Shown here one piece after another: positions 1-64,000 of a DNA stretch of 64,000 bases. The position numbers were made by a program, and so were the translations under genes. Source of the DNA: Promethearchaeota archaeon (lineage in GTDB: Archaea; Asgardarchaeota; Lokiarchaeia; Sigyniarchaeales; SOKP01); NCBI GenBank assembly GCA_019057795.1, contig JAHLWS010000070.1:32001-96000 (forward strand). Reading direction: 5' to 3'. The stretch's first letter is position 1; each line of letters begins with the position of its first letter. The notes beneath the pieces were generated by a model. That model was given only the letters and a program-made list of their open reading frames with translations. It made no database searches and was not told the origin of the DNA.

Positions 1-975
1 TGCGACGCGATAGAAACATCTCGCGGATGCCCACAAGCATGTAAATTCTGTAGTACTAATGTGGTTTATAAGCAAACTTGGAGAGCTAGATCGGTAGAAA
101 ATATAATAAAAGAATTGGAAATAGTATCAAAAAATAAAAGAGTCAAAGATGTTTTTTTTGTAGATGATAATATTCTTGTTAATATGAAACGGGTTGGGAG
201 ATTATGTATTGAAATTATAAAAGGTAAAAGAGAAGGAAGAATTAAAAAAAAAATGTATTTTTTCTTTCAAGGACGCTTAGATTCCATGGCAAAACGACCA
301 GGAGTTGTTAAATTAATGGCTGAAGCGGGCTTTTGGCTTGTTTTAGTAGGTGTTGAAGCAACCGATAATAGCCGATTAAAGAGTATTAAAAAAGGATGTA
401 ATATAGAGCAAATTAAGAGAGGTATAGAGGTTTTACATCAAAACGGAATAGTAGTTATGGGAAATGTCATTCTTGGAATAAATCTAGATGATACATTGGA
501 TGATGTTCTAATTACAATTAATAGAACTAGAGATTTAACTTTAGATTTACCTAGTTTTACATTGTTAACACCATTTCCAGCTACTGGTTTTTATGAAGAA
601 ATGAAAGAGAAAGGTTTACTACTCACAGAAGATTATAGTAAATTCAATTGGTTAAATCCTGTAATAAAAACTCCAAATTTCAATTCGGAAGTTCTAAAAA
701 AGTTATTATTTCTTGGATTTTATGCTAATGGTTTTTACGCTGGAAATTTAAGGAATAAAATTACTTTACTTCGTAGAACTATTAAATTAAGAGGATATTT
801 TTATATTCTCCTTCCTACGAGAATATATCTAACAATTATTGCATATTTTAAATGGAAAAAAATTGTCCTCAATAACTTAAAAGGAATTAAAAAAAAAGAA
901 ATAAAACAGATAAAATTAGGAAACCTGAATCAAATGAAGAATTTAAAAAATGAAATTTTAAAGCTAATGGATTAA
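1..975 (+). CDS. Radical SAM protein, probably B12-binding class (5' end outside window)
   Basis: Frame 1 is open from base 1: ETSRGCPQACKFC (CxxxCxxC), FFVDDN, GVEA, LTPFP. Paralogous to the next gene. Confidence 0.85.
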   Translation, partial: CDAIETSRGCPQACKFCSTNVVYKQTWRARSVENIIKELEIVSKNKRVKDVFFVDDNILVNMKRVGRLCIEIIKGKREGRIKKKMYFFFQGRLDSMAKRPGVVKLMAEAGFWLVLVGVEATDNSRLKSIKKGCNIEQIKRGIEVLHQNGIVVMGNVILGINLDDTLDDVLITINRTRDLTLDLPSFTLLTPFPATGFYEEMKEKGLLLTEDYSKFNWLNPVIKTPNFNSEVLKKLLFLGFYANGFYAGNLRNKITLLRRTIKLRGYFYILLPTRIYLTIIAYFKWKKIVLNNLKGIKKKEIKQIKLGNLNQMKNLKNEILKLMD

Positions 976-979
976 ATAA

Positions 980-2449
980 ATGGACGATGAAAAATTAAAA
1001 AATCAGAATTTTAATTGGGAGAAAATTCTATTAATTAAACCTAATTATAGAGCGACTGGTTGGGACTACTACAATATGGATTTTCCTCCAATCAATTTAA
1101 CATATATAGCTAGTTATTTAACTGACTTAGATGTTGAAATTGAAATTCTTGATGCAAAAGTAAAGAATTTAAATTATAACCAAATAAAGAAAAGGATTAA
1201 AAAATATAATCCAGATTTAGTAGGAATTTCCGTTTTTGTTTCTGCTGCGTTAGAAGTCTCAAATTCTATAGCGAAAATTGTAAAAGAAGTCAATTCAAAA
1301 TGCACTGTGGTATATGGGGGACGACACCCTACCTTTGAGCCCGATTCAACAATTAAATCTAATGAAGTCGATATTATAGTTAGAGGAGAAGGAGAGTTAA
1401 CATTTCGAGAATTAATTATTAAAGGTACTCCTAAAGACATAAAAGGTATTTCGTATAAATCTAATGGAAAAATAATTCATAATCCAGATAGGCCATTAAT
1501 TAAAAATTTTAAAGATATTAGATTTCCCGTAAGAAAATTTACAAAGAATAATAAATATAAGATGTTTACGGTGAGATTAGAAACAGTAGAAACTTCAAGA
1601 GGATGCCCATATACTTGTAAATTTTGTACAACACATATTTTCAATAATAATTTATGGAGACCACGACCAGTTGAAAAAATAATAGCAGAATTAAAAATCA
1701 TTTCTCAGAACAAGAAAATCACAGATATTTTTTTTGTAGACGATAATTTAACTGCTAATACTAAAAGAATTGAAAATTTATGCGAAAGAATAATTGAATG
1801 CAAAAAAAAGAAAGAAATTAATGATTTTAAATTTTTTGCGCAGATTAGAGTAGATTCTCTAGTTAAAGCGCCACAAATGGTAAATAAAATGTCCAAAGCA
1901 GGGTTTTGGGCTATTTTTATAGGAATTGAGAGCGTTAACGAGGACACTCTTAAAGAAATGAGAAAAGGATTCCAATTTAATAAGGTAATTGAAGCGTTAA
2001 GAATTTTGCATGATAATAATATAATAGCTATTGGAAATTTGATAATAGGGGTTGATTTAAATGAAACAGAAGAAGAAGTTATTAAAGAAATTAAATTTAT
2101 GAAAACTATTGATGTAGATATAGTTAGTTTTGTATTGTTAACTCCGTTTCCCGGAAGTGATACTATGAAAGAATTAGATGAGCAAGGTCTTGTTGTCTCT
2201 AAAGATTGGTCTAAATATACTGTCTTTGAACCTGTTATAAAAACTCATCAATTAAGCCCAAAGCAATTATATGATCTTTTATACTTTTCTTTCAGAGAGC
2301 TTAAGTATATTAATGATTGGAAAGGTTTAAGTTATCGCGTTCTTAAAACTCGAGGATTACTATTTTTACTTAACCCAAGACGTTTATTATCCTTAATAAA
2401 TTCCTTTTTAAAAGTGAGAACTTTATTCAAAGATTTTAAAAAAAGTTAG
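980..2449 (+). CDS. Cobalamin-binding radical SAM protein
   Basis: N-terminal B12-binding fold motifs (PDLVGIS, GGRHPT, RGEGE); ETSRGCPYTCKFC; FFVDDN; GIES. Confidence 0.9.
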   Translation: MDDEKLKNQNFNWEKILLIKPNYRATGWDYYNMDFPPINLTYIASYLTDLDVEIEILDAKVKNLNYNQIKKRIKKYNPDLVGISVFVSAALEVSNSIAKIVKEVNSKCTVVYGGRHPTFEPDSTIKSNEVDIIVRGEGELTFRELIIKGTPKDIKGISYKSNGKIIHNPDRPLIKNFKDIRFPVRKFTKNNKYKMFTVRLETVETSRGCPYTCKFCTTHIFNNNLWRPRPVEKIIAELKIISQNKKITDIFFVDDNLTANTKRIENLCERIIECKKKKEINDFKFFAQIRVDSLVKAPQMVNKMSKAGFWAIFIGIESVNEDTLKEMRKGFQFNKVIEALRILHDNNIIAIGNLIIGVDLNETEEEVIKEIKFMKTIDVDIVSFVLLTPFPGSDTMKELDEQGLVVSKDWSKYTVFEPVIKTHQLSPKQLYDLLYFSFRELKYINDWKGLSYRVLKTRGLLFLLNPRRLLSLINSFLKVRTLFKDFKKS

Positions 2450-2536
2450 GAAATTTATTTTACCATATCTTATAAATACATTATAATTCTTTTAATCGAC
2501 CATGCCCATTCAAATAATAAAAGGGAGTATAGAAAG

Positions 2537-2980
2537 ATGGAAGACGTAGAAAAAGAGGATAAGAAAGAAATTCCAAAATTTACTTGGGTTGTCCTAATTA
2601 TTCTGGGATGCATTGACCTATTTTGGGGTATAATGCACACCATATTTATTGATGAAGCTATTGCTCTTTTTGCCCACTTTGATTTAAGCGGTCCAATGGC
2701 AGGAGACCTAATGTTACAAATGACTGCGTTTGGAATTTCTAATTTAATCACCGGTGCAATGTTTATAATGATTGCATTAAAAGCAAGACAACTGGCAGAA
2801 ATAGTGTTAATATGCATTCCTGTTGCATATTTAATCGGAATAATTGCAATTAAGATAAAAAATATTGTTCCGCAGTCCGATCTTCTTGGGCAATATGGAA
2901 TGATGGTCTATCTTGTTGTCTGTATTATTACATTTATCGCAACGAGAGTGAAAATATGGCATGAAAATAAAAAGAAATGA
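2537..2980 (+). CDS. Small membrane protein, about 4 TM helices, unknown function
   Basis: 147-aa ORF with four hydrophobic segments. Confidence 0.75.
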   Translation: MEDVEKEDKKEIPKFTWVVLIILGCIDLFWGIMHTIFIDEAIALFAHFDLSGPMAGDLMLQMTAFGISNLITGAMFIMIALKARQLAEIVLICIPVAYLIGIIAIKIKNIVPQSDLLGQYGMMVYLVVCIITFIATRVKIWHENKKK

Positions 2981-3002
2981 TATTTTTTTTTGAGTTTTTT
3001 AA

Positions 3003-4154
3003 TTATTGTTCAATTTCGAATATAACCTTAAGATATTCGTATTTAGAATTAAGTAATTTTAGTATATTTTTCGCAATTTTTCTTAGGTTTTGTGCGTGCA
3101 ATGGTTTCTCTTCTGCTTGTTCATCGTAGAAATCATGAATCATCCTTCTTGTTTTATCTACTCCGTTAGCATCCCAAAATTTTTCCCAATGAGTTGAGAT
3201 TCTACAGAGTGATTTTATCTTCTCGTCGGGATATTTAGGTTTATCTAAAATAATATCTTTGTATTTTTTAATAGCTTCGCCAACTTTTTCAAGGTGGTCC
3301 GCAATAGCAAAAGAATAACGATAAATGCTTATTAGATTTGATGTAGTTCTAGTATTTCGTGTATTGGCTGCCTGTTCAAAAGAATTCCATGCATCTAACC
3401 ATTCATTTTTGTGAATACCATCAATGTCATTGTTCACCATTGCTACATTTATAATATCGCTCAAATCTACATCATGACCTCTTTTAATTTTTTTATCAAA
3501 TATTTCCTTAAGACTTGACCCTTCAAGATAGCTCCCCGCCCCAAAATCAAGTAATTGATTAAGATTGTTTGCAGCAAATAATGTTTCGCGTCTAAATTCT
3601 TTAGTGTTAGGATTATTCCATTCAATTGTTTTTTCCCATTCTCCTGTATTTTTATTTTTTATGAAGCTACAATCTCTCAATGTTGAATCCAACAAATTTA
3701 TCTGAAACATCCAAAAATCAATGTCGTCTGTGAATCTTTTCCTTCTCCAATCTCTCGTAGTATACTTACCTAAATAGAGTTTCAATGTACCCCTAACTAA
3801 AGAAAATTTACCATGTTTTAACGCGTCGCGGGCTAATTCACAATAATGGTGATTAGGATCATTTGAACATTCTTCTAGTTTCTTAAGAATTTTACGAGCT
3901 TCTTCAGCTATAATATCACATGGGATACTTCCATCGGAAGGATAAGCTCTTGACCCTCCTTCAATAAAATTTTCAAAAAGTTCAAAATTGTTTTCTGGAA
4001 TCGAATACCAAGGATTATTAAAAGCAGCTTTACTAAAAATGTAATGAGTAAAACCGCTATCGTCTTTCCATGTTTTATCTAGTAGGGGTGAAACATCTCT
4101 GAGGTTATCTCCTTTTTTTACTGCGTCGGCTTTTATATCCCAAATTCCGTTCAT
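3003..4154 (-). CDS. Hypothetical protein, possible nucleotidyltransferase (AbiEii/DUF1814-like fold)
   Basis: 383-aa ORF; RFTDDIDF resembles the R-x-T-x-D-x-D catalytic motif; KKIKRGHDVDLSDI resembles the distal K..R..D..D motif. Confidence 0.5.
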   Translation of the reverse strand: MNGIWDIKADAVKKGDNLRDVSPLLDKTWKDDSGFTHYIFSKAAFNNPWYSIPENNFELFENFIEGGSRAYPSDGSIPCDIIAEEARKILKKLEECSNDPNHHYCELARDALKHGKFSLVRGTLKLYLGKYTTRDWRRKRFTDDIDFWMFQINLLDSTLRDCSFIKNKNTGEWEKTIEWNNPNTKEFRRETLFAANNLNQLLDFGAGSYLEGSSLKEIFDKKIKRGHDVDLSDIINVAMVNNDIDGIHKNEWLDAWNSFEQAANTRNTRTTSNLISIYRYSFAIADHLEKVGEAIKKYKDIILDKPKYPDEKIKSLCRISTHWEKFWDANGVDKTRRMIHDFYDEQAEEKPLHAQNLRKIAKNILKLLNSKYEYLKVIFEIEQ

Positions 4155-4301
4155 TGAAGAATCCTGCTTAATATTTAATAAAAATAAGAAATTTTTGAAA
4201 TTATTATTAAATTAAACTTTGCTATTATTAAAAAGGTAAAAATTATTTTTAAAAATTCTTTTATAATATAATATAAATAATATAACCATTTTTGCAAGAA
4301 T

Positions 4302-4979
4302 ATGAATAATTTCTTTTCAGTTTTTACATATACTCCTTGGGATAATCTTAATACAAAGTTGTTAGCTGAAGTCAAGTTATTATCACTTAAAAGTATAACC
4401 AAAAAGTTTCCCGTAATTGAACCAGAATTTTTTGATGACTTACTTTCAAACTTATATAATTTCAAGCATTATTCATGGGTTCAATGTATTAAAAGAATTA
4501 TCGGTCCTAATAATGAAGATTACGATATAGCCCCCTGGAATTTCATATGGGCAATGGATAATGAAGGAAGAATTTTTCAATTCTTAATTCAAAAAGAGAA
4601 AAAAGAATTTAAAGACTCACAAGCAACATTAGTAGCTTTAGCCCCTCCAGAATTAGGTAAATTATTTAATCAATATAAAGAAGGAGCCATATTACGAACT
4701 TTATCTTTACTAAATAATCCGAAAAAGATGAAATTTTTAATAGTTTTAGCACCTAAAGGTAAATCAATCGCTGAGGAACAACAATTAATTCAAGTTGATA
4801 AAAAGGCTTTAGAAAAATTAAAACTTATTAATAAACTAAGGCAATTGCCTAACATACAGGGCCAATGGTTCCCTACATCTGAAGTAAAATGTCCAATTTG
4901 TAAGGGACCATTAACAGAGATAAGTGATTATAAAGTTGGATTCGTGTGTCCACGATGTGGATTTAAAAAAGTGAAGTAA
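4302..4979 (+). CDS. Hypothetical protein with C-terminal zinc ribbon
   Basis: C-terminal CPICK...CPRCG. Confidence 0.7.
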   Translation: MNNFFSVFTYTPWDNLNTKLLAEVKLLSLKSITKKFPVIEPEFFDDLLSNLYNFKHYSWVQCIKRIIGPNNEDYDIAPWNFIWAMDNEGRIFQFLIQKEKKEFKDSQATLVALAPPELGKLFNQYKEGAILRTLSLLNNPKKMKFLIVLAPKGKSIAEEQQLIQVDKKALEKLKLINKLRQLPNIQGQWFPTSEVKCPICKGPLTEISDYKVGFVCPRCGFKKVK

Positions 4980-5078
4980 AACTAATTTTTTATTAAAACC
5001 TTTAATAATGATTTTTATTACATGATGTGATCTATAACTTATTATTGAACCGAAATATAAAAGGAGAATTTTCCAACT

Positions 5079-6617
5079 ATGTTTGTTGCAGCTTTAGACT
5101 TAGGAACTACGGGATGTAGGACATTTATTTTTGATATAACCGGATCTATTTTATCAAGTGATTATCAAGAGTGGGAGAGTTTTTATCCAGTACCTTCATA
5201 TGTGGAGCAAGATGCAAATTTATGGTGGGAGTCAATTAAAAAAACCATCGAAGTAGCCATAAAAAAGAGTGGAATCGACAAATCAGAAATTGTTAGTCTT
5301 TCCGTAACAAATCAACGAGAAACAATCGTACCTGTTGATAAGGAAGGAACCCTATTACATAACGCATTAGTTTGGCAAGATAGACGGACAACTGAACAAG
5401 TAGACTTTATAAAAAATAAAATAGGAATAGAAAAAATTTATAGTACTACGGGTTTAACAATAGATCCGTATTTTTCAGCTACAAAGATTCTTTGGTTCAA
5501 AGATAAGAAGCCGAACATCTACCAGAAGACTCATAAATTTTTATTGGTATCTGATTACATAATTTATAAACTAACAGGACAATATGTTAGTGATTTTAGT
5601 AATTTAAGTAGAACGATGTTATTTGATATAAATAAACTCAAATATTCAGAAGATATTGCCTCTGAGTTAGAAATAGATTTGGATAAAATGCCAGATGCTA
5701 TTGAAAGCGGAGTTGATATAGGGGAGATCGTTACAGAAGAGACTTTATTCGATAAAAAAACCTTGGTTATTACGGGTGCCGGGGATCAACAAGCAGCAGC
5801 CCTCGGAGTGGGTGTCGTCTCTCCGGGGAGAATAAAATTAACGACCGGAACTGGAAGTTTTATTTTAGCTTATTTGGAAAAACCCAATTTCGATCCCCAA
5901 AAGCGAGTATTATGTAGTTGTCACGCAATCCCGGGAGCTTGGATCCAAGAAGCAAGTATTTTTACAAGTGGGGCTTTTCTAAGGTGGTTTAGGGATCAAC
6001 TCGGAAAAGAAGAAAGCATATTAGCTGAAGAACAAAATCAAGATCCTTACGTAATTCTAACGGAAGAAGCTGAAAAGTCTCCTATTGGTGCTAATGGGCT
6101 ATTAGCAATCCCCCACTTAGTTGGTGCTGGAGCACCACATTGGAATCCATATGCGAGAGGTATAATTTATGGTTTATCTTTAGGTCATAAAAGAAGAGAT
6201 ATCGTTAGAGCGATTCTTGAAGGAGTAGCATTTGAAGTCAAAAAGAATATTGAAGTTTTTAGAAAGCTAGGGATTGAAACAAAAGAATTAAGACTAACTG
6301 GAGGGGGTTCTCGCTCAGATTTTTGGAATCAAATTTTTTCCGATGTATTAGGTGTAACATGCGTCAGAAATGTTATTGAAGAGGCTACATCGTTGGGAGC
6401 AGCAATATTAGCGGCTACGGGAGCGGGATTGTTTTCAGATATCGCCAAAGCTGCCGAAAATGTGTGTAAAGTAGATAATAGATGGAATCCTGATTTAAAC
6501 CGACAGGAGTTTTATCAAGATATTTACAAATTATCGAATGATTTATACAAGATTTTGAATGAGAAAAATTTTTACAGAACTTACTTTAATATGCTTCAAT
6601 ATAAAAAATCTGATTAA
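5079..6617 (+). CDS. FGGY-family carbohydrate kinase (xylulokinase/glycerol kinase-like)
   Basis: LDLGTTG, TNQRET, WQDRRT, GAGDQQAA, TTGTG, GGGSRS motifs. Confidence 0.92.
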   Translation: MFVAALDLGTTGCRTFIFDITGSILSSDYQEWESFYPVPSYVEQDANLWWESIKKTIEVAIKKSGIDKSEIVSLSVTNQRETIVPVDKEGTLLHNALVWQDRRTTEQVDFIKNKIGIEKIYSTTGLTIDPYFSATKILWFKDKKPNIYQKTHKFLLVSDYIIYKLTGQYVSDFSNLSRTMLFDINKLKYSEDIASELEIDLDKMPDAIESGVDIGEIVTEETLFDKKTLVITGAGDQQAAALGVGVVSPGRIKLTTGTGSFILAYLEKPNFDPQKRVLCSCHAIPGAWIQEASIFTSGAFLRWFRDQLGKEESILAEEQNQDPYVILTEEAEKSPIGANGLLAIPHLVGAGAPHWNPYARGIIYGLSLGHKRRDIVRAILEGVAFEVKKNIEVFRKLGIETKELRLTGGGSRSDFWNQIFSDVLGVTCVRNVIEEATSLGAAILAATGAGLFSDIAKAAENVCKVDNRWNPDLNRQEFYQDIYKLSNDLYKILNEKNFYRTYFNMLQYKKSD

Positions 6618-6711
6618 AGCTTTTACTTCTTTATATTTTCCCTAAAAGTATGCTATAATAATCAATTTTAAATATTTAGAATGCTATAAATCTTTTAAAT
6701 AAAATAATTTA

Positions 6712-7347
6712 GTGAAAAAAATGGAAGAATATCAACCTAGTCCAATGATTGAACCTAGACCAAAAGTTGAATATAATAAAGCTCAAAGAATTACTGCTAC
6801 AGTATTTTATGTTTTAATCGTTGCATCATGTTTAGTAATTATTGGAGGTGCAGTTTATTCGCTTGGAGATTTTGTCACTCCTACTGGTAAAATGGAAGCA
6901 TTTTTAGCATTAAATCTCGGTTACCAAATAGCTATTATAGGGGCATTCTTAGCAGGTTTATTTTTTCTTCTGATTTTCTTTTTTGGGTTGTTTAAAAAAG
7001 GACGGAAATGGATATTAAGAATCGCATTTAAGAGAAGGGAAGTCGAAGAACAATATAAGAATAGAATAAATGTAAAAATTGTTGCTGGTGGGTTATTATT
7101 AAGTATAATTGCAATTATTATTGGAATAGTATATGCTGTTATTGAAGAAATTTTATTGGGTTCTCCTAGTGGTTCACCACTTTCAGGTCTATTGAGTTCC
7201 TTTTCAATTGGGAATTGGGTGTTATTTATAGGAATTTCACTATTATCTATTTCGTTTACTGGACTTTTTCTGATTTACTTTTGGAAAAATGGGTATATCA
7301 TGATACTTAAAATTATGGGGACATTAGAAAAAGAAGAAAATGAATAA
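6712..7347 (+). CDS. Membrane protein, about 4 TM helices, unknown function
   Basis: Two pairs of hydrophobic helices; alternative ATG at 6721. Confidence 0.75.
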   Translation: MKKMEEYQPSPMIEPRPKVEYNKAQRITATVFYVLIVASCLVIIGGAVYSLGDFVTPTGKMEAFLALNLGYQIAIIGAFLAGLFFLLIFFFGLFKKGRKWILRIAFKRREVEEQYKNRINVKIVAGGLLLSIIAIIIGIVYAVIEEILLGSPSGSPLSGLLSSFSIGNWVLFIGISLLSISFTGLFLIYFWKNGYIMILKIMGTLEKEENE

Positions 7348-7452
7348 ACTTCATGAAATTGAAAAATTTTTTCTTTATTTTTACAGTTATTTAAATCAGT
7401 AAATTCACCCTCTTATCTTATTTTTATTAATTAGGCGTCATATCTAAAATCA

Positions 7453-8979
7453 ATGCTCTTTAAGGTTGGTATTGTTTTTAATTTTCTTCAATTGCCTGAT
7501 GTTTCTAAATATCCATTCGTAATTAACAAACGAAATGACCATATAATTGTTAAAAAGGGATTGTTTGTATCCACTAAAACAATTGAGGGTTATTTAATCG
7601 GCATAATTGAGAAAATTGTTTTAGTAAACGAATATTTCTCGGATGCCTTAACAATAAAATCTTATAACAGCGAAAACAATCCCAATATTCTCAAAGGGCT
7701 ATTTCCTAGTGATGATTTTGAATATGCTATTGCTATCGTTAGGAATTTAGGGATAATAGAGTTTAAAGAGGATAGCGAAGAAGAAATTAGATTAATATCA
7801 AGGATGACATATCCTGCGAGTCCCGGTAAAGAAGTTTATTTGGTAGAAGAAGACATTCTCAATAATTTTATAGGTTTAGATAAAGAGCATGGTTTAAATT
7901 TAGGAAAATTAAAGGTATCAAATGTCGATGCTTATATAAACATGAATCGATTATTGAATAAACACCTTGCTATTCTTTCGATATCGGGAGGTGGTAAAAG
8001 TTATCTTACTTCTATTATTATTGAAGAATTATTAACAAGAAATAAAACTTTTGGAACACCCGCAATTATAATGATTGATGTCCATGGAGAATACAAGTAT
8101 CTAAGTGCAACCTCTACGATAAAAAATAAAGTTAAGGTTATAGACACTTCATATTTTCAAATTTCTGTACCTAGATTGAGTGCTTATTCTTTTAAAAAAT
8201 ACCAAGAGCAAATATCTAATGTCCAAATAAGAGAATTATCTAAGTACATTAAAAAGTTAAGAAAAAATAAAGATATAAAGAATAATTATAATCTAAATAA
8301 CATTATAGATGTAATTGAAAAAGAAACTGACGGTAATAAAAGTACAAAGCAAGCATTAGTGGGGTGGCTTTCTGAATTAGAACATTTAACCCTTTTTGGT
8401 TCGCAAGAAAATCCAATTTTAAAAAAAGTCATAAATCAAGGAGAAATTACTATTTTTAATCTTCAAAACGAAATTTCGATTCGCAAAAAACAAATTATAG
8501 TTGATTATATTTGTAGTCGTTTGTTTTATCTAAGAAGAATGAATGAAATTCCCCCTTTTTTATTAATTATTGAAGAGGCTCACCAATTTTCTCCTGAAGC
8601 TGCTCATTCTAAGGCACTATCTAAATCTATAATTGAAACTATCGCCAGAGAGGGAAGGAAATTCATGGCGTGTTTATGTTTAATAAGCCAAAGACCCAAA
8701 AAGTTAAGCACAACGGCTCTATCCCAAATTAACTCAAAGTTAATTCTAAATATTAAGAACCCATACGATTTAAAGCATTTAATGGATAGTTCAGAATCTA
8801 TCACTAAAGAATACGCTGACATGATTTCAAGTTTAGGAGTAGGTGAAATGTTATTGATGGGTAATGCTGTAAATTATCCAATATTTTTAAAAATAAGGGA
8901 GAGAAAATTTATATCTCAAACTGAAAATATATCTTTAACTCAAGTGTGTTTAAATTGGAAAAAATTCCAATCAATTTAA
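7453..8979 (+). CDS. HerA/FtsK-family ATPase (DUF87)
   Basis: HLAILSISGGGKS (Walker A), IDVHGEY, IIEEAH (Walker B), IAREGRKF, ISQRP. Confidence 0.9.
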   Translation: MLFKVGIVFNFLQLPDVSKYPFVINKRNDHIIVKKGLFVSTKTIEGYLIGIIEKIVLVNEYFSDALTIKSYNSENNPNILKGLFPSDDFEYAIAIVRNLGIIEFKEDSEEEIRLISRMTYPASPGKEVYLVEEDILNNFIGLDKEHGLNLGKLKVSNVDAYINMNRLLNKHLAILSISGGGKSYLTSIIIEELLTRNKTFGTPAIIMIDVHGEYKYLSATSTIKNKVKVIDTSYFQISVPRLSAYSFKKYQEQISNVQIRELSKYIKKLRKNKDIKNNYNLNNIIDVIEKETDGNKSTKQALVGWLSELEHLTLFGSQENPILKKVINQGEITIFNLQNEISIRKKQIIVDYICSRLFYLRRMNEIPPFLLIIEEAHQFSPEAAHSKALSKSIIETIAREGRKFMACLCLISQRPKKLSTTALSQINSKLILNIKNPYDLKHLMDSSESITKEYADMISSLGVGEMLLMGNAVNYPIFLKIRERKFISQTENISLTQVCLNWKKFQSI

Positions 8980-9243
8980 GCCTTGCAGAATTTCTTCTCT
9001 AATTCTTTGAGATTTTTTGTTAAGCACAATCATCTTTTTGGTTTTTGAGACTCGGAAGACATTAATAATAGTTCGGCTTTCTAATTTCATCAATAATTCT
9101 TCTAACATCAATGGGTTAATGTAAGGGAATTCCTTTTTAAGTAGTTCTTCCAATCGTTTATTTAATACTTCTCCTTTATTTTTAATCAGAATATCGATTA
9201 AAGAATTTACTACAGGCTTTTGATTCCAACGTTGTGTTTCGAT
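8971..9243 (-). CDS. Small putative winged-helix protein downstream of cdc48; probable ATC start
   Basis: Frame stays open upstream of the called TTG (9153) to ATC at 9243, which lies 6 nt after GGTGA. LLMKLE..II.V resembles a wHTH. Confidence 0.6.
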   Translation of the reverse strand: METQRWNQKPVVNSLIDILIKNKGEVLNKRLEELLKKEFPYINPLMLEELLMKLESRTIINVFRVSKTKKMIVLNKKSQRIREEILQGLN

Positions 9244-9317
9244 TATTGATCACCTTTTAATTAATTTCAAATAAAAAAAAGTATATTGCAATTAAAATGA
9301 TTTTTCCCAAATTAACT

Positions 9318-11552
9318 TTATGCAACCATTCGATCTTCTTTAGATTGTTCAATGATTCTACTTTTAAATTTTTCTCCAAACTTTTCATACCATTTAATTA
9401 CTTCGGGTAATATACTAGGATTTATTAATTCCGTTGCCTGCTTAAAATGCTCTTTCGTAATTTTTCTTGCTCTTATATTTTCTCTAAGAGCAATCATACC
9501 CGCCTCGCGACATAATGTCTCAATATCCGCACCAGAGAAACCATTTAATAGCTTATTTAAGACATCTAAGTCTATATTACTCGCAAGTGGCATATCTTTA
9601 GTAAATATTTTTAATATTTCAAGTCTACCTATTTCATCAGGCGGGGGTACAAGTAGCATCCTATCAATTCTTCCAGGGCGGATTAAGGCTGGGTCTAAAA
9701 TATCAGGGCGGTTGGTAGCTGCAATCACCACGATGTCTTTCTTAACTTCTAAACCATCTAATTCAGTTAAAAATTGTGATAGAACTTTTTCGGATACTCC
9801 CGAATCTGTAGTATGCCTACCTCTACTTGGAGCTATTGAATCAAATTCATCAAAAAAGATAATACATGGTGCCGCCATTTTTGCTTTTCGAAAAATTTCG
9901 CGAATTGCTTTTTCGCTTTCTCCTACGTATTTAGATAGCAATTCAGGTCCTTTAATAGAGATAAAATTAGCTTTACTTTCGTGTGCAACTGCTCTTGCCA
10001 AAAGCGTTTTTCCACACCCAGGTGCCCCATATAATAAGATTCCTCTAGGAGGATTTATTCCCATACGCTCAAAAATTTTAGGATGCGATAAAGGCCAATC
10101 TACAGCCTCTATTAGGCTCTGTTTTAATTCCTCTAATCCACCTATCTGATCCCAAGAGACATTTGGTATTTCAACGAATACTTCTCTTATTCCAGATGGC
10201 ATTACTTCCTTTAAAGCCTCCTCAAAATCAGCTTTAGTTACCTCTATTTGTTCAAGTAATTCAGGATCTATCGTATCAGAATCTAAATCAATCTTTGGTA
10301 AATACCTTCTAAGAGCTGCCATCGCAGCTTCTCTACACACTGCCATAATATCCGCACCAACGAATCCATGAGTAATGTTAGCATAATCTTTTAAAGATAT
10401 TTTTTTATCGAGAGGCATATTTCTTGTGTGAATTTGAAAAACTTCTCTTCTTCCTTTTTCATTTGGAACTTTTATCTCAATTTCGCGATCAAATCGGCCT
10501 GGACGCCTTAACGCGGGATCTAAACTATTAGGTCTATTTGTTGCACCAATAACGATAACTTTTCCTCTACTATGTAGCCCATCCATCAAGGCTAATAATT
10601 GAGCAACAACCCTTCGCTCTACTTCACCAGTTACAGTTTCTCTTTTTGGGGCAATTGCATCTATCTCATCAATAAATATTATTGATGGGCTCTTTTCTTC
10701 AGCTTCAATAAATATTTTCCGTAATTTTTTCTCTGATTCGCCATAAAATTTGCTCATAATTTCTGGACCGTTTATTGAAATAAAATAAGCTTCGCTTTCA
10801 TTAGCTACAGCTCTCGCTAACAAAGTTTTTCCGCAACCAGGAGGACCCCTTAGTAAAATTCCTTTTGGGGGATCAATACCTAGACGTTTAAATAAAGAGG
10901 GGTGTCTTAGTGGGAGTTCAACCATTTCTCTAACCCTTTGTATCTCGCGATCTAATCCACCAACAACTTCATAAGTAACATAATCAGCTCCCCTTTCTTC
11001 GTCTTCAGTAATATGTTCGCTAATATGTAGAGCTGTTTCGGGTTTGATCATACAAACTCCACTTGGTCTTATGCTTATAACTTTAAACGTAATCTCTCGA
11101 CTTATTCCTATTGAGATAAATATAAAATCATCGATCGTAACAGGATAATTATTTAATTTTCGTTTAACGAAAGTTTCAAATCTAGGATTGGACTTTATTT
11201 TTACACTTATTGGCGCTAAAACAATATTTTGAGCGGGGTGAGCGTTGACCTTCCGAATTTGGATTGTTTCATCTATACTTGCTCCCGTATTTTTTTTTAA
11301 TCTAGAATCGATGCGAATAATGCCTAATCCACTATCTTGGGGATAACTTGGCCAAGCGATTCCCGCACTTTCTTTCTTTCCAGAAAGAGCGATGACATCG
11401 CCAGTTTGAATATTTAACTTTTCCATAGTTTCTTGATCAATTCTAGCAATATTACGCCCAATATCTCTTTTTTTAGCTTCTTGCACCCGCAGTGCAACTA
11501 TTTGTGAATCTTTACTATTTGGTCCCTTTTTTTCGTTCTCTTTAGTTGACAT
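9318..11552 (-). CDS. cdc48: Cdc48/p97 (VAT) AAA+ ATPase
   Basis: N-domain plus two AAA modules ([14 protein letters not shown] and [14 protein letters not shown]), each with RPGR(F/I)DR. Confidence 0.97.
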
Positions 11553-11645
11553 TTTAGATCGAATAAACAAAGTATAATTTTTAATATATATGAAGTAATA
11601 ATTTTGTAAAAATTTTTCCTTTTTTGCTAACTTTTAGTTTTAATT

Positions 11646-12695
11646 TTATTTGAAGAAGCTGTCCAAAGACACCTGTCTTTTAGAAGAGTCTTGCTTTTTC
11701 AACCGTTCAATTGCGTTTTCAACCCTGATTTTTGAAAAATTGTGTTGCTCTATCAGTAATTCTTCAACTTTCTCGTAATTAATTTTTTCCCAGATTATCT
11801 TTGGATATTTTTTTTTTACATCTGGATATAAAAATATATCTTTTATTTGGTCAATTAATTCTTTTTCTAGTTGAATTTCTATGTTACCAACTTTTACATT
11901 ATTTTTTAAAATATTTTCTAACGAACCATATTTCTTGATTAGGTTATAAGCCTTATGTTGACCGATTCCCTTAATTCCAGGGAAAAAATCAGTTCCTATT
12001 AAAATCCCCATCTCTATCAACTGTTCTCGAGTAATATTTAAATTTTCAAGAAATTTAGATAATGAAATGTATTCTATATCTAAAGTGACTGTAGTATCTC
12101 TAACCTTTTTACTTCTGCTTATTGCGAAATTTCTAATTAACCTTTTTCCTCCAAATAATAATGTGTCATAATCCTGGGATGCACACGCCCAAGCATCACC
12201 AGCTTCAACTAGAAGGGCAGATTGAGCTTCGCCTTCAGAGCTCGCCTCTACAATTGGAATCCCCAGATATCTTAATAATTTTTTACTATCTTCAATCATG
12301 TTCGTATCTAATTTAGATGTCATCTGAGCGAATTTTTTTGCTTCTCTAAAATCTTCCTTCTCCTGAGCTTTTATCATTTTTTCCTTAGCATCTTCTTTAA
12401 TTCTCCTTCGTTCTTTTATTGTTTCTAATTTTAATTCAGAAGGAGTCCCATCAAACACATAAATTGGTTTGATATTATGCTCTAAAAAATTTATTGTTCG
12501 ATAAAATAATCCAGATAGATGAGAAGTCACATTACCATTATAATCTTTTAAAGGAGTGCCATCTCTTTGCCTAATAATTGCTAAAAATTGATAAATCGTG
12601 TTAAATGCATCAATGGCAATGCGTTTATTTAATAGGTTATCAAATGTAATAGTCCTTTTTACTTCTTTCACTAATTCATTTATTTTAGTACCCAT
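11646..12695 (-). CDS. fen: Flap endonuclease 1
   Basis: IDAFNTIYQFL, TSHLSGLFYRT, EGEAQ, SQDYD, GTDF, C-terminal PIP box QVSLDSFF. Confidence 0.97.
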   Translation of the reverse strand: MGTKINELVKEVKRTITFDNLLNKRIAIDAFNTIYQFLAIIRQRDGTPLKDYNGNVTSHLSGLFYRTINFLEHNIKPIYVFDGTPSELKLETIKERRRIKEDAKEKMIKAQEKEDFREAKKFAQMTSKLDTNMIEDSKKLLRYLGIPIVEASSEGEAQSALLVEAGDAWACASQDYDTLLFGGKRLIRNFAISRSKKVRDTTVTLDIEYISLSKFLENLNITREQLIEMGILIGTDFFPGIKGIGQHKAYNLIKKYGSLENILKNNVKVGNIEIQLEKELIDQIKDIFLYPDVKKKYPKIIWEKINYEKVEELLIEQHNFSKIRVENAIERLKKQDSSKRQVSLDSFFK

Positions 12696-12753
12696 GGTTT
12701 ATCTTTTTTATTTTTTCCAATATTTGTTTACATTTTTTCCTATATATTTTGCA

Positions 12754-13311
12754 CTATATTTTTTCCTTTTTTAGTGGTCGTCTTTTTAATTTAGATCCAC
12801 CACACATTTCACAAATTTTATTAAAATCTTTAGGTTTGAAAATTGTTTTACAATAGGGGCAATATATCTCAAAAAATATCTTTTCTTTTATACCCTCCTT
12901 AAACATAGGCATAAATTTTATCTTTAATTCACTACATAAATTTTCCATGGAATAATCATTTGTATAGAGAATAATCTCTTGGTTATATGTGTCCATCAAT
13001 TCTAAAGCTAATGCTATTAAATTCACATCAGCATTAGATAACGCATTTATATCTCCCGTTAGTTTAGATTTTGCGTTTACTATGTTAATGTAATTTTCAT
13101 TAGCTTTTTTTATAATTAATTTTCCTAGTTCAACTGCCACTTCTATCCTATGAATAATATTTCTATTCTTATCTTTATATCTTTTAACTTGAATCTCATC
13201 GATAATTTCTGGAGTGGTGAAAATTGTCTCCTTAAAAAAATTGAAATCGATACCTTTTAAAAAAATGTTAGTATCAAAAACTAGAATTGAACTCTTCTTC
13301 AGGACTGTCAT
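12754..13311 (-). CDS. nob1: Nob1-like PIN-domain endonuclease
   Basis: FDTN, LSNAD, TNDYSMEN, C-terminal CPYC...CEMCG zinc ribbon. Confidence 0.85.
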   Translation of the reverse strand: MTVLKKSSILVFDTNIFLKGIDFNFFKETIFTTPEIIDEIQVKRYKDKNRNIIHRIEVAVELGKLIIKKANENYINIVNAKSKLTGDINALSNADVNLIALALELMDTYNQEIILYTNDYSMENLCSELKIKFMPMFKEGIKEKIFFEIYCPYCKTIFKPKDFNKICEMCGGSKLKRRPLKKEKI

Positions 13312-14200
13312 CTCTCGGAACCTTTATAGTTCCAATAATTTTTTTCCTTAACCGTCTAATATAATTATCGCTTATGCTTCTGGAAAGACGGATAAATTTA
13401 GTATGGGAATTTGCTTTACGGACTTTGATAACTGTATTTGGTTGGATATTTTTAAAAGTTCTCTGGCCGTCAATTATAATTTTTGCACTTAGTCTTGGTC
13501 TTAGAAGTTGAATTTCAACTTCGCTATCAATAGGAAGCACTAGTGGTTTCAATCCTGATCTTGCAAAACTATTTAATGGGGTTATTTGCATAATATCCAT
13601 CGTAGGTTTTACGATAGCTCCTCCCGCACTTAGATTATACCCCGTAGAGCCTACTGAAGTTGAAATAATAATACCATCTAAATAACTTCGATTTAGAAAA
13701 CAACCATCTATTTTAACTGATGTTAATAATACTTTAGAGCTTTTTGATGAAATTATTAGAACTTCGTTCAATGCATTATTTAATTTAATTTCTTCAGAAG
13801 CTTTAATTACATATGGGGTTAATTTAGAGCATTTTTCAATTATATATTCGCCTTTTAATACACGATCTATGTCATTAAAAACGTTTCTTTCATTAGTTTC
13901 GTCTAGAAAGCCGATAGACCCAATATTTACGCCCAAAATGGGTGGAGCGTTGCGTTGTGATAGGCCACTTGCCACTCTCAGAATAGTTCCGTCTCCACCA
14001 ACGGATATGAGAAATTTAGTATTCTCTGCTGTCATCTCTTTAAGATCCATATCATTGTGAGGTAAGATTTTAGGTGCGATTCTGGTTTCCAATTGAACAA
14101 TTTCGCCTTTTTTCACTAAATAATCAAAAAGTCTCTTAGTTAAATTTATCGCTCTCTCAGAATCCATTCTGCAAGCTAATGAAACTGCCTTTTTTTCCAT
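13274..14200 (-). CDS. nadK: NAD(+) kinase
   Basis: GGDGT, GVNIGSIGFL, ALNE, DG..ISTSVGSTGYNLSAGG. Confidence 0.93.
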   Translation of the reverse strand: MEKKAVSLACRMDSERAINLTKRLFDYLVKKGEIVQLETRIAPKILPHNDMDLKEMTAENTKFLISVGGDGTILRVASGLSQRNAPPILGVNIGSIGFLDETNERNVFNDIDRVLKGEYIIEKCSKLTPYVIKASEEIKLNNALNEVLIISSKSSKVLLTSVKIDGCFLNRSYLDGIIISTSVGSTGYNLSAGGAIVKPTMDIMQITPLNSFARSGLKPLVLPIDSEVEIQLLRPRLSAKIIIDGQRTFKNIQPNTVIKVRKANSHTKFIRLSRSISDNYIRRLRKKIIGTIKVPRDDSPEEEFNSSF

Positions 14201-14313
14201 CGAACTCAGACTTCTTTTATATTTTTCTTTACTTTTATTGATAGATTACAAAAATGAATAAATTTTAAGAAAATAATATTCTAATTCTGCTCAAAAAAGA
14301 TTATAATAACATT

Positions 14314-14742
14314 CTAATTAATAATTACTCTATTTATTAACGTTTTTCCTGCAAGCTGCCAATATTCTACTTGTGCCATTGACATTTTTCCGGGATCGGC
14401 TTGTAAATCCTTTATCTTTGCTTTTAAATTTTCCTCGTCCGGCCAAGCAACATCCACTGATTCATAGGATTCAAGATCCATAATGTTAATTAATGTATCT
14501 TCAATAAAGTTAATCTGTGCAGCACCCTTGATTATCTCGGGAATAGAAACCATATGACCCGATGGTATAGTTAGAGATCTCTTGTTATTATCGAATACAC
14601 CAACACATACGACCCTAACTTTGGCGTGTCCATGTTTTCCTGACTTACTTCTTTCAGTAGCTTTTATAACGCACGGTTCATCATCAACCATAATGTATTG
14701 ACCAGTTTTAAGCTTTTGGACTTCTGTTCTTCTTATGCTCAT
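14314..14742 (-). CDS. eif5a: Translation factor aIF5A/eIF5A
   Basis: Hypusine loop KSGKHGHAK. Confidence 0.95.
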   Translation of the reverse strand: MSIRRTEVQKLKTGQYIMVDDEPCVIKATERSKSGKHGHAKVRVVCVGVFDNNKRSLTIPSGHMVSIPEIIKGAAQINFIEDTLINIMDLESYESVDVAWPDEENLKAKIKDLQADPGKMSMAQVEYWQLAGKTLINRVIIN

Positions 14743-14898
14743 AAATCATTTTCTCCTTTTTTTTTCAATATTAGGTTTATATGAAATATTTTTTATTTTC
14801 AAATTTCTTTTTTTATATAATATTATCATTATTTAAAAAAAAATATTAGTTTTTGTTAATATTATTTATTAAAACATAAAAGTAAAAATAGATTTGTT

Positions 14899-16275
14899 AT
14901 GGCGTTTAAGAAACTAGGGAAAGATCTAGAGAACATAATGCGAAAATTACGAGGTTTACCAAAGATTGATAAGAATGTAATTAACGCAATCATTCAAGAT
15001 TTGCAAAGAGCATTACTAAGTGCTGATGTTAAAGTTGAATTAGTTTTCCAGATGACTGAAAATATTAAAAAAGAGTCAATGAACACTGATCTTAAAAGAG
15101 CCAGAAGAAAAGATTTCATAATTAAACTTGTTCATGACGAATTGGTTAAAACTATCGGAGGGAAATCTGCTCCTATTAGAATAAAACCAGGGAAAAGTAA
15201 CATAATTTTACTTGTCGGAATTCAGGGATCAGGTAAAACTACTACTGTTGGTAAGTTAGCACGCTTTTATAATAATAAAGGGTATAAAGTAGCTACTGTC
15301 ACAACGGATACATGGCGTCCAGGGGCTTATGAGCAACTTGTTCAATTAACAGATCAAATAGGGGTGAAATGCTATGGAAATCCTAATGAAAAAAATGCAA
15401 TTAAACTTGCCGTAAGAGAAACTAAAAAAGCGATAAATGATGGACACAAGATAATTATTGTTGATACTGCTGGGCGCCATAAGGAAGAGAAAGAATTAAT
15501 GAAAGAGATGGAAAAAATTGAGAGCAATTTAAAGCCTAACGAAGTAATCCTCGTAATTGACGGAAGTATAGGTCAACAAGCTTATTCACAAGCAGAAGAA
15601 TTCGCAAAATCCACAAAAATTGGTAGTATAATAGTAACTAAATTAGATGGAACCGCTAAAGGGGGTGGTGCTCTTTCTGCTTGTGCTGCGACTAATCAAT
15701 CCATAAGATTTATTGGTGTTGGGGAAAAACTGGATGATTTTGAAGAATTCAATTCAAGTACTTTTGTAGGCACTTTATTAGGTATACCAGATATAGAAGG
15801 CTTAGTAAAAAAAGTTGAGGAAGCTGAAATTGAAGTGGATCCGGATATGGTTAAAAGAATGATGAAGGGTAAGTTTACTCTAGATGACCTTTATCTACAA
15901 TTAAAAAGCATAAAAAAGGTAGGTAAGATGAAAAATATTTTAGCCATGATTGGAGGAGGTAATATTCCTGACGCATTAACTGATGACGCTGAGAAGAATT
16001 TAGAAAAATGGCGTGTGGTTTTAGATTCTATGACTTCGGAAGAAAAGTTCGACCCAAAAATTATCAAAAAAACCAGAAAAAGAAGGATTGCTCTCGGAAG
16101 CGGTACAGATTATGCTACAATAAATCGAATGCTCGATCAATATAACCAAATGAAAAAGTTCTTCAAAAAAGCCTTACAAATGCAAAAGAAAGGTAAAGGA
16201 ATGCCAGGTATTCCAGGAATGGGAAAGCAAGGAGCACAATTTATGAATAAATTGGGAAAGGATTTTAAATTTTAA
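14899..16275 (+). CDS. srp54: Signal recognition particle protein SRP54
   Basis: GIQGSGKTTT, DTAGRH, TKLDGTAKGGG, Met-rich M domain. Confidence 0.97.
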   Translation: MAFKKLGKDLENIMRKLRGLPKIDKNVINAIIQDLQRALLSADVKVELVFQMTENIKKESMNTDLKRARRKDFIIKLVHDELVKTIGGKSAPIRIKPGKSNIILLVGIQGSGKTTTVGKLARFYNNKGYKVATVTTDTWRPGAYEQLVQLTDQIGVKCYGNPNEKNAIKLAVRETKKAINDGHKIIIVDTAGRHKEEKELMKEMEKIESNLKPNEVILVIDGSIGQQAYSQAEEFAKSTKIGSIIVTKLDGTAKGGGALSACAATNQSIRFIGVGEKLDDFEEFNSSTFVGTLLGIPDIEGLVKKVEEAEIEVDPDMVKRMMKGKFTLDDLYLQLKSIKKVGKMKNILAMIGGGNIPDALTDDAEKNLEKWRVVLDSMTSEEKFDPKIIKKTRKRRIALGSGTDYATINRMLDQYNQMKKFFKKALQMQKKGKGMPGIPGMGKQGAQFMNKLGKDFKF

Positions 16276-16288
16276 ATATAATTAGAAT

Positions 16289-16936
16289 TTGATAAATTTG
16301 GTTAATTTTCTAATACTAATTGAGAAATTCCCTAAATTTTCTAAAAGCGATATAGATGTAGGAAAAACTCCTATTTATGTGTATAATTTATGTTCTATAA
16401 TACGGGAATCATTTTGTTTATCTTATTCAATCAGAAAAAATAATAACTTATATCTATATTTTGAATCACTTCAACTTCTAATAAAATATGAGGGTAAAAA
16501 ATTGAGATTTCTAGGTTCTGATGAGAGATCTCAAGCATTACTTTTAAAAAGAGCATTAGCGAAAATAAATGGAGATGAAAAAGTAAAAACTCAAGAATGG
16601 GAAAAATCTACTCCGGGTATTTTTATTAAGAGATTACCAAATTCGGGTTCTATTTTAGAAAATATTAATAATATTCTTCATAACAAAATAGTATTTATTA
16701 CCGAATTTGAAAATAAGAATCTTTATCCTGATGTCATCAATTTAGATGATTTAGACGATATAAGCGAATATTGTTGTATTTTTCCTTATTCTCAGAATTC
16801 ACAGAGTTCATTGAGATTTTTACAAGTAATTAAAGAAAACTACAATTTAAAATACATTAATCTTTCAAACATTAAAGGGATTGAAAATAAAATCTTATAT
16901 ATTAATTTTCGAATTGACCAAAGTAAGAATTTTTAA
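16289..16936 (+). CDS. Divergent TrmY-like (tRNA pseudouridine54 N1-methyltransferase, SPOUT) protein
   Basis: SFCLSYSIR, LRFLGSDERS and WEKSTPGI match the TrmY N-terminal half; C-terminal SAM-knot motifs not recognisable. Confidence 0.55.
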   Translation: MINLVNFLILIEKFPKFSKSDIDVGKTPIYVYNLCSIIRESFCLSYSIRKNNNLYLYFESLQLLIKYEGKKLRFLGSDERSQALLLKRALAKINGDEKVKTQEWEKSTPGIFIKRLPNSGSILENINNILHNKIVFITEFENKNLYPDVINLDDLDDISEYCCIFPYSQNSQSSLRFLQVIKENYNLKYINLSNIKGIENKILYINFRIDQSKNF

Positions 16937-16951
16937 TAAGGAAATAGAAAA

Positions 16952-18355
16952 ATGATTTTAAAAAATGCGCTCATATATATTGATGGTTCACTTCGGAAGG
17001 GAGCCCTATTAATTCATAATGGAACGATTAAATCAGTTGTAAATGAAAAATCGAAGGAAGATTTAAAGAAAATTCGAAGTCATAACGAAGATGGAATAGA
17101 GATAGATTGCGGAAAGAGAATGGTTTTACCGGGTATTATTGATATTCACTCTCATTTAAGAGATATGGGGCAGAGCGAAAAAGAAACTTTTTTAACAGGA
17201 ACATTAGCAGCAGCTTTTTCTGGAATAACAACAGTATTTAATATGCCGAATACAATACCTCCTGCTATAAATGCTTATCAAGTTAAAAAATGGATGGAAA
17301 AAGCACAAAATAACATTTATGTGAATGTGGGGTTTATTGCTGGAGTTCCAAGAGAATTTAATTTCGATGAAGTTATTTCGATTATAGATTTAGGCGTTAT
17401 TGGATTCAAAATTTATCCGATAGGTTCATTAAATGAGATCGATTGGTTAAATTACTTAAATGTTCAAAAGATTCTTAATATTTCATCTAAATTACAAATT
17501 CCTATATTTATACATCCAGATTGGCCTCTTTCTTTTGAAGAAAAAAATGAAATTTACGAGAATTACACGCTGGAACAATTTCCAACCTTAGAATTGCATA
17601 ATAATCTTTACCCCGTTTCTATGGAAGCTAAATACGTGAATTTTGTTCTTGAAAATTATTATAAGATTATAGTAGATCTAGATTTAAGCCCGAAAGATTA
17701 TCCTATCGTCCATTTCTGTCATATAAGTTGCAAGAATAGTTATTCTCTAATACAAAATGCTTTAAAGATGAATAATAACTTAAAAATATCCTTCGAAATA
17801 ACACCACATCATTTATTTTTAACTAATAAAATAAAATTAAGCAATCCAAATTATGGTAAAGTCTTACCTCCTTTAAGAGATGAAGAACATTCCTTATATT
17901 TATTTAAGGAACTTAAAGAAGGGCATATAAGCCTTATAGGTACAGATCATGCACCGCACACATTGGAAGATAAAGGACAAGGATATCTTGATGCACCTTC
18001 AGGATTTCCCGGATTTGAAACATATCCGTTAACGCTATTAGACAAAGTTTGTAGATCTGAACTCTCTCTTGAAAGATTTGTTAAAATTACTTCAGAAAAC
18101 CCGGCAAAGATCTTTAACTTAAAGAATAAAGGATTTATCAAAGAGGGATATGATGCCGATTTAATTATAGTTGATAAAATTCCAGAATACCCTATTAAAT
18201 CAAAAAAATTCAAAACAAAAGCAAAATTTTCCCCCTACGAAGATTACAAAACCACTGTTAAGATTTGGAAAGTTTTTCTAAGAGGCAATGAGGTTAATAC
18301 CGAAAAATCTGAACCAATGGGTAAAATCATTAGAATGAAAAATATAAATGTATGA
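16952..18355 (+). CDS. pyrC: Dihydroorotase (amidohydrolase superfamily)
   Basis: PGIIDIHSHLRD, MPNT, HFCHIS, EITPHHL, GTDHAPH. Confidence 0.88.
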   Translation: MILKNALIYIDGSLRKGALLIHNGTIKSVVNEKSKEDLKKIRSHNEDGIEIDCGKRMVLPGIIDIHSHLRDMGQSEKETFLTGTLAAAFSGITTVFNMPNTIPPAINAYQVKKWMEKAQNNIYVNVGFIAGVPREFNFDEVISIIDLGVIGFKIYPIGSLNEIDWLNYLNVQKILNISSKLQIPIFIHPDWPLSFEEKNEIYENYTLEQFPTLELHNNLYPVSMEAKYVNFVLENYYKIIVDLDLSPKDYPIVHFCHISCKNSYSLIQNALKMNNNLKISFEITPHHLFLTNKIKLSNPNYGKVLPPLRDEEHSLYLFKELKEGHISLIGTDHAPHTLEDKGQGYLDAPSGFPGFETYPLTLLDKVCRSELSLERFVKITSENPAKIFNLKNKGFIKEGYDADLIIVDKIPEYPIKSKKFKTKAKFSPYEDYKTTVKIWKVFLRGNEVNTEKSEPMGKIIRMKNINV

Positions 18356-18399
18356 AGAATATAATTATATAATAATAATTCTGTCTTGAAGTGGAAATT

Positions 18400-19038
18400 A
18401 TGACTGATGAGAATTCTTTTACTTTAGAAGATGGTATATCATTAATAAGATTTGCTCGAGAAAATATTGAATTTTTTCTTAAAAACGATCGAAGGATACC
18501 CGTTCCAGATGACATTAAAAATAAATTTTCAGAGAAATATGGAGCATTTGTCACTTTAAATATAGTAAATGCGCCAAGCAACTCTTTACGAGGTTGTATA
18601 GGTTATATTGAACCAACTTATCCATTATATGATGTAATTCATAGAGTTTCAATTAGTTCAGCAATTGAGGATCCGCGTTTTCCATCTGTTTCACTCGAGG
18701 AAATGAACGATATTATTATAGAGCTTTCTATATTAACGCCTCCTAAATTAATCAAAGTAAATCATCCAAAAGAATATCTTGATAAAATTGTTATCGGGAG
18801 AGATGGACTTATAGCTGAAAAAGGTATGAGGAGAGGATTGCTTCTTCCTCAAGTACCAATTGATCATGGGAGAGAATGGGATGTAGAAACATTCTTAGGT
18901 CATACTTGCGTTAAAGCATGGCTCTCAAATGACGATTGGAAAGATAATAAAACAAAAATTTTTTCATTTCAAGCAATTCTTTTTGAAGAAAAAGAACCAA
19001 GGGGAGAAGTTGTTCGGAAATATCTTACTTCATCCTAA
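18400..19038 (+). CDS. AMMECR1-domain protein
   Basis: GAFVTL, LRGCIG, DPRF, GRDGL, GLLLPQV, CVKA. Confidence 0.93.
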   Translation: MTDENSFTLEDGISLIRFARENIEFFLKNDRRIPVPDDIKNKFSEKYGAFVTLNIVNAPSNSLRGCIGYIEPTYPLYDVIHRVSISSAIEDPRFPSVSLEEMNDIIIELSILTPPKLIKVNHPKEYLDKIVIGRDGLIAEKGMRRGLLLPQVPIDHGREWDVETFLGHTCVKAWLSNDDWKDNKTKIFSFQAILFEEKEPRGEVVRKYLTSS

Positions 19039-19307
19039 TTTTGCCATAATCCGTTATTAAATTCGTTTTTATGTATTTTTTAGTAATTTCATTATAAAAA
19101 AAATTTATTAACTTTATTAATCTGAAACTCATAATTAAAAATATATCATTTGATGTTACTTTAAGAGAAAAATTGTAAAATTACAGGGACTACAATTAAC
19201 TTTTAATACAGAGGGAATTGAGAAATTCAATATGATTATATACATTAAATCAGTATAAATTAAAAAATTTACAATTTCAAATTATTTTTCGAAATGAGGA
19301 TATCAGT

Positions 19308-21389
19308 ATGACTAAAATCCGTGGTGTTATTGTTCCATCACTCACATTTTTTAATAAAGATTTAGAGGTTAATACTGAGCTTCATTCTTTACTAACTCGT
19401 CATCTACTCGTAAACGGAGCGGATTCAATTTATTTATTTGGGACTAAAGGTGCTGGGTTTTATTTTTCAGATAAACTAAAAGAAAAAATTAAATTGATAA
19501 ATTTAACATTAGAAGTCACTGGTAAAAAAACTCCGCTAATTGTAGGAATATTTGGAAATAACAAGGATCGAATAATCGACCAATTAGAGGAGTTAGGAAA
19601 AAAATTTGGTACCATTAATTTTATAATAGCCCCACCTTATTTAGAAAAAATTAAAGATGTAAATTCGTATTTAGATTACATTTTAGGAACTGTTAACATC
19701 GATAACCATATTTATATCCATAACAATCGTGAGAAATTTGCCGGAAATGAAATTAACCCTTCTATAGTTAAGGAATTGATTGGTTATGAAAATCTTTCTG
19801 GATTTATTGACTCTTGTGATAACATAAATTATTGTAAATCATATATAAAACTAATAAATGAAAATTTTTCTTTATTGTGTGAGAACGAGGAGACTTTTCA
19901 GAAATTCCTTCAACTAGTTCCTTTAAACCTAAGAAAATATGTTGGAATTGTTCCCTGTGTTAGCAACTTAGTTAATTTAAGTTCAAAGTTATATTTTTGT
20001 GCAATTGAGGAAAAGATTTTAGAGTTACACCAACTTCAAGAACAAATAAATGATATTAGAAATAAATTATATGATAATAAAGCTCAAGATGGAATAGAAC
20101 AACGAGGCTTGAAGTATGCGTTTTTATATTTATACAAAAGTTTTTCACCAAATTTAATAGAAGATTTAAATATTTTAAGTCCAAATTTAAAAGGGACCCT
20201 CGATGAAATCACAAAAGAAAGAATAGAAGCATATGTGAACTATTTAAAAAACCAAAAGCATATTTATCAATTATTTTCCTTAGGGAAAGATAATATATAT
20301 CAATTAGATGATATGATAAACATATTTTCTAATGTAGAAGTCCTCCTTTCTCAAGGCAACATAAAGAAGGTTATTGGTCCCTTCGATGCTGATATAAACA
20401 CAATATACAGAGTAAATTTTGAAAAGAGTCAGTTAATCTTCAAATTCCGGACTTTAAAATCTTTTCAATATGAAGATATTGTAAAAGAAAAACTTCTATT
20501 TCCTTTCCTAGACGGGTCGCTAAATTCCAATTCCTTTGATCTTAGAGAAAAAATAAAAAAAATCGTTTCGATCAAGAAAGGAGACTACCAATTTAGTAAC
20601 GATAAACCCCCTATTATACCAGTAGCAAATTTAGTTTATTTTGATGAAACTAAAGAAGTTATTCCATATATTTTTACTATCCAAGAATATGTCCACGGCA
20701 AGTCTTTAAAAGATTTGTTTAATCAATATAGTAAAGAGGATTTAAGCTTTTCTAAGTCCAAATTCTTAACTTTGTTTAATGATTTAGGAGAACTTTTAGG
20801 GAAATTACATACAATATCTTTTGATTCGTTTCAAGAGCACATTTATAATATAGGTAAAATATCAAAAATTAATTGGTTAGAACTTATTAATTCAGAATTT
20901 AAAATAGAGAGCCAAGAAGCAAGAAGAAAAAAACTTGGTTATGATAATGAAATAAAAACATTTTTAAAGGATAATATTTCTTTATTAGAAGAAGAAAACG
21001 AACCAGTTGTACTTCATAATGATTTTCAATGGACAAATCTAATAGTCAAAGATTCCCCTAACAAAATCCAGATAAATGGGATTATAGATTTTGATGATTG
21101 GCGAGTTGGTGCTAGGGCACAAGATTTTGTAAAAATGGAATTTTATACCTTAAAACCTATAAATAACATTGATATTAGAGAATCTTTTTATAATGGGTAT
21201 AAGAAATATTGTAATGTTGGGCAAGATTTTTTCAAAAAACTTGATATTTATTCATTATTATGGTTTTTAAAGTTTTATAATTCATTATATGGTAATTTAG
21301 CCAATCTAAAAGGTTCTAATTCAATTAATGAAAGAGATAAATTATGGAATTCATATATTAAAGAAATAGAAAGAATTATTAATTCCTAA
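19308..21389 (+). CDS. Fusion of a degenerate DapA/DHDPS-like barrel and an APH/choline-kinase-like phosphotransferase
   Basis: N-half IRGVIVPSLTFF, GADSIYLFGTKG, PPY; C-half HNDFQWTN and GIIDFDD kinase motifs. Confidence 0.8.
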   Translation: MTKIRGVIVPSLTFFNKDLEVNTELHSLLTRHLLVNGADSIYLFGTKGAGFYFSDKLKEKIKLINLTLEVTGKKTPLIVGIFGNNKDRIIDQLEELGKKFGTINFIIAPPYLEKIKDVNSYLDYILGTVNIDNHIYIHNNREKFAGNEINPSIVKELIGYENLSGFIDSCDNINYCKSYIKLINENFSLLCENEETFQKFLQLVPLNLRKYVGIVPCVSNLVNLSSKLYFCAIEEKILELHQLQEQINDIRNKLYDNKAQDGIEQRGLKYAFLYLYKSFSPNLIEDLNILSPNLKGTLDEITKERIEAYVNYLKNQKHIYQLFSLGKDNIYQLDDMINIFSNVEVLLSQGNIKKVIGPFDADINTIYRVNFEKSQLIFKFRTLKSFQYEDIVKEKLLFPFLDGSLNSNSFDLREKIKKIVSIKKGDYQFSNDKPPIIPVANLVYFDETKEVIPYIFTIQEYVHGKSLKDLFNQYSKEDLSFSKSKFLTLFNDLGELLGKLHTISFDSFQEHIYNIGKISKINWLELINSEFKIESQEARRKKLGYDNEIKTFLKDNISLLEEENEPVVLHNDFQWTNLIVKDSPNKIQINGIIDFDDWRVGARAQDFVKMEFYTLKPINNIDIRESFYNGYKKYCNVGQDFFKKLDIYSLLWFLKFYNSLYGNLANLKGSNSINERDKLWNSYIKEIERIINS

Positions 21390-21745
21390 ACTTGTTCATA
21401 GAGAACACATGCCATTAAAGTAAATTTCCAAGGTGCTTTATCACTACTGTAAACTAGTGATTTAACTTCCTCAGAAGATTCGATTCCTGAATAATCACTA
21501 AATACTTTCCAAGCAATTTTACCAATAGCGTCATGATCTTCTAGAATTGTTTTAAAATTTTGTTTAATTCCCGCCCAATATATTTTTCTTGAATCCATAA
21601 TTTCCTTCAGTTTTGGCAACTCAACTAAACCTTCTAGTACGAGGTTTTCAGAAACAAATGAGAAAAATTCACTAAATTTTTTTGAGACGTCATCTGGAGC
21701 TCCTAAATTTCTATCGTATAAAAACACAAGACCAATTGATTTCAT
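21386..21745 (-). CDS. Hypothetical protein
   Basis: 119-aa ORF with GGTGA upstream. Confidence 0.65.
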   Translation of the reverse strand: MKSIGLVFLYDRNLGAPDDVSKKFSEFFSFVSENLVLEGLVELPKLKEIMDSRKIYWAGIKQNFKTILEDHDAIGKIAWKVFSDYSGIESSEEVKSLVYSSDKAPWKFTLMACVLYEQV

Positions 21746-21907
21746 TTTTTTAAATTCACCAATTCATCGAGTTAATTATCTTTATTATAAGTTTAGATTA
21801 TATTCCATAAAAGATTAAACATATTCGCATTATAATTATAAATTATGGAAGAATTAATAAATAGATATAATTAAAGTTATTCGAAAGAGAAGCTATTATA
21901 AAATTGC

Positions 21908-22321
21908 TCACCAAAAAGCATCTTGGAATTTTTTAATCGTTTCTTCTAAGCTATCTTCAATTTCTTTTTCAAAATTCATAAAAACGCTTACATCATTATC
22001 CCAGTTAAGCAAAATGTCCTCTGAGTATAGGTCGAAAAATTTGTTAGCAATAAATAACATTTCTTGCATAACTTTTTTTTCTTTTACTTTTTTCGCTGAA
22101 TTTGCTATAAATAGTATACTATTTTTTTTTAACAGAGTATAACGTTTATCTTGTAATTCAAAATTAGATAACCCTTTATGAACAAGTTCTTCAGCAAATG
22201 AATTTAACGCGGCCATTAACCCACCAAAAAGTTGATCATCCATATTTTCGTCAAATCTACGATGATAAAGAACGATTCCCGATTCTATGAGAATCCAAAT
22301 ATCTTGTAGTACTTTAGACAT
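21908..22321 (-). CDS. Longin-like domain protein (Asgard type)
   Basis: IWILIESGIVLYHR...DDQLFGGLMAALNSFAEEL...F..F..Y...W pattern. Confidence 0.7.
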   Translation of the reverse strand: MSKVLQDIWILIESGIVLYHRRFDENMDDQLFGGLMAALNSFAEELVHKGLSNFELQDKRYTLLKKNSILFIANSAKKVKEKKVMQEMLFIANKFFDLYSEDILLNWDNDVSVFMNFEKEIEDSLEETIKKFQDAFW

Positions 22322-22407
22322 TTTTTTTACTGCTCCAAAAAAGACTCTAACTTCTTTTTAATTAGTCTTTATACTATATTATAAGAAAAAAAAGGTTTAA
22401 ATTTAAT

Positions 22408-23151
22408 CTATTTTTCACTTTTTGGTCTAATGTATCCAAAGTAAGCACCTAAAATGGCAAAAATAACAAAAATCCAGGCTAAAAAGTAGAACAACGAAAA
22501 TCCCGGTCCTCCTGCTAAAATAAGTACTCGATCAATTAAAAAACTTAATGGTACAAGGATAAAGAATATAGCCATTATTGCTAATGATAAAAAGGCTGTT
22601 TTAAAAACCTTATTATCTGTATCTTTATACGATTGAAAGGATTCAATGAAAAAGGGTATGTAAATTAATGCCATAAATACGAAAATAAATAGAAAAGCAA
22701 AAACATCGTATAGCGTATTTCCTCTCTGATATACAAATAAAGCAAATCCTGCGGTAAAAATCGCATAAAGTGTTACGATAATTCTCAAAACCTTATTGAA
22801 TCCTTTTCCGAAAACTTTTACTTTGAAAACGTATGAGAGATAGATACCAATAGATAAGAAGACAAAACTTATTCTAAAATCAGTTATTCTAAGTATAATC
22901 CAGGACAATAACGTACCAGGATCTGGAAGGATGGCGTTATACACATAATCGATTCCAGAATATAGCACAAAAATCTTCGATAACCAAGAAAATATAATTG
23001 CAATTACGTAACTTAGGAAAATTAAGAAGAGATACAAAGTTAACTGGTGTTTCTTTTCGTAATATTTCATTAGGATTAAGACTAGAAAAATCATTGCTAC
23101 TAAGATAATAAAAGTTTCAAAGACCATCCCAACGAATTGTAAGTCAGCCAT
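22408..23151 (-). CDS. Polytopic membrane protein, about 7 TM helices
   Basis: Seven hydrophobic segments in 247 aa. Confidence 0.75.
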   Translation of the reverse strand: MADLQFVGMVFETFIILVAMIFLVLILMKYYEKKHQLTLYLFLIFLSYVIAIIFSWLSKIFVLYSGIDYVYNAILPDPGTLLSWIILRITDFRISFVFLSIGIYLSYVFKVKVFGKGFNKVLRIIVTLYAIFTAGFALFVYQRGNTLYDVFAFLFIFVFMALIYIPFFIESFQSYKDTDNKVFKTAFLSLAIMAIFFILVPLSFLIDRVLILAGGPGFSLFYFLAWIFVIFAILGAYFGYIRPKSEK

Positions 23152-23370
23152 ATAAATTATTAAAAAGTAGAAGTATTTATATTTTAAGTTTCTAAGAAAT
23201 AAATCTGATTGATGAAAATGATAATTTTATTCTCAGGGAACTGCCAAATCTTTGAATATATTTAACTAAAATTTAATTTCTTAATAACATATAATAATTT
23301 AACTTTCTGTTTTTAATGTTTTCTAATAAAAGAGAGAGAGAATACAATTTGCACAGATGGTTTAATTTTT

Positions 23371-24303
23371 ATGTCGAACTTTAATAAAGAATTATCCTTA
23401 GCAATTAAATTGGTTAAAGAAGCTTCAGAAATTACAGAATGGTTTAGAAAAAAAAAAGTTTTATCATTTAAGAAAGAAGATGAATCGCCTGTAACTTTAG
23501 CAGATTTTGCTTCCCAAATCTTTATTATATCTAAAATAAAGGAGCTTTTTCCCGAAGACCAAATTATTGCGGAAGAAGATAGTGGAGCTTTTCTAAATCT
23601 AAATGCTGAAGATATTATAAAAAAGTGTTACAATTCGTTGAATCTAGTGATTGAGGATGACTTTAAAGACACTTTAAATTACCGAGGTTCTAATTCTAAA
23701 CGCCAATGGACAATAGATCCCATCGATGGTACAAAAGGATTCCAAAAACATTTAGCATATGCTATTGGGATTGGATTTATGGTTCAATCCGAACCAACAG
23801 TTTGCGCAATATCTGTACCAAACTATAATGAACAGAATCTAACGATTTTTTCTGCGGAAAAAAACCACGGAGCCAAAGTTTCGTATGGAAACCAAAACTT
23901 TAATCTAATTAAGGTAAGTGAAAATAAAATAATTAAGAATTTTCGTATGTGTCATTCGTTGCATTACGATAAACCTTGGGTAATAAATTTCGCTCGTTCA
24001 CTTGGTATAACCTACTTTGTTCAAATGGACAGTATGGCGAAGTTTTGCATGGTTGCTGATAGTACAGCCGATCTTTACGTTAAACCTTTGAATATAAAAC
24101 GTTCATTTACATGGGATTTTTTACCGGGAGATTTACTGGTTAAAGAAGCGGGAGGGATCATTACAGATCTAAATGGGAATTTAATTAAATATTTAAACGA
24201 GAAATGTATAATTACCGCTCCGGGTCTTATTGCTTCCAATGGGGTTTTGCATAAGGATTTATTAAACGCATTAAAATCAAGCAAAATCATAAAAAGTAGT
24301 TAA
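23371..24303 (+). CDS. Inositol monophosphatase family; 3'(2'),5'-bisphosphate nucleotidase-like
   Basis: SPVTLADFASQ, IAEE, WTIDPIDGTKGF, DSMAK, WD...LVKEAGG. Confidence 0.9.
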   Translation: MSNFNKELSLAIKLVKEASEITEWFRKKKVLSFKKEDESPVTLADFASQIFIISKIKELFPEDQIIAEEDSGAFLNLNAEDIIKKCYNSLNLVIEDDFKDTLNYRGSNSKRQWTIDPIDGTKGFQKHLAYAIGIGFMVQSEPTVCAISVPNYNEQNLTIFSAEKNHGAKVSYGNQNFNLIKVSENKIIKNFRMCHSLHYDKPWVINFARSLGITYFVQMDSMAKFCMVADSTADLYVKPLNIKRSFTWDFLPGDLLVKEAGGIITDLNGNLIKYLNEKCIITAPGLIASNGVLHKDLLNALKSSKIIKSS

Positions 24304-24313
24304 AAAATCCGAA

Positions 24314-25402
24314 TTAAACTGCTAAATAATTTATTAATGTAGTTTGCATTGCACTTGGAGCTTTTTCTATATTTGACAATTTAATGCCAACGAGTCTAAC
24401 TTTCTTGTTCATTATAGAAAATTGATTTAATAAATCAACAATTACTCTCAATACTTTATTCTTATCTTGAATATGATGAGCAAAAGATTTTGAGCGAGTG
24501 TATGTTAAAAATCCTTCAAGTCTTATTTTTAAAGTTACCGTCCGATAAAATATTTTATTTTTAATTACTTTTTTATGAATTTTATTATTTAATTCTTCAA
24601 GTTTAGTTAAAATTACTTTGAAATCATCCGTATCCTCATAAAAGGTTCGTTCCTTGCTAATAGATTTTCTATCACCGTCAAATTCTTTCACTTCTCTATC
24701 ATCAAAACCCATAGCAATTTCCCAGGCCCATTTTCCATTTTTACCAAACAATTGAATCATTTTATGGAGCGGAGTATTAATAATGTCACCAATCGTATTA
24801 ATGCCTTTTTTGTTGTAATACAATTTAGATTTTTTTCCAATACCTGGAATAGTAGTTATATCTAAATCTTTTAAAAAAAATTTTATTTTTTCAGGTTCAA
24901 CTACGGTAATTCCATTAGGTTTATTACAATCAGAAGCGATTTTTGCTATAGATTTAGTCGATGCACATCCAATCGAGATTGTAATACCTATTTTTTTTTG
25001 GACTTCGTCTTTTAATTTTTCAGCTAAATCTCTAACTTCTTTATAATTTATACACTTATCTGATATGTCTAGATATGCCTCGTCAATACTTACCTGTTGA
25101 AACATATCTGAATAGGAATTAACAATCTCCATTACTTCTTTTGAGGCTTTATGGTATTTCTCAAAATTGGGATGAAGATAGATACCATGAGGACATCTTT
25201 TATAAGCGCGGGATATAGGCATCGCAGAATGAAGTCCGAATTTTCGAGCCTCGTAGTTACAGGTACTGACTACACCTCTTCCTTTTCCCTCTTTTGGGTC
25301 TGCTCCTATTACTATAGGTTTTCCTATATATATTGGGTTATCTCGTTCCTCAACAGCAGCAAAAAAGCAATCTAAGTCGCAATGTAAGATAAAATGGCTC
25401 AT
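24314..25402 (-). CDS. dinB: DNA polymerase IV (Y family)
   Basis: HCDLDCFFAAVE, CNYEARKFG, SIDEAYLD, AKIASD..KPNG. Confidence 0.96.
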   Translation of the reverse strand: MSHFILHCDLDCFFAAVEERDNPIYIGKPIVIGADPKEGKGRGVVSTCNYEARKFGLHSAMPISRAYKRCPHGIYLHPNFEKYHKASKEVMEIVNSYSDMFQQVSIDEAYLDISDKCINYKEVRDLAEKLKDEVQKKIGITISIGCASTKSIAKIASDCNKPNGITVVEPEKIKFFLKDLDITTIPGIGKKSKLYYNKKGINTIGDIINTPLHKMIQLFGKNGKWAWEIAMGFDDREVKEFDGDRKSISKERTFYEDTDDFKVILTKLEELNNKIHKKVIKNKIFYRTVTLKIRLEGFLTYTRSKSFAHHIQDKNKVLRVIVDLLNQFSIMNKKVRLVGIKLSNIEKAPSAMQTTLINYLAV

Positions 25403-25580
25403 TTTTAATCGTTTTTAATAAATTCCATTAATTTAGACATTGTTAGTATTTCCAAATAAATTAAAAAAAGTTAGACTATGTTGAATTATTAATTTAAAAT
25501 TACATAATCGCATAATTCATCTCTAATGGATGTCTAATTCTATGAAATACATTTTTAATCAATCTTTAATTTAAAATCAT

Positions 25581-26267
25581 ATGGAAACGGATAAGTTAGA
25601 ACAACTTCGAAAAACGGTTGTAAGAGGAGCTCAAGAGATATATAGTAAAGGGTTAGTTGAGGATGGAGAAGGTAATGTTAGTGTAAGAATCGATAAAAAT
25701 GAAATATTATGTACTCCCACTTCAACAAAATATAAATTATTAAGTCCTGAGCTAATTGTCCATATGGATTTAGATGGAAATGTATTAGGCTCGGGTAAAA
25801 TTCCTTCCACGGAAGTTAAAATGCATCTAGCCGTTTATAAAGATAGACCTAAAGTTAAATGTGTTATCCACAATCATTCATCCTATATTACTATGCTTTC
25901 AGTTCTAAGAAGAGGCATTCCAATTATAATGGAACAACAATTGATTTTCCTTGGTGGAGAAATTCGATGTACTGAAATTACTGAAGCCCACACAGAAGAA
26001 ATGGGATTAAATGCGTTGAAAGCGCTAGATAGAAATAACGCAGCGATACTCGCAAATCATGGGGCTATCATATGCGGAAAATCTGTTGATCACGCAGTTC
26101 GGTTTGCTGTAATATTAGAAAAATTGGCAAAAGTGTATTGGGGCGCACTGCAAATTGGAGTCCCATTAACGATCCCTGAGGAAAACCTTGAAGAACACGA
26201 GAAGATGTTTAACGGATTATTTGCTTGTTATCCACGAAGAATGAGGAGTAAAAAGTCAAATAGTTGA
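25581..26267 (+). CDS. Class II aldolase/adducin family protein (FucA-like)
   Basis: GNVSVR, PSTEVKMH, HNHS, ANHG. Confidence 0.9.
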   Translation: METDKLEQLRKTVVRGAQEIYSKGLVEDGEGNVSVRIDKNEILCTPTSTKYKLLSPELIVHMDLDGNVLGSGKIPSTEVKMHLAVYKDRPKVKCVIHNHSSYITMLSVLRRGIPIIMEQQLIFLGGEIRCTEITEAHTEEMGLNALKALDRNNAAILANHGAIICGKSVDHAVRFAVILEKLAKVYWGALQIGVPLTIPEENLEEHEKMFNGLFACYPRRMRSKKSNS

Positions 26268-26272
26268 TTTTT

Positions 26273-27103
26273 ATGGAATTAGGTATCAGTTCCTTAGGAG
26301 ATATTATCGATTTTGGACTTAGTAACAAGTGGAAGAATGTTAATGATTTGTTGTCTAAATCCACAGAAGCATGTCTTAATTTTGCCGAAAAACAAGACAT
26401 TGCTACAGTAGAAATAGTTATAGATCCACAAAATATATTTATAGACGCGATTAAACAAAAATTCGTTGACTTGATGAGTTCTTATTCTATGAAAAAGCAA
26501 GTTCATGGTCCTTTTATAGATGTAAATTTATGTTCCCACAATGATTTGATTTCTCAAGCTTCTGTAGAAGCCTATATTGAAACATCTAAACTTTGTGAAG
26601 AAGTAAATGTTGATATGATGACAATACATCCCGGTTTAGCGAACTTTATGATAGAATCAATTAGAGAATATAACAAAATTCAGTTAACCAAGGCGATTGA
26701 GACTTTATTAGATTTCACAAAAAACCTTAATTTAACGATTTGTTTAGAAAATATGCCCAAAAATACTAATATCATGTTAGATGAAAATAATATTTCCGAA
26801 ATATTAAGGAAAATTAATAGAACTGATCTTTTTCTTACCTACGATACGAGTCATTTTTATACTAACAACGGAAATGTAGAGGATTTATGGGAAACATCTC
26901 ATAACATTATCAAGAACATACATCTAGTTGATAATTTCACTAAAGAAACCGATACACACCCTCCTCTAGGCAGTGGAAAAGTCAAATTTAAAGAAATCTT
27001 AGAGATTATCAACAGTTACAACTATAAAGGAGCTCTAATTATAGAACTATCCTCTAATAAGAAATTACAAGAGAGCATCGATTATATTAACCGGTTTTTA
27101 TAA
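26273..27103 (+). CDS. Sugar phosphate isomerase/epimerase (xylose isomerase-like TIM barrel)
   Basis: HGPFIDVN, HPG, LENM, DTSH, IHLVD, H.PLGSG, IIE. Confidence 0.85.
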   Translation: MELGISSLGDIIDFGLSNKWKNVNDLLSKSTEACLNFAEKQDIATVEIVIDPQNIFIDAIKQKFVDLMSSYSMKKQVHGPFIDVNLCSHNDLISQASVEAYIETSKLCEEVNVDMMTIHPGLANFMIESIREYNKIQLTKAIETLLDFTKNLNLTICLENMPKNTNIMLDENNISEILRKINRTDLFLTYDTSHFYTNNGNVEDLWETSHNIIKNIHLVDNFTKETDTHPPLGSGKVKFKEILEIINSYNYKGALIIELSSNKKLQESIDYINRFL

Positions 27104-27179
27104 ACAAATTTCTCTGAAATTATTTTGTTTAATAGAAATTTTATACACTTATTTATGAAATAGTCTTATAAAATATATA

Positions 27180-27572
27180 ATGAAAATCATATCTCTTCAA
27201 ATTAGCGATGACTTGTTAGATAGGTTTGAAAAAGTTCGAAATCAGAGCGGATTTAATTCAAAAAGCGAAGCATTAAGAGATTCAATAATAAAATTCATTG
27301 AAAACTATGAAAAATTTGAAAATTTAGAAGGATATCGAATTATGAATATAAATCTTGTCTATCCATTTAAAGAACCTATTGCGGATGAAATTTCTGAACT
27401 TTATCACCAATTCCACGCCATAATCAAGGCCGTTACTGATTGGAGAATTGCAGAAAAAAAAATTGAAATTGTTTTAGTAGTAGGAGAATTCGGAATTATT
27501 AAGGATCTTTACAAAGCGATTGTTAAGATTAAAGACATAATAAGCTCAATCCACGAAGTTATAATCGATTAA
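27180..27572 (+). CDS. Ribbon-helix-helix regulator, NikR-like
   Basis: IISLQISDDLL...GFNSKSEALRDSI RHH followed by an ACT-like C-domain. Confidence 0.8.
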   Translation: MKIISLQISDDLLDRFEKVRNQSGFNSKSEALRDSIIKFIENYEKFENLEGYRIMNINLVYPFKEPIADEISELYHQFHAIIKAVTDWRIAEKKIEIVLVVGEFGIIKDLYKAIVKIKDIISSIHEVIID

Positions 27573-27583
27573 TTAATTCACAT

Positions 27584-28438
27584 TTAATCAAATCGAAGTG
27601 AAAAATCTACAAATTCAGTAGGTTTTTGCGTAAGCACGCTTGTACTTATTATATCGGGCTCGGAAATTAAATAATCAACTATGTTATCTTGCGTAATATT
27701 TCCCGAAACTTCAATAGTGACATTTTCGCGTAAATCATGTTTTTTTAGTAAGTTAATCGCATCTTGTACGCTATCAGGATTCATATTATCTAACATTATT
27801 ATATCTGCTCCGTTTTGTACAGCAATTAAAACATCCTCAACTTTTTCCACTTCAACTTCTATCTTTTTTGTAAAACTAACGTTGTTTTTCACATTTTTGA
27901 GAAGTTCTGCGACATTTCCGTTATAAAATTTTAAGTGTGTTGACTTTAAAAGCACCATATCATCTAAGTTAAAACGATGCGTATCTCCTTTTCCAAAATC
28001 TACAGCTTTTTTTTCAAATAATCGTAAACCGGGAAGGGTCTTTCTAGTACATGCTATTTTAACTATTTTTCCGGATTTTTCAATTATCTTAACAAATTTA
28101 CGCGTTGTTGAGGTAATTGCGCTCATATGGCTCATAAGATTTAAACCCACTCTTTCGCCTAACAAGATATCTTTAGTTTTTCCACGTAATTCTACTATTA
28201 CATCTCCATTTTGGATTTGATCGCCATCTTCTTTCTTGAGAGTAACGGCAATACCTAAAACATGAAATAATATCTCGATTTCTTCGATACCCGATAAATA
28301 CCCGTCACTTTTAGCAATAATCTTGGCGGACGAAATCGAATCCTTAGGGATTGATTTTGAGCTAATATCAATAAACATACAATCTTCGTGCAAAAACTCC
28401 CTTATTTTTTTTTCAATTAAAATGCGATTAAAACTCAT
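27584..28438 (-). CDS. nadC: Quinolinate phosphoribosyltransferase
   Basis: ERVGLN, TRKTLPG, HRFNLDD, IEVEV, IMLDN, EVSG. Confidence 0.95.
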   Translation of the reverse strand: MSFNRILIEKKIREFLHEDCMFIDISSKSIPKDSISSAKIIAKSDGYLSGIEEIEILFHVLGIAVTLKKEDGDQIQNGDVIVELRGKTKDILLGERVGLNLMSHMSAITSTTRKFVKIIEKSGKIVKIACTRKTLPGLRLFEKKAVDFGKGDTHRFNLDDMVLLKSTHLKFYNGNVAELLKNVKNNVSFTKKIEVEVEKVEDVLIAVQNGADIIMLDNMNPDSVQDAINLLKKHDLRENVTIEVSGNITQDNIVDYLISEPDIISTSVLTQKPTEFVDFSLRFD

Positions 28439-28494
28439 TTTTACCAGATTCTTTAAGCAGTATTATTATTATAGATTAAACACTAATTAAAATT

Positions 28495-29169
28495 ATGCAT
28501 GGCATTGATAAAATAATTATTGAAACTAATGAAATTAGGCTTGAAGCCGAGTTTTTTCAGTTGAGTACAAATATTTCTCAGTCAGTTGTTTTAATTTGTC
28601 ACCCACATCCTCAATTTTTCTGGGTTTAAAGCCCTAAAAAGGGAAAATATGGGGGCAATCTGTATAACAATGTCGTATCTGGCGTTTTTAATATGTGCGT
28701 TCAAAATAAGATTTCATGTTTGCGGTTTAATTTCAGGGGAGTAGGAAGTTCGACTGGAAGTCATACTAGTGGAAATGGCGAGTTAAGCGATGTGAAAGCT
28801 TGTATTGATTTTTTAATAAACGAGAAAAACATTGAAAAAATAATAATCTGTGGTTATTCCTACGGCGCCGCTATCGGGTGTTCTGTTGTAAATTTTTCTG
28901 AGAAAATAATTGGCTATTGTGCGATTTCTTTTCCTTGGGATTTCATGGGCTCAAAATATAAGAAACTTTCTCAAACTAAAAAACCAAAATTGTTTATTCA
29001 AGGGAATCGAGATACTATTGCGCTCTATGAAAATTTTGAAAACCATTATAATTTCTATTTCGAACCAAAAAAATATAAGATTATTAATGGAGCTGACCAC
29101 TTTTACTCGGGATTTGAAGAAAATATCGCACAAGAAGTAAGCGAATTCTACAATTCGATTACAAAATAA
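28495..29169 (+). CDS. Alpha/beta hydrolase interrupted by a 33-nt intron (exons 28495-28613 and 28647-29169; 213 aa if spliced)
   Basis: ATG at 28495 is in frame with the called ORF. The spliced product reads CHPHPQYGGNLYNNVV...RFNFRGVGSSTG...GYSYG (nucleophile)...QGNRD...GADHF. Confidence 0.85.
28614..28646 (+). other. Predicted bulge-helix-bulge (BHB) mRNA intron, 33 nt
   Basis: Helix UCCU 28608-11 / GGGA 28641-44; 3-nt bulges CAA 28612-14 and AAA 28645-47; flanking stems on both sides; in-frame UAA at 28627-29. Confidence 0.8.
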
Positions 29170-29173
29170 GATA

Positions 29174-30211
29174 TTATGAGATTTTTAATAAAACTTTTCC
29201 AAATTGTTTTCCTTCATTCAAATAGTTCTCAGCGTCTACAACCAGTTCTAGTGGAAATATTTTATCTACAATTGGTTTTAATTTGTTTTCAAAAATTAAT
29301 TTCATTACTTCCCTAAACTCTCTTTGGTTACTCATAGTAGAACCTATAACTTTTAGTTGTTTCCAAAAGATTTGGCGAATGTCAATTTCAGTTATTGGGC
29401 CTGTTGTGGCTCCTGGAGTAACTAAACGCCCTCCAGGCTTTAACAAGCGTAAACTGTTTTGAAACGTAAGTTTTCCAATACTATCAACTACGACATCAAC
29501 TCCATGTCTTTTCGTTATTTCAGTAAAGACATATTTACCGAAGTTGGGATTATCTCTATAGTTGATTACATAATCAGCACCTAACTCTTTTGCTTTTTTA
29601 ATTTTTTCAGAATTACTAGTAGTAGTTATGACCGTTGCTCCTAAAAACTTAGCAATCTGAATTGCCGCAGTAGACACACCACCACCAGCTCCATGGATAA
29701 GGATAAATTCTCCATGAAGTAGATTAGCTTGGGTAGTTAAAAGCCTCCACGCAGTTAGAAAGGTCAAAGGAGCTGCTGCAGCTAACATAAGAGATAAATT
29801 ATCTGGTATTTTTATTACATTTTCTTCTGGAACCTTAAAAAATTCGCAATAAGTCCCCCATTGATGTTCCCCCATTATTGAAAAACTCTTGCAAAAGTTT
29901 TGATTTCCGGACAAACAAAACTGACATTTTCCACAGCTTAATCCAGGGTTAATAGTTACTCTCTCTCCTTCGCTTACAGTCGTTACAGCAGACCCAACTT
30001 CTTTTATTATTCCACTTCCGTCGCTTCCTAAAATATGGGGCATTTTTATATTTAAACCTGTCCAACCTTTAATTAGAAAAACATCAATATGGTTTAAAGC
30101 TCCAAATTTTGTTTGAATTAATACTTCGTTTGGTTTTAATTTAGGAATATCAAGATTTCCAATTATTAATTGGTCTAAATCACCGTGATTTTTAATGAAG
30201 GCTGCTTTCAT
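29174..30211 (-). CDS. Zinc-binding alcohol dehydrogenase/quinone oxidoreductase (MDR family)
   Basis: ALNHID, PHILGSDG, CGKCQFC......C, HGAGGGV, GKVLL. Confidence 0.92.
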   Translation of the reverse strand: MKAAFIKNHGDLDQLIIGNLDIPKLKPNEVLIQTKFGALNHIDVFLIKGWTGLNIKMPHILGSDGSGIIKEVGSAVTTVSEGERVTINPGLSCGKCQFCLSGNQNFCKSFSIMGEHQWGTYCEFFKVPEENVIKIPDNLSLMLAAAAPLTFLTAWRLLTTQANLLHGEFILIHGAGGGVSTAAIQIAKFLGATVITTTSNSEKIKKAKELGADYVINYRDNPNFGKYVFTEITKRHGVDVVVDSIGKLTFQNSLRLLKPGGRLVTPGATTGPITEIDIRQIFWKQLKVIGSTMSNQREFREVMKLIFENKLKPIVDKIFPLELVVDAENYLNEGKQFGKVLLKIS

Positions 30212-30325
30212 AATTTCTGAATTAAAATTATAATTATTAAACATTTCATTTCTAAATTATAAAATAAGCCAAAAAAAACTTTATGATCTATAAGAAAAGA
30301 GAAGTATTAGAAAGACTGATGTTCC

Positions 30326-30724
30326 TTAAATGGAAGATAACTTTTCTAAATCTGGTGTAGCGTTTTCAACAGCCCAATCGATGAGTTGGTCGTAATAAGA
30401 TTCAATTTCATTAGATTCCGGACTTTTTGATAGGACCGCTAAAATGAATTGCGTTTTTTTATCTGCCATAATTATATTTCGACAAATAATAAAATCTTCT
30501 GAATATTTAATCTTTATACTAGAAAGTTTAGATAAATTCATTTCCTCAGACGCATTTGATGCAGCATCACTTAATAATGAGCCCATTGCCGCAACAACCC
30601 GTTCATCAATGTCTTCTGATTTTTGCGATGCTAAAACTAGTCCTGCATTTGTAGCTAGAAGAGAAGCTCTAAAATTACCGTTATCATTTAATTCTTTGAG
30701 AACTTGGTCAAGTCTGCTTACCAT
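30326..30724 (-). CDS. Roadblock/LC7 domain protein
   Basis: LDQVLKEL...ASLLATNAGLVLAS...VAAMGS pattern. Confidence 0.8.
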   Translation of the reverse strand: MVSRLDQVLKELNDNGNFRASLLATNAGLVLASQKSEDIDERVVAAMGSLLSDAASNASEEMNLSKLSSIKIKYSEDFIICRNIIMADKKTQFILAVLSKSPESNEIESYYDQLIDWAVENATPDLEKLSSI

Positions 30725-30815
30725 AAGAAATATTCACTCATTAAGTATTATTACATAATTGTAAAAAATTCTCGCTTAACTTTACTATGTATAAATATTA
30801 TAAACGATTTAATAT

Positions 30816-31352
30816 TTAATTTTTCCTTATTGTCTTTTTTATGTTTATTATAAATGTAGATAAAATGTTATCTTCATCAATTTTTAGCGTTATAACGCTT
30901 GGTCTCGATATAGGTTTTTCAAAGCCTCTTTTTGGAATAGGTGCTTTAGGTTTTGTAGGACTTCCCGGATTAATTATTAAAGTATTGTACGGTGTACCTG
31001 CTATGAGTGGCTGATGTGTATGTCCAAAAATAAGGATGTGGAGGTTTTTTCGCTTAAAAAAGTCTTCTAAATTATCAGGTTTCTTGTGAATTACGCCAAT
31101 GTTATAATTTTCAACATGAAATTTAATAAATGTCTCTAATCCCGTTATTTCATCTAAATCGCTTTTTACACATCTGATTGGAGCGATTTTTTTCAAATCT
31201 TCTAAGAAAAAAGGTTCACATACATCTCCAGCATGTATGATTTCGTCAACATCTTCGAAGACTTCTTTTAATTGATTAATTAAAGTTTCAACTAAATTAG
31301 GCTCATCATTCTTTGTTATGTGAGTATCTGAAATAATCCCTAATTTTACCAT
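30816..31352 (-). CDS. Metallophosphoesterase (YfcE/Vps29-like)
   Basis: ISDTH, HAGD, GHTH, NPGS. Confidence 0.9.
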   Translation of the reverse strand: MVKLGIISDTHITKNDEPNLVETLINQLKEVFEDVDEIIHAGDVCEPFFLEDLKKIAPIRCVKSDLDEITGLETFIKFHVENYNIGVIHKKPDNLEDFFKRKNLHILIFGHTHQPLIAGTPYNTLIINPGSPTKPKAPIPKRGFEKPISRPSVITLKIDEDNILSTFIINIKKTIRKN

Positions 31353-31364
31353 TTTTTTTTTTCG

Positions 31365-32435
31365 CTATAATATAATTATTACCATAATAAAAATAATCAA
31401 ACCGAATAAAAAATCCATCATTATCCTAACAATTTTTTTTAACCAACCCTCTCCCATCTCATTATCTTTTTTGAAATATGAAATAAATTCTTTAAAACCT
31501 AATGATAAACTTTCTTTGATTCGAGAGAATTGCCAAACAAACAAAATTATACTGATAATTAATAATGGAACGTAAACAATAAAGCTCATGAATGAAAAAT
31601 CGTTACCATGTATAAAATTCCAAATTGAATGGGCTGTAATAATATTATTTACTGCATGAGCAAAAATTACTGGAAATATCCAATGTCGTCTTAAAACCAG
31701 CATCGCAAGAATAATTCCTACTAAAAAAGTTTGTAAAAACCATATAATAGGAAAAATTATTGGTAACCCGATACTAGATATCGTAAAAATATAACTAAAA
31801 TGTCCTAAACCAAAAACAAAGGAAGTAATAATTACGGCAGACATTTTTTTAAAGTAATCACTTCCTCTATTAGCTAAAAAACCTCTAAATAATGTTTCCT
31901 CAAATATAGCGACAGAAATTTGTATTATAATAACAGATAGAAGAAACACGTAATAACTCTCCATAAAGTAAGAGTTGAAAGATAATTCATCCATTGGGTT
32001 TAAAACTATGGACATATAAGATAACGTATCAGGTAAAAATAAATATGTAAAAAAATCTAACGGTATAAAAATTAAAAAAAGTAATAATATTCCATATAAA
32101 AGCTGATATTTAAAATTCTTTTTTGTAATATTAAATAAAGTTAAAAAGTTCTTTGAAGGGCTGATATCCTCTTCTAAGATTAATTTTTTTCTTTGAGACT
32201 CCATTATAAAATTGGCCAAATATAGAAATAAAGGAATCGCAACGATAATAATTGCCGCTCTCAATATAAAAAAAAGAGGTTCAAAAATTATAGAATTAAA
32301 ATCAATAAAGAAAGGTAGTAGAAAAGTAGGAATTAACATAAAAATAAAGATTCCAAGAAAAATAATTAGAACTTCGAAGAAATAATATATTCGTTGCTTA
32401 AATATTTTCTTTAAAGGGTTTTTAGGTCTTCTCAT
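31365..32435 (-). CDS. CPBP (CAAX protease-like) intramembrane metalloprotease
   Basis: EETLFRG, FGLGH, HAVNN, many TM helices. Confidence 0.9.
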   Translation of the reverse strand: MRRPKNPLKKIFKQRIYYFFEVLIIFLGIFIFMLIPTFLLPFFIDFNSIIFEPLFFILRAAIIIVAIPLFLYLANFIMESQRKKLILEEDISPSKNFLTLFNITKKNFKYQLLYGILLLFLIFIPLDFFTYLFLPDTLSYMSIVLNPMDELSFNSYFMESYYVFLLSVIIIQISVAIFEETLFRGFLANRGSDYFKKMSAVIITSFVFGLGHFSYIFTISSIGLPIIFPIIWFLQTFLVGIILAMLVLRRHWIFPVIFAHAVNNIITAHSIWNFIHGNDFSFMSFIVYVPLLIISIILFVWQFSRIKESLSLGFKEFISYFKKDNEMGEGWLKKIVRIMMDFLFGLIIFIMVIIIL

Positions 32436-32493
32436 AGTTTATCTATCTCTACCAAGAAGTTCAATGAATAACAAATAATTAAATCGAAATATT

Positions 32494-33468
32494 TTAAATT
32501 TTTTTATTTGAAGCATTCAAAAAAAAATTTAAGTCCTCTCTACTTGGAATCCCATTTCTTGCCCCTAATTCTTGTATACAATTTCCAGCTACAAAATTAC
32601 CAATTTTTACATTATTTTTAAGGTGTTCAAATTTTAAATTTATATTTCGAACAAAACCATAAATGAATCCCGCTGAAAATGCGTCACCAGCTCCAGTAGT
32701 ATCAATTAAACTACTTAAATTTAACGGAGGTAGAAGTTCTGCATTACGGTTGGTTAGTAAGAATGCTCCTTTTTTGCCTAATGTAGTAATAATGGCTCGT
32801 ATACCTAATTTAAATAGGGTACTCGATTTTTCTTGGATTAAATCTTCGTTTAAATAACATTCTTCTATATCAAAAAGAGTTGCATATTCGTTTTGAGAAA
32901 GAATTAATATATCAATTTTCTCCAGCAATTTTTTAATGTTCTTTAAACCTTGGTCGATGATTAACATACCAGGATTTAAAATAACGGGTATTTTGTTGTT
33001 TCGACCAATAATAGAGGCTTCAATAAACGGTTCTAAATTTTTTAAGCTACTTAAGAAAATTATTTTTGTATTTACCAATTCTTTTTCTATAAGATCTTCC
33101 TTTGAAAGATAATTTGCGGCACCACTATGAGCATATATTCTTCGGTCTCCTTTTTCATTTAAAGCAATATAGGCAGAACCAGTTCCATGGTGCTCAGAAT
33201 ATTTAATAAGCTTAGTAGCAACATTTACTTCCTTGAAATCGTTAAGTATTTTGTCGCCAAAAGTATCGTGACTCCCTAATTTTCCAATGAACGCTGTTGA
33301 TAATCCAATTTTCGCACATGCATAAGCAGTATTAGCGGCTGCTCCACCAGATAATAAAGTTAAGTCTGATACGAATACTTCATCATCATCAGCAGGATGT
33401 CTAACTACTTGAGCGACCATATCAACAAGGGCGGCTCCTATACAAATTACATCAAAAATTTCAATCAC
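32494..33468 (-). CDS. PfkB-family carbohydrate/nucleoside kinase
   Basis: GGAAANTA, DTTGAGDAF. Confidence 0.92.
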   Translation of the reverse strand: MIEIFDVICIGAALVDMVAQVVRHPADDDEVFVSDLTLLSGGAAANTAYACAKIGLSTAFIGKLGSHDTFGDKILNDFKEVNVATKLIKYSEHHGTGSAYIALNEKGDRRIYAHSGAANYLSKEDLIEKELVNTKIIFLSSLKNLEPFIEASIIGRNNKIPVILNPGMLIIDQGLKNIKKLLEKIDILILSQNEYATLFDIEECYLNEDLIQEKSSTLFKLGIRAIITTLGKKGAFLLTNRNAELLPPLNLSSLIDTTGAGDAFSAGFIYGFVRNINLKFEHLKNNVKIGNFVAGNCIQELGARNGIPSREDLNFFLNASNKKI

Positions 33469-33490
33469 ATTATATATTTTTTAAATGAAT

Positions 33491-34672
33491 TTAATAGTAA
33501 TTAAAAGATCCAAATTCAGATTTTATTTCTAGTTGGTTTTTGTTCTTATAAGACGATTTTTCACATTGCCCGATGATTTTTGATTCGATGTTGTATTTTT
33601 TAGCAATATCTATAATTTCTTTAGCAATTGACTCATCACAACAAATTTCCATTCTATGGCCCATATTAAACACTTTATACATTTCTTTCCATAAAGTTTC
33701 TGAAGATTTTTCTATAATTTCAAATATTTTGGGAATTTTAAAAAGGTTATTTTTAAGATAAGTAATGCCCTTACCAAAATTGAGAATTTTCGTCTGACCT
33801 CCTCCCGTGTTATGGATCATTCCGTGAATTTCCTCTCGATATTTTTTTAGTACATCCAACACTAATGGAGCATAAGTCCTAGTCGGAGACAATAAAGCTT
33901 CTCCAACAGTCAAACTCAATCCTTTGATCTCATCGGTAAGTTGATAATTCCCAAAAAAGATAAATTTTTCATCAAGGTTTTGATCATAACATTCAGAGAA
34001 TTTCTTATAATAATCATGAGATAGAACCCCATGTCTGGCTAAGGTTAATCCGTTACTTCCTATTCCGCTATTAAATTCTTCTTCATATGATGCTTTTCCA
34101 TCACTAGCTAATCCAACTATCACATCTCCTGCCTTGATGTTTTCAGCATTAATAATATCTTCTCTTTTCATACTGGTAAAAACTGAGGCATCAATTAGTA
34201 GAGTTTTTACAATATCTCCTACATCAGCAGTTTCGCCTCCACACATTACGACATTTAGACCAAATTCAGACAGCTTTTCGCTATATGTAAAATATTCTTT
34301 AATTATTGTACTAATTACTTCGCCCGAGATAAATCGTTTATTTCGACCGATATTATTAGATATAAAAAAATTTCCAGTAGCTCCAACGCACAACATATCA
34401 TCAATGTTCATAACAATAGCATCTCTTACAATTCCCTTAAAAACAGATATTTTGTCCGTTTCTTTATAATACATATAAGCTAAGCTTGCTTTTGTACCTG
34501 CTCCATCTGAATGAAATATTGAACAATAATCATCTCTCCTACCTACATCTTGTAAAATTTTACAAAATGCTCCGGGGAATAATCCTTTATCAATCGATTG
34601 GATTGCTTTATGAACATCTTCCTTTTTTGAGGAAACCCCTAATTGAGAATATATATCTTTTTCGTTAGACAT
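33491..34672 (-). CDS. purM: AIR synthase (phosphoribosylformylglycinamidine cyclo-ligase)
   Basis: DGAGTK, MNIDD, GGETAD, GSNG, HNTGGG, FNMG; directly downstream of purB. Confidence 0.9.
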   Translation of the reverse strand: MSNEKDIYSQLGVSSKKEDVHKAIQSIDKGLFPGAFCKILQDVGRRDDYCSIFHSDGAGTKASLAYMYYKETDKISVFKGIVRDAIVMNIDDMLCVGATGNFFISNNIGRNKRFISGEVISTIIKEYFTYSEKLSEFGLNVVMCGGETADVGDIVKTLLIDASVFTSMKREDIINAENIKAGDVIVGLASDGKASYEEEFNSGIGSNGLTLARHGVLSHDYYKKFSECYDQNLDEKFIFFGNYQLTDEIKGLSLTVGEALLSPTRTYAPLVLDVLKKYREEIHGMIHNTGGGQTKILNFGKGITYLKNNLFKIPKIFEIIEKSSETLWKEMYKVFNMGHRMEICCDESIAKEIIDIAKKYNIESKIIGQCEKSSYKNKNQLEIKSEFGSFNYY

Positions 34673-34674
34673 TT

Positions 34675-36033
34675 TTACAAATTATGTTTATTTTTCAGAA
34701 ATTTTAATAGATTTTCTAAAAGCTCGAGAGATTTTCCTATGTAGTTATGCGGATTTAGGATATCATCTATTTCATCTTTTGTAAAGCTTTCCATTATTTT
34801 TCCATTTTCTAATAAGATTTCTTTAATAAAACGATTTTCTTTTTTTGCTTTTATTGCTGCTTTTCTTAAAATTTCATGCCCTTCTTGTCTTCCGATACCT
34901 TTTTTAACTAAATTTAACATGATTTTTTCAGATAAACAAGCTCCCTTGGTAAGATTTAAATTTTCTTCTATTCTTTCTTCATCAAATTCAACTTCTTGGA
35001 TAATGCTTGTTAATTGTATTATCATAAAATCTAATAGTATGAAATTTTCAGCAAAAATTATCCTTTCGTTAGCAGAATTCGTTAAATCTCTTTCATCTTC
35101 TAATATTATATTATCTAAAGCGGGTATAATATTGGATTTTAAAACTCTAGCTAAACTACAAATTCGTTCAGATTTATGTGGATTTCTCTTATGAGGCATA
35201 GTCGAGCTTCCTACTTGAGTCTTTTTGAAAGGTTCAAACATTTCAGCGATTTCGTTTCTTTGGAGCACTCGAAATTGCCTTGCAACTTTAGCTAGTGATT
35301 GTCCGATCAACGCTGTTAAAAAGAGTACTTCAGCATGACGATCTCTCTGAATTATTTGGTTCGAGATTAAAGCTGGATTTAATCCAAGCTCTTTCGTTAT
35401 GAAATTCTGAATTTCAATACCTTTCTCTCCAAAACTCGCCATATTTCCTACGGCGCCCGACATTTTACCATATGATATACGATTTAGAGTTTCTTTTAAT
35501 CTATCTAAATGTCTATCTATTTCATATGACCACACGCCGAATCTCATCCCATATGTAGTTGGAATAGCGTGTTGTCCGTGAGTTCTTCCTATACAAACAA
35601 GCGATTTCTTATCCTGTATAACTTTTATTAGTTCTATTAAAAGCTTTTTTAAAGAATTAGTGATATATATTATAGCTTCTTTTAACTGTAATCCTGTTGC
35701 TGTATCTTCAATATCGTAACTTGTAGCCCCTAAATGGATGTATTTTCCAGCACTTCCTTCACATTGTTCTGATAAAGCCTTAACCATAGCCATTAAGTCG
35801 TGATGAATTTCATTATCAATCTCTTTTACCCGATTTAATTTAACATAATTCAAATTAGCTTTCTTACATATCTCTTCTGCGGACTCTTGAGGAATATTGC
35901 CCCATTTAGCATGTGCTTTTGCTAGTACTGCCTCAACTTTTAACCAATTCTCTAATTTTTTTTCTTCTGTAAAAATTTCAGCTATTTTAGTTCGATAACG
36001 AGTTTCAACTGGATTAATAAATTTATGATCCAT
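34675..36033 (-). CDS. purB: Adenylosuccinate lyase
   Basis: HLGATSYD, GRTHGQHA, GSSTMPHKRNP. Confidence 0.96.
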   Translation of the reverse strand: MDHKFINPVETRYRTKIAEIFTEEKKLENWLKVEAVLAKAHAKWGNIPQESAEEICKKANLNYVKLNRVKEIDNEIHHDLMAMVKALSEQCEGSAGKYIHLGATSYDIEDTATGLQLKEAIIYITNSLKKLLIELIKVIQDKKSLVCIGRTHGQHAIPTTYGMRFGVWSYEIDRHLDRLKETLNRISYGKMSGAVGNMASFGEKGIEIQNFITKELGLNPALISNQIIQRDRHAEVLFLTALIGQSLAKVARQFRVLQRNEIAEMFEPFKKTQVGSSTMPHKRNPHKSERICSLARVLKSNIIPALDNIILEDERDLTNSANERIIFAENFILLDFMIIQLTSIIQEVEFDEERIEENLNLTKGACLSEKIMLNLVKKGIGRQEGHEILRKAAIKAKKENRFIKEILLENGKIMESFTKDEIDDILNPHNYIGKSLELLENLLKFLKNKHNL

Positions 36034-36179
36034 AGCTAACTTATTGATCTTTTATTTCTATAATAGAAATAATCTATGATCAATTATTATTCTTTTTTTA
36101 AATTTCTATTAAAAAGCGAATATCTACGAAAATTTAATTTATTAGAACTTTTTATTTAAAAAATTTTAAAAATAAGATT

Positions 36180-36908
36180 TTAGTTCTGATGACCTGTTCT
36201 CCTAGCGGCTATTTGTCCCACCTTTCTACCGGGTGGGGCATTTCTCGAGGTTGTTGTTGGTTTATGAGGACTTTGTTTTGCGCCTCCTCCGTAGGGGTGA
36301 CTTGCTGCGTTCATCGTGACTCCGCGAACAACCGGCCATTTTATAGCTTTAGATCTTACATAATGGAATTTATTACCGGCTTTTAAAAATGGTTTATCGG
36401 TTCTTCCGCCACCAGCAACAACTCCAACTGTACAAAGGCAATTTTCATTAAACCATTTAGTTTTTTTTGATCGAAATAGCACTTCAATGTTTTTACCCGA
36501 TTTATCCCTTACAATGGCGGCTACTCCAGATGCTCTCGCAAATTTACCACCGTCTTGCGGAGTTCCCTCAATATTAAATACGAGCGCACCTAGAGGGATT
36601 TTTTTCAAAGGTAAGATATTTCCTACTTTCACTTCTTGGCTATATCCCGTTTTAGACTGAATAAATTCCTGTCCTTCGTAAATTCCTTCTGGAGGGAGCC
36701 ATAAACTTTTTTCCCCATCTTCGTACATAATTTTAGCCACTGGAGCCCCTCTACCTGGAGCGTGGACGAATTCAATCACTTTAAATTTTAACAATTTTTC
36801 ATTTTTCTTGAAGGGACGATACTTTACCTTTCCTACATGTCGGTGACTTGGAGATCGAGCCCATAAATGGCCGTATCCTTTTCTTTGAGCTAATATACGC
36901 TTTCCCAT
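36180..36908 (-). CDS. rpl2: Ribosomal protein uL2
   Basis: MGKRILAQR, HAPGRGAP, WPVVRGVTMN..HPYGGG, PPGRKVG. Confidence 0.97.
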   Translation of the reverse strand: MGKRILAQRKGYGHLWARSPSHRHVGKVKYRPFKKNEKLLKFKVIEFVHAPGRGAPVAKIMYEDGEKSLWLPPEGIYEGQEFIQSKTGYSQEVKVGNILPLKKIPLGALVFNIEGTPQDGGKFARASGVAAIVRDKSGKNIEVLFRSKKTKWFNENCLCTVGVVAGGGRTDKPFLKAGNKFHYVRSKAIKWPVVRGVTMNAASHPYGGGAKQSPHKPTTTSRNAPPGRKVGQIAARRTGHQN

Positions 36909-37017
36909 AAAGATCACTTACTATATCGAATTAGTAATATCTAATTAATAAAAGTTTAAATTTTTTATTATTTTAGTTAGAATTTATTTAATTTTAAGAT
37001 AAAACAAGAGAAACAAA

Positions 37018-38376
37018 TCATAATTTTTTATTTTTTAATAACTCGTCTATATTGTAATTAAAAGCGATTGGAACTTCTCTATCGATAAACTCCCCAGCAA
37101 CGTTAGTTAACAATAGCTCTTTGATTTCTTTTAGATCGTTTGTTTGGCCTAGTACCCAACCTAATTTTACGTACCCAACTTCTGGTAAGAGGTTCCTACC
37201 TGGGATAACGCCTAAATGTTGTAATTCTCTCCCAGTGGAATACACATTCATCCCTACAAAACCATGTAGAGTTTGTGTGGTCATAAGAATAGTAATTCCT
37301 TCTTGAATGGCTCTTTCAATAGCATTATAAACATATGTGCTGACATGTCCAAGCCCTGTTCCAGCAAATACTATGCCTTTATAACTTTTATCTATATAAA
37401 ATTCAATTTGTTCATTATCCATTCCGGGATAAGAATAAATGAGAGCAACTTTCTTCTCAAAATTCGTATTGATAGTAGTTTCAGATCGACTTCGTTTTCT
37501 ATAATTATTTTTAAATGTTTTTATCTTCCTGTCCCTTACCATTCCTAACGGAATATCATCAATAGTGCGAAAAGTATCTCTTACTGAGGAATGCATTTTT
37601 CTTACTATTGTTCCTCTATGAATTAATCCATAATCATGTGAAGGAGAACCTAGCATAGCTACTACAACCTCAGCTATATCAGAGGTAGCTACAGTAGCAG
37701 CGTTTATCAGATTTAAAGCAGCATCAGAAGAAGGACGATCGGAGCTTCGTTGACTCCCTGTTAACACAACTGGAATAGATAAATCTTTTAACATGAAAGA
37801 TAAAGCGGCGCTAGTGAATGTCATAGTATCTGTTCCATGTCCTATAATTACTCCATCAAAACCAGAATCTATGGCTTGTTTAACTTTTTCTGCTAATTTT
37901 TGCCAATATTCAAATTTCATATTTTCTGATAATATTTCAAAAACATTTTCGCAATCAAGATTACAAATTTCTGCCAATTCAGGTACGGAACTAAATAACT
38001 CACTTGGTGTAAAAGAAGGTATAACCGCCCCAGTCGTATAATCTAATCTTGAAGCAACCGTTCCTCCAGTTCCTAATAATTGAAGCTTAGGCAAATCTTT
38101 ATTGTATGGAAATTCTTTTTCTGGAAGTTTGTAATTAGCTTCTCTTTTTCCAATTTTTTTTATATTTTGTATTTCAGAGACATTTATTCCAACATTATAA
38201 TTGTTTTCTAACTTGATTTCTATAAAATCAGGAGCAGAATATTCGCTTCTTGGCATTAAAATTCCTTCTAATTGTGTTTTATTTGTAGTGATTTGAATGA
38301 TGTCCCAGATCTCTATTGTATACTTTTTTAAAAGATCTATAGATTTGCCTTTATATCCTTTTAGTTTATCTTCCAC
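37018..38376 (-). CDS. gatD: Glutamyl-tRNA(Gln) amidotransferase subunit D
   Basis: TGGTVASR, HGTDT, GSQRSSDRPSSD, RKMHSS.RD. Confidence 0.96.
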   Translation of the reverse strand: MEDKLKGYKGKSIDLLKKYTIEIWDIIQITTNKTQLEGILMPRSEYSAPDFIEIKLENNYNVGINVSEIQNIKKIGKREANYKLPEKEFPYNKDLPKLQLLGTGGTVASRLDYTTGAVIPSFTPSELFSSVPELAEICNLDCENVFEILSENMKFEYWQKLAEKVKQAIDSGFDGVIIGHGTDTMTFTSAALSFMLKDLSIPVVLTGSQRSSDRPSSDAALNLINAATVATSDIAEVVVAMLGSPSHDYGLIHRGTIVRKMHSSVRDTFRTIDDIPLGMVRDRKIKTFKNNYRKRSRSETTINTNFEKKVALIYSYPGMDNEQIEFYIDKSYKGIVFAGTGLGHVSTYVYNAIERAIQEGITILMTTQTLHGFVGMNVYSTGRELQHLGVIPGRNLLPEVGYVKLGWVLGQTNDLKEIKELLLTNVAGEFIDREVPIAFNYNIDELLKNKKL

Positions 38377-40296
38377 TTATTTCATCTCCTTTAATTTGTT
38401 TGATATTTGTATCTTCAATTCTTTAGAAATGATCTCACCATCTATTTTTCCTCGTACTTTTTTCATAACTTCTCCCATTAGTGGTCCCATGGATCTCATT
38501 TCTCTTTCTTTAATGATTTTTAAGTTTTTAATTACTATTTCATTAATTATTATTTTTAAATCTTCAATTGAGAGACTTTCAAGATTTAGATTCTCGATTG
38601 ATTGTTCGATAGTGAGATTTGGAGAATCTGCTTTTAATCTCATTATATCTTCGATAGCTTCCTTTCCAATTTTTTTATTTTTCAATTCTAGGAAGATTTT
38701 TTTATAATCGTCATTAGTTATATTTTCTATTATTTTTCCTTCCCGCTTAAGTGCTTTTGCTGTGTTTAATAATGTTGTTATGATTATTGAAGGTTTCGCG
38801 GGGTAAATATCTATTAAGCTGTCAAATAGAGATAACTGCCCATTAAAAATTAATTTTTTAATGGAACTCTGTTCAACTTTGTACATTTTAGCATAATCTT
38901 CAATTATATCCCAAGGATAATTAGGTAAAGTCTTTTGAATTTGTTTAGTTTCTTCTATTGTATTCATTATTGCTTGTGAATCTGTATCAGGATATAAACG
39001 TGCCCCACCATGTAATTCTCTCAAAAATTCCGTATTTCCATTATCAAGCGCTTTTCTTGTCTCAGGTGGAACACCTTTAAAAACATACTTTACCCGATTA
39101 ATGATTATATCTGCTGCTTTTTTTAGTTCTTTACTAGTTCCCAAAACTAAAACAAAGCAATCTTTTTCTTTTGAATTCAATTTATTTTGGATTTTTTTTA
39201 TTTCGTCTTGAGAAAAATTATAATTTTCTAATTTTTCATCAGAATGAATAATCCCCATTAAGCCTGAAATAACCTTGACCTTACTACTTACTTCGGTACC
39301 GAATCTATAATCCTCCATTAGCTCCTTTCCAAAAATACCTTTGAAACCTTTAAAATTGAAACCATAGAGTTTTTTTCCCGATTTTATACCAGTTGCAATG
39401 AATTTTGATTCAGTTTTTCCCATTAAACTAGTTAAATCTACGGGCTCCTGAGGGATGTCATTTTCACTTACTTTTCGATTCTTTAATTCTTCTCTAATTT
39501 CTATTAGGTTAAGTTGACGTGAAATTTCATGATTAATCAATAAGGTTATCCAACTCAATTTTTGAACTCCTTTAATTTCAATCCGGGTTCCAGATTTAAT
39601 GCTTACATTAACATCTTGCCTGATTGAGCCAAGAACTTTTTTTACATTAGTTATCCACAGTAATAATCCAATCCTTTCAGCACATTCTCTACATTCTTCA
39701 GGTGTGTTTATATCCGGTTGTGTTGTTACTTCTACTAATGGAATTCCAAGGCGATCTAGTCTGTAAAAATTAGTTTTATTTTCAGTTTTTATTTTCCTAG
39801 CAGCTTCTTCTTCTAAACTTAAAATAGCGATTCTGATTTTTTTACCGTTCTTCAAAGTTATGTATCCATCTGTTCCCAAAATCATTGTGCGCTGAAACCC
39901 AGAAGGGACGCTTCCATCAAGATAATTTTTCCTACTTACATGCATCTCTTCAATAATATTTGCATTAAGAAGTAAAGCTAATTCTAAGGCAATTTTTCTA
40001 GCTTCCTCATTACAAGAAAACGGGGGGGTATCGTCTAACTCATAAGTACAAATTACATCGTTGTAACCTTCATAGATGATAGTCTTACCCTTTTTATATT
40101 CTGTCAGCATAGCTTCATCAAATGTGCCCATTTCTCCCAAAACGGGTCTCATATACCTTATTGTATTAAAATCTGGTACTCTAGTTCCTTGAAGTTTACT
40201 TGGGCATCTACAAAACAGTTTAGTTTCTGTATCAAGCTGCTGATGAATTTCTAAGCCACATTTTAATCCTAATTCTACATAATCGAAATTGTACAT
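38377..40296 (-). CDS. gatE: Glutamyl-tRNA(Gln) amidotransferase subunit E
   Basis: GLEIHQQL, DGSVPSGFQRT, DRLGIPLVE, RQDVNVSI, RLYPDTD. Confidence 0.96.
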   Translation of the reverse strand: MYNFDYVELGLKCGLEIHQQLDTETKLFCRCPSKLQGTRVPDFNTIRYMRPVLGEMGTFDEAMLTEYKKGKTIIYEGYNDVICTYELDDTPPFSCNEEARKIALELALLLNANIIEEMHVSRKNYLDGSVPSGFQRTMILGTDGYITLKNGKKIRIAILSLEEEAARKIKTENKTNFYRLDRLGIPLVEVTTQPDINTPEECRECAERIGLLLWITNVKKVLGSIRQDVNVSIKSGTRIEIKGVQKLSWITLLINHEISRQLNLIEIREELKNRKVSENDIPQEPVDLTSLMGKTESKFIATGIKSGKKLYGFNFKGFKGIFGKELMEDYRFGTEVSSKVKVISGLMGIIHSDEKLENYNFSQDEIKKIQNKLNSKEKDCFVLVLGTSKELKKAADIIINRVKYVFKGVPPETRKALDNGNTEFLRELHGGARLYPDTDSQAIMNTIEETKQIQKTLPNYPWDIIEDYAKMYKVEQSSIKKLIFNGQLSLFDSLIDIYPAKPSIIITTLLNTAKALKREGKIIENITNDDYKKIFLELKNKKIGKEAIEDIMRLKADSPNLTIEQSIENLNLESLSIEDLKIIINEIVIKNLKIIKEREMRSMGPLMGEVMKKVRGKIDGEIISKELKIQISNKLKEMK

Positions 40297-40468
40297 AATA
40301 AACCATTTAAAAATAATATACTACTACTATAAACTGTTTAATTCATTTTATAATTTTAATATATTGTATGTAAATACATTAAGATAGTAAATCAAACTTA
40401 TTTTTATTGTCCTTATGCAGCCAATAAAATGCTTATTTGTTATAGTAGGACTTTAGTGTTGCAATTCT

Positions 40469-42796
40469 TTAGAATTTAGAATAGCAATATCGTGCTTTGA
40501 TGTCATCTTGAACAGCTCTTGGTAATTCTGTATACCTAGCACTGTAACCTGATACTCTAACCATCAAATCTTTGTATATTTCTGGATAATTTTGAGCTTC
40601 GTTAAGGGTTTCTAGAGAAATTGAGTTAAATTGTAAATGAGAACCATTTAATTTTACATATGTTCTTAGTATTGATTCGAAAATCTTTCCATGGTCTAAT
40701 AATACAATATTAGGATCAATGTTAAGAGTGCATGCCACACCATTTGTAAGAAGAGCGTGATTGATTTTGGTTATGCTATTAATAGCGGAAGTGATCCCTT
40801 TTTCTCCCGTGAATCCAGGAGCGATATCCCTATTTAATGGTTTTCCCTTTTTTCTGCCAGAGGGAAGAGCTCCCGTGAATATGCCAAAACCAACATGAGT
40901 AGTCATTGCATGAATCCCCACCCTATAATCACCTCCTCGTGCACTTTTTAACCCCTTTACAGATTGAGCAAGTATTTCAATAGCTTTTTTAGCGAAAACA
41001 TCTGCGTTATCATCATCGCTTCCATATTTAGGGCACTTATAAATAAGATAGCTCTGGATATCCTTACTCCCCCTAAAATTATTTTTTAAGGTATTGATTA
41101 AATCTTCCATTTCTATTTTCTTTTCCTTAAAAACAGCCCAATCTATAGCAGCTATTGAATCTACTACGTCTGTAAAGCCTGTCACATGAATACCTGAAAA
41201 ATTGTATTTAGCTGAGCCTTCATTCACATCAATTCCTTTCTCAAAACTTCCTCTAATACAAAGTGACATCAATGGAGTTGGTTTTAATATTTTATGTGCT
41301 TCCTGATAAGCATTAGCTGCTGTAGCTGCCATTTTCATCAACGCTTTAAGTTTAATTTCAAAGACATCTAAAATATCTTTTATTGATTTAAATCTGTTAG
41401 AATCAGTATTATTATCAATATGTTTACTAACTATTGATTTATCTGTCCCTAAAGCAAGTTCTAAAGCCTTTGGCAAGTTCAAAAAAACTGCTCCGGTATT
41501 ATCGTAGGAATTCCCTGATGTAGATAACCCAACACAGCCCACTACGCCATAATCACGCGCTTCCTCTAATGATATACCACAATTTGTTAAACTTTGAACT
41601 ACTAATTCATCATTGTATAAACCAATGACATTTTTTCCTTTTGCTAATATATCAGCTATTTTTTTAATAATAGCGGTAGGAGTGTTTCTATTTAATCTCA
41701 CAACCAAGTTTGGGCTTGGAACTGCTGCTTGATCTAATGCATCAAGAAAAAGATAGGTAAGATTATTAGTGGAATCCTTACCATTTTTATCAATACCACC
41801 AATTAGGATATTTTGAGTAGTAGCCATACCTCCAAAGTATTGAGTGGCAACACTGTCGTATAATGCAATTACTTCATTGGTTTTCAGAAATAAATTTTTA
41901 ATCAATTTTATAGCTAATTCCCCATTCCCATCATAGAATTTCAATAGATATTGATCCATTCGTCCAAAAGAAATTCCATGTTCGAAATTTTCTAAATGGA
42001 GCGCCATGTGGATAAACCAAATAAATTGGATCGCTTCTTGAAGATTCTTTGGGGGATTTTCTGGAATGTTGTTACAAGTTTCAGCGATTTTTTTTAATTC
42101 TAGCTTTCTTTCTTTATTATCCATACTATCAGAAAGTAATTTTGCATGTTCTGAATATCTATGAGCATAACTAATCAATGCTTTACAAATAATTACCATT
42201 GCCTTATAAAAAGCCATTTTCTCATTATCTTTGGTATTTCCAATTATTTCCTGCTTATAATTAGCTAATTTTTCTTGAGATAAATTAATGTACTTCTTTA
42301 AACCCAAAGAAATTAGTCTGGGATAATCGACTACAACATGAGCAATCCCACCTATTTCTGTGGCAACAAATGCACACCCGCTAAATGATGTCTCAAAAAC
42401 ACTTTTAGGTGCGATTTCTCTGGCGTATGTATCAATTTTAAAACTATCGTAAAAGGGTGCTATTTCTTCTCTTAAAGTTTTTATATCTTCCTTTTTGACT
42501 TTTATCGGATTTACAATTCTATGTGGAAGATTTTCGAGTTCTTTCATAATTCTAAAGCCACTACCTTCCATTCTAGGAATTGCGACGGGAATGTTATTAT
42601 CAAAAGTACCGACAATGAGCTCATCAGGTCTAATAATAATGGGTAAATTCTCTAAAATATGGTTTAAACCCAATGCTTGTCTAATAATCATTGGTTTTCC
42701 AACGGTCTCTTTCAATACTAATGTATACGATAAGGGAACTTTTAGGGAAAGATGAGGTGTGCCCCGAACGAGCTCATTTAACGATTTAGCATCCAA
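40469..42796 (-). CDS. Glycyl radical enzyme (PFL superfamily), function unassigned
   Basis: PDELIVG, SFGRMDQYL, Cys loop VGCVG, PKYG, Gly loop LMVRVSGYS. Confidence 0.9.
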   Translation of the reverse strand: MDAKSLNELVRGTPHLSLKVPLSYTLVLKETVGKPMIIRQALGLNHILENLPIIIRPDELIVGTFDNNIPVAIPRMEGSGFRIMKELENLPHRIVNPIKVKKEDIKTLREEIAPFYDSFKIDTYAREIAPKSVFETSFSGCAFVATEIGGIAHVVVDYPRLISLGLKKYINLSQEKLANYKQEIIGNTKDNEKMAFYKAMVIICKALISYAHRYSEHAKLLSDSMDNKERKLELKKIAETCNNIPENPPKNLQEAIQFIWFIHMALHLENFEHGISFGRMDQYLLKFYDGNGELAIKLIKNLFLKTNEVIALYDSVATQYFGGMATTQNILIGGIDKNGKDSTNNLTYLFLDALDQAAVPSPNLVVRLNRNTPTAIIKKIADILAKGKNVIGLYNDELVVQSLTNCGISLEEARDYGVVGCVGLSTSGNSYDNTGAVFLNLPKALELALGTDKSIVSKHIDNNTDSNRFKSIKDILDVFEIKLKALMKMAATAANAYQEAHKILKPTPLMSLCIRGSFEKGIDVNEGSAKYNFSGIHVTGFTDVVDSIAAIDWAVFKEKKIEMEDLINTLKNNFRGSKDIQSYLIYKCPKYGSDDDNADVFAKKAIEILAQSVKGLKSARGGDYRVGIHAMTTHVGFGIFTGALPSGRKKGKPLNRDIAPGFTGEKGITSAINSITKINHALLTNGVACTLNIDPNIVLLDHGKIFESILRTYVKLNGSHLQFNSISLETLNEAQNYPEIYKDLMVRVSGYSARYTELPRAVQDDIKARYCYSKF

Positions 42797-42990
42797 TATA
42801 AATCACAGATAATTACAATAATAACTTGATAAATTAATTAAGATTTAATTTTATTTCTTTTAAATCTTTAATTATTATGTAAAATAACTCGAATTAATGC
42901 TATTACAAAAGAAATTAAGCGCAAATGTAAAAAGAAAAAATAAATTTTGATAAACGAATCAAAAGGAATTTAGTTAATCGCGATGTATAA

Positions 42991-44064
42991 TTATTCTAAA
43001 TAAAATTTTTCATCAATATTTGAAATTGTTGAATGTTGCGAAAGAAAATTTAATAAAAACTCTCTATCTTCGTTATTTTTTTGTTTTGAGAGTCTAATAA
43101 CGAAACTTAATTCTTCTTCACTTTCTATATCTATCCAGTGTAACCTCTCAAAATATTTTAGAATGTTTAAAAGAAAGTTAGAATCCTTTGAATGGTTTTC
43201 CACTTCTTTTTTAATTAGGTTAAACCATTTATTTTTAACTTTATTATCTTTAAAGCCAATAAATACACCTTTATCCTTCGCCATTTTCATCCACAGGTAA
43301 AAATCCTCATCGTTAATAATTTTATAATAATTTGTCAAAAACGATAAGTTATGTTCTATAAGTTTGAATCGTTCCTTTCTAGCAATTTCTTTACGAAAAA
43401 GTAAATCTGTAGCTATCATATCGAATCTACAATATAAATTTGCTTCAGAAAAGTTTATATCTGTTATTTTGACGCCTAAAACAGCTAGTAAAGCCGCGTT
43501 AAATTTGCAATTCTCAAAAAACAAATTTCTATACGTTCCAATATATTCAAAAACACCTTTAGCGTATTTAGAATTTTCCTCTGTAAAAATATCTATTCTT
43601 ATTTCTTTTGTTAATTTATTCTTTAAATAGAAATTTTTAGCTCTCTCGAACCTTTCCTTTAACTCTCGATAGTCATATGGTTTTAAACCACCTGTAAATA
43701 ACTTTCTAAATCCTAACAAAAATCGAGGAAATTCATGAAAAGTAAAGTTTGTGTATCTATTCGATTTTAAAATGAACTCGTAAAATGGAATGATTCCCTT
43801 GAATGTAAACTGATCGAAAAATTCTTGAGTTTTCTCGTCAACAAATCGTTTAAAATCATCTAAAGTTTTTCCACTTTTAAAACTTTCCATGGATTGTTCC
43901 ATAACATAGTTAAAAAAAGCAGATACGCTTTTAAATCTCTTATCATCTGGATTTTTTCGTTGATTCACTTTAACATATCTTTCTATCCACTCTTTAAGCG
44001 CGGGGGATAAAGATATCGTTTGTTGAGCTGTTTTTTTATTAGATAGATATTTTTTAGTAGTCAT
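42991..44064 (-). CDS. Hypothetical protein, possible N-terminal ribbon-helix-helix
   Basis: 357-aa ORF; QTISLSPALKEWIE...SVSAFF strand-helix-helix pattern. Confidence 0.6.
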   Translation of the reverse strand: MTTKKYLSNKKTAQQTISLSPALKEWIERYVKVNQRKNPDDKRFKSVSAFFNYVMEQSMESFKSGKTLDDFKRFVDEKTQEFFDQFTFKGIIPFYEFILKSNRYTNFTFHEFPRFLLGFRKLFTGGLKPYDYRELKERFERAKNFYLKNKLTKEIRIDIFTEENSKYAKGVFEYIGTYRNLFFENCKFNAALLAVLGVKITDINFSEANLYCRFDMIATDLLFRKEIARKERFKLIEHNLSFLTNYYKIINDEDFYLWMKMAKDKGVFIGFKDNKVKNKWFNLIKKEVENHSKDSNFLLNILKYFERLHWIDIESEEELSFVIRLSKQKNNEDREFLLNFLSQHSTISNIDEKFYLE

Positions 44065-44578
44065 TCATCTAACCCTTTTTAGAATAATATGTATAAATTT
44101 CATTATATATTAATTTATAAAAATGTTAAAGTATTTAAAATTTAATTAGAATTTATTGTTTGATTTAATTTTTTTGAAAGTACATTTCTGCCATATATAG
44201 AGCAAAAATCTGAATTTTCAACTTAATATATGTGAAATTACAAAAATGAATGCTCTTTTTAAAATTAGATATAAATAAGTAATCAGTTTTATTTATAGAA
44301 CAGTACATTTGAGTCAATAATAGATTTAAATCATTATTATATTCAACAAAACCAATTTCAATCAATATTTTTGAATATTTGTTAAAAAAATTTTAAGTAG
44401 TACGTTTTATAAAGAGAAAAGTAATAGTTTAAATGAACATAACTCTGAAAAAAAAGCTTTTAATTTATTAAAAGGGAGACTCCTGTCAAAAAAACCAAAT
44501 ATAAGGTTAGGAGGATTATTAGGATTTAGCTTATCCAGGGCGAAATCTTAACACTCTTAAGTAGAGTTAAATTTATTA

Positions 44579-46207
44579 TTATAATTTTTTTGAGACATAG
44601 TATCCATCAAGTTTATAACCCATTTTATAAAACCAATCCCTCGCTCCAATACCACTAATTACTGCTAACTTTTTAGAGTTATAATCTTCAACCGCAATTT
44701 TTTCAGCGTTTTCCATTAACAATTTCCCATAACCTCTATGCTGAAGCTGGTTGCTATTACTTGGATTTGCATCTGTAGGAACTAATTCACCTACTACTCT
44801 AACTTCTCTTATAATCATCGTTTTACCATCCCTCAACTCAGGTCTATGAGCAAATTCAGAAGGTTTTCTCAATCTCAAATAACCTACCAAATAACCTTCC
44901 TTATTGTTTTCATAAGAAAGAAAGGTTTCCTGTCCTAGAGATGCCTTATAATCTAAACGATTTAATTTAATATTATTAAAAAAACCTTCTTCAATATTTT
45001 TTTCTCTTTTTATTATCCCATATTCTCGGCATCTAATACAATTACAATTAATATCAAGCTCTTTTAATCTCTTATTAACAAGTTGCCTCAAATTACTTTT
45101 TTTACAACCAGCTTCAATTAAAAATGCTGGTATATCTCTCATGATTCGCTGGATTCTTACATAAGGAGGAAGATGTTGTTTTATTTTTGCAATTAAATTA
45201 ATCAATTCACCTAATGAGTACGGTGTATATCTACCATCCTTCCACCAATCATACAATTTAGTTCCCTTAATTACCAAACAGGGGTAGATTTTTAACATAT
45301 CCGGACGATATTCTGGATTAGAAAATAGAATATCAAATGATTCAAGATCTTTAGCAAAGTTAGATCCTGGTAAATTAGGCATCATATGAGTATTTATTTT
45401 TAAACCTGCATCCTTAGCAATCCTAATAGCATCAATACTATTTTGAGTTGTATGACCTCGGTTATTTTTTTTATAAATTTCATCAAATACTGTCTGAATT
45501 CCAATTTCTACTCTAGTAGCACCATAATTTAACATCCTATCAACATATGGTTCTGTGCAATAATCAGGTCGGGTTTCAATTGTTAAACCTATTAATCTTC
45601 TTTTTGATTTTTCTGACAATCTTTTTACTTCTTCTAATGTTTTAACTCTCTTTTCAAGAATTCCTTCATATGCCCCTTTAATGAACTCTTCTTGATAAAT
45701 AATTGCAGAAGATAAGAAGGTTCCCCCCATTACAATTAATTCGATTTTATCAACAGTATGACCTATCGCTTCTAAATCCTCAATTCTACTTTTAACTTGT
45801 CTGTAAGCATCATAATTATTGTGAATAGATCTCATCGCAGCCGGTTCTCGGCCAGTATACGATTGAGCTACTTTTTGATCTGGTTGGGAATCTTGACCAG
45901 GGCAATAAACACATGTTCCAGGACATGGGAGAGGTTTCGTCATAATAGCTATTACAGATACCCCCGAAAGCGTTCGTGTAGTTCGTCTTCTTAATAATTG
46001 AGTTAAAATTTGTTTTTCTTCTTCTGTTGAATAGGTTAGTATTGTTGCATTCTTAATTACTTCATTATAATTAAATTTTTTAGCATATTTTCCCTTAATA
46101 TTAGTAATCTTTTCGCGAGGTGTATTTGGATGCTCCAGGAGATAATCAATAATAGCACGAGCGATTTTTTTAATTTTCTCAATATTAATAGATTCAGATG
46201 ATTCCAT
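44579..46207 (-). CDS. elp3: Elp3 tRNA U34 acetyltransferase (radical SAM plus GNAT)
   Basis: RTLSGV, CPGTCVYCPG, QSYTG.EPA, ETRPD, CIRCRE, QHRGYG. Confidence 0.96.
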   Translation of the reverse strand: MESSESINIEKIKKIARAIIDYLLEHPNTPREKITNIKGKYAKKFNYNEVIKNATILTYSTEEEKQILTQLLRRRTTRTLSGVSVIAIMTKPLPCPGTCVYCPGQDSQPDQKVAQSYTGREPAAMRSIHNNYDAYRQVKSRIEDLEAIGHTVDKIELIVMGGTFLSSAIIYQEEFIKGAYEGILEKRVKTLEEVKRLSEKSKRRLIGLTIETRPDYCTEPYVDRMLNYGATRVEIGIQTVFDEIYKKNNRGHTTQNSIDAIRIAKDAGLKINTHMMPNLPGSNFAKDLESFDILFSNPEYRPDMLKIYPCLVIKGTKLYDWWKDGRYTPYSLGELINLIAKIKQHLPPYVRIQRIMRDIPAFLIEAGCKKSNLRQLVNKRLKELDINCNCIRCREYGIIKREKNIEEGFFNNIKLNRLDYKASLGQETFLSYENNKEGYLVGYLRLRKPSEFAHRPELRDGKTMIIREVRVVGELVPTDANPSNSNQLQHRGYGKLLMENAEKIAVEDYNSKKLAVISGIGARDWFYKMGYKLDGYYVSKKL

Positions 46208-46247
46208 TCACATCAAATTTGTTTAAAATAATAAGGATATCTAAATG

Positions 46248-47102
46248 TTAATCTAAAGGGATTTTCTTACCAGAAAAATCTCTTTTATATTTACCAAAAT
46301 CATCCATTTGTCTTAAATTTTTTGAATCGAATACGGGTCCATCCTTACACACTAATAACCCTAAAGGATCAACAGCGCATAATCCGCATAAACCACATCC
46401 GCATCTCATAATTCGTTCTAGACTAGCTTGTAGCTTAATACTATATCTTTCGCATATTTGAAATACTTTAAAAATCATTTTTTCAGGTCCACAAGTATAT
46501 GCCGTAAGGTTATGAATTTCAGATTTAGAATAATTTTTAACTAAACTTTCAAAAGTTTCAGAAGCGAATCCTTTTAATCCATAACTTCCATCGTCAGTAC
46601 TATAAATAATCTCTGAATATTCATGATCTAAAGATTGGAAATCATTAATAAACATTATTTCTTCACCAATTTTAGCACCTTCAATAATAGTAAATTTTGA
46701 GTTTTTTCTCATTATTTCTAATGAAAGACATTTAAGGGGTGCCATTCCAATTCCACCTCCAATTAAAATGAGTTTTTTCGAAGAATCATTTGGAAGTATA
46801 AAATTATTACCTAATGGACCTCTGATACCAATAAAATCACCAATTTTTAAATTATGAATTGCATTTGTACATTCTCCAACATCTTTTACAGTGATCGCCC
46901 AATTACCTTTGTCATCATAGCTAGATAATGACATTGGAACCTCATCCACACCAGGGACCCAAACCATCACAAATTGCCCAGCTTTAGGAATATTATATCT
47001 TCCTTGATTGCCTTCTTTCATATTAAAATAAATAGTCTTAACTCCCTTACATTCATTTGTGATATCTTTAACTTTCACGGTCTTGATTGTGTTTTCAGTC
47101 AA
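46248..47102 (-). CDS. pyrK: Dihydroorotate dehydrogenase electron transfer subunit
   Basis: GQFVMVW, RGPLG, GGGIGMAP, CGP, MRCGCGLCGLC, CKDGPVF. Confidence 0.93.
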   Translation of the reverse strand: MTENTIKTVKVKDITNECKGVKTIYFNMKEGNQGRYNIPKAGQFVMVWVPGVDEVPMSLSSYDDKGNWAITVKDVGECTNAIHNLKIGDFIGIRGPLGNNFILPNDSSKKLILIGGGIGMAPLKCLSLEIMRKNSKFTIIEGAKIGEEIMFINDFQSLDHEYSEIIYSTDDGSYGLKGFASETFESLVKNYSKSEIHNLTAYTCGPEKMIFKVFQICERYSIKLQASLERIMRCGCGLCGLCAVDPLGLLVCKDGPVFDSKNLRQMDDFGKYKRDFSGKKIPLD

Positions 47103-48021
47103 ATTCAGGCACCTCTTGAGTTTTAAATTGATGAGCTAACCCTTTTATATCATTAAGAGAGTTTAAGTTATTTTTATTTAAATAATTCCGTAATCCATTG
47201 TTAATTTCGTGAATAATTTCAAATCCGTTGTATAAAGCTGTTCCTATTTGGACTGCTGAGGCTCCTGCTAGGAAAAGTTCAATCACATCTTCCCATGAAT
47301 CAATTCCTCCACATCCAATTATGGGAATGTTCAAAATCTTATATAGGTCATATACTTTTTTCACAGCAATAGGATGAATTGCTTTTCCTGATAGTCCTCC
47401 ACTTCCATGAGATAAAATTGGTCTCTTGGTGTTAATATCGATCTTAATTGCGGTTAGGGTATTTATTGCAACAACTCCATCAGCACCCCCCTTTTCTGCA
47501 GCTAAAGCAATTTCACTAAGATTTGTAACGTTAGGATTTAATTTAACAAAGAGCGGGATTGATAAATTTTTCTTTAATAATTTTGTAATTTTAAAGGTAA
47601 GGTCTTTATCAATACCAATAGAAGAAATTTCAGCATGAGGACAAGAAATATTTATTTCAATTGCATCTGCTCCTGCATTCTGAGCTTTTAATGCTACATC
47701 TAAATATGTTTCATTACTATCTCCAAAGACACTAACAATCAGAGGTATTTTATGTGATTTTATTTCTTCAATTTCAGAGATAAAGTTATCAATCCCTGGA
47801 TTACCAAGCCCTACACTATTTAGAAAAGTCCCTGGATATAATTCAATAATTGAAGGATTTTTAAATCCCTTTCTAGGTCTAGGTCCAATAGATTTGGTTG
47901 TTATAGCACCTATTCCGATATTAATCAATCTTAACATCGTAGAATAAGATACTCCTAAAATGCCGGAAGCTAAAATCAAAGGAGAGTTTAACTTTAAACC
48001 AGAAATATTTACTTCAAGCAT
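47095..48021 (-). CDS. pyrD: Dihydroorotate dehydrogenase catalytic subunit
   Basis: ASG, TTKS, NSVGL, EINISCPH, INT, GGLSG; likely start MLEV at 48021. Confidence 0.95.
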   Translation of the reverse strand: MLEVNISGLKLNSPLILASGILGVSYSTMLRLINIGIGAITTKSIGPRPRKGFKNPSIIELYPGTFLNSVGLGNPGIDNFISEIEEIKSHKIPLIVSVFGDSNETYLDVALKAQNAGADAIEINISCPHAEISSIGIDKDLTFKITKLLKKNLSIPLFVKLNPNVTNLSEIALAAEKGGADGVVAINTLTAIKIDINTKRPILSHGSGGLSGKAIHPIAVKKVYDLYKILNIPIIGCGGIDSWEDVIELFLAGASAVQIGTALYNGFEIIHEINNGLRNYLNKNNLNSLNDIKGLAHQFKTQEVPEFD

Positions 48022-48091
48022 TACTATTATAATGTAAGAAATTATTATTATTATTATTTGAGAAATTTTATTTACGCGTAGATTTAGAAAA

Positions 48092-49315
48092 ATGAAATGT
48101 TTTATCATTGATACATTAATAGGAATATATACTATTGATGATAGTGGAAATTTTCTTAATTTTATTGATTTCTTGGACGATATCCAAAGAGTTATGAGTT
48201 TTTATGATTCATTAGATAATAATTTAATAGTTAAAGAGTATTCAGATTTTATCAATGAGTTGAGAAATTCGGGTTTTGACGAGTTTGTATTTGATAATAA
48301 AAAGTTACAGATTTTAACATCAGAAGAATTTGGATTTAACACTTCTTTTGAAAGACACTCTCTTGAGTTTAAAAATTTTCGCTTTAATTTAGAAGATCAA
48401 CTGAAAAGATTAGGGATTCATAAAACTCGAAAAGAAATTCTCTCCATTTTTAAGAAAGTTGAAGTTCAATTAATTAAGAAGAGAATAAGTCAGGCTGGAG
48501 CTCGAGGAGATGTAGAAATCATTCAAATCATAGAAACACTTGAGATTCTTAAAAAATCAATAAGCCTATTCTCGAGTCGTCTTAGAGAATGGTATGGTTT
48601 ACATTTTCCAGAACTTACTGATAAATTAATTGAAGATAATGTTATAATTGCCAAAATGGTTTCAATTTTAGGAAGCCGAGATAACTTTACTTATGATAAG
48701 ATTACTCAAAATTTTAGTTTCAAGGAAAGAAGAATTAAAACTTTGCAGAAGTTGGCTTCCCAATCAATGGGAGCAGATATTAATCTTAATATTGTTAAAA
48801 ACTACGCTAATCAGATTTTATCATTGGACGAGTTCAGACAAGAATTAGAAGAATATTTAAATACATTAATGGAACAAGTTGCTCCAAATCTCTATGCTTT
48901 AGTCGGAGGTTTAGTTGGGGCGAAATTAATAGCAAAAGCGGGAAGTTTAAAAGATTTAGCTTATATGCCAGCTTCAAGGGTTCAACTACTAGGAGCTGAA
49001 AAAGCTTTGTATAGATTCCTTAAAACGGGTGAAAAGCGACCAAAACACGGGTTAATTTTTCAGTGGAATTTGATTAGAGGAAGTAAAGCGTATAACCGTG
49101 GAAAGATCTCTAGAGTGATTTCAGGGAAAATTGGAATTGCTACTAAAGTAGATTTTTTTAAAGGTGAGTTCATAGGAGATATTTTAGCAAGAGAAATTGA
49201 AGAAAAAATAAAAGAGATTGAAAAAAAATATCCAAAACCTCCTATAAAAAAAAGTGAGCCCAAAACCAAAATAAAATCAAATAAAAAGCAAATAAGTAAG
49301 AAAAGAAGGAGGTAA
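48092..49315 (-). other. Divergent arrangement note: no minus-strand gene here; the 5' extension of the pyrD ORF to 48108 is not coding
   Basis: The extension overlaps the nop5 start and is low-complexity. Confidence 0.3.
48092..49315 (+). CDS. nop5: Nop5 (Nop56/58) box C/D sRNP protein
   Basis: REWYGLHFPEL, APNL, QLLGAEKAL, PKHGLIF, RGKISR, Lys-rich tail. Confidence 0.95.
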   Translation: MKCFIIDTLIGIYTIDDSGNFLNFIDFLDDIQRVMSFYDSLDNNLIVKEYSDFINELRNSGFDEFVFDNKKLQILTSEEFGFNTSFERHSLEFKNFRFNLEDQLKRLGIHKTRKEILSIFKKVEVQLIKKRISQAGARGDVEIIQIIETLEILKKSISLFSSRLREWYGLHFPELTDKLIEDNVIIAKMVSILGSRDNFTYDKITQNFSFKERRIKTLQKLASQSMGADINLNIVKNYANQILSLDEFRQELEEYLNTLMEQVAPNLYALVGGLVGAKLIAKAGSLKDLAYMPASRVQLLGAEKALYRFLKTGEKRPKHGLIFQWNLIRGSKAYNRGKISRVISGKIGIATKVDFFKGEFIGDILAREIEEKIKEIEKKYPKPPIKKSEPKTKIKSNKKQISKKRRR

Positions 49316-49322
49316 AGTTATT

Positions 49323-50012
49323 TTGAGCAATGTTAATATCAGAACCCATCCAAAATACTCTAATGTTTATATATCTGGACCTCCACATAACCTAAAACTC
49401 TATTCTAGAAACCTAGTTCCTGGAAATAAAGTGTACGGGGAGAAGTTAATTACATTTAAAGGAGAAGAATATCGAGAATGGGATCCTTATAGAAGTAAAT
49501 TAGCTGCAATGATATTGGAAAAACCTTCAGTGGATTTCTTATCAAGCGAATTAAAATGTTTGTATTTAGGAGCGTCATCGGGTACTACAATATCTCATCT
49601 CTCAGACATAGTTTACAAGGGAATTATCTATGGAGTAGAATTTGCGGAACGTAGTATGCGACAATTAATTCAAAACACCAATAATAGAAAAAATATTGTT
49701 CCAATATTAGGAGACGCTAATTTTCCAGAAAAATATGCTAATTCCGTTTTTACTAATATTGATTTAGTTTATCAAGATATAGCTCAGCCAAACCAAGCAC
49801 AAATTGCTATTGCGAACTGTAGTTATTACCTAAAGGATAAAGGAACTCTAATTCTTGCAATTAAATCTCAATCAATAGATAGTGTTCAAAAACCTGAAAA
49901 AATTTACATTCAAGAGAAAAAGATTTTAGAAAAAGCGGGTTATAAAATAAGCGAAATCTTCAACATTCATAAATACGCAGCCAACCATATTATTTTAATT
50001 GCCCACAAATAA
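49323..50012 (+). CDS. flpA: Fibrillarin-like rRNA/tRNA 2'-O-methyltransferase
   Basis: VYGE, WDPYRSKLAA, LYLGASSGTT.SH, DIAQPNQ. Confidence 0.96.
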   Translation: MSNVNIRTHPKYSNVYISGPPHNLKLYSRNLVPGNKVYGEKLITFKGEEYREWDPYRSKLAAMILEKPSVDFLSSELKCLYLGASSGTTISHLSDIVYKGIIYGVEFAERSMRQLIQNTNNRKNIVPILGDANFPEKYANSVFTNIDLVYQDIAQPNQAQIAIANCSYYLKDKGTLILAIKSQSIDSVQKPEKIYIQEKKILEKAGYKISEIFNIHKYAANHIILIAHK

Positions 50013-50052
50013 TTTAGCCAATATTTTTATTAATTTTCATTTTACAAAAAAT

Positions 50053-50769
50053 TTATACAAAATCAGTAATTTTTTTCGAATATAATTCTTCTCTGATTAT
50101 TTTTTTCGTAGTTTCCCACGATTTTCTCGCGATAGGTGGAGCTTTCTTATTCTTTCTTATCCATTCTCGAAGGAATGTAGTACTTCGTAAGTCTGAGGGA
50201 TATCCTGAGCCAAAATCTCCATAATTCTTTTTTAATTCTTCAATGAGTCTATCTCTCATATCTTTAGCGATAATTGAGCTCGCTGAAACTATTGGGTATA
50301 AATCGTCAGCCTTATGTTTAGAAATTATTTTTTTCGGTGAATAATTTAATAATGCCTGAATAGATGATGTAAATCTATCTTCAATAACATCTGCCGCGTC
50401 TATATATATTACATCTGGTTTAAGTTCATTAATAATTTCTGCCATTTTCAGTTCTTCGAGTCTATTCAGTGTGATTTTCTTCTTTTCTCTCGCATCTATT
50501 TCTTGAGCTCCAATAACTTTTGCTTTATATGTTTTACAATTTTCTTTTATAATTTTTGCTAATTCACTTCGTCTTTTTGTAGATAATTTTTTTGAATCTT
50601 TAACCCCGATTTCTGTTAAAAACCCCAATTTTGATTTAAGGAAGCAAACGCCACAAATAACCATAGGCCCCAAGACAGGTCCCCTACCCGCTTCGTCAAT
50701 GCCACAAATAACTTCTTGGTTAGTTCCCTGATTCTTGGATGAGGTCAACGAATTCCTCTTCATCATCAA
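50053..50769 (-). CDS. rnhB: Ribonuclease HII (true start uncertain; overlaps upstream gene)
   Basis: GIDEAGRGPVLGP, DSKKL, KAD, SASSIIAK, GSGYPSD. Confidence 0.95.
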   Translation of the reverse strand: MMMKRNSLTSSKNQGTNQEVICGIDEAGRGPVLGPMVICGVCFLKSKLGFLTEIGVKDSKKLSTKRRSELAKIIKENCKTYKAKVIGAQEIDAREKKKITLNRLEELKMAEIINELKPDVIYIDAADVIEDRFTSSIQALLNYSPKKIISKHKADDLYPIVSASSIIAKDMRDRLIEELKKNYGDFGSGYPSDLRSTTFLREWIRKNKKAPPIARKSWETTKKIIREELYSKKITDFV

Positions 50770-51730
50770 TTTTTTCTAAATTTCTAATTCTAATGATGGG
50801 AATTTTAATTTTTTTGAGAGAATCGGGTATTTTAATGTCATTGTTTACAATAAAAATAGAATTTTTTTGAAACAGTTCAGTAAACATTTTCAAACATTTA
50901 AAACCGAGCTCGTTAAGTTTTTTATCTTCTTCAGAAACTCCTGAAAAGAGAGGATAAACGCTACTTTCCTTATTTTCATCAATATTTTTTGAATATAACG
51001 ATAGTTTGAAAGGAATTGAACCTTTCTTGGACCAATAAGAACAAATTCCAATGTCATTCAAAACTTCTTGAAGATGAGATTCAAAAGAGTTCAGCATAAT
51101 ATCTTCTTGCAGGTCTTTTCGATCCATACTAAAATTGAAATTCCAATCAAAAATGTTAATTCTTCTAAAAAGATCATTACTTTCTAGTATTAATGAGATT
51201 TTATGAGCTATTTTTTCAGATGGTCGCATGCTTTCATTTTCATACGCACAGACAGTTCTTTTAGTAATTCCAAGTCTTCCAGATAGTTCTTTTCGTGAGA
51301 TTGCTTGTTTTTCTCTCAAAGATTTCATTAAATTACCGTTTAAAAACATAACGCCCCCTCCTCTTCTCGCTAGAATGTACGGATATAACTCTTTGCTGAG
51401 AATATTTTCTAAAGTAGTTAAAGTTATAAACGGCAACCCCTCTCTAATATAAATAGTGTTATCTTCTAATTTTTGATAACGATTTCTAATTCCTATTAAC
51501 AAGGGTTTAGATTTTAACAATAAGGATAAAGATTTAATATCGTTTATTGTATCAGCGTTTAAATTATCAATATTGGAAAAAATTTTTACGCTAAAAACTA
51601 AATCACTCTTTTTTACTAATAAGTCAAAACAAAACTTGTTTTTTTTATTAGAAAAGGAGTCTAAAATAAATGTCTCAAAATTAGCCCTTTTAAGCATATT
51701 ATCTATTTTTTCAAGTAGCGCTTCAATCAT
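50720..51730 (-). CDS. Archaeal HTH (XRE-type) transcriptional regulator
   Basis: CFDLL..., RRGGG, SRKELS..LGITKRTV..YE HTH. Confidence 0.8.
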   Translation of the reverse strand: MIEALLEKIDNMLKRANFETFILDSFSNKKNKFCFDLLVKKSDLVFSVKIFSNIDNLNADTINDIKSLSLLLKSKPLLIGIRNRYQKLEDNTIYIREGLPFITLTTLENILSKELYPYILARRGGGVMFLNGNLMKSLREKQAISRKELSGRLGITKRTVCAYENESMRPSEKIAHKISLILESNDLFRRINIFDWNFNFSMDRKDLQEDIMLNSFESHLQEVLNDIGICSYWSKKGSIPFKLSLYSKNIDENKESSVYPLFSGVSEEDKKLNELGFKCLKMFTELFQKNSIFIVNNDIKIPDSLKKIKIPIIRIRNLEKIDDEEEFVDLIQESGN

Positions 51731-51844
51731 TTATTCCCATTAATTAAAAGATAAATAGTTAAATAAATTTTTTTTATTATGAAATTATATTCGAACTTAA
51801 TTAATTTAATTGTTATTTTAATTTCTTTAAATAAAGATCAACCT

Positions 51845-52411
51845 TTATTTACTTGTAAGTTTAAGGAAATCAGCATCTGTTATAATTCCAATAAATTTAT
51901 TATTTTCTTTTACTAATACGGCAGGGTATTTAATTAATAAATTTGATATATCTTTAGCGTTCCAATTTTTTTCTACTTCTGGAAAGGGCAATTCTATGAT
52001 AGTTAAAATATCTGCGTTTATTAAATCTGGAGTTGTAGTTATATGTTTCTGAATTTTTTTAGCAGTTATACTTCCGAAATTATAGCTTTTTTCCAAAATC
52101 GGTATCTGTGAAAAATTATATTTACTCATTAGTTTTATTACTTCCTTTATGGTTGAATTTGGTGTTATAGATATTATCTTTGGAGTCATAATATCTTCTG
52201 CGTGCTTTTTTGATCTTTTTTTCTCCATTCGTTCATTTTCTAGGAATTCGATAATCTTTTTCACTTTAGAATAAGGTGGGTCCATGTCTCCATTTTCTAT
52301 TCTTGAGATTGTAGATTGCGAAATATCTAATTTCTCACCCAATTCTTTTTGGCTAATGTTTAATTTTTTTCTTAAATATTTAATTCGAGATAAATTTGGC
52401 AAAACTTCCAT
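51845..52411 (-). CDS. HTH-XRE plus CBS-pair transcriptional regulator
   Basis: SQKELG...SQSTISRIENG HTH; IMT...FSQIPI...GIITDAD CBS pair. Confidence 0.9.
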   Translation of the reverse strand: MEVLPNLSRIKYLRKKLNISQKELGEKLDISQSTISRIENGDMDPPYSKVKKIIEFLENERMEKKRSKKHAEDIMTPKIISITPNSTIKEVIKLMSKYNFSQIPILEKSYNFGSITAKKIQKHITTTPDLINADILTIIELPFPEVEKNWNAKDISNLLIKYPAVLVKENNKFIGIITDADFLKLTSK

Positions 52412-52447
52412 TTTAAAATGCGTAAAACTTATTTAGTATAATTTAAG

Positions 52448-52472
52448 TGCATATTTCATGCAATATATGCAT
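52448..52472. promoter_or_regulatory. Candidate operator (TGCA repeats/palindromes) in the divergent promoter
   Basis: TGCAT-N5-ATGCA followed by a further ATGCAT, between the regulator and mat. Confidence 0.35.
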
Positions 52473-52562
52473 ATTATTATCAGTAATTATTTATAATTAT
52501 CAGCAATTTAAAAAAACATAATAAAATAATTATTTATATAATTAAGAAAGAGTTTAATCAAA

Positions 52563-53804
52563 ATGTTGAAAATCACACGGGCTGACTTTTTACCTATTGA
52601 AAAAAGCAAATTTCCTGAAATTTGCGAAAGGAAAGGAATTGGGCACCCAGATAGCGTTTGCGACGCCGTTGCTGATGCTTGTTCGAGAGCGTTATGTGTT
52701 TACTATTTGGAACATTTCGATAGAGTGTATCATCACAACGTTGATAAGGCCGCCTTGGTTGGGGGTGTTGCCAAACCAGAATTCGGAGGAGGAATGATCA
52801 TTCAACCACAATATTTTTTAATAGTAGGAAGAGCTATACATCAAATTCTTACAGAATGTGGAACTAAGAGTAAATTGGAATACATACCCGTTGCTACTAT
52901 TTGTCTTGATACACAACGCCAAGTACTCGCAAAAATATTTAGAAACCTTGATTTAGCTAGAGATATACAATTCGATTATGCAGTTCGACCAGGGTCAATA
53001 GATTTAACCGGAGTTTTTGACGAGTCTCATCATTCGGAAGATATTCCCCTCTCAAATGACACAAGTTTTGGAGTAGGATACGCCCCATATTCAGACGTAG
53101 AAAAAATAACGTTAGAAGCAGAATACCTTATTAATTCTCCGAGCTTCAAGGATAAATGTAAGGGATCGGGTGAAGATGTTAAGGTAATGGTTGAAAGAAT
53201 TGATAACAAGGTTGGAATCACCGTTGCGGCGGCAATGGTCAGCAAGTACATCAACGACGCTGATGAGTATGTTAACTATACAAATCAAATTAAAGACGCT
53301 GTATTAGATTTAGCGGCTAAAATCATCCCAGAACGAGAAGTCACTTGCCAAGTAAATGTAGCAGATAACATAGAGAAAGGAATTTTGTATCTTACCATAA
53401 CGGGCACATCAGCTGAGGCAGGAGATGACGGTGAAGTAGGGCGTGGAAACAGGTCTAACGGGCTAATAACACCTTGCAGAACTATGAGTTTAGAGGCTGT
53501 TTGTGGAAAAAATCCTATTAATCACGTAGGAAAAATCTACAACATTCTAGGAACGGAGATCGCCAGAGAGATTTATAAAAGAGGAGAGGGTGACATTTTA
53601 GAGGCACATGTGAAACTTTTATCCCAAATCGGGCGCCCAATTACGGATCCATGGGTAAACTCAATAGAGTTAATTCCTGCTGAAAATGTAAATTTTGCTA
53701 GCATTGAAAAAATCGCTAAAGAAGTCTCAGAAGATTTGTTGAAAAAGGAAGCGATGATTGATCTAAGGAAGCGATTAATTGCAGGTAAAATACAAGTATT
53801 TTAA
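52563..53804 (+). CDS. mat: Archaeal-type S-adenosylmethionine synthetase
   Basis: [54 protein letters not shown]. Confidence 0.96.
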
Positions 53805-53932
53805 TTTTTAAGTTTAGATTGGTAAAATTTTTTTGTTCTTTTTTTATATTAAATATTAGAACTAAATAGTAAAAAATACCTAAAAATTTTTGGTTAAATA
53901 ATTAAATTAACTAAAATTGATGTGAGTTAAGC

Positions 53933-54187
53933 TTGGGATTAGACAAGTGGATAAAAACAGAAGAAACTGCAAAAAAGCCAAAGATAAAAGATGATGTTAA
54001 AAAACCAAAAAAGCCTGAATCTAAGCCTAAAGAAAAAAAGGGTACAATAGGACTAAAAAATTTATTGAAATTCGACTTAGTGTGTCCAAAGGCAAAATGT
54101 AAATATCAAAAGACGATAAGAAAGAAAGAGTTAACAGATAAGGATAAAGTCTGCCCTAGATGTAAAAGTATAATGAAAATCAAGTAA
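53933..54187 (+). CDS. Small Lys-rich zinc-ribbon protein
   Basis: CPKAKC...CPRC; GTGAG upstream of TTG. Confidence 0.65.
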   Translation: MGLDKWIKTEETAKKPKIKDDVKKPKKPESKPKEKKGTIGLKNLLKFDLVCPKAKCKYQKTIRKKELTDKDKVCPRCKSIMKIK

Positions 54188-54190
54188 ATT

Positions 54191-54439
54191 TTAATTAGAA
54201 ATATCTTGTTCTAAAATATCTTTATCTGGTAGGTTTTCTAGATCAAATTGAGCTTCACAATTGGGGCATCGGTCTTTCTTTTTGCTATATTTTAAGATAA
54301 GATAAATGAAAATCCCAAACCCGCAAGTTAGAAGAACCATAAAGGCTAATACCTCGTGGTAAATGTGGTCAAAATTCTTTCTTCTTAGTACGATTTTCTG
54401 TTCACATGTAGGACAATAAACAATTTTTTTCCCCGTAAT
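54191..54439 (-). CDS. Unannotated 82-aa LITAF-like zinc-ribbon membrane protein (probable ATT start)
   Basis: YCPTC, then a hydrophobic segment of about 20 aa, then RCPNC; absent from the ORF track. Confidence 0.7.
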   Translation of the reverse strand: MTGKKIVYCPTCEQKIVLRRKNFDHIYHEVLAFMVLLTCGFGIFIYLILKYSKKKDRCPNCEAQFDLENLPDKDILEQDISN

Positions 54440-54692
54440 AATCGACCGCTTTTTGTTATTTTATATAATTAGATAGGTAAATCGTTAATTTAATTATTTT
54501 GTAGTGCAATCGGAAAATTCAAAATTAAAGCTAAAAAGCTATTTATTCTTCATTTTTCCACTTTATTAATTTATATTGAAATAAAAAAAAAATTGTAATA
54601 AACATAGGCTAAATATTATTAATGTTGAATTTTATATGTTTAATAATATTTTTCAAATTAATAATTAAAACGAATTAGATAAGGTTTTAACA

Positions 54693-55688
54693 ATGCCAAT
54701 ATGTTATCACTGTGGAGTTGAAGTCCCTGAAACATTCAAATGTACTAAATGTGGTCAAAATTATTGTTCTTTACATAAAAATCCTATTGATCACGAATGT
54801 AATATTGTAATCGAAAGTCAAAATTTACAACATTATCAACAATCACCTCCTACTTATGTTGAAAGCGCTCAAATTCCATTTTCTCAACAAGAAGATGCGT
54901 ATCAGCAACAATTAACCCCCAGCGAAGTGCGTGGAACGACAGATGGGTCTTATACGTGGTATCGACAAGAAAAATCAGTCCCCGAAAACGCTTTTGACCC
55001 CGATTCAGGAATTAAATTCAAAGGAATATTGTGGGCTCATAAATCAGAATTAATTCATTTTATAATTGGTTCTGCTCTAATTTTCATCATAGGTTTAATT
55101 AATTTTTACGATCCACAGTTATTCACTTTGGGTTATGGCTGGGCTATGTTTATGCTAGCGGGTTTTTATATGACTGCGTTTCTTTTTCACGAATTTGGGC
55201 ACCGTCAAGTTGCCGTGCATTTTGGTCTACAAACAAAATTCAGACTCCTTACTTTCGGAATGGTATTAACTGTTTTTGGTCTAATTTCTGGGTTAATGGG
55301 ATTGTTAACTAATTCACTAGCTTTTCCTTCATTGGCATTGCCTGGAGCCGTTGTTGTTTTAGGGTTAGAAAAAATAGATCGAAAGACAGGTTTATGCAAG
55401 GCTGCTGGCCCGTTGGTTAATCTTGTGTATGGGTCAATTTTATTAATTGTGTCTTTACTAATTCCAAAAACCTTGTATCCATTAAATTATTTTTTTGGAC
55501 TTGCTGCTTACCTGAATTACATGTTAGGGGCATTTAATATGATCCCAGTAGGGATTCTAGATGGTCAAAATATTTGGAAATGGAAAAAGAAAGTTTATTT
55601 AGGCTTAATGGGTTCACTGGGAGTATTGTTAGTTATAACAATTATTATTATTTATACGCCGTTAGGAGCGGCCATCTATTTTTCCTAA
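54693..55688 (+). CDS. AN1-type zinc finger plus M50 (site-2) intramembrane metalloprotease
   Basis: CYHC...CTKC...C..H..P..H.C; HEFGH; AGP; FNMIP...DG. Confidence 0.88.
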   Translation: MPICYHCGVEVPETFKCTKCGQNYCSLHKNPIDHECNIVIESQNLQHYQQSPPTYVESAQIPFSQQEDAYQQQLTPSEVRGTTDGSYTWYRQEKSVPENAFDPDSGIKFKGILWAHKSELIHFIIGSALIFIIGLINFYDPQLFTLGYGWAMFMLAGFYMTAFLFHEFGHRQVAVHFGLQTKFRLLTFGMVLTVFGLISGLMGLLTNSLAFPSLALPGAVVVLGLEKIDRKTGLCKAAGPLVNLVYGSILLIVSLLIPKTLYPLNYFFGLAAYLNYMLGAFNMIPVGILDGQNIWKWKKKVYLGLMGSLGVLLVITIIIIYTPLGAAIYFS

Positions 55689-55793
55689 TATTTAACGTTT
55701 ATTACAGTTTCAAGAGTAAAATTTTAAAAAAAATTATGAATGATAAAAGTCTTAAAATATTTATAAGTTAAAATTAAAAATTAAAGTCTTAAA

Positions 55794-56684
55794 ATGACAT
55801 TTTGCGAACATTGTGGTGAACCGATTAATTATTTACCTTTTAAATGTAAATATTGTGAAGGAGTTTATTGTAAAAAACACAGACTACCAGAGAATCATCA
55901 ATGTACTTTTGAAATAAAACATGGGCCTATTATCCCTTTAAATTTGAGAGAAGACCCTTCAAAAAGGGTTAATTCGCACGGAACTTCAACAGAATTTAAG
56001 AAATATATAAAAAGACAAGAAAAACAAAAGGAAAGAACAATAAGACAGTATAAAAGTTATGATATAAAAAAAACAAAAACTAGCAGTATAACATACTTAA
56101 TTATCGCGATTTTTATCATGTCCATAGCTGCTATGGTATACCCTTTATATTTGACCTTGAGTAGTTATAGCTTTTTCGAATTTTTTTTTTGGACATTTTT
56201 TACATCTCTTTTTGTTAGTTATACTTCTGATTTTTTTGGATTGTTTTTTCTAGCTATCTTAATACTATTTTTTTATATGATAATTAAAAATATAGAACGC
56301 GTATTTGGAACTAAATTTTTATTGCAATTGTATTTTATTTGCGCTATTTTTACGGGATTAGTTTACATTTTATTAATGCTCCTGTTACAATTGATTTATG
56401 GAAGTGGAGTTATTGTTCCATACGGTTTAGCCTCAGGAGCTCTATTAGGAGTCATATGTTTCATGATTTTTATGAACTGGAACCGAGAAATGACATTTTT
56501 AATATTCTTCCTTCCAATAAGAATGAAGGGACGAACTATAATAATTTTCTTAGTTTTATTAAAAGTTGTTCCAGGTCTATTATTTGCAATGGTTAATCCA
56601 TTTTATTTACTTGTTTATCTTCCTGATTTAGGAGGAATATTAGCGTCATACTTTGTTTACTACTTTAAATTTAAGTATCGATAA
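55794..56684 (+). CDS. AN1-type zinc finger plus rhomboid-like membrane domain (probably inactive)
   Basis: CEHC...FKCKYC...C.KHRLPENHQC; WTFFTSLF; LASGA; PDLGG at the usual AHLGG position. Confidence 0.8.
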   Translation: MTFCEHCGEPINYLPFKCKYCEGVYCKKHRLPENHQCTFEIKHGPIIPLNLREDPSKRVNSHGTSTEFKKYIKRQEKQKERTIRQYKSYDIKKTKTSSITYLIIAIFIMSIAAMVYPLYLTLSSYSFFEFFFWTFFTSLFVSYTSDFFGLFFLAILILFFYMIIKNIERVFGTKFLLQLYFICAIFTGLVYILLMLLLQLIYGSGVIVPYGLASGALLGVICFMIFMNWNREMTFLIFFLPIRMKGRTIIIFLVLLKVVPGLLFAMVNPFYLLVYLPDLGGILASYFVYYFKFKYR

Positions 56685-56700
56685 GAATAAAAGATTTAAA

Positions 56701-57357
56701 ATGCCAGAAGAAGGATTGTCAAAAATAATAGAATTAAACGAGGATTTAATCGAAAACAACGAGCGGTTAGCAGCCAAAAATAAAAAAGCTTTTAGTAAGT
56801 ATAATATTCGCTCGTTTGATATTGTTGGAGCTATAGGAGCTGGAAAAACTGCCCTTTTAGAATCTATATCAAAGAAGATTTCTAAAGAAAAAAGGGTTAT
56901 GGTAATAAATGGAGATGTAGCTACAAGAATTGACGCTGATCGCATAGAGAAACACGGTGTAAAAACCATACAAATTAATACAGGTCGAGAATGCGCTTTA
57001 AATTCTTATCATATCTCTCAAGTAATAAAAAATCACGATTTAAGCAATTACGACGTCGTTTTTATAGAAAACGTGGGAAATCTTATTTGTCCCTCAGATT
57101 TTATCTTAGGAACCGATAAGCGTATTGTAGTAGTTTCCATCACCGAAGGTCCATGGGTAATTCGGAAGCACCCCTTATTGTTTAAATTATCAGATATTGC
57201 GGTTATTAATAAGATTGATTTAATTGATGTGATTGATGTAAGTGTTGAAGATATGATCAAGGATGCCAAAGAAATAAATCCAAACATCAAAATAATTACA
57301 ACAAGTGCAATTACAGGAGAAAACATTCCCAACCTAATTCAAACCTTAGAAATATAG
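56701..57357 (+). CDS. hypB: Hydrogenase nickel incorporation GTPase HypB
   Basis: GAIGAGKT, GD, QINTGREC, ENVGNLICP, NKID. Confidence 0.9.
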   Translation: MPEEGLSKIIELNEDLIENNERLAAKNKKAFSKYNIRSFDIVGAIGAGKTALLESISKKISKEKRVMVINGDVATRIDADRIEKHGVKTIQINTGRECALNSYHISQVIKNHDLSNYDVVFIENVGNLICPSDFILGTDKRIVVVSITEGPWVIRKHPLLFKLSDIAVINKIDLIDVIDVSVEDMIKDAKEINPNIKIITTSAITGENIPNLIQTLEI

Positions 57358-57413
57358 GAGTTTAATATTTGTTTTGTACTTGTTAAATACAATGGAGGAG
57401 TATAAAACATTCT

Positions 57414-57627
57414 AAAAAAGAAAGGAAAATATGTGATACTTTTATAAAAAGCATCATTTTATGGTACTGCGTCTGCTTCCCCAGGCATCTTTTCTCACTT
57501 TGTTTGTTATGTGAATTGTTTTTAACTAATTCTTTTTTTAAATTTGAAACCGAAATGAAATGTTTATCCTAAGTTCTTTTAAAACAATTTATTAATTGAT
57601 AAAATTTATTTAAACCCCTAAAAAAAG
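57414..57627. repeat. Diverged direct repeat, copy 1 (about 214 bp)
   Basis: Aligns colinearly with 57787-58001. Confidence 0.9.
57459..57488 (-). CDS. Candidate 9-aa micro-ORF MPGEADAVP
   Basis: GTGAG before ATG; start, stop and length conserved in copy 2. Confidence 0.4.
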   Translation of the reverse strand: MPGEADAVP

Positions 57628-57786
57628 AGAGAGAACTTTTATTATTTAAAGTTAATATTAAAGAAAATTTTTTTTGATGTAATTTTATGCTAAATCGGAG
57701 GGGAGAATTGGGTTGATAAGCAGGTCTCGAAAATCCTTAACCGAGGGAAATTCCCCATATTTGTTTGTTATGAGTTTATTTATTAT

Positions 57787-58001
57787 AAAAAAGAAAGGAA
57801 AATATGTGATGTTCTTATAATAAACATCTATTTATGGTGTTGCACCTTCTTCCCCAGGCATTTTTTCTCACTTTATTTGTTATGTGAATTGTATTTAACT
57901 AATTTTTTTTTTAAATTTGAAGCCAAAATGGATGATTTGTGTTTAATTTTTTCAAGCTTATTTATTAAATTGAAAAAATTTATTTAAACTCCTAAAAAAA
58001 G
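57787..58001. repeat. Diverged direct repeat, copy 2 (about 215 bp)
   Basis: Aligns colinearly with 57414-57627. Confidence 0.9.
57832..57861 (-). CDS. Candidate 9-aa micro-ORF MPGEEGATP
   Basis: GTGAG before ATG; paralog of 57459-57488. Confidence 0.4.
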   Translation of the reverse strand: MPGEEGATP

Positions 58002-58182
58002 TAAAAAGTGATTAGCATAAGATAAACAACTTAGGCTTTTGGGGATTTATAAATATAATTTTTTATCAATGTAGGTCAAAACAATTCTAAATACTTTTCA
58101 TCGTCAAGTTTGGTGCTAAATGCTCCAGTGAAAAATGAAAGAAACTATAAGAAGTATTCTTCGATGAATATACAATGAAGTA

Positions 58183-59385
58183 TCATATTAAATCTGAGGG
58201 TAAAATTGGATTAACAAGAAGATATCGAAAATCTTTAACTGAAGGAGGCTCTCCGTACTTATGTTTTATGAGATTGCTTCCAAGGTGATATATAAAAGCG
58301 TTTTTTGAATAAACTGGGTTAGAGATTCTTTTAAGTTGATTTTTTATGTTCTCTTTACTAAAAATTTCAAAATTTGTTCCATATCGCATTAATTCCTCGT
58401 CGTTATATTTATCAATAAGCGCATGATATGCAAAATTATACCAAAAAAGCGTTATTTTCCCTTTTACTTTGTTTTGTGTCATCATTATTTCAAGAGAAAC
58501 TTCGTTTGATGAATCTGGACATAATTCTCGTAAACCAATTTCTACTGCTTCCCGATTTGAAAAGAGCACTTTTACTGCTAAATCTGCGATCCCTTCTGAG
58601 AGAATTAATTTAGGGCTATGTAGCAGTAGTATTGAGTGTTCAAATTGATTTAACTCGCGGTAAAACCTCTATTCTTTGACAATAAATTCTGTATGATGGC
58701 CAGGGTATCCCTCGTGAGTGGCAGCAGCCAGAAGTCCGGTCCAATACATGTTATAATTCGGATTAACTTCTATTCGGGAGCAAAGATTACCCAAGTACCA
58801 ATTGTAATAAGCCCATTTTACTTCATCGTTATTTTTGACTAATTCTAAAACAATTCGTTCTTTTTGAGGTAAGAAGTTGACAAATAACTCTTTAGTTCGC
58901 TCTCTCGTGATGTTGAGAGCTTTTTTAAATAATTCAAATACCTTACCCTCAGGAACAGTTCGTTGTATTCTTAAATCGTTTATTCGTTTTTCTAAACTTC
59001 CAAGACCACCATACGCTGCGTTAAACTCTTCTTTTAAGTTATCCAATTCGGATTCATTAGCTGGCTGTAAGGCCACATCATATAACCTTAAAAATTGTTC
59101 CTTAAAAGGTAATTTGACTCCGTTTAATATCTCGATCGAAGTCCTCATCGCTGTTAACATTTTTTCTAAGTATCGCTCGCGTTTTTTATCGTAACCTTGT
59201 TTAAATAAATTTTTTTGTAAAGCTTTACAATCGGTTAACAGTTTGCTTGGTGATGTTATAGCCTCATTGTCGACGATTTTCCGTAATTTTTTAGGACCAA
59301 TATAAAAATCGACATATCCCTTATTGTGTTTGTCTATGTGAAGTACTAAACGCAGAAATTTTCTTCCAAACACAGATAATTTCAT
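58183..59385 (-). pseudogene. DUF885-like (HExxxxH) protein with one in-frame TAG (pseudogene or readthrough)
   Basis: HEGYPGHH; TAG at 58671-58669; the same frame continues RFYRELNQFEHSILLLHSPKLILSEGIA into ORF 58183-58569. Confidence 0.7.
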
Positions 59386-59737
59386 AATAAAACCCAACAA
59401 TTTTGTCTTTGTAACTGTAAACTAAGTATTTTACTTACTAATAAATATTTAAGTTTTTAAATAAATCTCTTATCTGCTTACTTTTTTGAATTTCTCTTGA
59501 TTAGCTTTCAAAGTTAATTAGGATTTTCTCCAAGACCTAATTGCGAAACATCTATTTTATTATTAATCCTATAGGTTGATTTTTCAAGCGCAATAACAAG
59601 GGAAAACATTCCAAAATTAGTAGAAATATTGTTCTCCAATTAATTAAAGTAAAGTTGAAATGTAATATTTGAATTAAAAATAAAAGGAAATGACAATAAT
59701 ATTAATAATAATAAAAATTTATTGAAGGTGTTGATAT

Positions 59738-60157
59738 ATCAGTCTAAGACAATACAATACGGAATTAGGCTTGCTCATAGATAAGATTGTTAAAGTATAT
59801 CTAGAAAAAGACAAATTCTTTGTTGGCCAATTAAAGGGCGTTTCAGAAGATTCGAATTTGATTTTAAATAACGTGAAAAATGAAAAAGGTAAGGCATTCC
59901 CAAAACTAATGATTAGGAGTTCGTACTATCATTTTGTAACAGTTGAGGAAGAACCGTTTCCTATGCAAGCTTTGGCAGATAGAATTGCTACAATTTTTTC
60001 AAAAGGACATGTGAACTATATTGAAGATCAAAATATTATATCCATTTTGAATGGGAAAATTATAGTAGATGAGAACGGAGTGAGAGGAACTGGTCCTTCT
60101 GCTGATCGCGTAAAGAAGATATACGATCAATTTAATATCGATTTAGAAAAGGACTAA
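59738..60157 (+). CDS. Augmented Sm-like archaeal protein (SmAP3/Lsm with C-terminal domain), probable ATC start
   Basis: ELGLLIDKIVKV...G.L.G......NLIL Sm fold; C-domain VDENGVRGTGPSADRVKKIY. Confidence 0.85.
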   Translation: MSLRQYNTELGLLIDKIVKVYLEKDKFFVGQLKGVSEDSNLILNNVKNEKGKAFPKLMIRSSYYHFVTVEEEPFPMQALADRIATIFSKGHVNYIEDQNIISILNGKIIVDENGVRGTGPSADRVKKIYDQFNIDLEKD

Positions 60158-60184
60158 TTAATATCCTTATTTTTTTAAATTTTT

Positions 60185-60691
60185 TTAAGTAGATTCTTTT
60201 CCTTTAAACGCGTTTAATAAGTTTTTTAAATTTATATCTTGAATTATGTTTTTCAGTATTGCTTTTCCTAATGGGGTAATTTTTATTATATCTAGATCTT
60301 CAATTTTTCTTAAATAATCATTTTCAATAAGGAATTCAACATTAGCAGCCCAGACTTCTTTGAAAATTTCTTTTAGATCGCTAATTTTTATGTTTTCGTC
60401 TACTTCCTTGCTAAGGGCAAGTATCAAAGCCAAAGTACCGTATTGAGAAGGTGTAATGCTGTCATCTTTACCCTCAGAGGTTAAAACATAGAACCTTTGA
60501 TCTAAAAAATTAGATTTTATGAATTCAAAACCAATTTTCTTTAAATTTAAATAAACTGTGCTTATGATTTGTTCAAAATCGAAATTTTTACTTAAATTCC
60601 GGAGATCCTCTTCTCTAATCATTTTTTGAGGGCTTGTTAAAATAATTTTAGTAATATTTTTTACCGCTTCTTCAAAGTTTGTAATTTCCAT
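60185..60691 (-). CDS. Putative tandem winged-helix protein (KITE: ScpB/Nse1/Nse3-like)
   Basis: L..IGFE...FYVLTS; GTLALILAL; FLIENDYL...ITPLG wing. Confidence 0.5.
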   Translation of the reverse strand: MEITNFEEAVKNITKIILTSPQKMIREEDLRNLSKNFDFEQIISTVYLNLKKIGFEFIKSNFLDQRFYVLTSEGKDDSITPSQYGTLALILALSKEVDENIKISDLKEIFKEVWAANVEFLIENDYLRKIEDLDIIKITPLGKAILKNIIQDINLKNLLNAFKGKEST

Positions 60692-60702
60692 ATTTTTTCT
60701 TA

Positions 60703-62352
60703 TCAACTCTCTTCAACTTTTAAAACTTTTAAATTCTCAATTTCTTTTTTTAATTCTAAATTTGACATAAGAAAGATTAGTTTAAAATTAGTTAGATTAT
60801 CATTAGTTTCGAATATTGGTAATATTTTTCTAATAGTTCTGTAAATGGAACCACCTTTATTATAGATGTTAGGAATGAATAAATTTGAAAACAAGATATT
60901 TTCAGATTTCAAAAGGATTTTAATAGAGAGGAAAAAAGCAATTATGAAATAAACTTTTTCGGGAGTTGTTAATCCTTCAAAGTTGACGTTCTCTTTGTAA
61001 TTTCGTATAAATTTTGTTTGGATAAGAAAAGCCATATTATCGTTGCTAACTACGAGCTGATATATAATTTCTAGATGAATTTCTTTTAAGAAGTTATTCA
61101 AAAAAATTTCAAGATCGTGAATTATAATCTCGAAATTCTTAAAATTTTCAAAGCTTTTAGCAACTTCTTTTTCATTAGTAGAAATATTGATTTTATCACT
61201 ACCAATTTTCAAAATGTTATCAAATTCTCTCAATTTTTCAATTATTAGAGTTAAGTCGCTCAAATTATGAATGTTAAATGTATCTTCTGGAATTGAAATT
61301 TTACCTAACTCCGAGATCGTTTTTCCAATCTCATCTTCAATCTCCACGGATGGTCGTACCGGTTTTAACATTAAGATTCCAGGTTCTTCATCTGGAGCGT
61401 CTATATTGTCTTTTCTTTTCTTTTCGTAATTAGATTTTACTTCCTTTATTCTTTTTTCGTCTTTTTTTATTGTTTCTAAGAGTTCCTCATAATCTTTTTT
61501 ATATATTTCATAATGAGGAGTAAGATTTTCTAGTTTTACTTTAGTTTCATTTGATCTTGATTGAATTTGTTTAATTTCGTATTGAGCTTCTTTCGCTTTT
61601 TTTTGAAGAGCTCGTATCTTTTCGGCATTAGTAAGATTTACATTAATCCCTAATTTCGCAATTAAGTCGTTTTTATATGCATTTAAAGAGCCCTCGATTT
61701 GTCGTGTAATTCTATTAATTTGACTAAAGCATTCTTTTTTAGTTTCGTTTAGATCTCGAATCTGTAGATCATAATTTCTTAATTCTTTTTTTATTTGATC
61801 AACTTGGTTTCTCTGTTGAAAATAATCCTCTTCTAAATAATTCAATTCTTTCCTATTTTTTATTATAGCCTCATTTAATTTTTTAATTAAGTCTATAATT
61901 GATGCTAGATCGCTTGATTTTTTGTAAAGTTTTGATAATTCTAATTCTTCAGATAACTGATTCTTCTTTTGCGTTAAAAAGATATATCTGAAAATTTTCA
62001 ATAATATTTCAATAAGCGAGTTAAAATCAGAAAAAGTTTCTAAATTATATTCCATAATTTTGCTATAGTTAGATAAATAATCTAATATATTTAGAGATTT
62101 ATCTAAGTTAGATAAATGAGTGTTTTGGTTTCGAAAAAGATTAATAAATTTTTTAACAGGGATTAACTCTAAATTGTCAATAATTGCTAAGAAATCTTTA
62201 TTCTTATATAGCTTTAGAGCATCTTTTTTGAATTTACCGACGACTAACGTAAATCTATCTTCTATTAATATTTCTTTCGTTCCAACAGTAAGCTTAAAAT
62301 TATTTAGACTAATAGGTAAATTCACTCCTGATTCTTTTTTAATCAGATTCAA
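60703..62352 (-). CDS. Coiled-coil protein with degenerate SMC/ABC-like C-terminal head
   Basis: Long heptad region; FEGLTTPEKVYFIIAFFLS sits where LSGGE(K) would; no Walker A seen. Confidence 0.55.
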   Translation of the reverse strand: MNLIKKESGVNLPISLNNFKLTVGTKEILIEDRFTLVVGKFKKDALKLYKNKDFLAIIDNLELIPVKKFINLFRNQNTHLSNLDKSLNILDYLSNYSKIMEYNLETFSDFNSLIEILLKIFRYIFLTQKKNQLSEELELSKLYKKSSDLASIIDLIKKLNEAIIKNRKELNYLEEDYFQQRNQVDQIKKELRNYDLQIRDLNETKKECFSQINRITRQIEGSLNAYKNDLIAKLGINVNLTNAEKIRALQKKAKEAQYEIKQIQSRSNETKVKLENLTPHYEIYKKDYEELLETIKKDEKRIKEVKSNYEKKRKDNIDAPDEEPGILMLKPVRPSVEIEDEIGKTISELGKISIPEDTFNIHNLSDLTLIIEKLREFDNILKIGSDKINISTNEKEVAKSFENFKNFEIIIHDLEIFLNNFLKEIHLEIIYQLVVSNDNMAFLIQTKFIRNYKENVNFEGLTTPEKVYFIIAFFLSIKILLKSENILFSNLFIPNIYNKGGSIYRTIRKILPIFETNDNLTNFKLIFLMSNLELKKEIENLKVLKVEES

Positions 62353-63376
62353 AATGATTTTTGAATTTTTTGTATTCTTTTTCTTTTTTTTTCTTTCTTT
62401 CTCTGATTAATTCGATAGGGTCTTTATTATCATCTTTTTGATTTAAATAATTCTCCTTAAAATTTTTATCAAATTGCAATTTAAACTTTTGAATTTTCTC
62501 TGAAACTTCATCTGAAAGTTCTAATTTCTTTTGATTTCCATCTACGATAACATCAGTTAATTTTTCACGTTTTTGTTTTCGTAATCTTCTTTCAAATTCT
62601 TTATTTGAGAATTTCAAATAGTTTTTATAGGTTTCTGTTTGTTCTTCTTGTTTTCTTTTTAATTCTTCGATTTCATATTTTTCTTTTCTTTCATTTACAA
62701 ATTCTTTTCTAGCTAATAATTCTTCTTCCGTCAGTTTACTCTCAGCAGTTTGTAAGAATTCTTCATAAGTTAACTCAGGATTTAAATAAAATTGTTGTTC
62801 AAATTCTTTAATAAAAGAAGAATCTATACTGTCAGGAATTCTACTTAATTCGTCTTCTAATCTTTTATCTATTAAATTACTATGATGTTTTTTTAATTGT
62901 TCGACAGAAGTTAAAAAGAGAGAATTTCGGTTTAGAGCATCTATTAATTCTAACCATTGATTTATCCCAATGGAAGAAATATAAGATGTTTGACTAATAA
63001 TTTTACTAATTTTTCTATTTTCAATTAAATCTAAACCAATAATTTTAGTATTAATTTCATTTAAACTAATTAGTTTTAGATGATCTTTAAAGTCATTTCT
63101 ATATTTATTAAGGAGTTTGTTTTGTAGGTCTAGAAATCTATTTATGTTATTATTTGAGATGTTTTCTAGGTTTTTATAGATATTACTTAGGATTTTTGTT
63201 AATTCATTTAATTGATTAATAAACGATTCATCGTCGAAATATTGGGATATTAATCGTTTTTCTGCTTCTAATTTTTTAGCGATATTAGTTATTTGGTTAA
63301 CTTTTCCTTGAAGATTTTCTATGGGAGATGTAAAATCTCTAATTTTTTCAAGGTTAAATAATTGATTTTCCATCAT
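62339..63376 (-). CDS. Charged coiled-coil hypothetical protein
   Basis: 345-aa E/K-rich ORF overlapping the next gene. Confidence 0.7.
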   Translation of the reverse strand: MMENQLFNLEKIRDFTSPIENLQGKVNQITNIAKKLEAEKRLISQYFDDESFINQLNELTKILSNIYKNLENISNNNINRFLDLQNKLLNKYRNDFKDHLKLISLNEINTKIIGLDLIENRKISKIISQTSYISSIGINQWLELIDALNRNSLFLTSVEQLKKHHSNLIDKRLEDELSRIPDSIDSSFIKEFEQQFYLNPELTYEEFLQTAESKLTEEELLARKEFVNERKEKYEIEELKRKQEEQTETYKNYLKFSNKEFERRLRKQKREKLTDVIVDGNQKKLELSDEVSEKIQKFKLQFDKNFKENYLNQKDDNKDPIELIRERKKKKEKEYKKFKNHFESD

Positions 63377-63423
63377 TTTTAGCTAAAAATTATATTTCGA
63401 AATTAAAATCTTCTAATACGATA

Positions 63424-63999
63424 TTATATCTCTGGTGGACTAAATAATCTTTTATTATTATTTTCAGTTCTTTTCGATCCTATATTCCTTTTGCTCGGAT
63501 TGCTTAAAATGTCTTGTCTCTCAACGTGAATTGCAGTGCCTCCAACTAATTTTAATGAATTGTAAAAATGTTCATAAGTTAAACGTTCTGAATCTATAGC
63601 CTTCAATAAAGATACTTTCGTACCCCTTTCGATATCTGAGCCCGAATATCCAATAGTTAATTCGAGTAAGCCCTTTGTTTTGTTCTTTTTGTTGAATTCA
63701 TTCCATAATATATTATCGTTAAACTCAGTGATGGTATAACCTAATTTACTTTCTAAACTTATTGTAATTGCCTTAAGTCTTTCGTATTCATCATTTAAAT
63801 TAGCTAAAATCGATTTATCAACGCCAATTTTTGCTTTTTCTACCTTATTAAGGAAAGATTCAATGATCTGCTTTCTTAGATGAAAATCGGGGAATTCAAA
63901 GCTAAAATGAAAGGTAAATCGTCTCCAAATAGCGGAATCTAATTGGTTTTGATGATTTGTTGCTCCAAATATCGCTAAAGGTACGCCTTGATAATTTAT
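63424..63999 (-). CDS. AAA+ ATPase, C-terminal part (5' end outside window)
   Basis: Frame open from the window edge: IFGATNHQNQLDSAIWRRF (SRH), GYSGSDI. Includes the called 60-aa ORF. Confidence 0.85.
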   Translation of the reverse strand: MNYQGVPLAIFGATNHQNQLDSAIWRRFTFHFSFEFPDFHLRKQIIESFLNKVEKAKIGVDKSILANLNDEYERLKAITISLESKLGYTITEFNDNILWNEFNKKNKTKGLLELTIGYSGSDIERGTKVSLLKAIDSERLTYEHFYNSLKLVGGTAIHVERQDILSNPSKRNIGSKRTENNNKRLFSPPEI

Positions 64000-64000
64000 T

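Follow-up and report, generated by a model that had tools for sequence, protein, structure and literature searches.

A bulge-helix-bulge (BHB) intron in the pre-mRNA of crenarchaeal cbf5 was reportedly described by Watanabe in 2002. Within the Crenarchaeota, the cbf5 gene, which encodes a pseudouridine synthase, carries this intron in the Desulfurococcales and Sulfolobales (Yokobori 2009, PMC2738675). The cut falls between residues 2 and 3 of the bulge, hetero-oligomeric forms of the splicing endonuclease EndA have been linked to the relaxed mRNA motifs described for cbf5, and introns in other archaeal protein genes were listed as "predicted" and unconfirmed (PMC2738675). In Haloferax volcanii, a BHB intron of 46 nt lies in the 5′ UTR of HVO_1309, and that 2020 study gave cbf5 as the only other mRNA example (PMC7714728). 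Our search of the literature, whose coverage was incomplete, found nothing on BHB introns in Asgard mRNAs, and splicing of a coding sequence was found for cbf5 alone.

Here, we analyzed a stretch of 64,000 nucleotides (the window) whose host had been taken for a probable Asgard archaeon when only the letters had been read (the sequence-only reading), an assignment borne out by the nearest public records, which are Promethearchaeota/Lokiarchaeota MAGs (e.g., Loki_b31, 98%). The gene at positions 28495 to 29169 of the forward strand encodes an alpha/beta-hydrolase and contains a 33-nt insert (28614 to 28646) between HPHPQ and YGG. We consider it very probable that this insert is an archaeal BHB intron, interrupting the coding sequence for a serine alpha/beta-hydrolase of 213 aa and belonging to the same class of mRNA introns as that of cbf5. 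The same proposal had been made in the sequence-only reading and is now supported by a gap in PDB homologues, polymorphism among orthologues, covariation, and purifying selection that remains intact past the insert, splicing itself being inferred in the absence of RNA data. The novelty lies in a cbf5-type intron in a new phylum (Asgard) and a new gene, with comparative support that is unusually rich.

As in cbf5, we are dealing with a short BHB intron in a coding sequence, with the cut expected between bulge residues 2 and 3, a relaxed outer helix, and an EndA that appears to be hetero-oligomeric; in both cases, the intron is present or lost depending on the lineage and is misannotated by gene callers. 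However, cbf5 encodes an RNA-modification enzyme of Crenarchaeota, while the hydrolase looks non-essential and its host belongs to the Asgard archaea (Lokiarchaeia). Unlike that of cbf5, the hydrolase intron was, among the genomes searched, confined to a single genus, comes in three lengths, and is apparently one of several in the same genome. Splicing of cbf5, in contrast, has the support of cDNA and in vitro evidence. HVO_1309 offers a further likeness in that its small intron, released as a circle, resides in an mRNA that is a substrate of the tRNA splicing endonuclease, but this intron sits in an untranslated leader where no frame is broken, and it was demonstrated by circRNA-seq and in vitro cleavage. 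The BHB introns of archaeal tRNAs and rRNAs, processed by EndA and RtcB, have the same hBHBh′ geometry and presumably depend on the same enzymes, the difference being that the host RNA of the hydrolase intron is a messenger.

From the ATG at 28495, the frame reads MHGIDK...LICHPHPQ, FFWV, an in-frame TAA (28627 to 28629), SPKKGK, and YGGNLYNNVV and closes with a terminal stop at 29167 to 29169. Exon 1 (28495 to 28613, forward strand, as are all the features of this gene) extends from the ATG to the CA of a split Gln codon and encodes MHGIDK...LICHPHP(Q); the intron holds its TAA in the apical loop of the BHB, and exon 2 (28647 to 29169) provides the third base of the Gln codon, YGGNLYNNVV onwards, and the final TAA. 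Without positions 28614 to 28646, the ORF has 40 plus 173 codons, i.e., 213. These coordinates, the frame, and the restored 213-aa ORF had all been given in the sequence-only reading, and every position held when the sequence was read again. Exon 2 contains the GYSYG nucleophile elbow, an acidic GNRD motif, and the ADHF histidine. The read-through protein scored above the cutoff with PF00561 (37.7 bits) and PF20408 (34.4 bits) (Abhydrolase_1 and Abhydrolase_11), and the match to the structure 3trd (E = 9.5e-22), together with an alignment to 2i3d, is what is expected of a 3trd/2i3d-like fold. In both structures, a gap of exactly 11 residues lies opposite FFWV, the stop, and SPKKGK (in 3trd, between ICHPHPL and HGGTMNNKVV), falling between HPHP(L/Q) and (H/F)GG.

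The central helix (H) of the proposed BHB is formed by UCCU in exon 1 (28608 to 28611) and GGGA in the intron (28641 to 28644). Next to it are two 3-nt bulges, CAA on the 5′ side (28612 to 28614) and AAA on the 3′ side (28645 to 28647), with cuts predicted after 28613 and 28646, respectively. The intron hairpin (h′, 28615 to 28640) has a U5/A5 helix (28615 to 28619 with 28636 to 28640) and an apical stem, GGGUU/AGCCC (28622 to 28626 with 28630 to 28634), of which the loop is UAA. The exon-exon helix (h) pairs 28596 to 28607 (CCCACA with a UUGUC extension, A28601 remaining unpaired) with 28648 to 28658 (UAUGGG and GGCAA), and its core (28602 to 28607 with 28648 to 28653) includes one C-A mismatch. 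The order of the strands is tRNA-like, that is, h-H-bulge-h′ on the 5′ side and h′-H-bulge-h on the 3′ side. The BHB had been called strict from the letters alone, a description that fits the central helix, the bulges, and h′ but not the outer exon-exon helix, which is mismatched beside its first pair. This C-A mismatch at pair 2 leaves the 3′ bulge weakly closed and is a point against the proposal. On the other hand, cuts that follow nucleotide 2 in both bulges (the EndA rule) would join CA and A into the Gln codon CAA, as had been anticipated, and the product matches both the intronless orthologues and the PDB homologues.

When the insert was shuffled with the exons fixed, a BHB of such quality arose in 276 of 200,000 trials (0.14%), counting any frame-restoring register within 6 nt that offered a 4-bp helix, two 3-nt bulges, an h′ of at least 4 bp, and a comparable h. 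The plain folding energy was unremarkable (MFE of −20.3 kcal/mol, z = −1.95), and the fold constrained to the BHB lies ca. 1.3 kcal/mol above the MFE. Searched for as a repeat or mobile element with blastn-short against the whole genome (4.95 Mb, 31% GC), the insert matched itself alone, and neither Rfam nor ARAGORN gave any match over the window. A candidate for a second intron in the window, near position 3965 on the reverse strand, lies within an intact 383-aa ORF and was discarded as noise.

The genus is represented by 42 species genomes, of which 39 have the orthologue, and 41 orthologous junctions could be read. An insert was present at the identical codon in 26 of these, with the BHB kept in every one, and 15 were uninterrupted; this is the presence/absence and covariation check that the sequence-only reading had proposed. 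Since 25 other independently assembled genomes carry an insert, it is not an assembly artifact. The uninterrupted junctions read HPHP(Q/E/L/S)(Y/F)GG, matching the prediction for a spliced message. Inserts were 33 nt (n = 19, one of them partial, at a contig end), 31 nt (n = 4), or 30 nt (n = 3) long, and their in-frame stops varied by species (TAA, TGA, and TAG). Although the 31-nt inserts shift the frame unless they are cut exactly at the BHB sites, removal at the bulges gave a full-length ORF of ca. 212 codons in every complete allele, for all three lengths. Each of the 26 inserts showed the four UCCU/GGGA pairs, the 3-nt bulges, and at least four contiguous pairs in h′. The 5′ bulge was CAA in 25 alleles and GAA in one (L027), giving Glu, a residue that also occurs in one uninterrupted relative; the 3′ bulge was AAG in four relatives, leading to CAG, and otherwise AAA, leading to CAA, both of which encode Gln. 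Helix h was relaxed, with 4 or 5 of its 6 pairs formed, the C-A mismatch at position 2 kept throughout, an invariant A-U at pair 1, and a pair 3 that varied between A-U, G-C, and G-U.

Covariation was measured in an alignment of 24 sequences. The proposed structure paired 84% of the cells, compared to 42 to 67% when the 3′ partners were slid by 1 to 3 columns, and there were 29 double-change cells versus 11.6 ± 4.0 in shuffled alignments, none of the 500 shuffles reaching 29. These shuffle statistics overstate the significance, given that related sequences are not independent. Changes on both sides were seen at 8 pairs overall, with compensatory doubles at 5 of the 10 pairs of h′; for instance, at one h′ pair, 11 sequences have U-A and 10 have C-G. 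Without guidance, RNAalifold recovered the central helix, h′, and the 5′ bulge of 3 nt. Being invariant, the bulges and the central helix give no covariation signal, and this invariance is partly imposed by the Pro and Gln codons. The third base of the Pro codon, which pairs with the intron, was T in 26 of 26 interrupted alleles and was C, A, or G in 5 of the 15 uninterrupted ones. This contrast is only suggestive, the sequences compared not being independent.

We then considered the gene as a split one, in which a 44-aa N-terminal peptide and a C-terminal piece from an internal start (the Met of GGNM or one further downstream) are made without splicing, whether or not the two assemble. In most relatives, there is an ATG four codons past the junction, where gene callers do start (168 to 169 aa), and purifying selection on both parts would also be expected of a two-piece protein. 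Such selection was indeed found by pairwise NG86 comparisons (24 interrupted and 15 uninterrupted alleles), with dN/dS values of 0.16 (interrupted) versus 0.19 (uninterrupted) for exon 2 and of 0.36 versus 0.30 for exon 1, at dS values of up to ca. 1.5. GYSYG and ADHF were invariant in all the alleles analyzed, the 24 intron-bearing and the 15 intronless. But in the window, the Met in question is a Leu (CTG), and no start codon is found between the intron stop and the ATG at 28693, 15 codons downstream. Most alleles have no start codon 5′ of the Gly codons that follow the junction, and the YGG(N/D/S) codons before the Met, supposedly untranslated in a split gene, are conserved at the protein level, the two Gly codons right after the junction changing only at third, synonymous positions. 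The lack of a usable start and the conservation of these codons indicate that exon 2 is translated in the frame of exon 1, and for this the insert must be removed exactly. Moreover, the Met of GGNM is equally conserved in the uninterrupted genes, and a split gene leaves unexplained the BHB geometry, the covariation, and the restoration of the frame by three different lengths at the bulge sites. We regard the split gene as a poor alternative to a BHB intron, although it is the one that survives best.

Even less convincing is that ribosomes bypass the insert or that its stop is recoded or read through. There is a superficial resemblance to bypass elements (T4 gene 60 and the yeast mitochondrial "byps" of Magnusiomyces), which are also short structured inserts in coding sequences, with stops and invisible in the protein, and in the hydrolase the stop likewise sits in a hairpin. 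Nevertheless, those elements act on the ribosome and need matched take-off and landing codons, which are absent here: in all alleles, the codons before the insert are CAA (GAA in one) or CCU, as opposed to AAA or AAG before exon 2. Nor does the stop lie beside the take-off site. Three different stops and the frameshifting 31-nt forms exclude readthrough, insertion of selenocysteine or pyrrolysine, and an altered genetic code, and translation of the insert would lengthen the conserved HPHPxxGG loop by 10 to 11 residues that homologues lack. Least credible of all is a pseudogene decaying after a small hairpin insertion, its BHB shape being coincidental. Every interrupted allele does have a stop or frameshift, and an AT-rich insert can easily form U/A stems where the genome itself is AT-rich (31% GC). 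Against this, 26 lineages have kept an interrupted allele, with full-length ORFs, invariant motifs, and dN/dS values of 0.16 to 0.18 at a dS of ca. 1.5; a chance BHB is rare (0.14%), and the stems covary.

As the sequence-only reading had foreseen, gene callers miss the BHB intron: the database proteins near interrupted alleles are truncations of 168 to 169 aa, or a prediction of 179 aa whose start falls within the intron. The protein collection searched contained no near-identical full-length counterpart of an interrupted allele, and identity to the best full-length matches was 73 to 77%. The exact 27-mer of the spliced junction of the window's clade was absent from JGI metagenome contigs, and a degenerate junction pattern retrieved 32 stretches from these contigs, 9 of which were hydrolase by blastn, identity to interrupted alleles never exceeding 72%; the nearest one resembled an uninterrupted clade (85% to L012). 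That neither collection gave a spliced junction or a cDNA-like full-length protein close to an interrupted allele counts against the intron. Public proteins derived from interrupted alleles are ca. 44 residues short and devoid of the HPHP oxyanion-loop motif, and a bias will result in the pathways reconstructed and the "pseudogenes" counted for Asgard MAGs.

When a maximum likelihood tree was built from 39 spliced proteins, at least five changes of intron state were required, and forcing the interrupted alleles to be monophyletic cost 93.8 log-likelihood units (AU P = 1e-8). The intron-bearing alleles are therefore not one clade, which implies repeated exact loss or gain. Because the inserts resemble one another in sequence, with TTTYT at the start and a AAGAAAGGGAAAA-like stretch at the end, the simplest reading is a single gain and, later, several exact losses. 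Most likely, a single early gain in this Lokiarchaeial genus was followed by several precise losses, although repeated gain or exchange of alleles is not excluded. No interruption was found in the homologues searched from other genera of the order. Nothing indicates that the intron has a function of its own.

Other mini-introns were sought by a screen of paralogues, in which all long ORFs were compared with the genome by tblastn and alignments broken by short inserts were retained, an approach limited to multicopy families that yielded about seven cases. A thiolase (contig C45) has three exons separated by BHB inserts of 29 and 31 nt, a second thiolase (C11) is interrupted by 30 nt (H = CUGG/CCAG, h = CUUCU/AGAAG), and a gene on C65 has another of 30 nt (H = CGUG/CACG, with an h′ of 9 bp). 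The elf1 gene, 5.4 kb past the end of the window, contains a 32-nt BHB insert (H = CCAA/UUGG) whose removal rebuilds the CPNC zinc knuckle; across the genus, Elf1 was uninterrupted in 21 genomes, had an in-frame TAA insert in 9, and was frameshifted in 7, and its central helix shows a compensatory change from CCA/AUGG to CCG/ACGG. Mini-introns are confirmed in Elf1 and three other genes, while acs (C75; 30-nt insert, 3 of 4 pairs in the central helix) and a Zn-dependent alcohol dehydrogenase (C78), in which a neat BHB removes 32 nt but homology requires 30, are less regular candidates. The only copy of hppA found (C56:31605-33584) is a single open frame free of stops.

A genome-wide census based on BHB geometry and ORF restoration gave ca. 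5,500 matches, the same as controls with the 3′ partner slid by 1 to 5 nt. Filters for codon usage and start codons left a weak excess (e.g., 23 versus 10), and junction peptides from the census matched paralogues no more often than those of the controls. Without an excess over slid controls, the class is not abundant enough to stand out without homology. However, the census required a good exon-exon helix and exons of at least 25 codons, a demand that the thiolase and other true introns fail to satisfy, and it is therefore uninformative on abundance. We are evenly divided on whether the hydrolase intron is one of many BHB introns of ca. 30 nt that this Lokiarchaeial genus rapidly gains and exactly loses in ordinary genes (metabolic enzymes, Elf1, thiolases, and acs). 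Such precise losses might point to recombination with spliced RNA that had been reverse transcribed.

The enzymes expected for such splicing are encoded in the genome. A catalytic EndA (C69:74212; PF01974, ca. 200 aa) keeps the Tyr/His/Lys residues and has an Aeropyrum EndA chain (3p1z_B) as its best PDB match; an EndA-like paralogue of similar length (C74:72339; PF01974, ca. 200 aa) has a Ser aligned at the catalytic His, and RtcB (PF01139) is found at C70:112485-113792. The combination of EndA with a paralogue lacking His suggests an (alpha-beta)2-type enzyme, a subunit architecture that we infer from the sequences only. EndA of this type is reported to accept relaxed motifs (PMC5829648; PMC2738675). 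Over the complete genome, ARAGORN predicted only 18 tRNA genes, 10 of them with introns and few of them intact, which fits the heavily interrupted tRNA genes of Asgard archaea described in a preprint that did not treat mRNAs (10.64898/2026.10.13.758758).

In the mechanism that we propose, the end of exon 1 (UCCU) would pair in the pre-mRNA with GGGA at the 3′ terminus of the intron, producing a 4-bp central helix with two 3-nt bulges, on either side of which the intron hairpin and the weaker exon-exon helix would stack. The splicing endonuclease (EndA and its His-less paralogue) would then cut after nucleotide 2 of each bulge, and RtcB would join CA and A into the Gln codon CAA, completing the motif HPHPQYGG. 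What we observed is the structure, which is conserved and covaries, together with the polymorphism, two exons under selection, and the genes for the enzymes; cutting and joining are inferred. The predicted exon junction is CATCCTCAA|TATGGGGGC, a tryptic peptide across it would span ...LICHPHPQYGGNLYNNVVSGVFNMCVQNK, and the intron would probably be released as a 33-nt circle. Translation of an unspliced message would stop after 44 residues. The suggestion, already made from the letters, that splicing gates expression in the manner of HAC1/XBP1 remains speculation with no supporting evidence. HAC1 and XBP1 are similar in that a short mRNA intron is removed without the spliceosome by an endonuclease and a tRNA-type ligase (Ire1 with tRNA ligase or RtcB), altering the protein, but Ire1 recognizes paired stem-loops rather than a BHB and is regulated by stress, whereas no regulation is indicated for the hydrolase intron.

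Together, these data give good support to a BHB intron in an Asgard gene that encodes an ordinary enzyme, with at least a handful more in the same genome. The polymorphism within the genus (26 interrupted versus 15 uninterrupted alleles and three insert lengths) represents a natural experiment on the gain and loss of BHB introns. In the lineage closest to eukaryotes, mRNA splicing may be a regular part of gene expression.

A bulge-helix-bulge (BHB) insert of 32 nt was found in the gene for the transcription factor Elf1 (locus L045, contig C70, 101393-101424, forward strand), ca. 5.4 kb past the end of the window. Its central helix is CCAA/UUGG, flanked by the bulges ACA and AUU, and taking out the 32 nt rebuilds the CPNC zinc knuckle of the protein. 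Across the genus (42 species genomes), 21 genomes have an uninterrupted Elf1, 9 carry a 30-nt in-frame insert with a TAA in the gene, and 7 have a frameshifted copy. A compensatory change, from CCA/AUGG to CCG/ACGG, was observed in the central helix.

Other genes of the same genome (G000) also carried short inserts. A thiolase gene on the reverse strand of contig C45 consists of three exons, the middle one of only 60 nt, separated by BHB inserts of 29 nt (ca. 14366-14394) and 31 nt (ca. 14275-14305); the central helices are UCGU/GCGA and GGAG/CUCU, and the exon-exon helix is weak. Three 30-nt in-frame inserts containing a stop were spanned by paralogue alignments: one in a second thiolase (C11, ca. 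43775-43804, forward; central helix CUGG/CCAG), one in a gene of contig C65 (69693-69722, forward; CGUG/CACG, with an intron stem of 9 bp), and one within DTYWQ-TETGG of an acetyl-CoA synthetase (C75, ca. 67880-67910, reverse), where only 3 of the 4 central helix positions are paired.

The Zn-dependent alcohol dehydrogenase with a broken CGICGSD motif (C78, ca. 126073-126112, forward) was less straightforward. Splicing at its textbook BHB (UGUG/CACA plus a hairpin of 9 bp) would remove 32 nt, which disrupts the reading frame. Homology, by contrast, calls for the removal of 30 nt, and the only register giving that length places a G-A mismatch within the central helix. This discrepancy remains unexplained.

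Two HdrA-like genes on the reverse strand, aligned to Cys-rich paralogues, have one in-frame stop each (C5, ca. 44409, and C42, ca. 34099), located inside FPTDDC(G/S)I*(V/I)L; judging from sequence, they have the look of selenocysteine codons and not of introns. The hppA copy at C56 (31605-33584, reverse) is a single open frame of 738 codons, matching PF03030 positions 1 to 624 without stops.

In public databases (records P0002 to P0036), the proteins of the interrupted hydrolase alleles appear as truncations of 168 to 169 aa beginning at a Met past the HPHPQ/YGG junction, and the NCBI call P0004 (179 aa) uses an alternative start codon within the intron (MPRKGKYGG...). Over the whole of G000, which has a completeness score of 100%, ARAGORN detected no more than 18 tRNA genes, and 10 of these contain introns; many of its tRNA genes are probably too interrupted for recognition.
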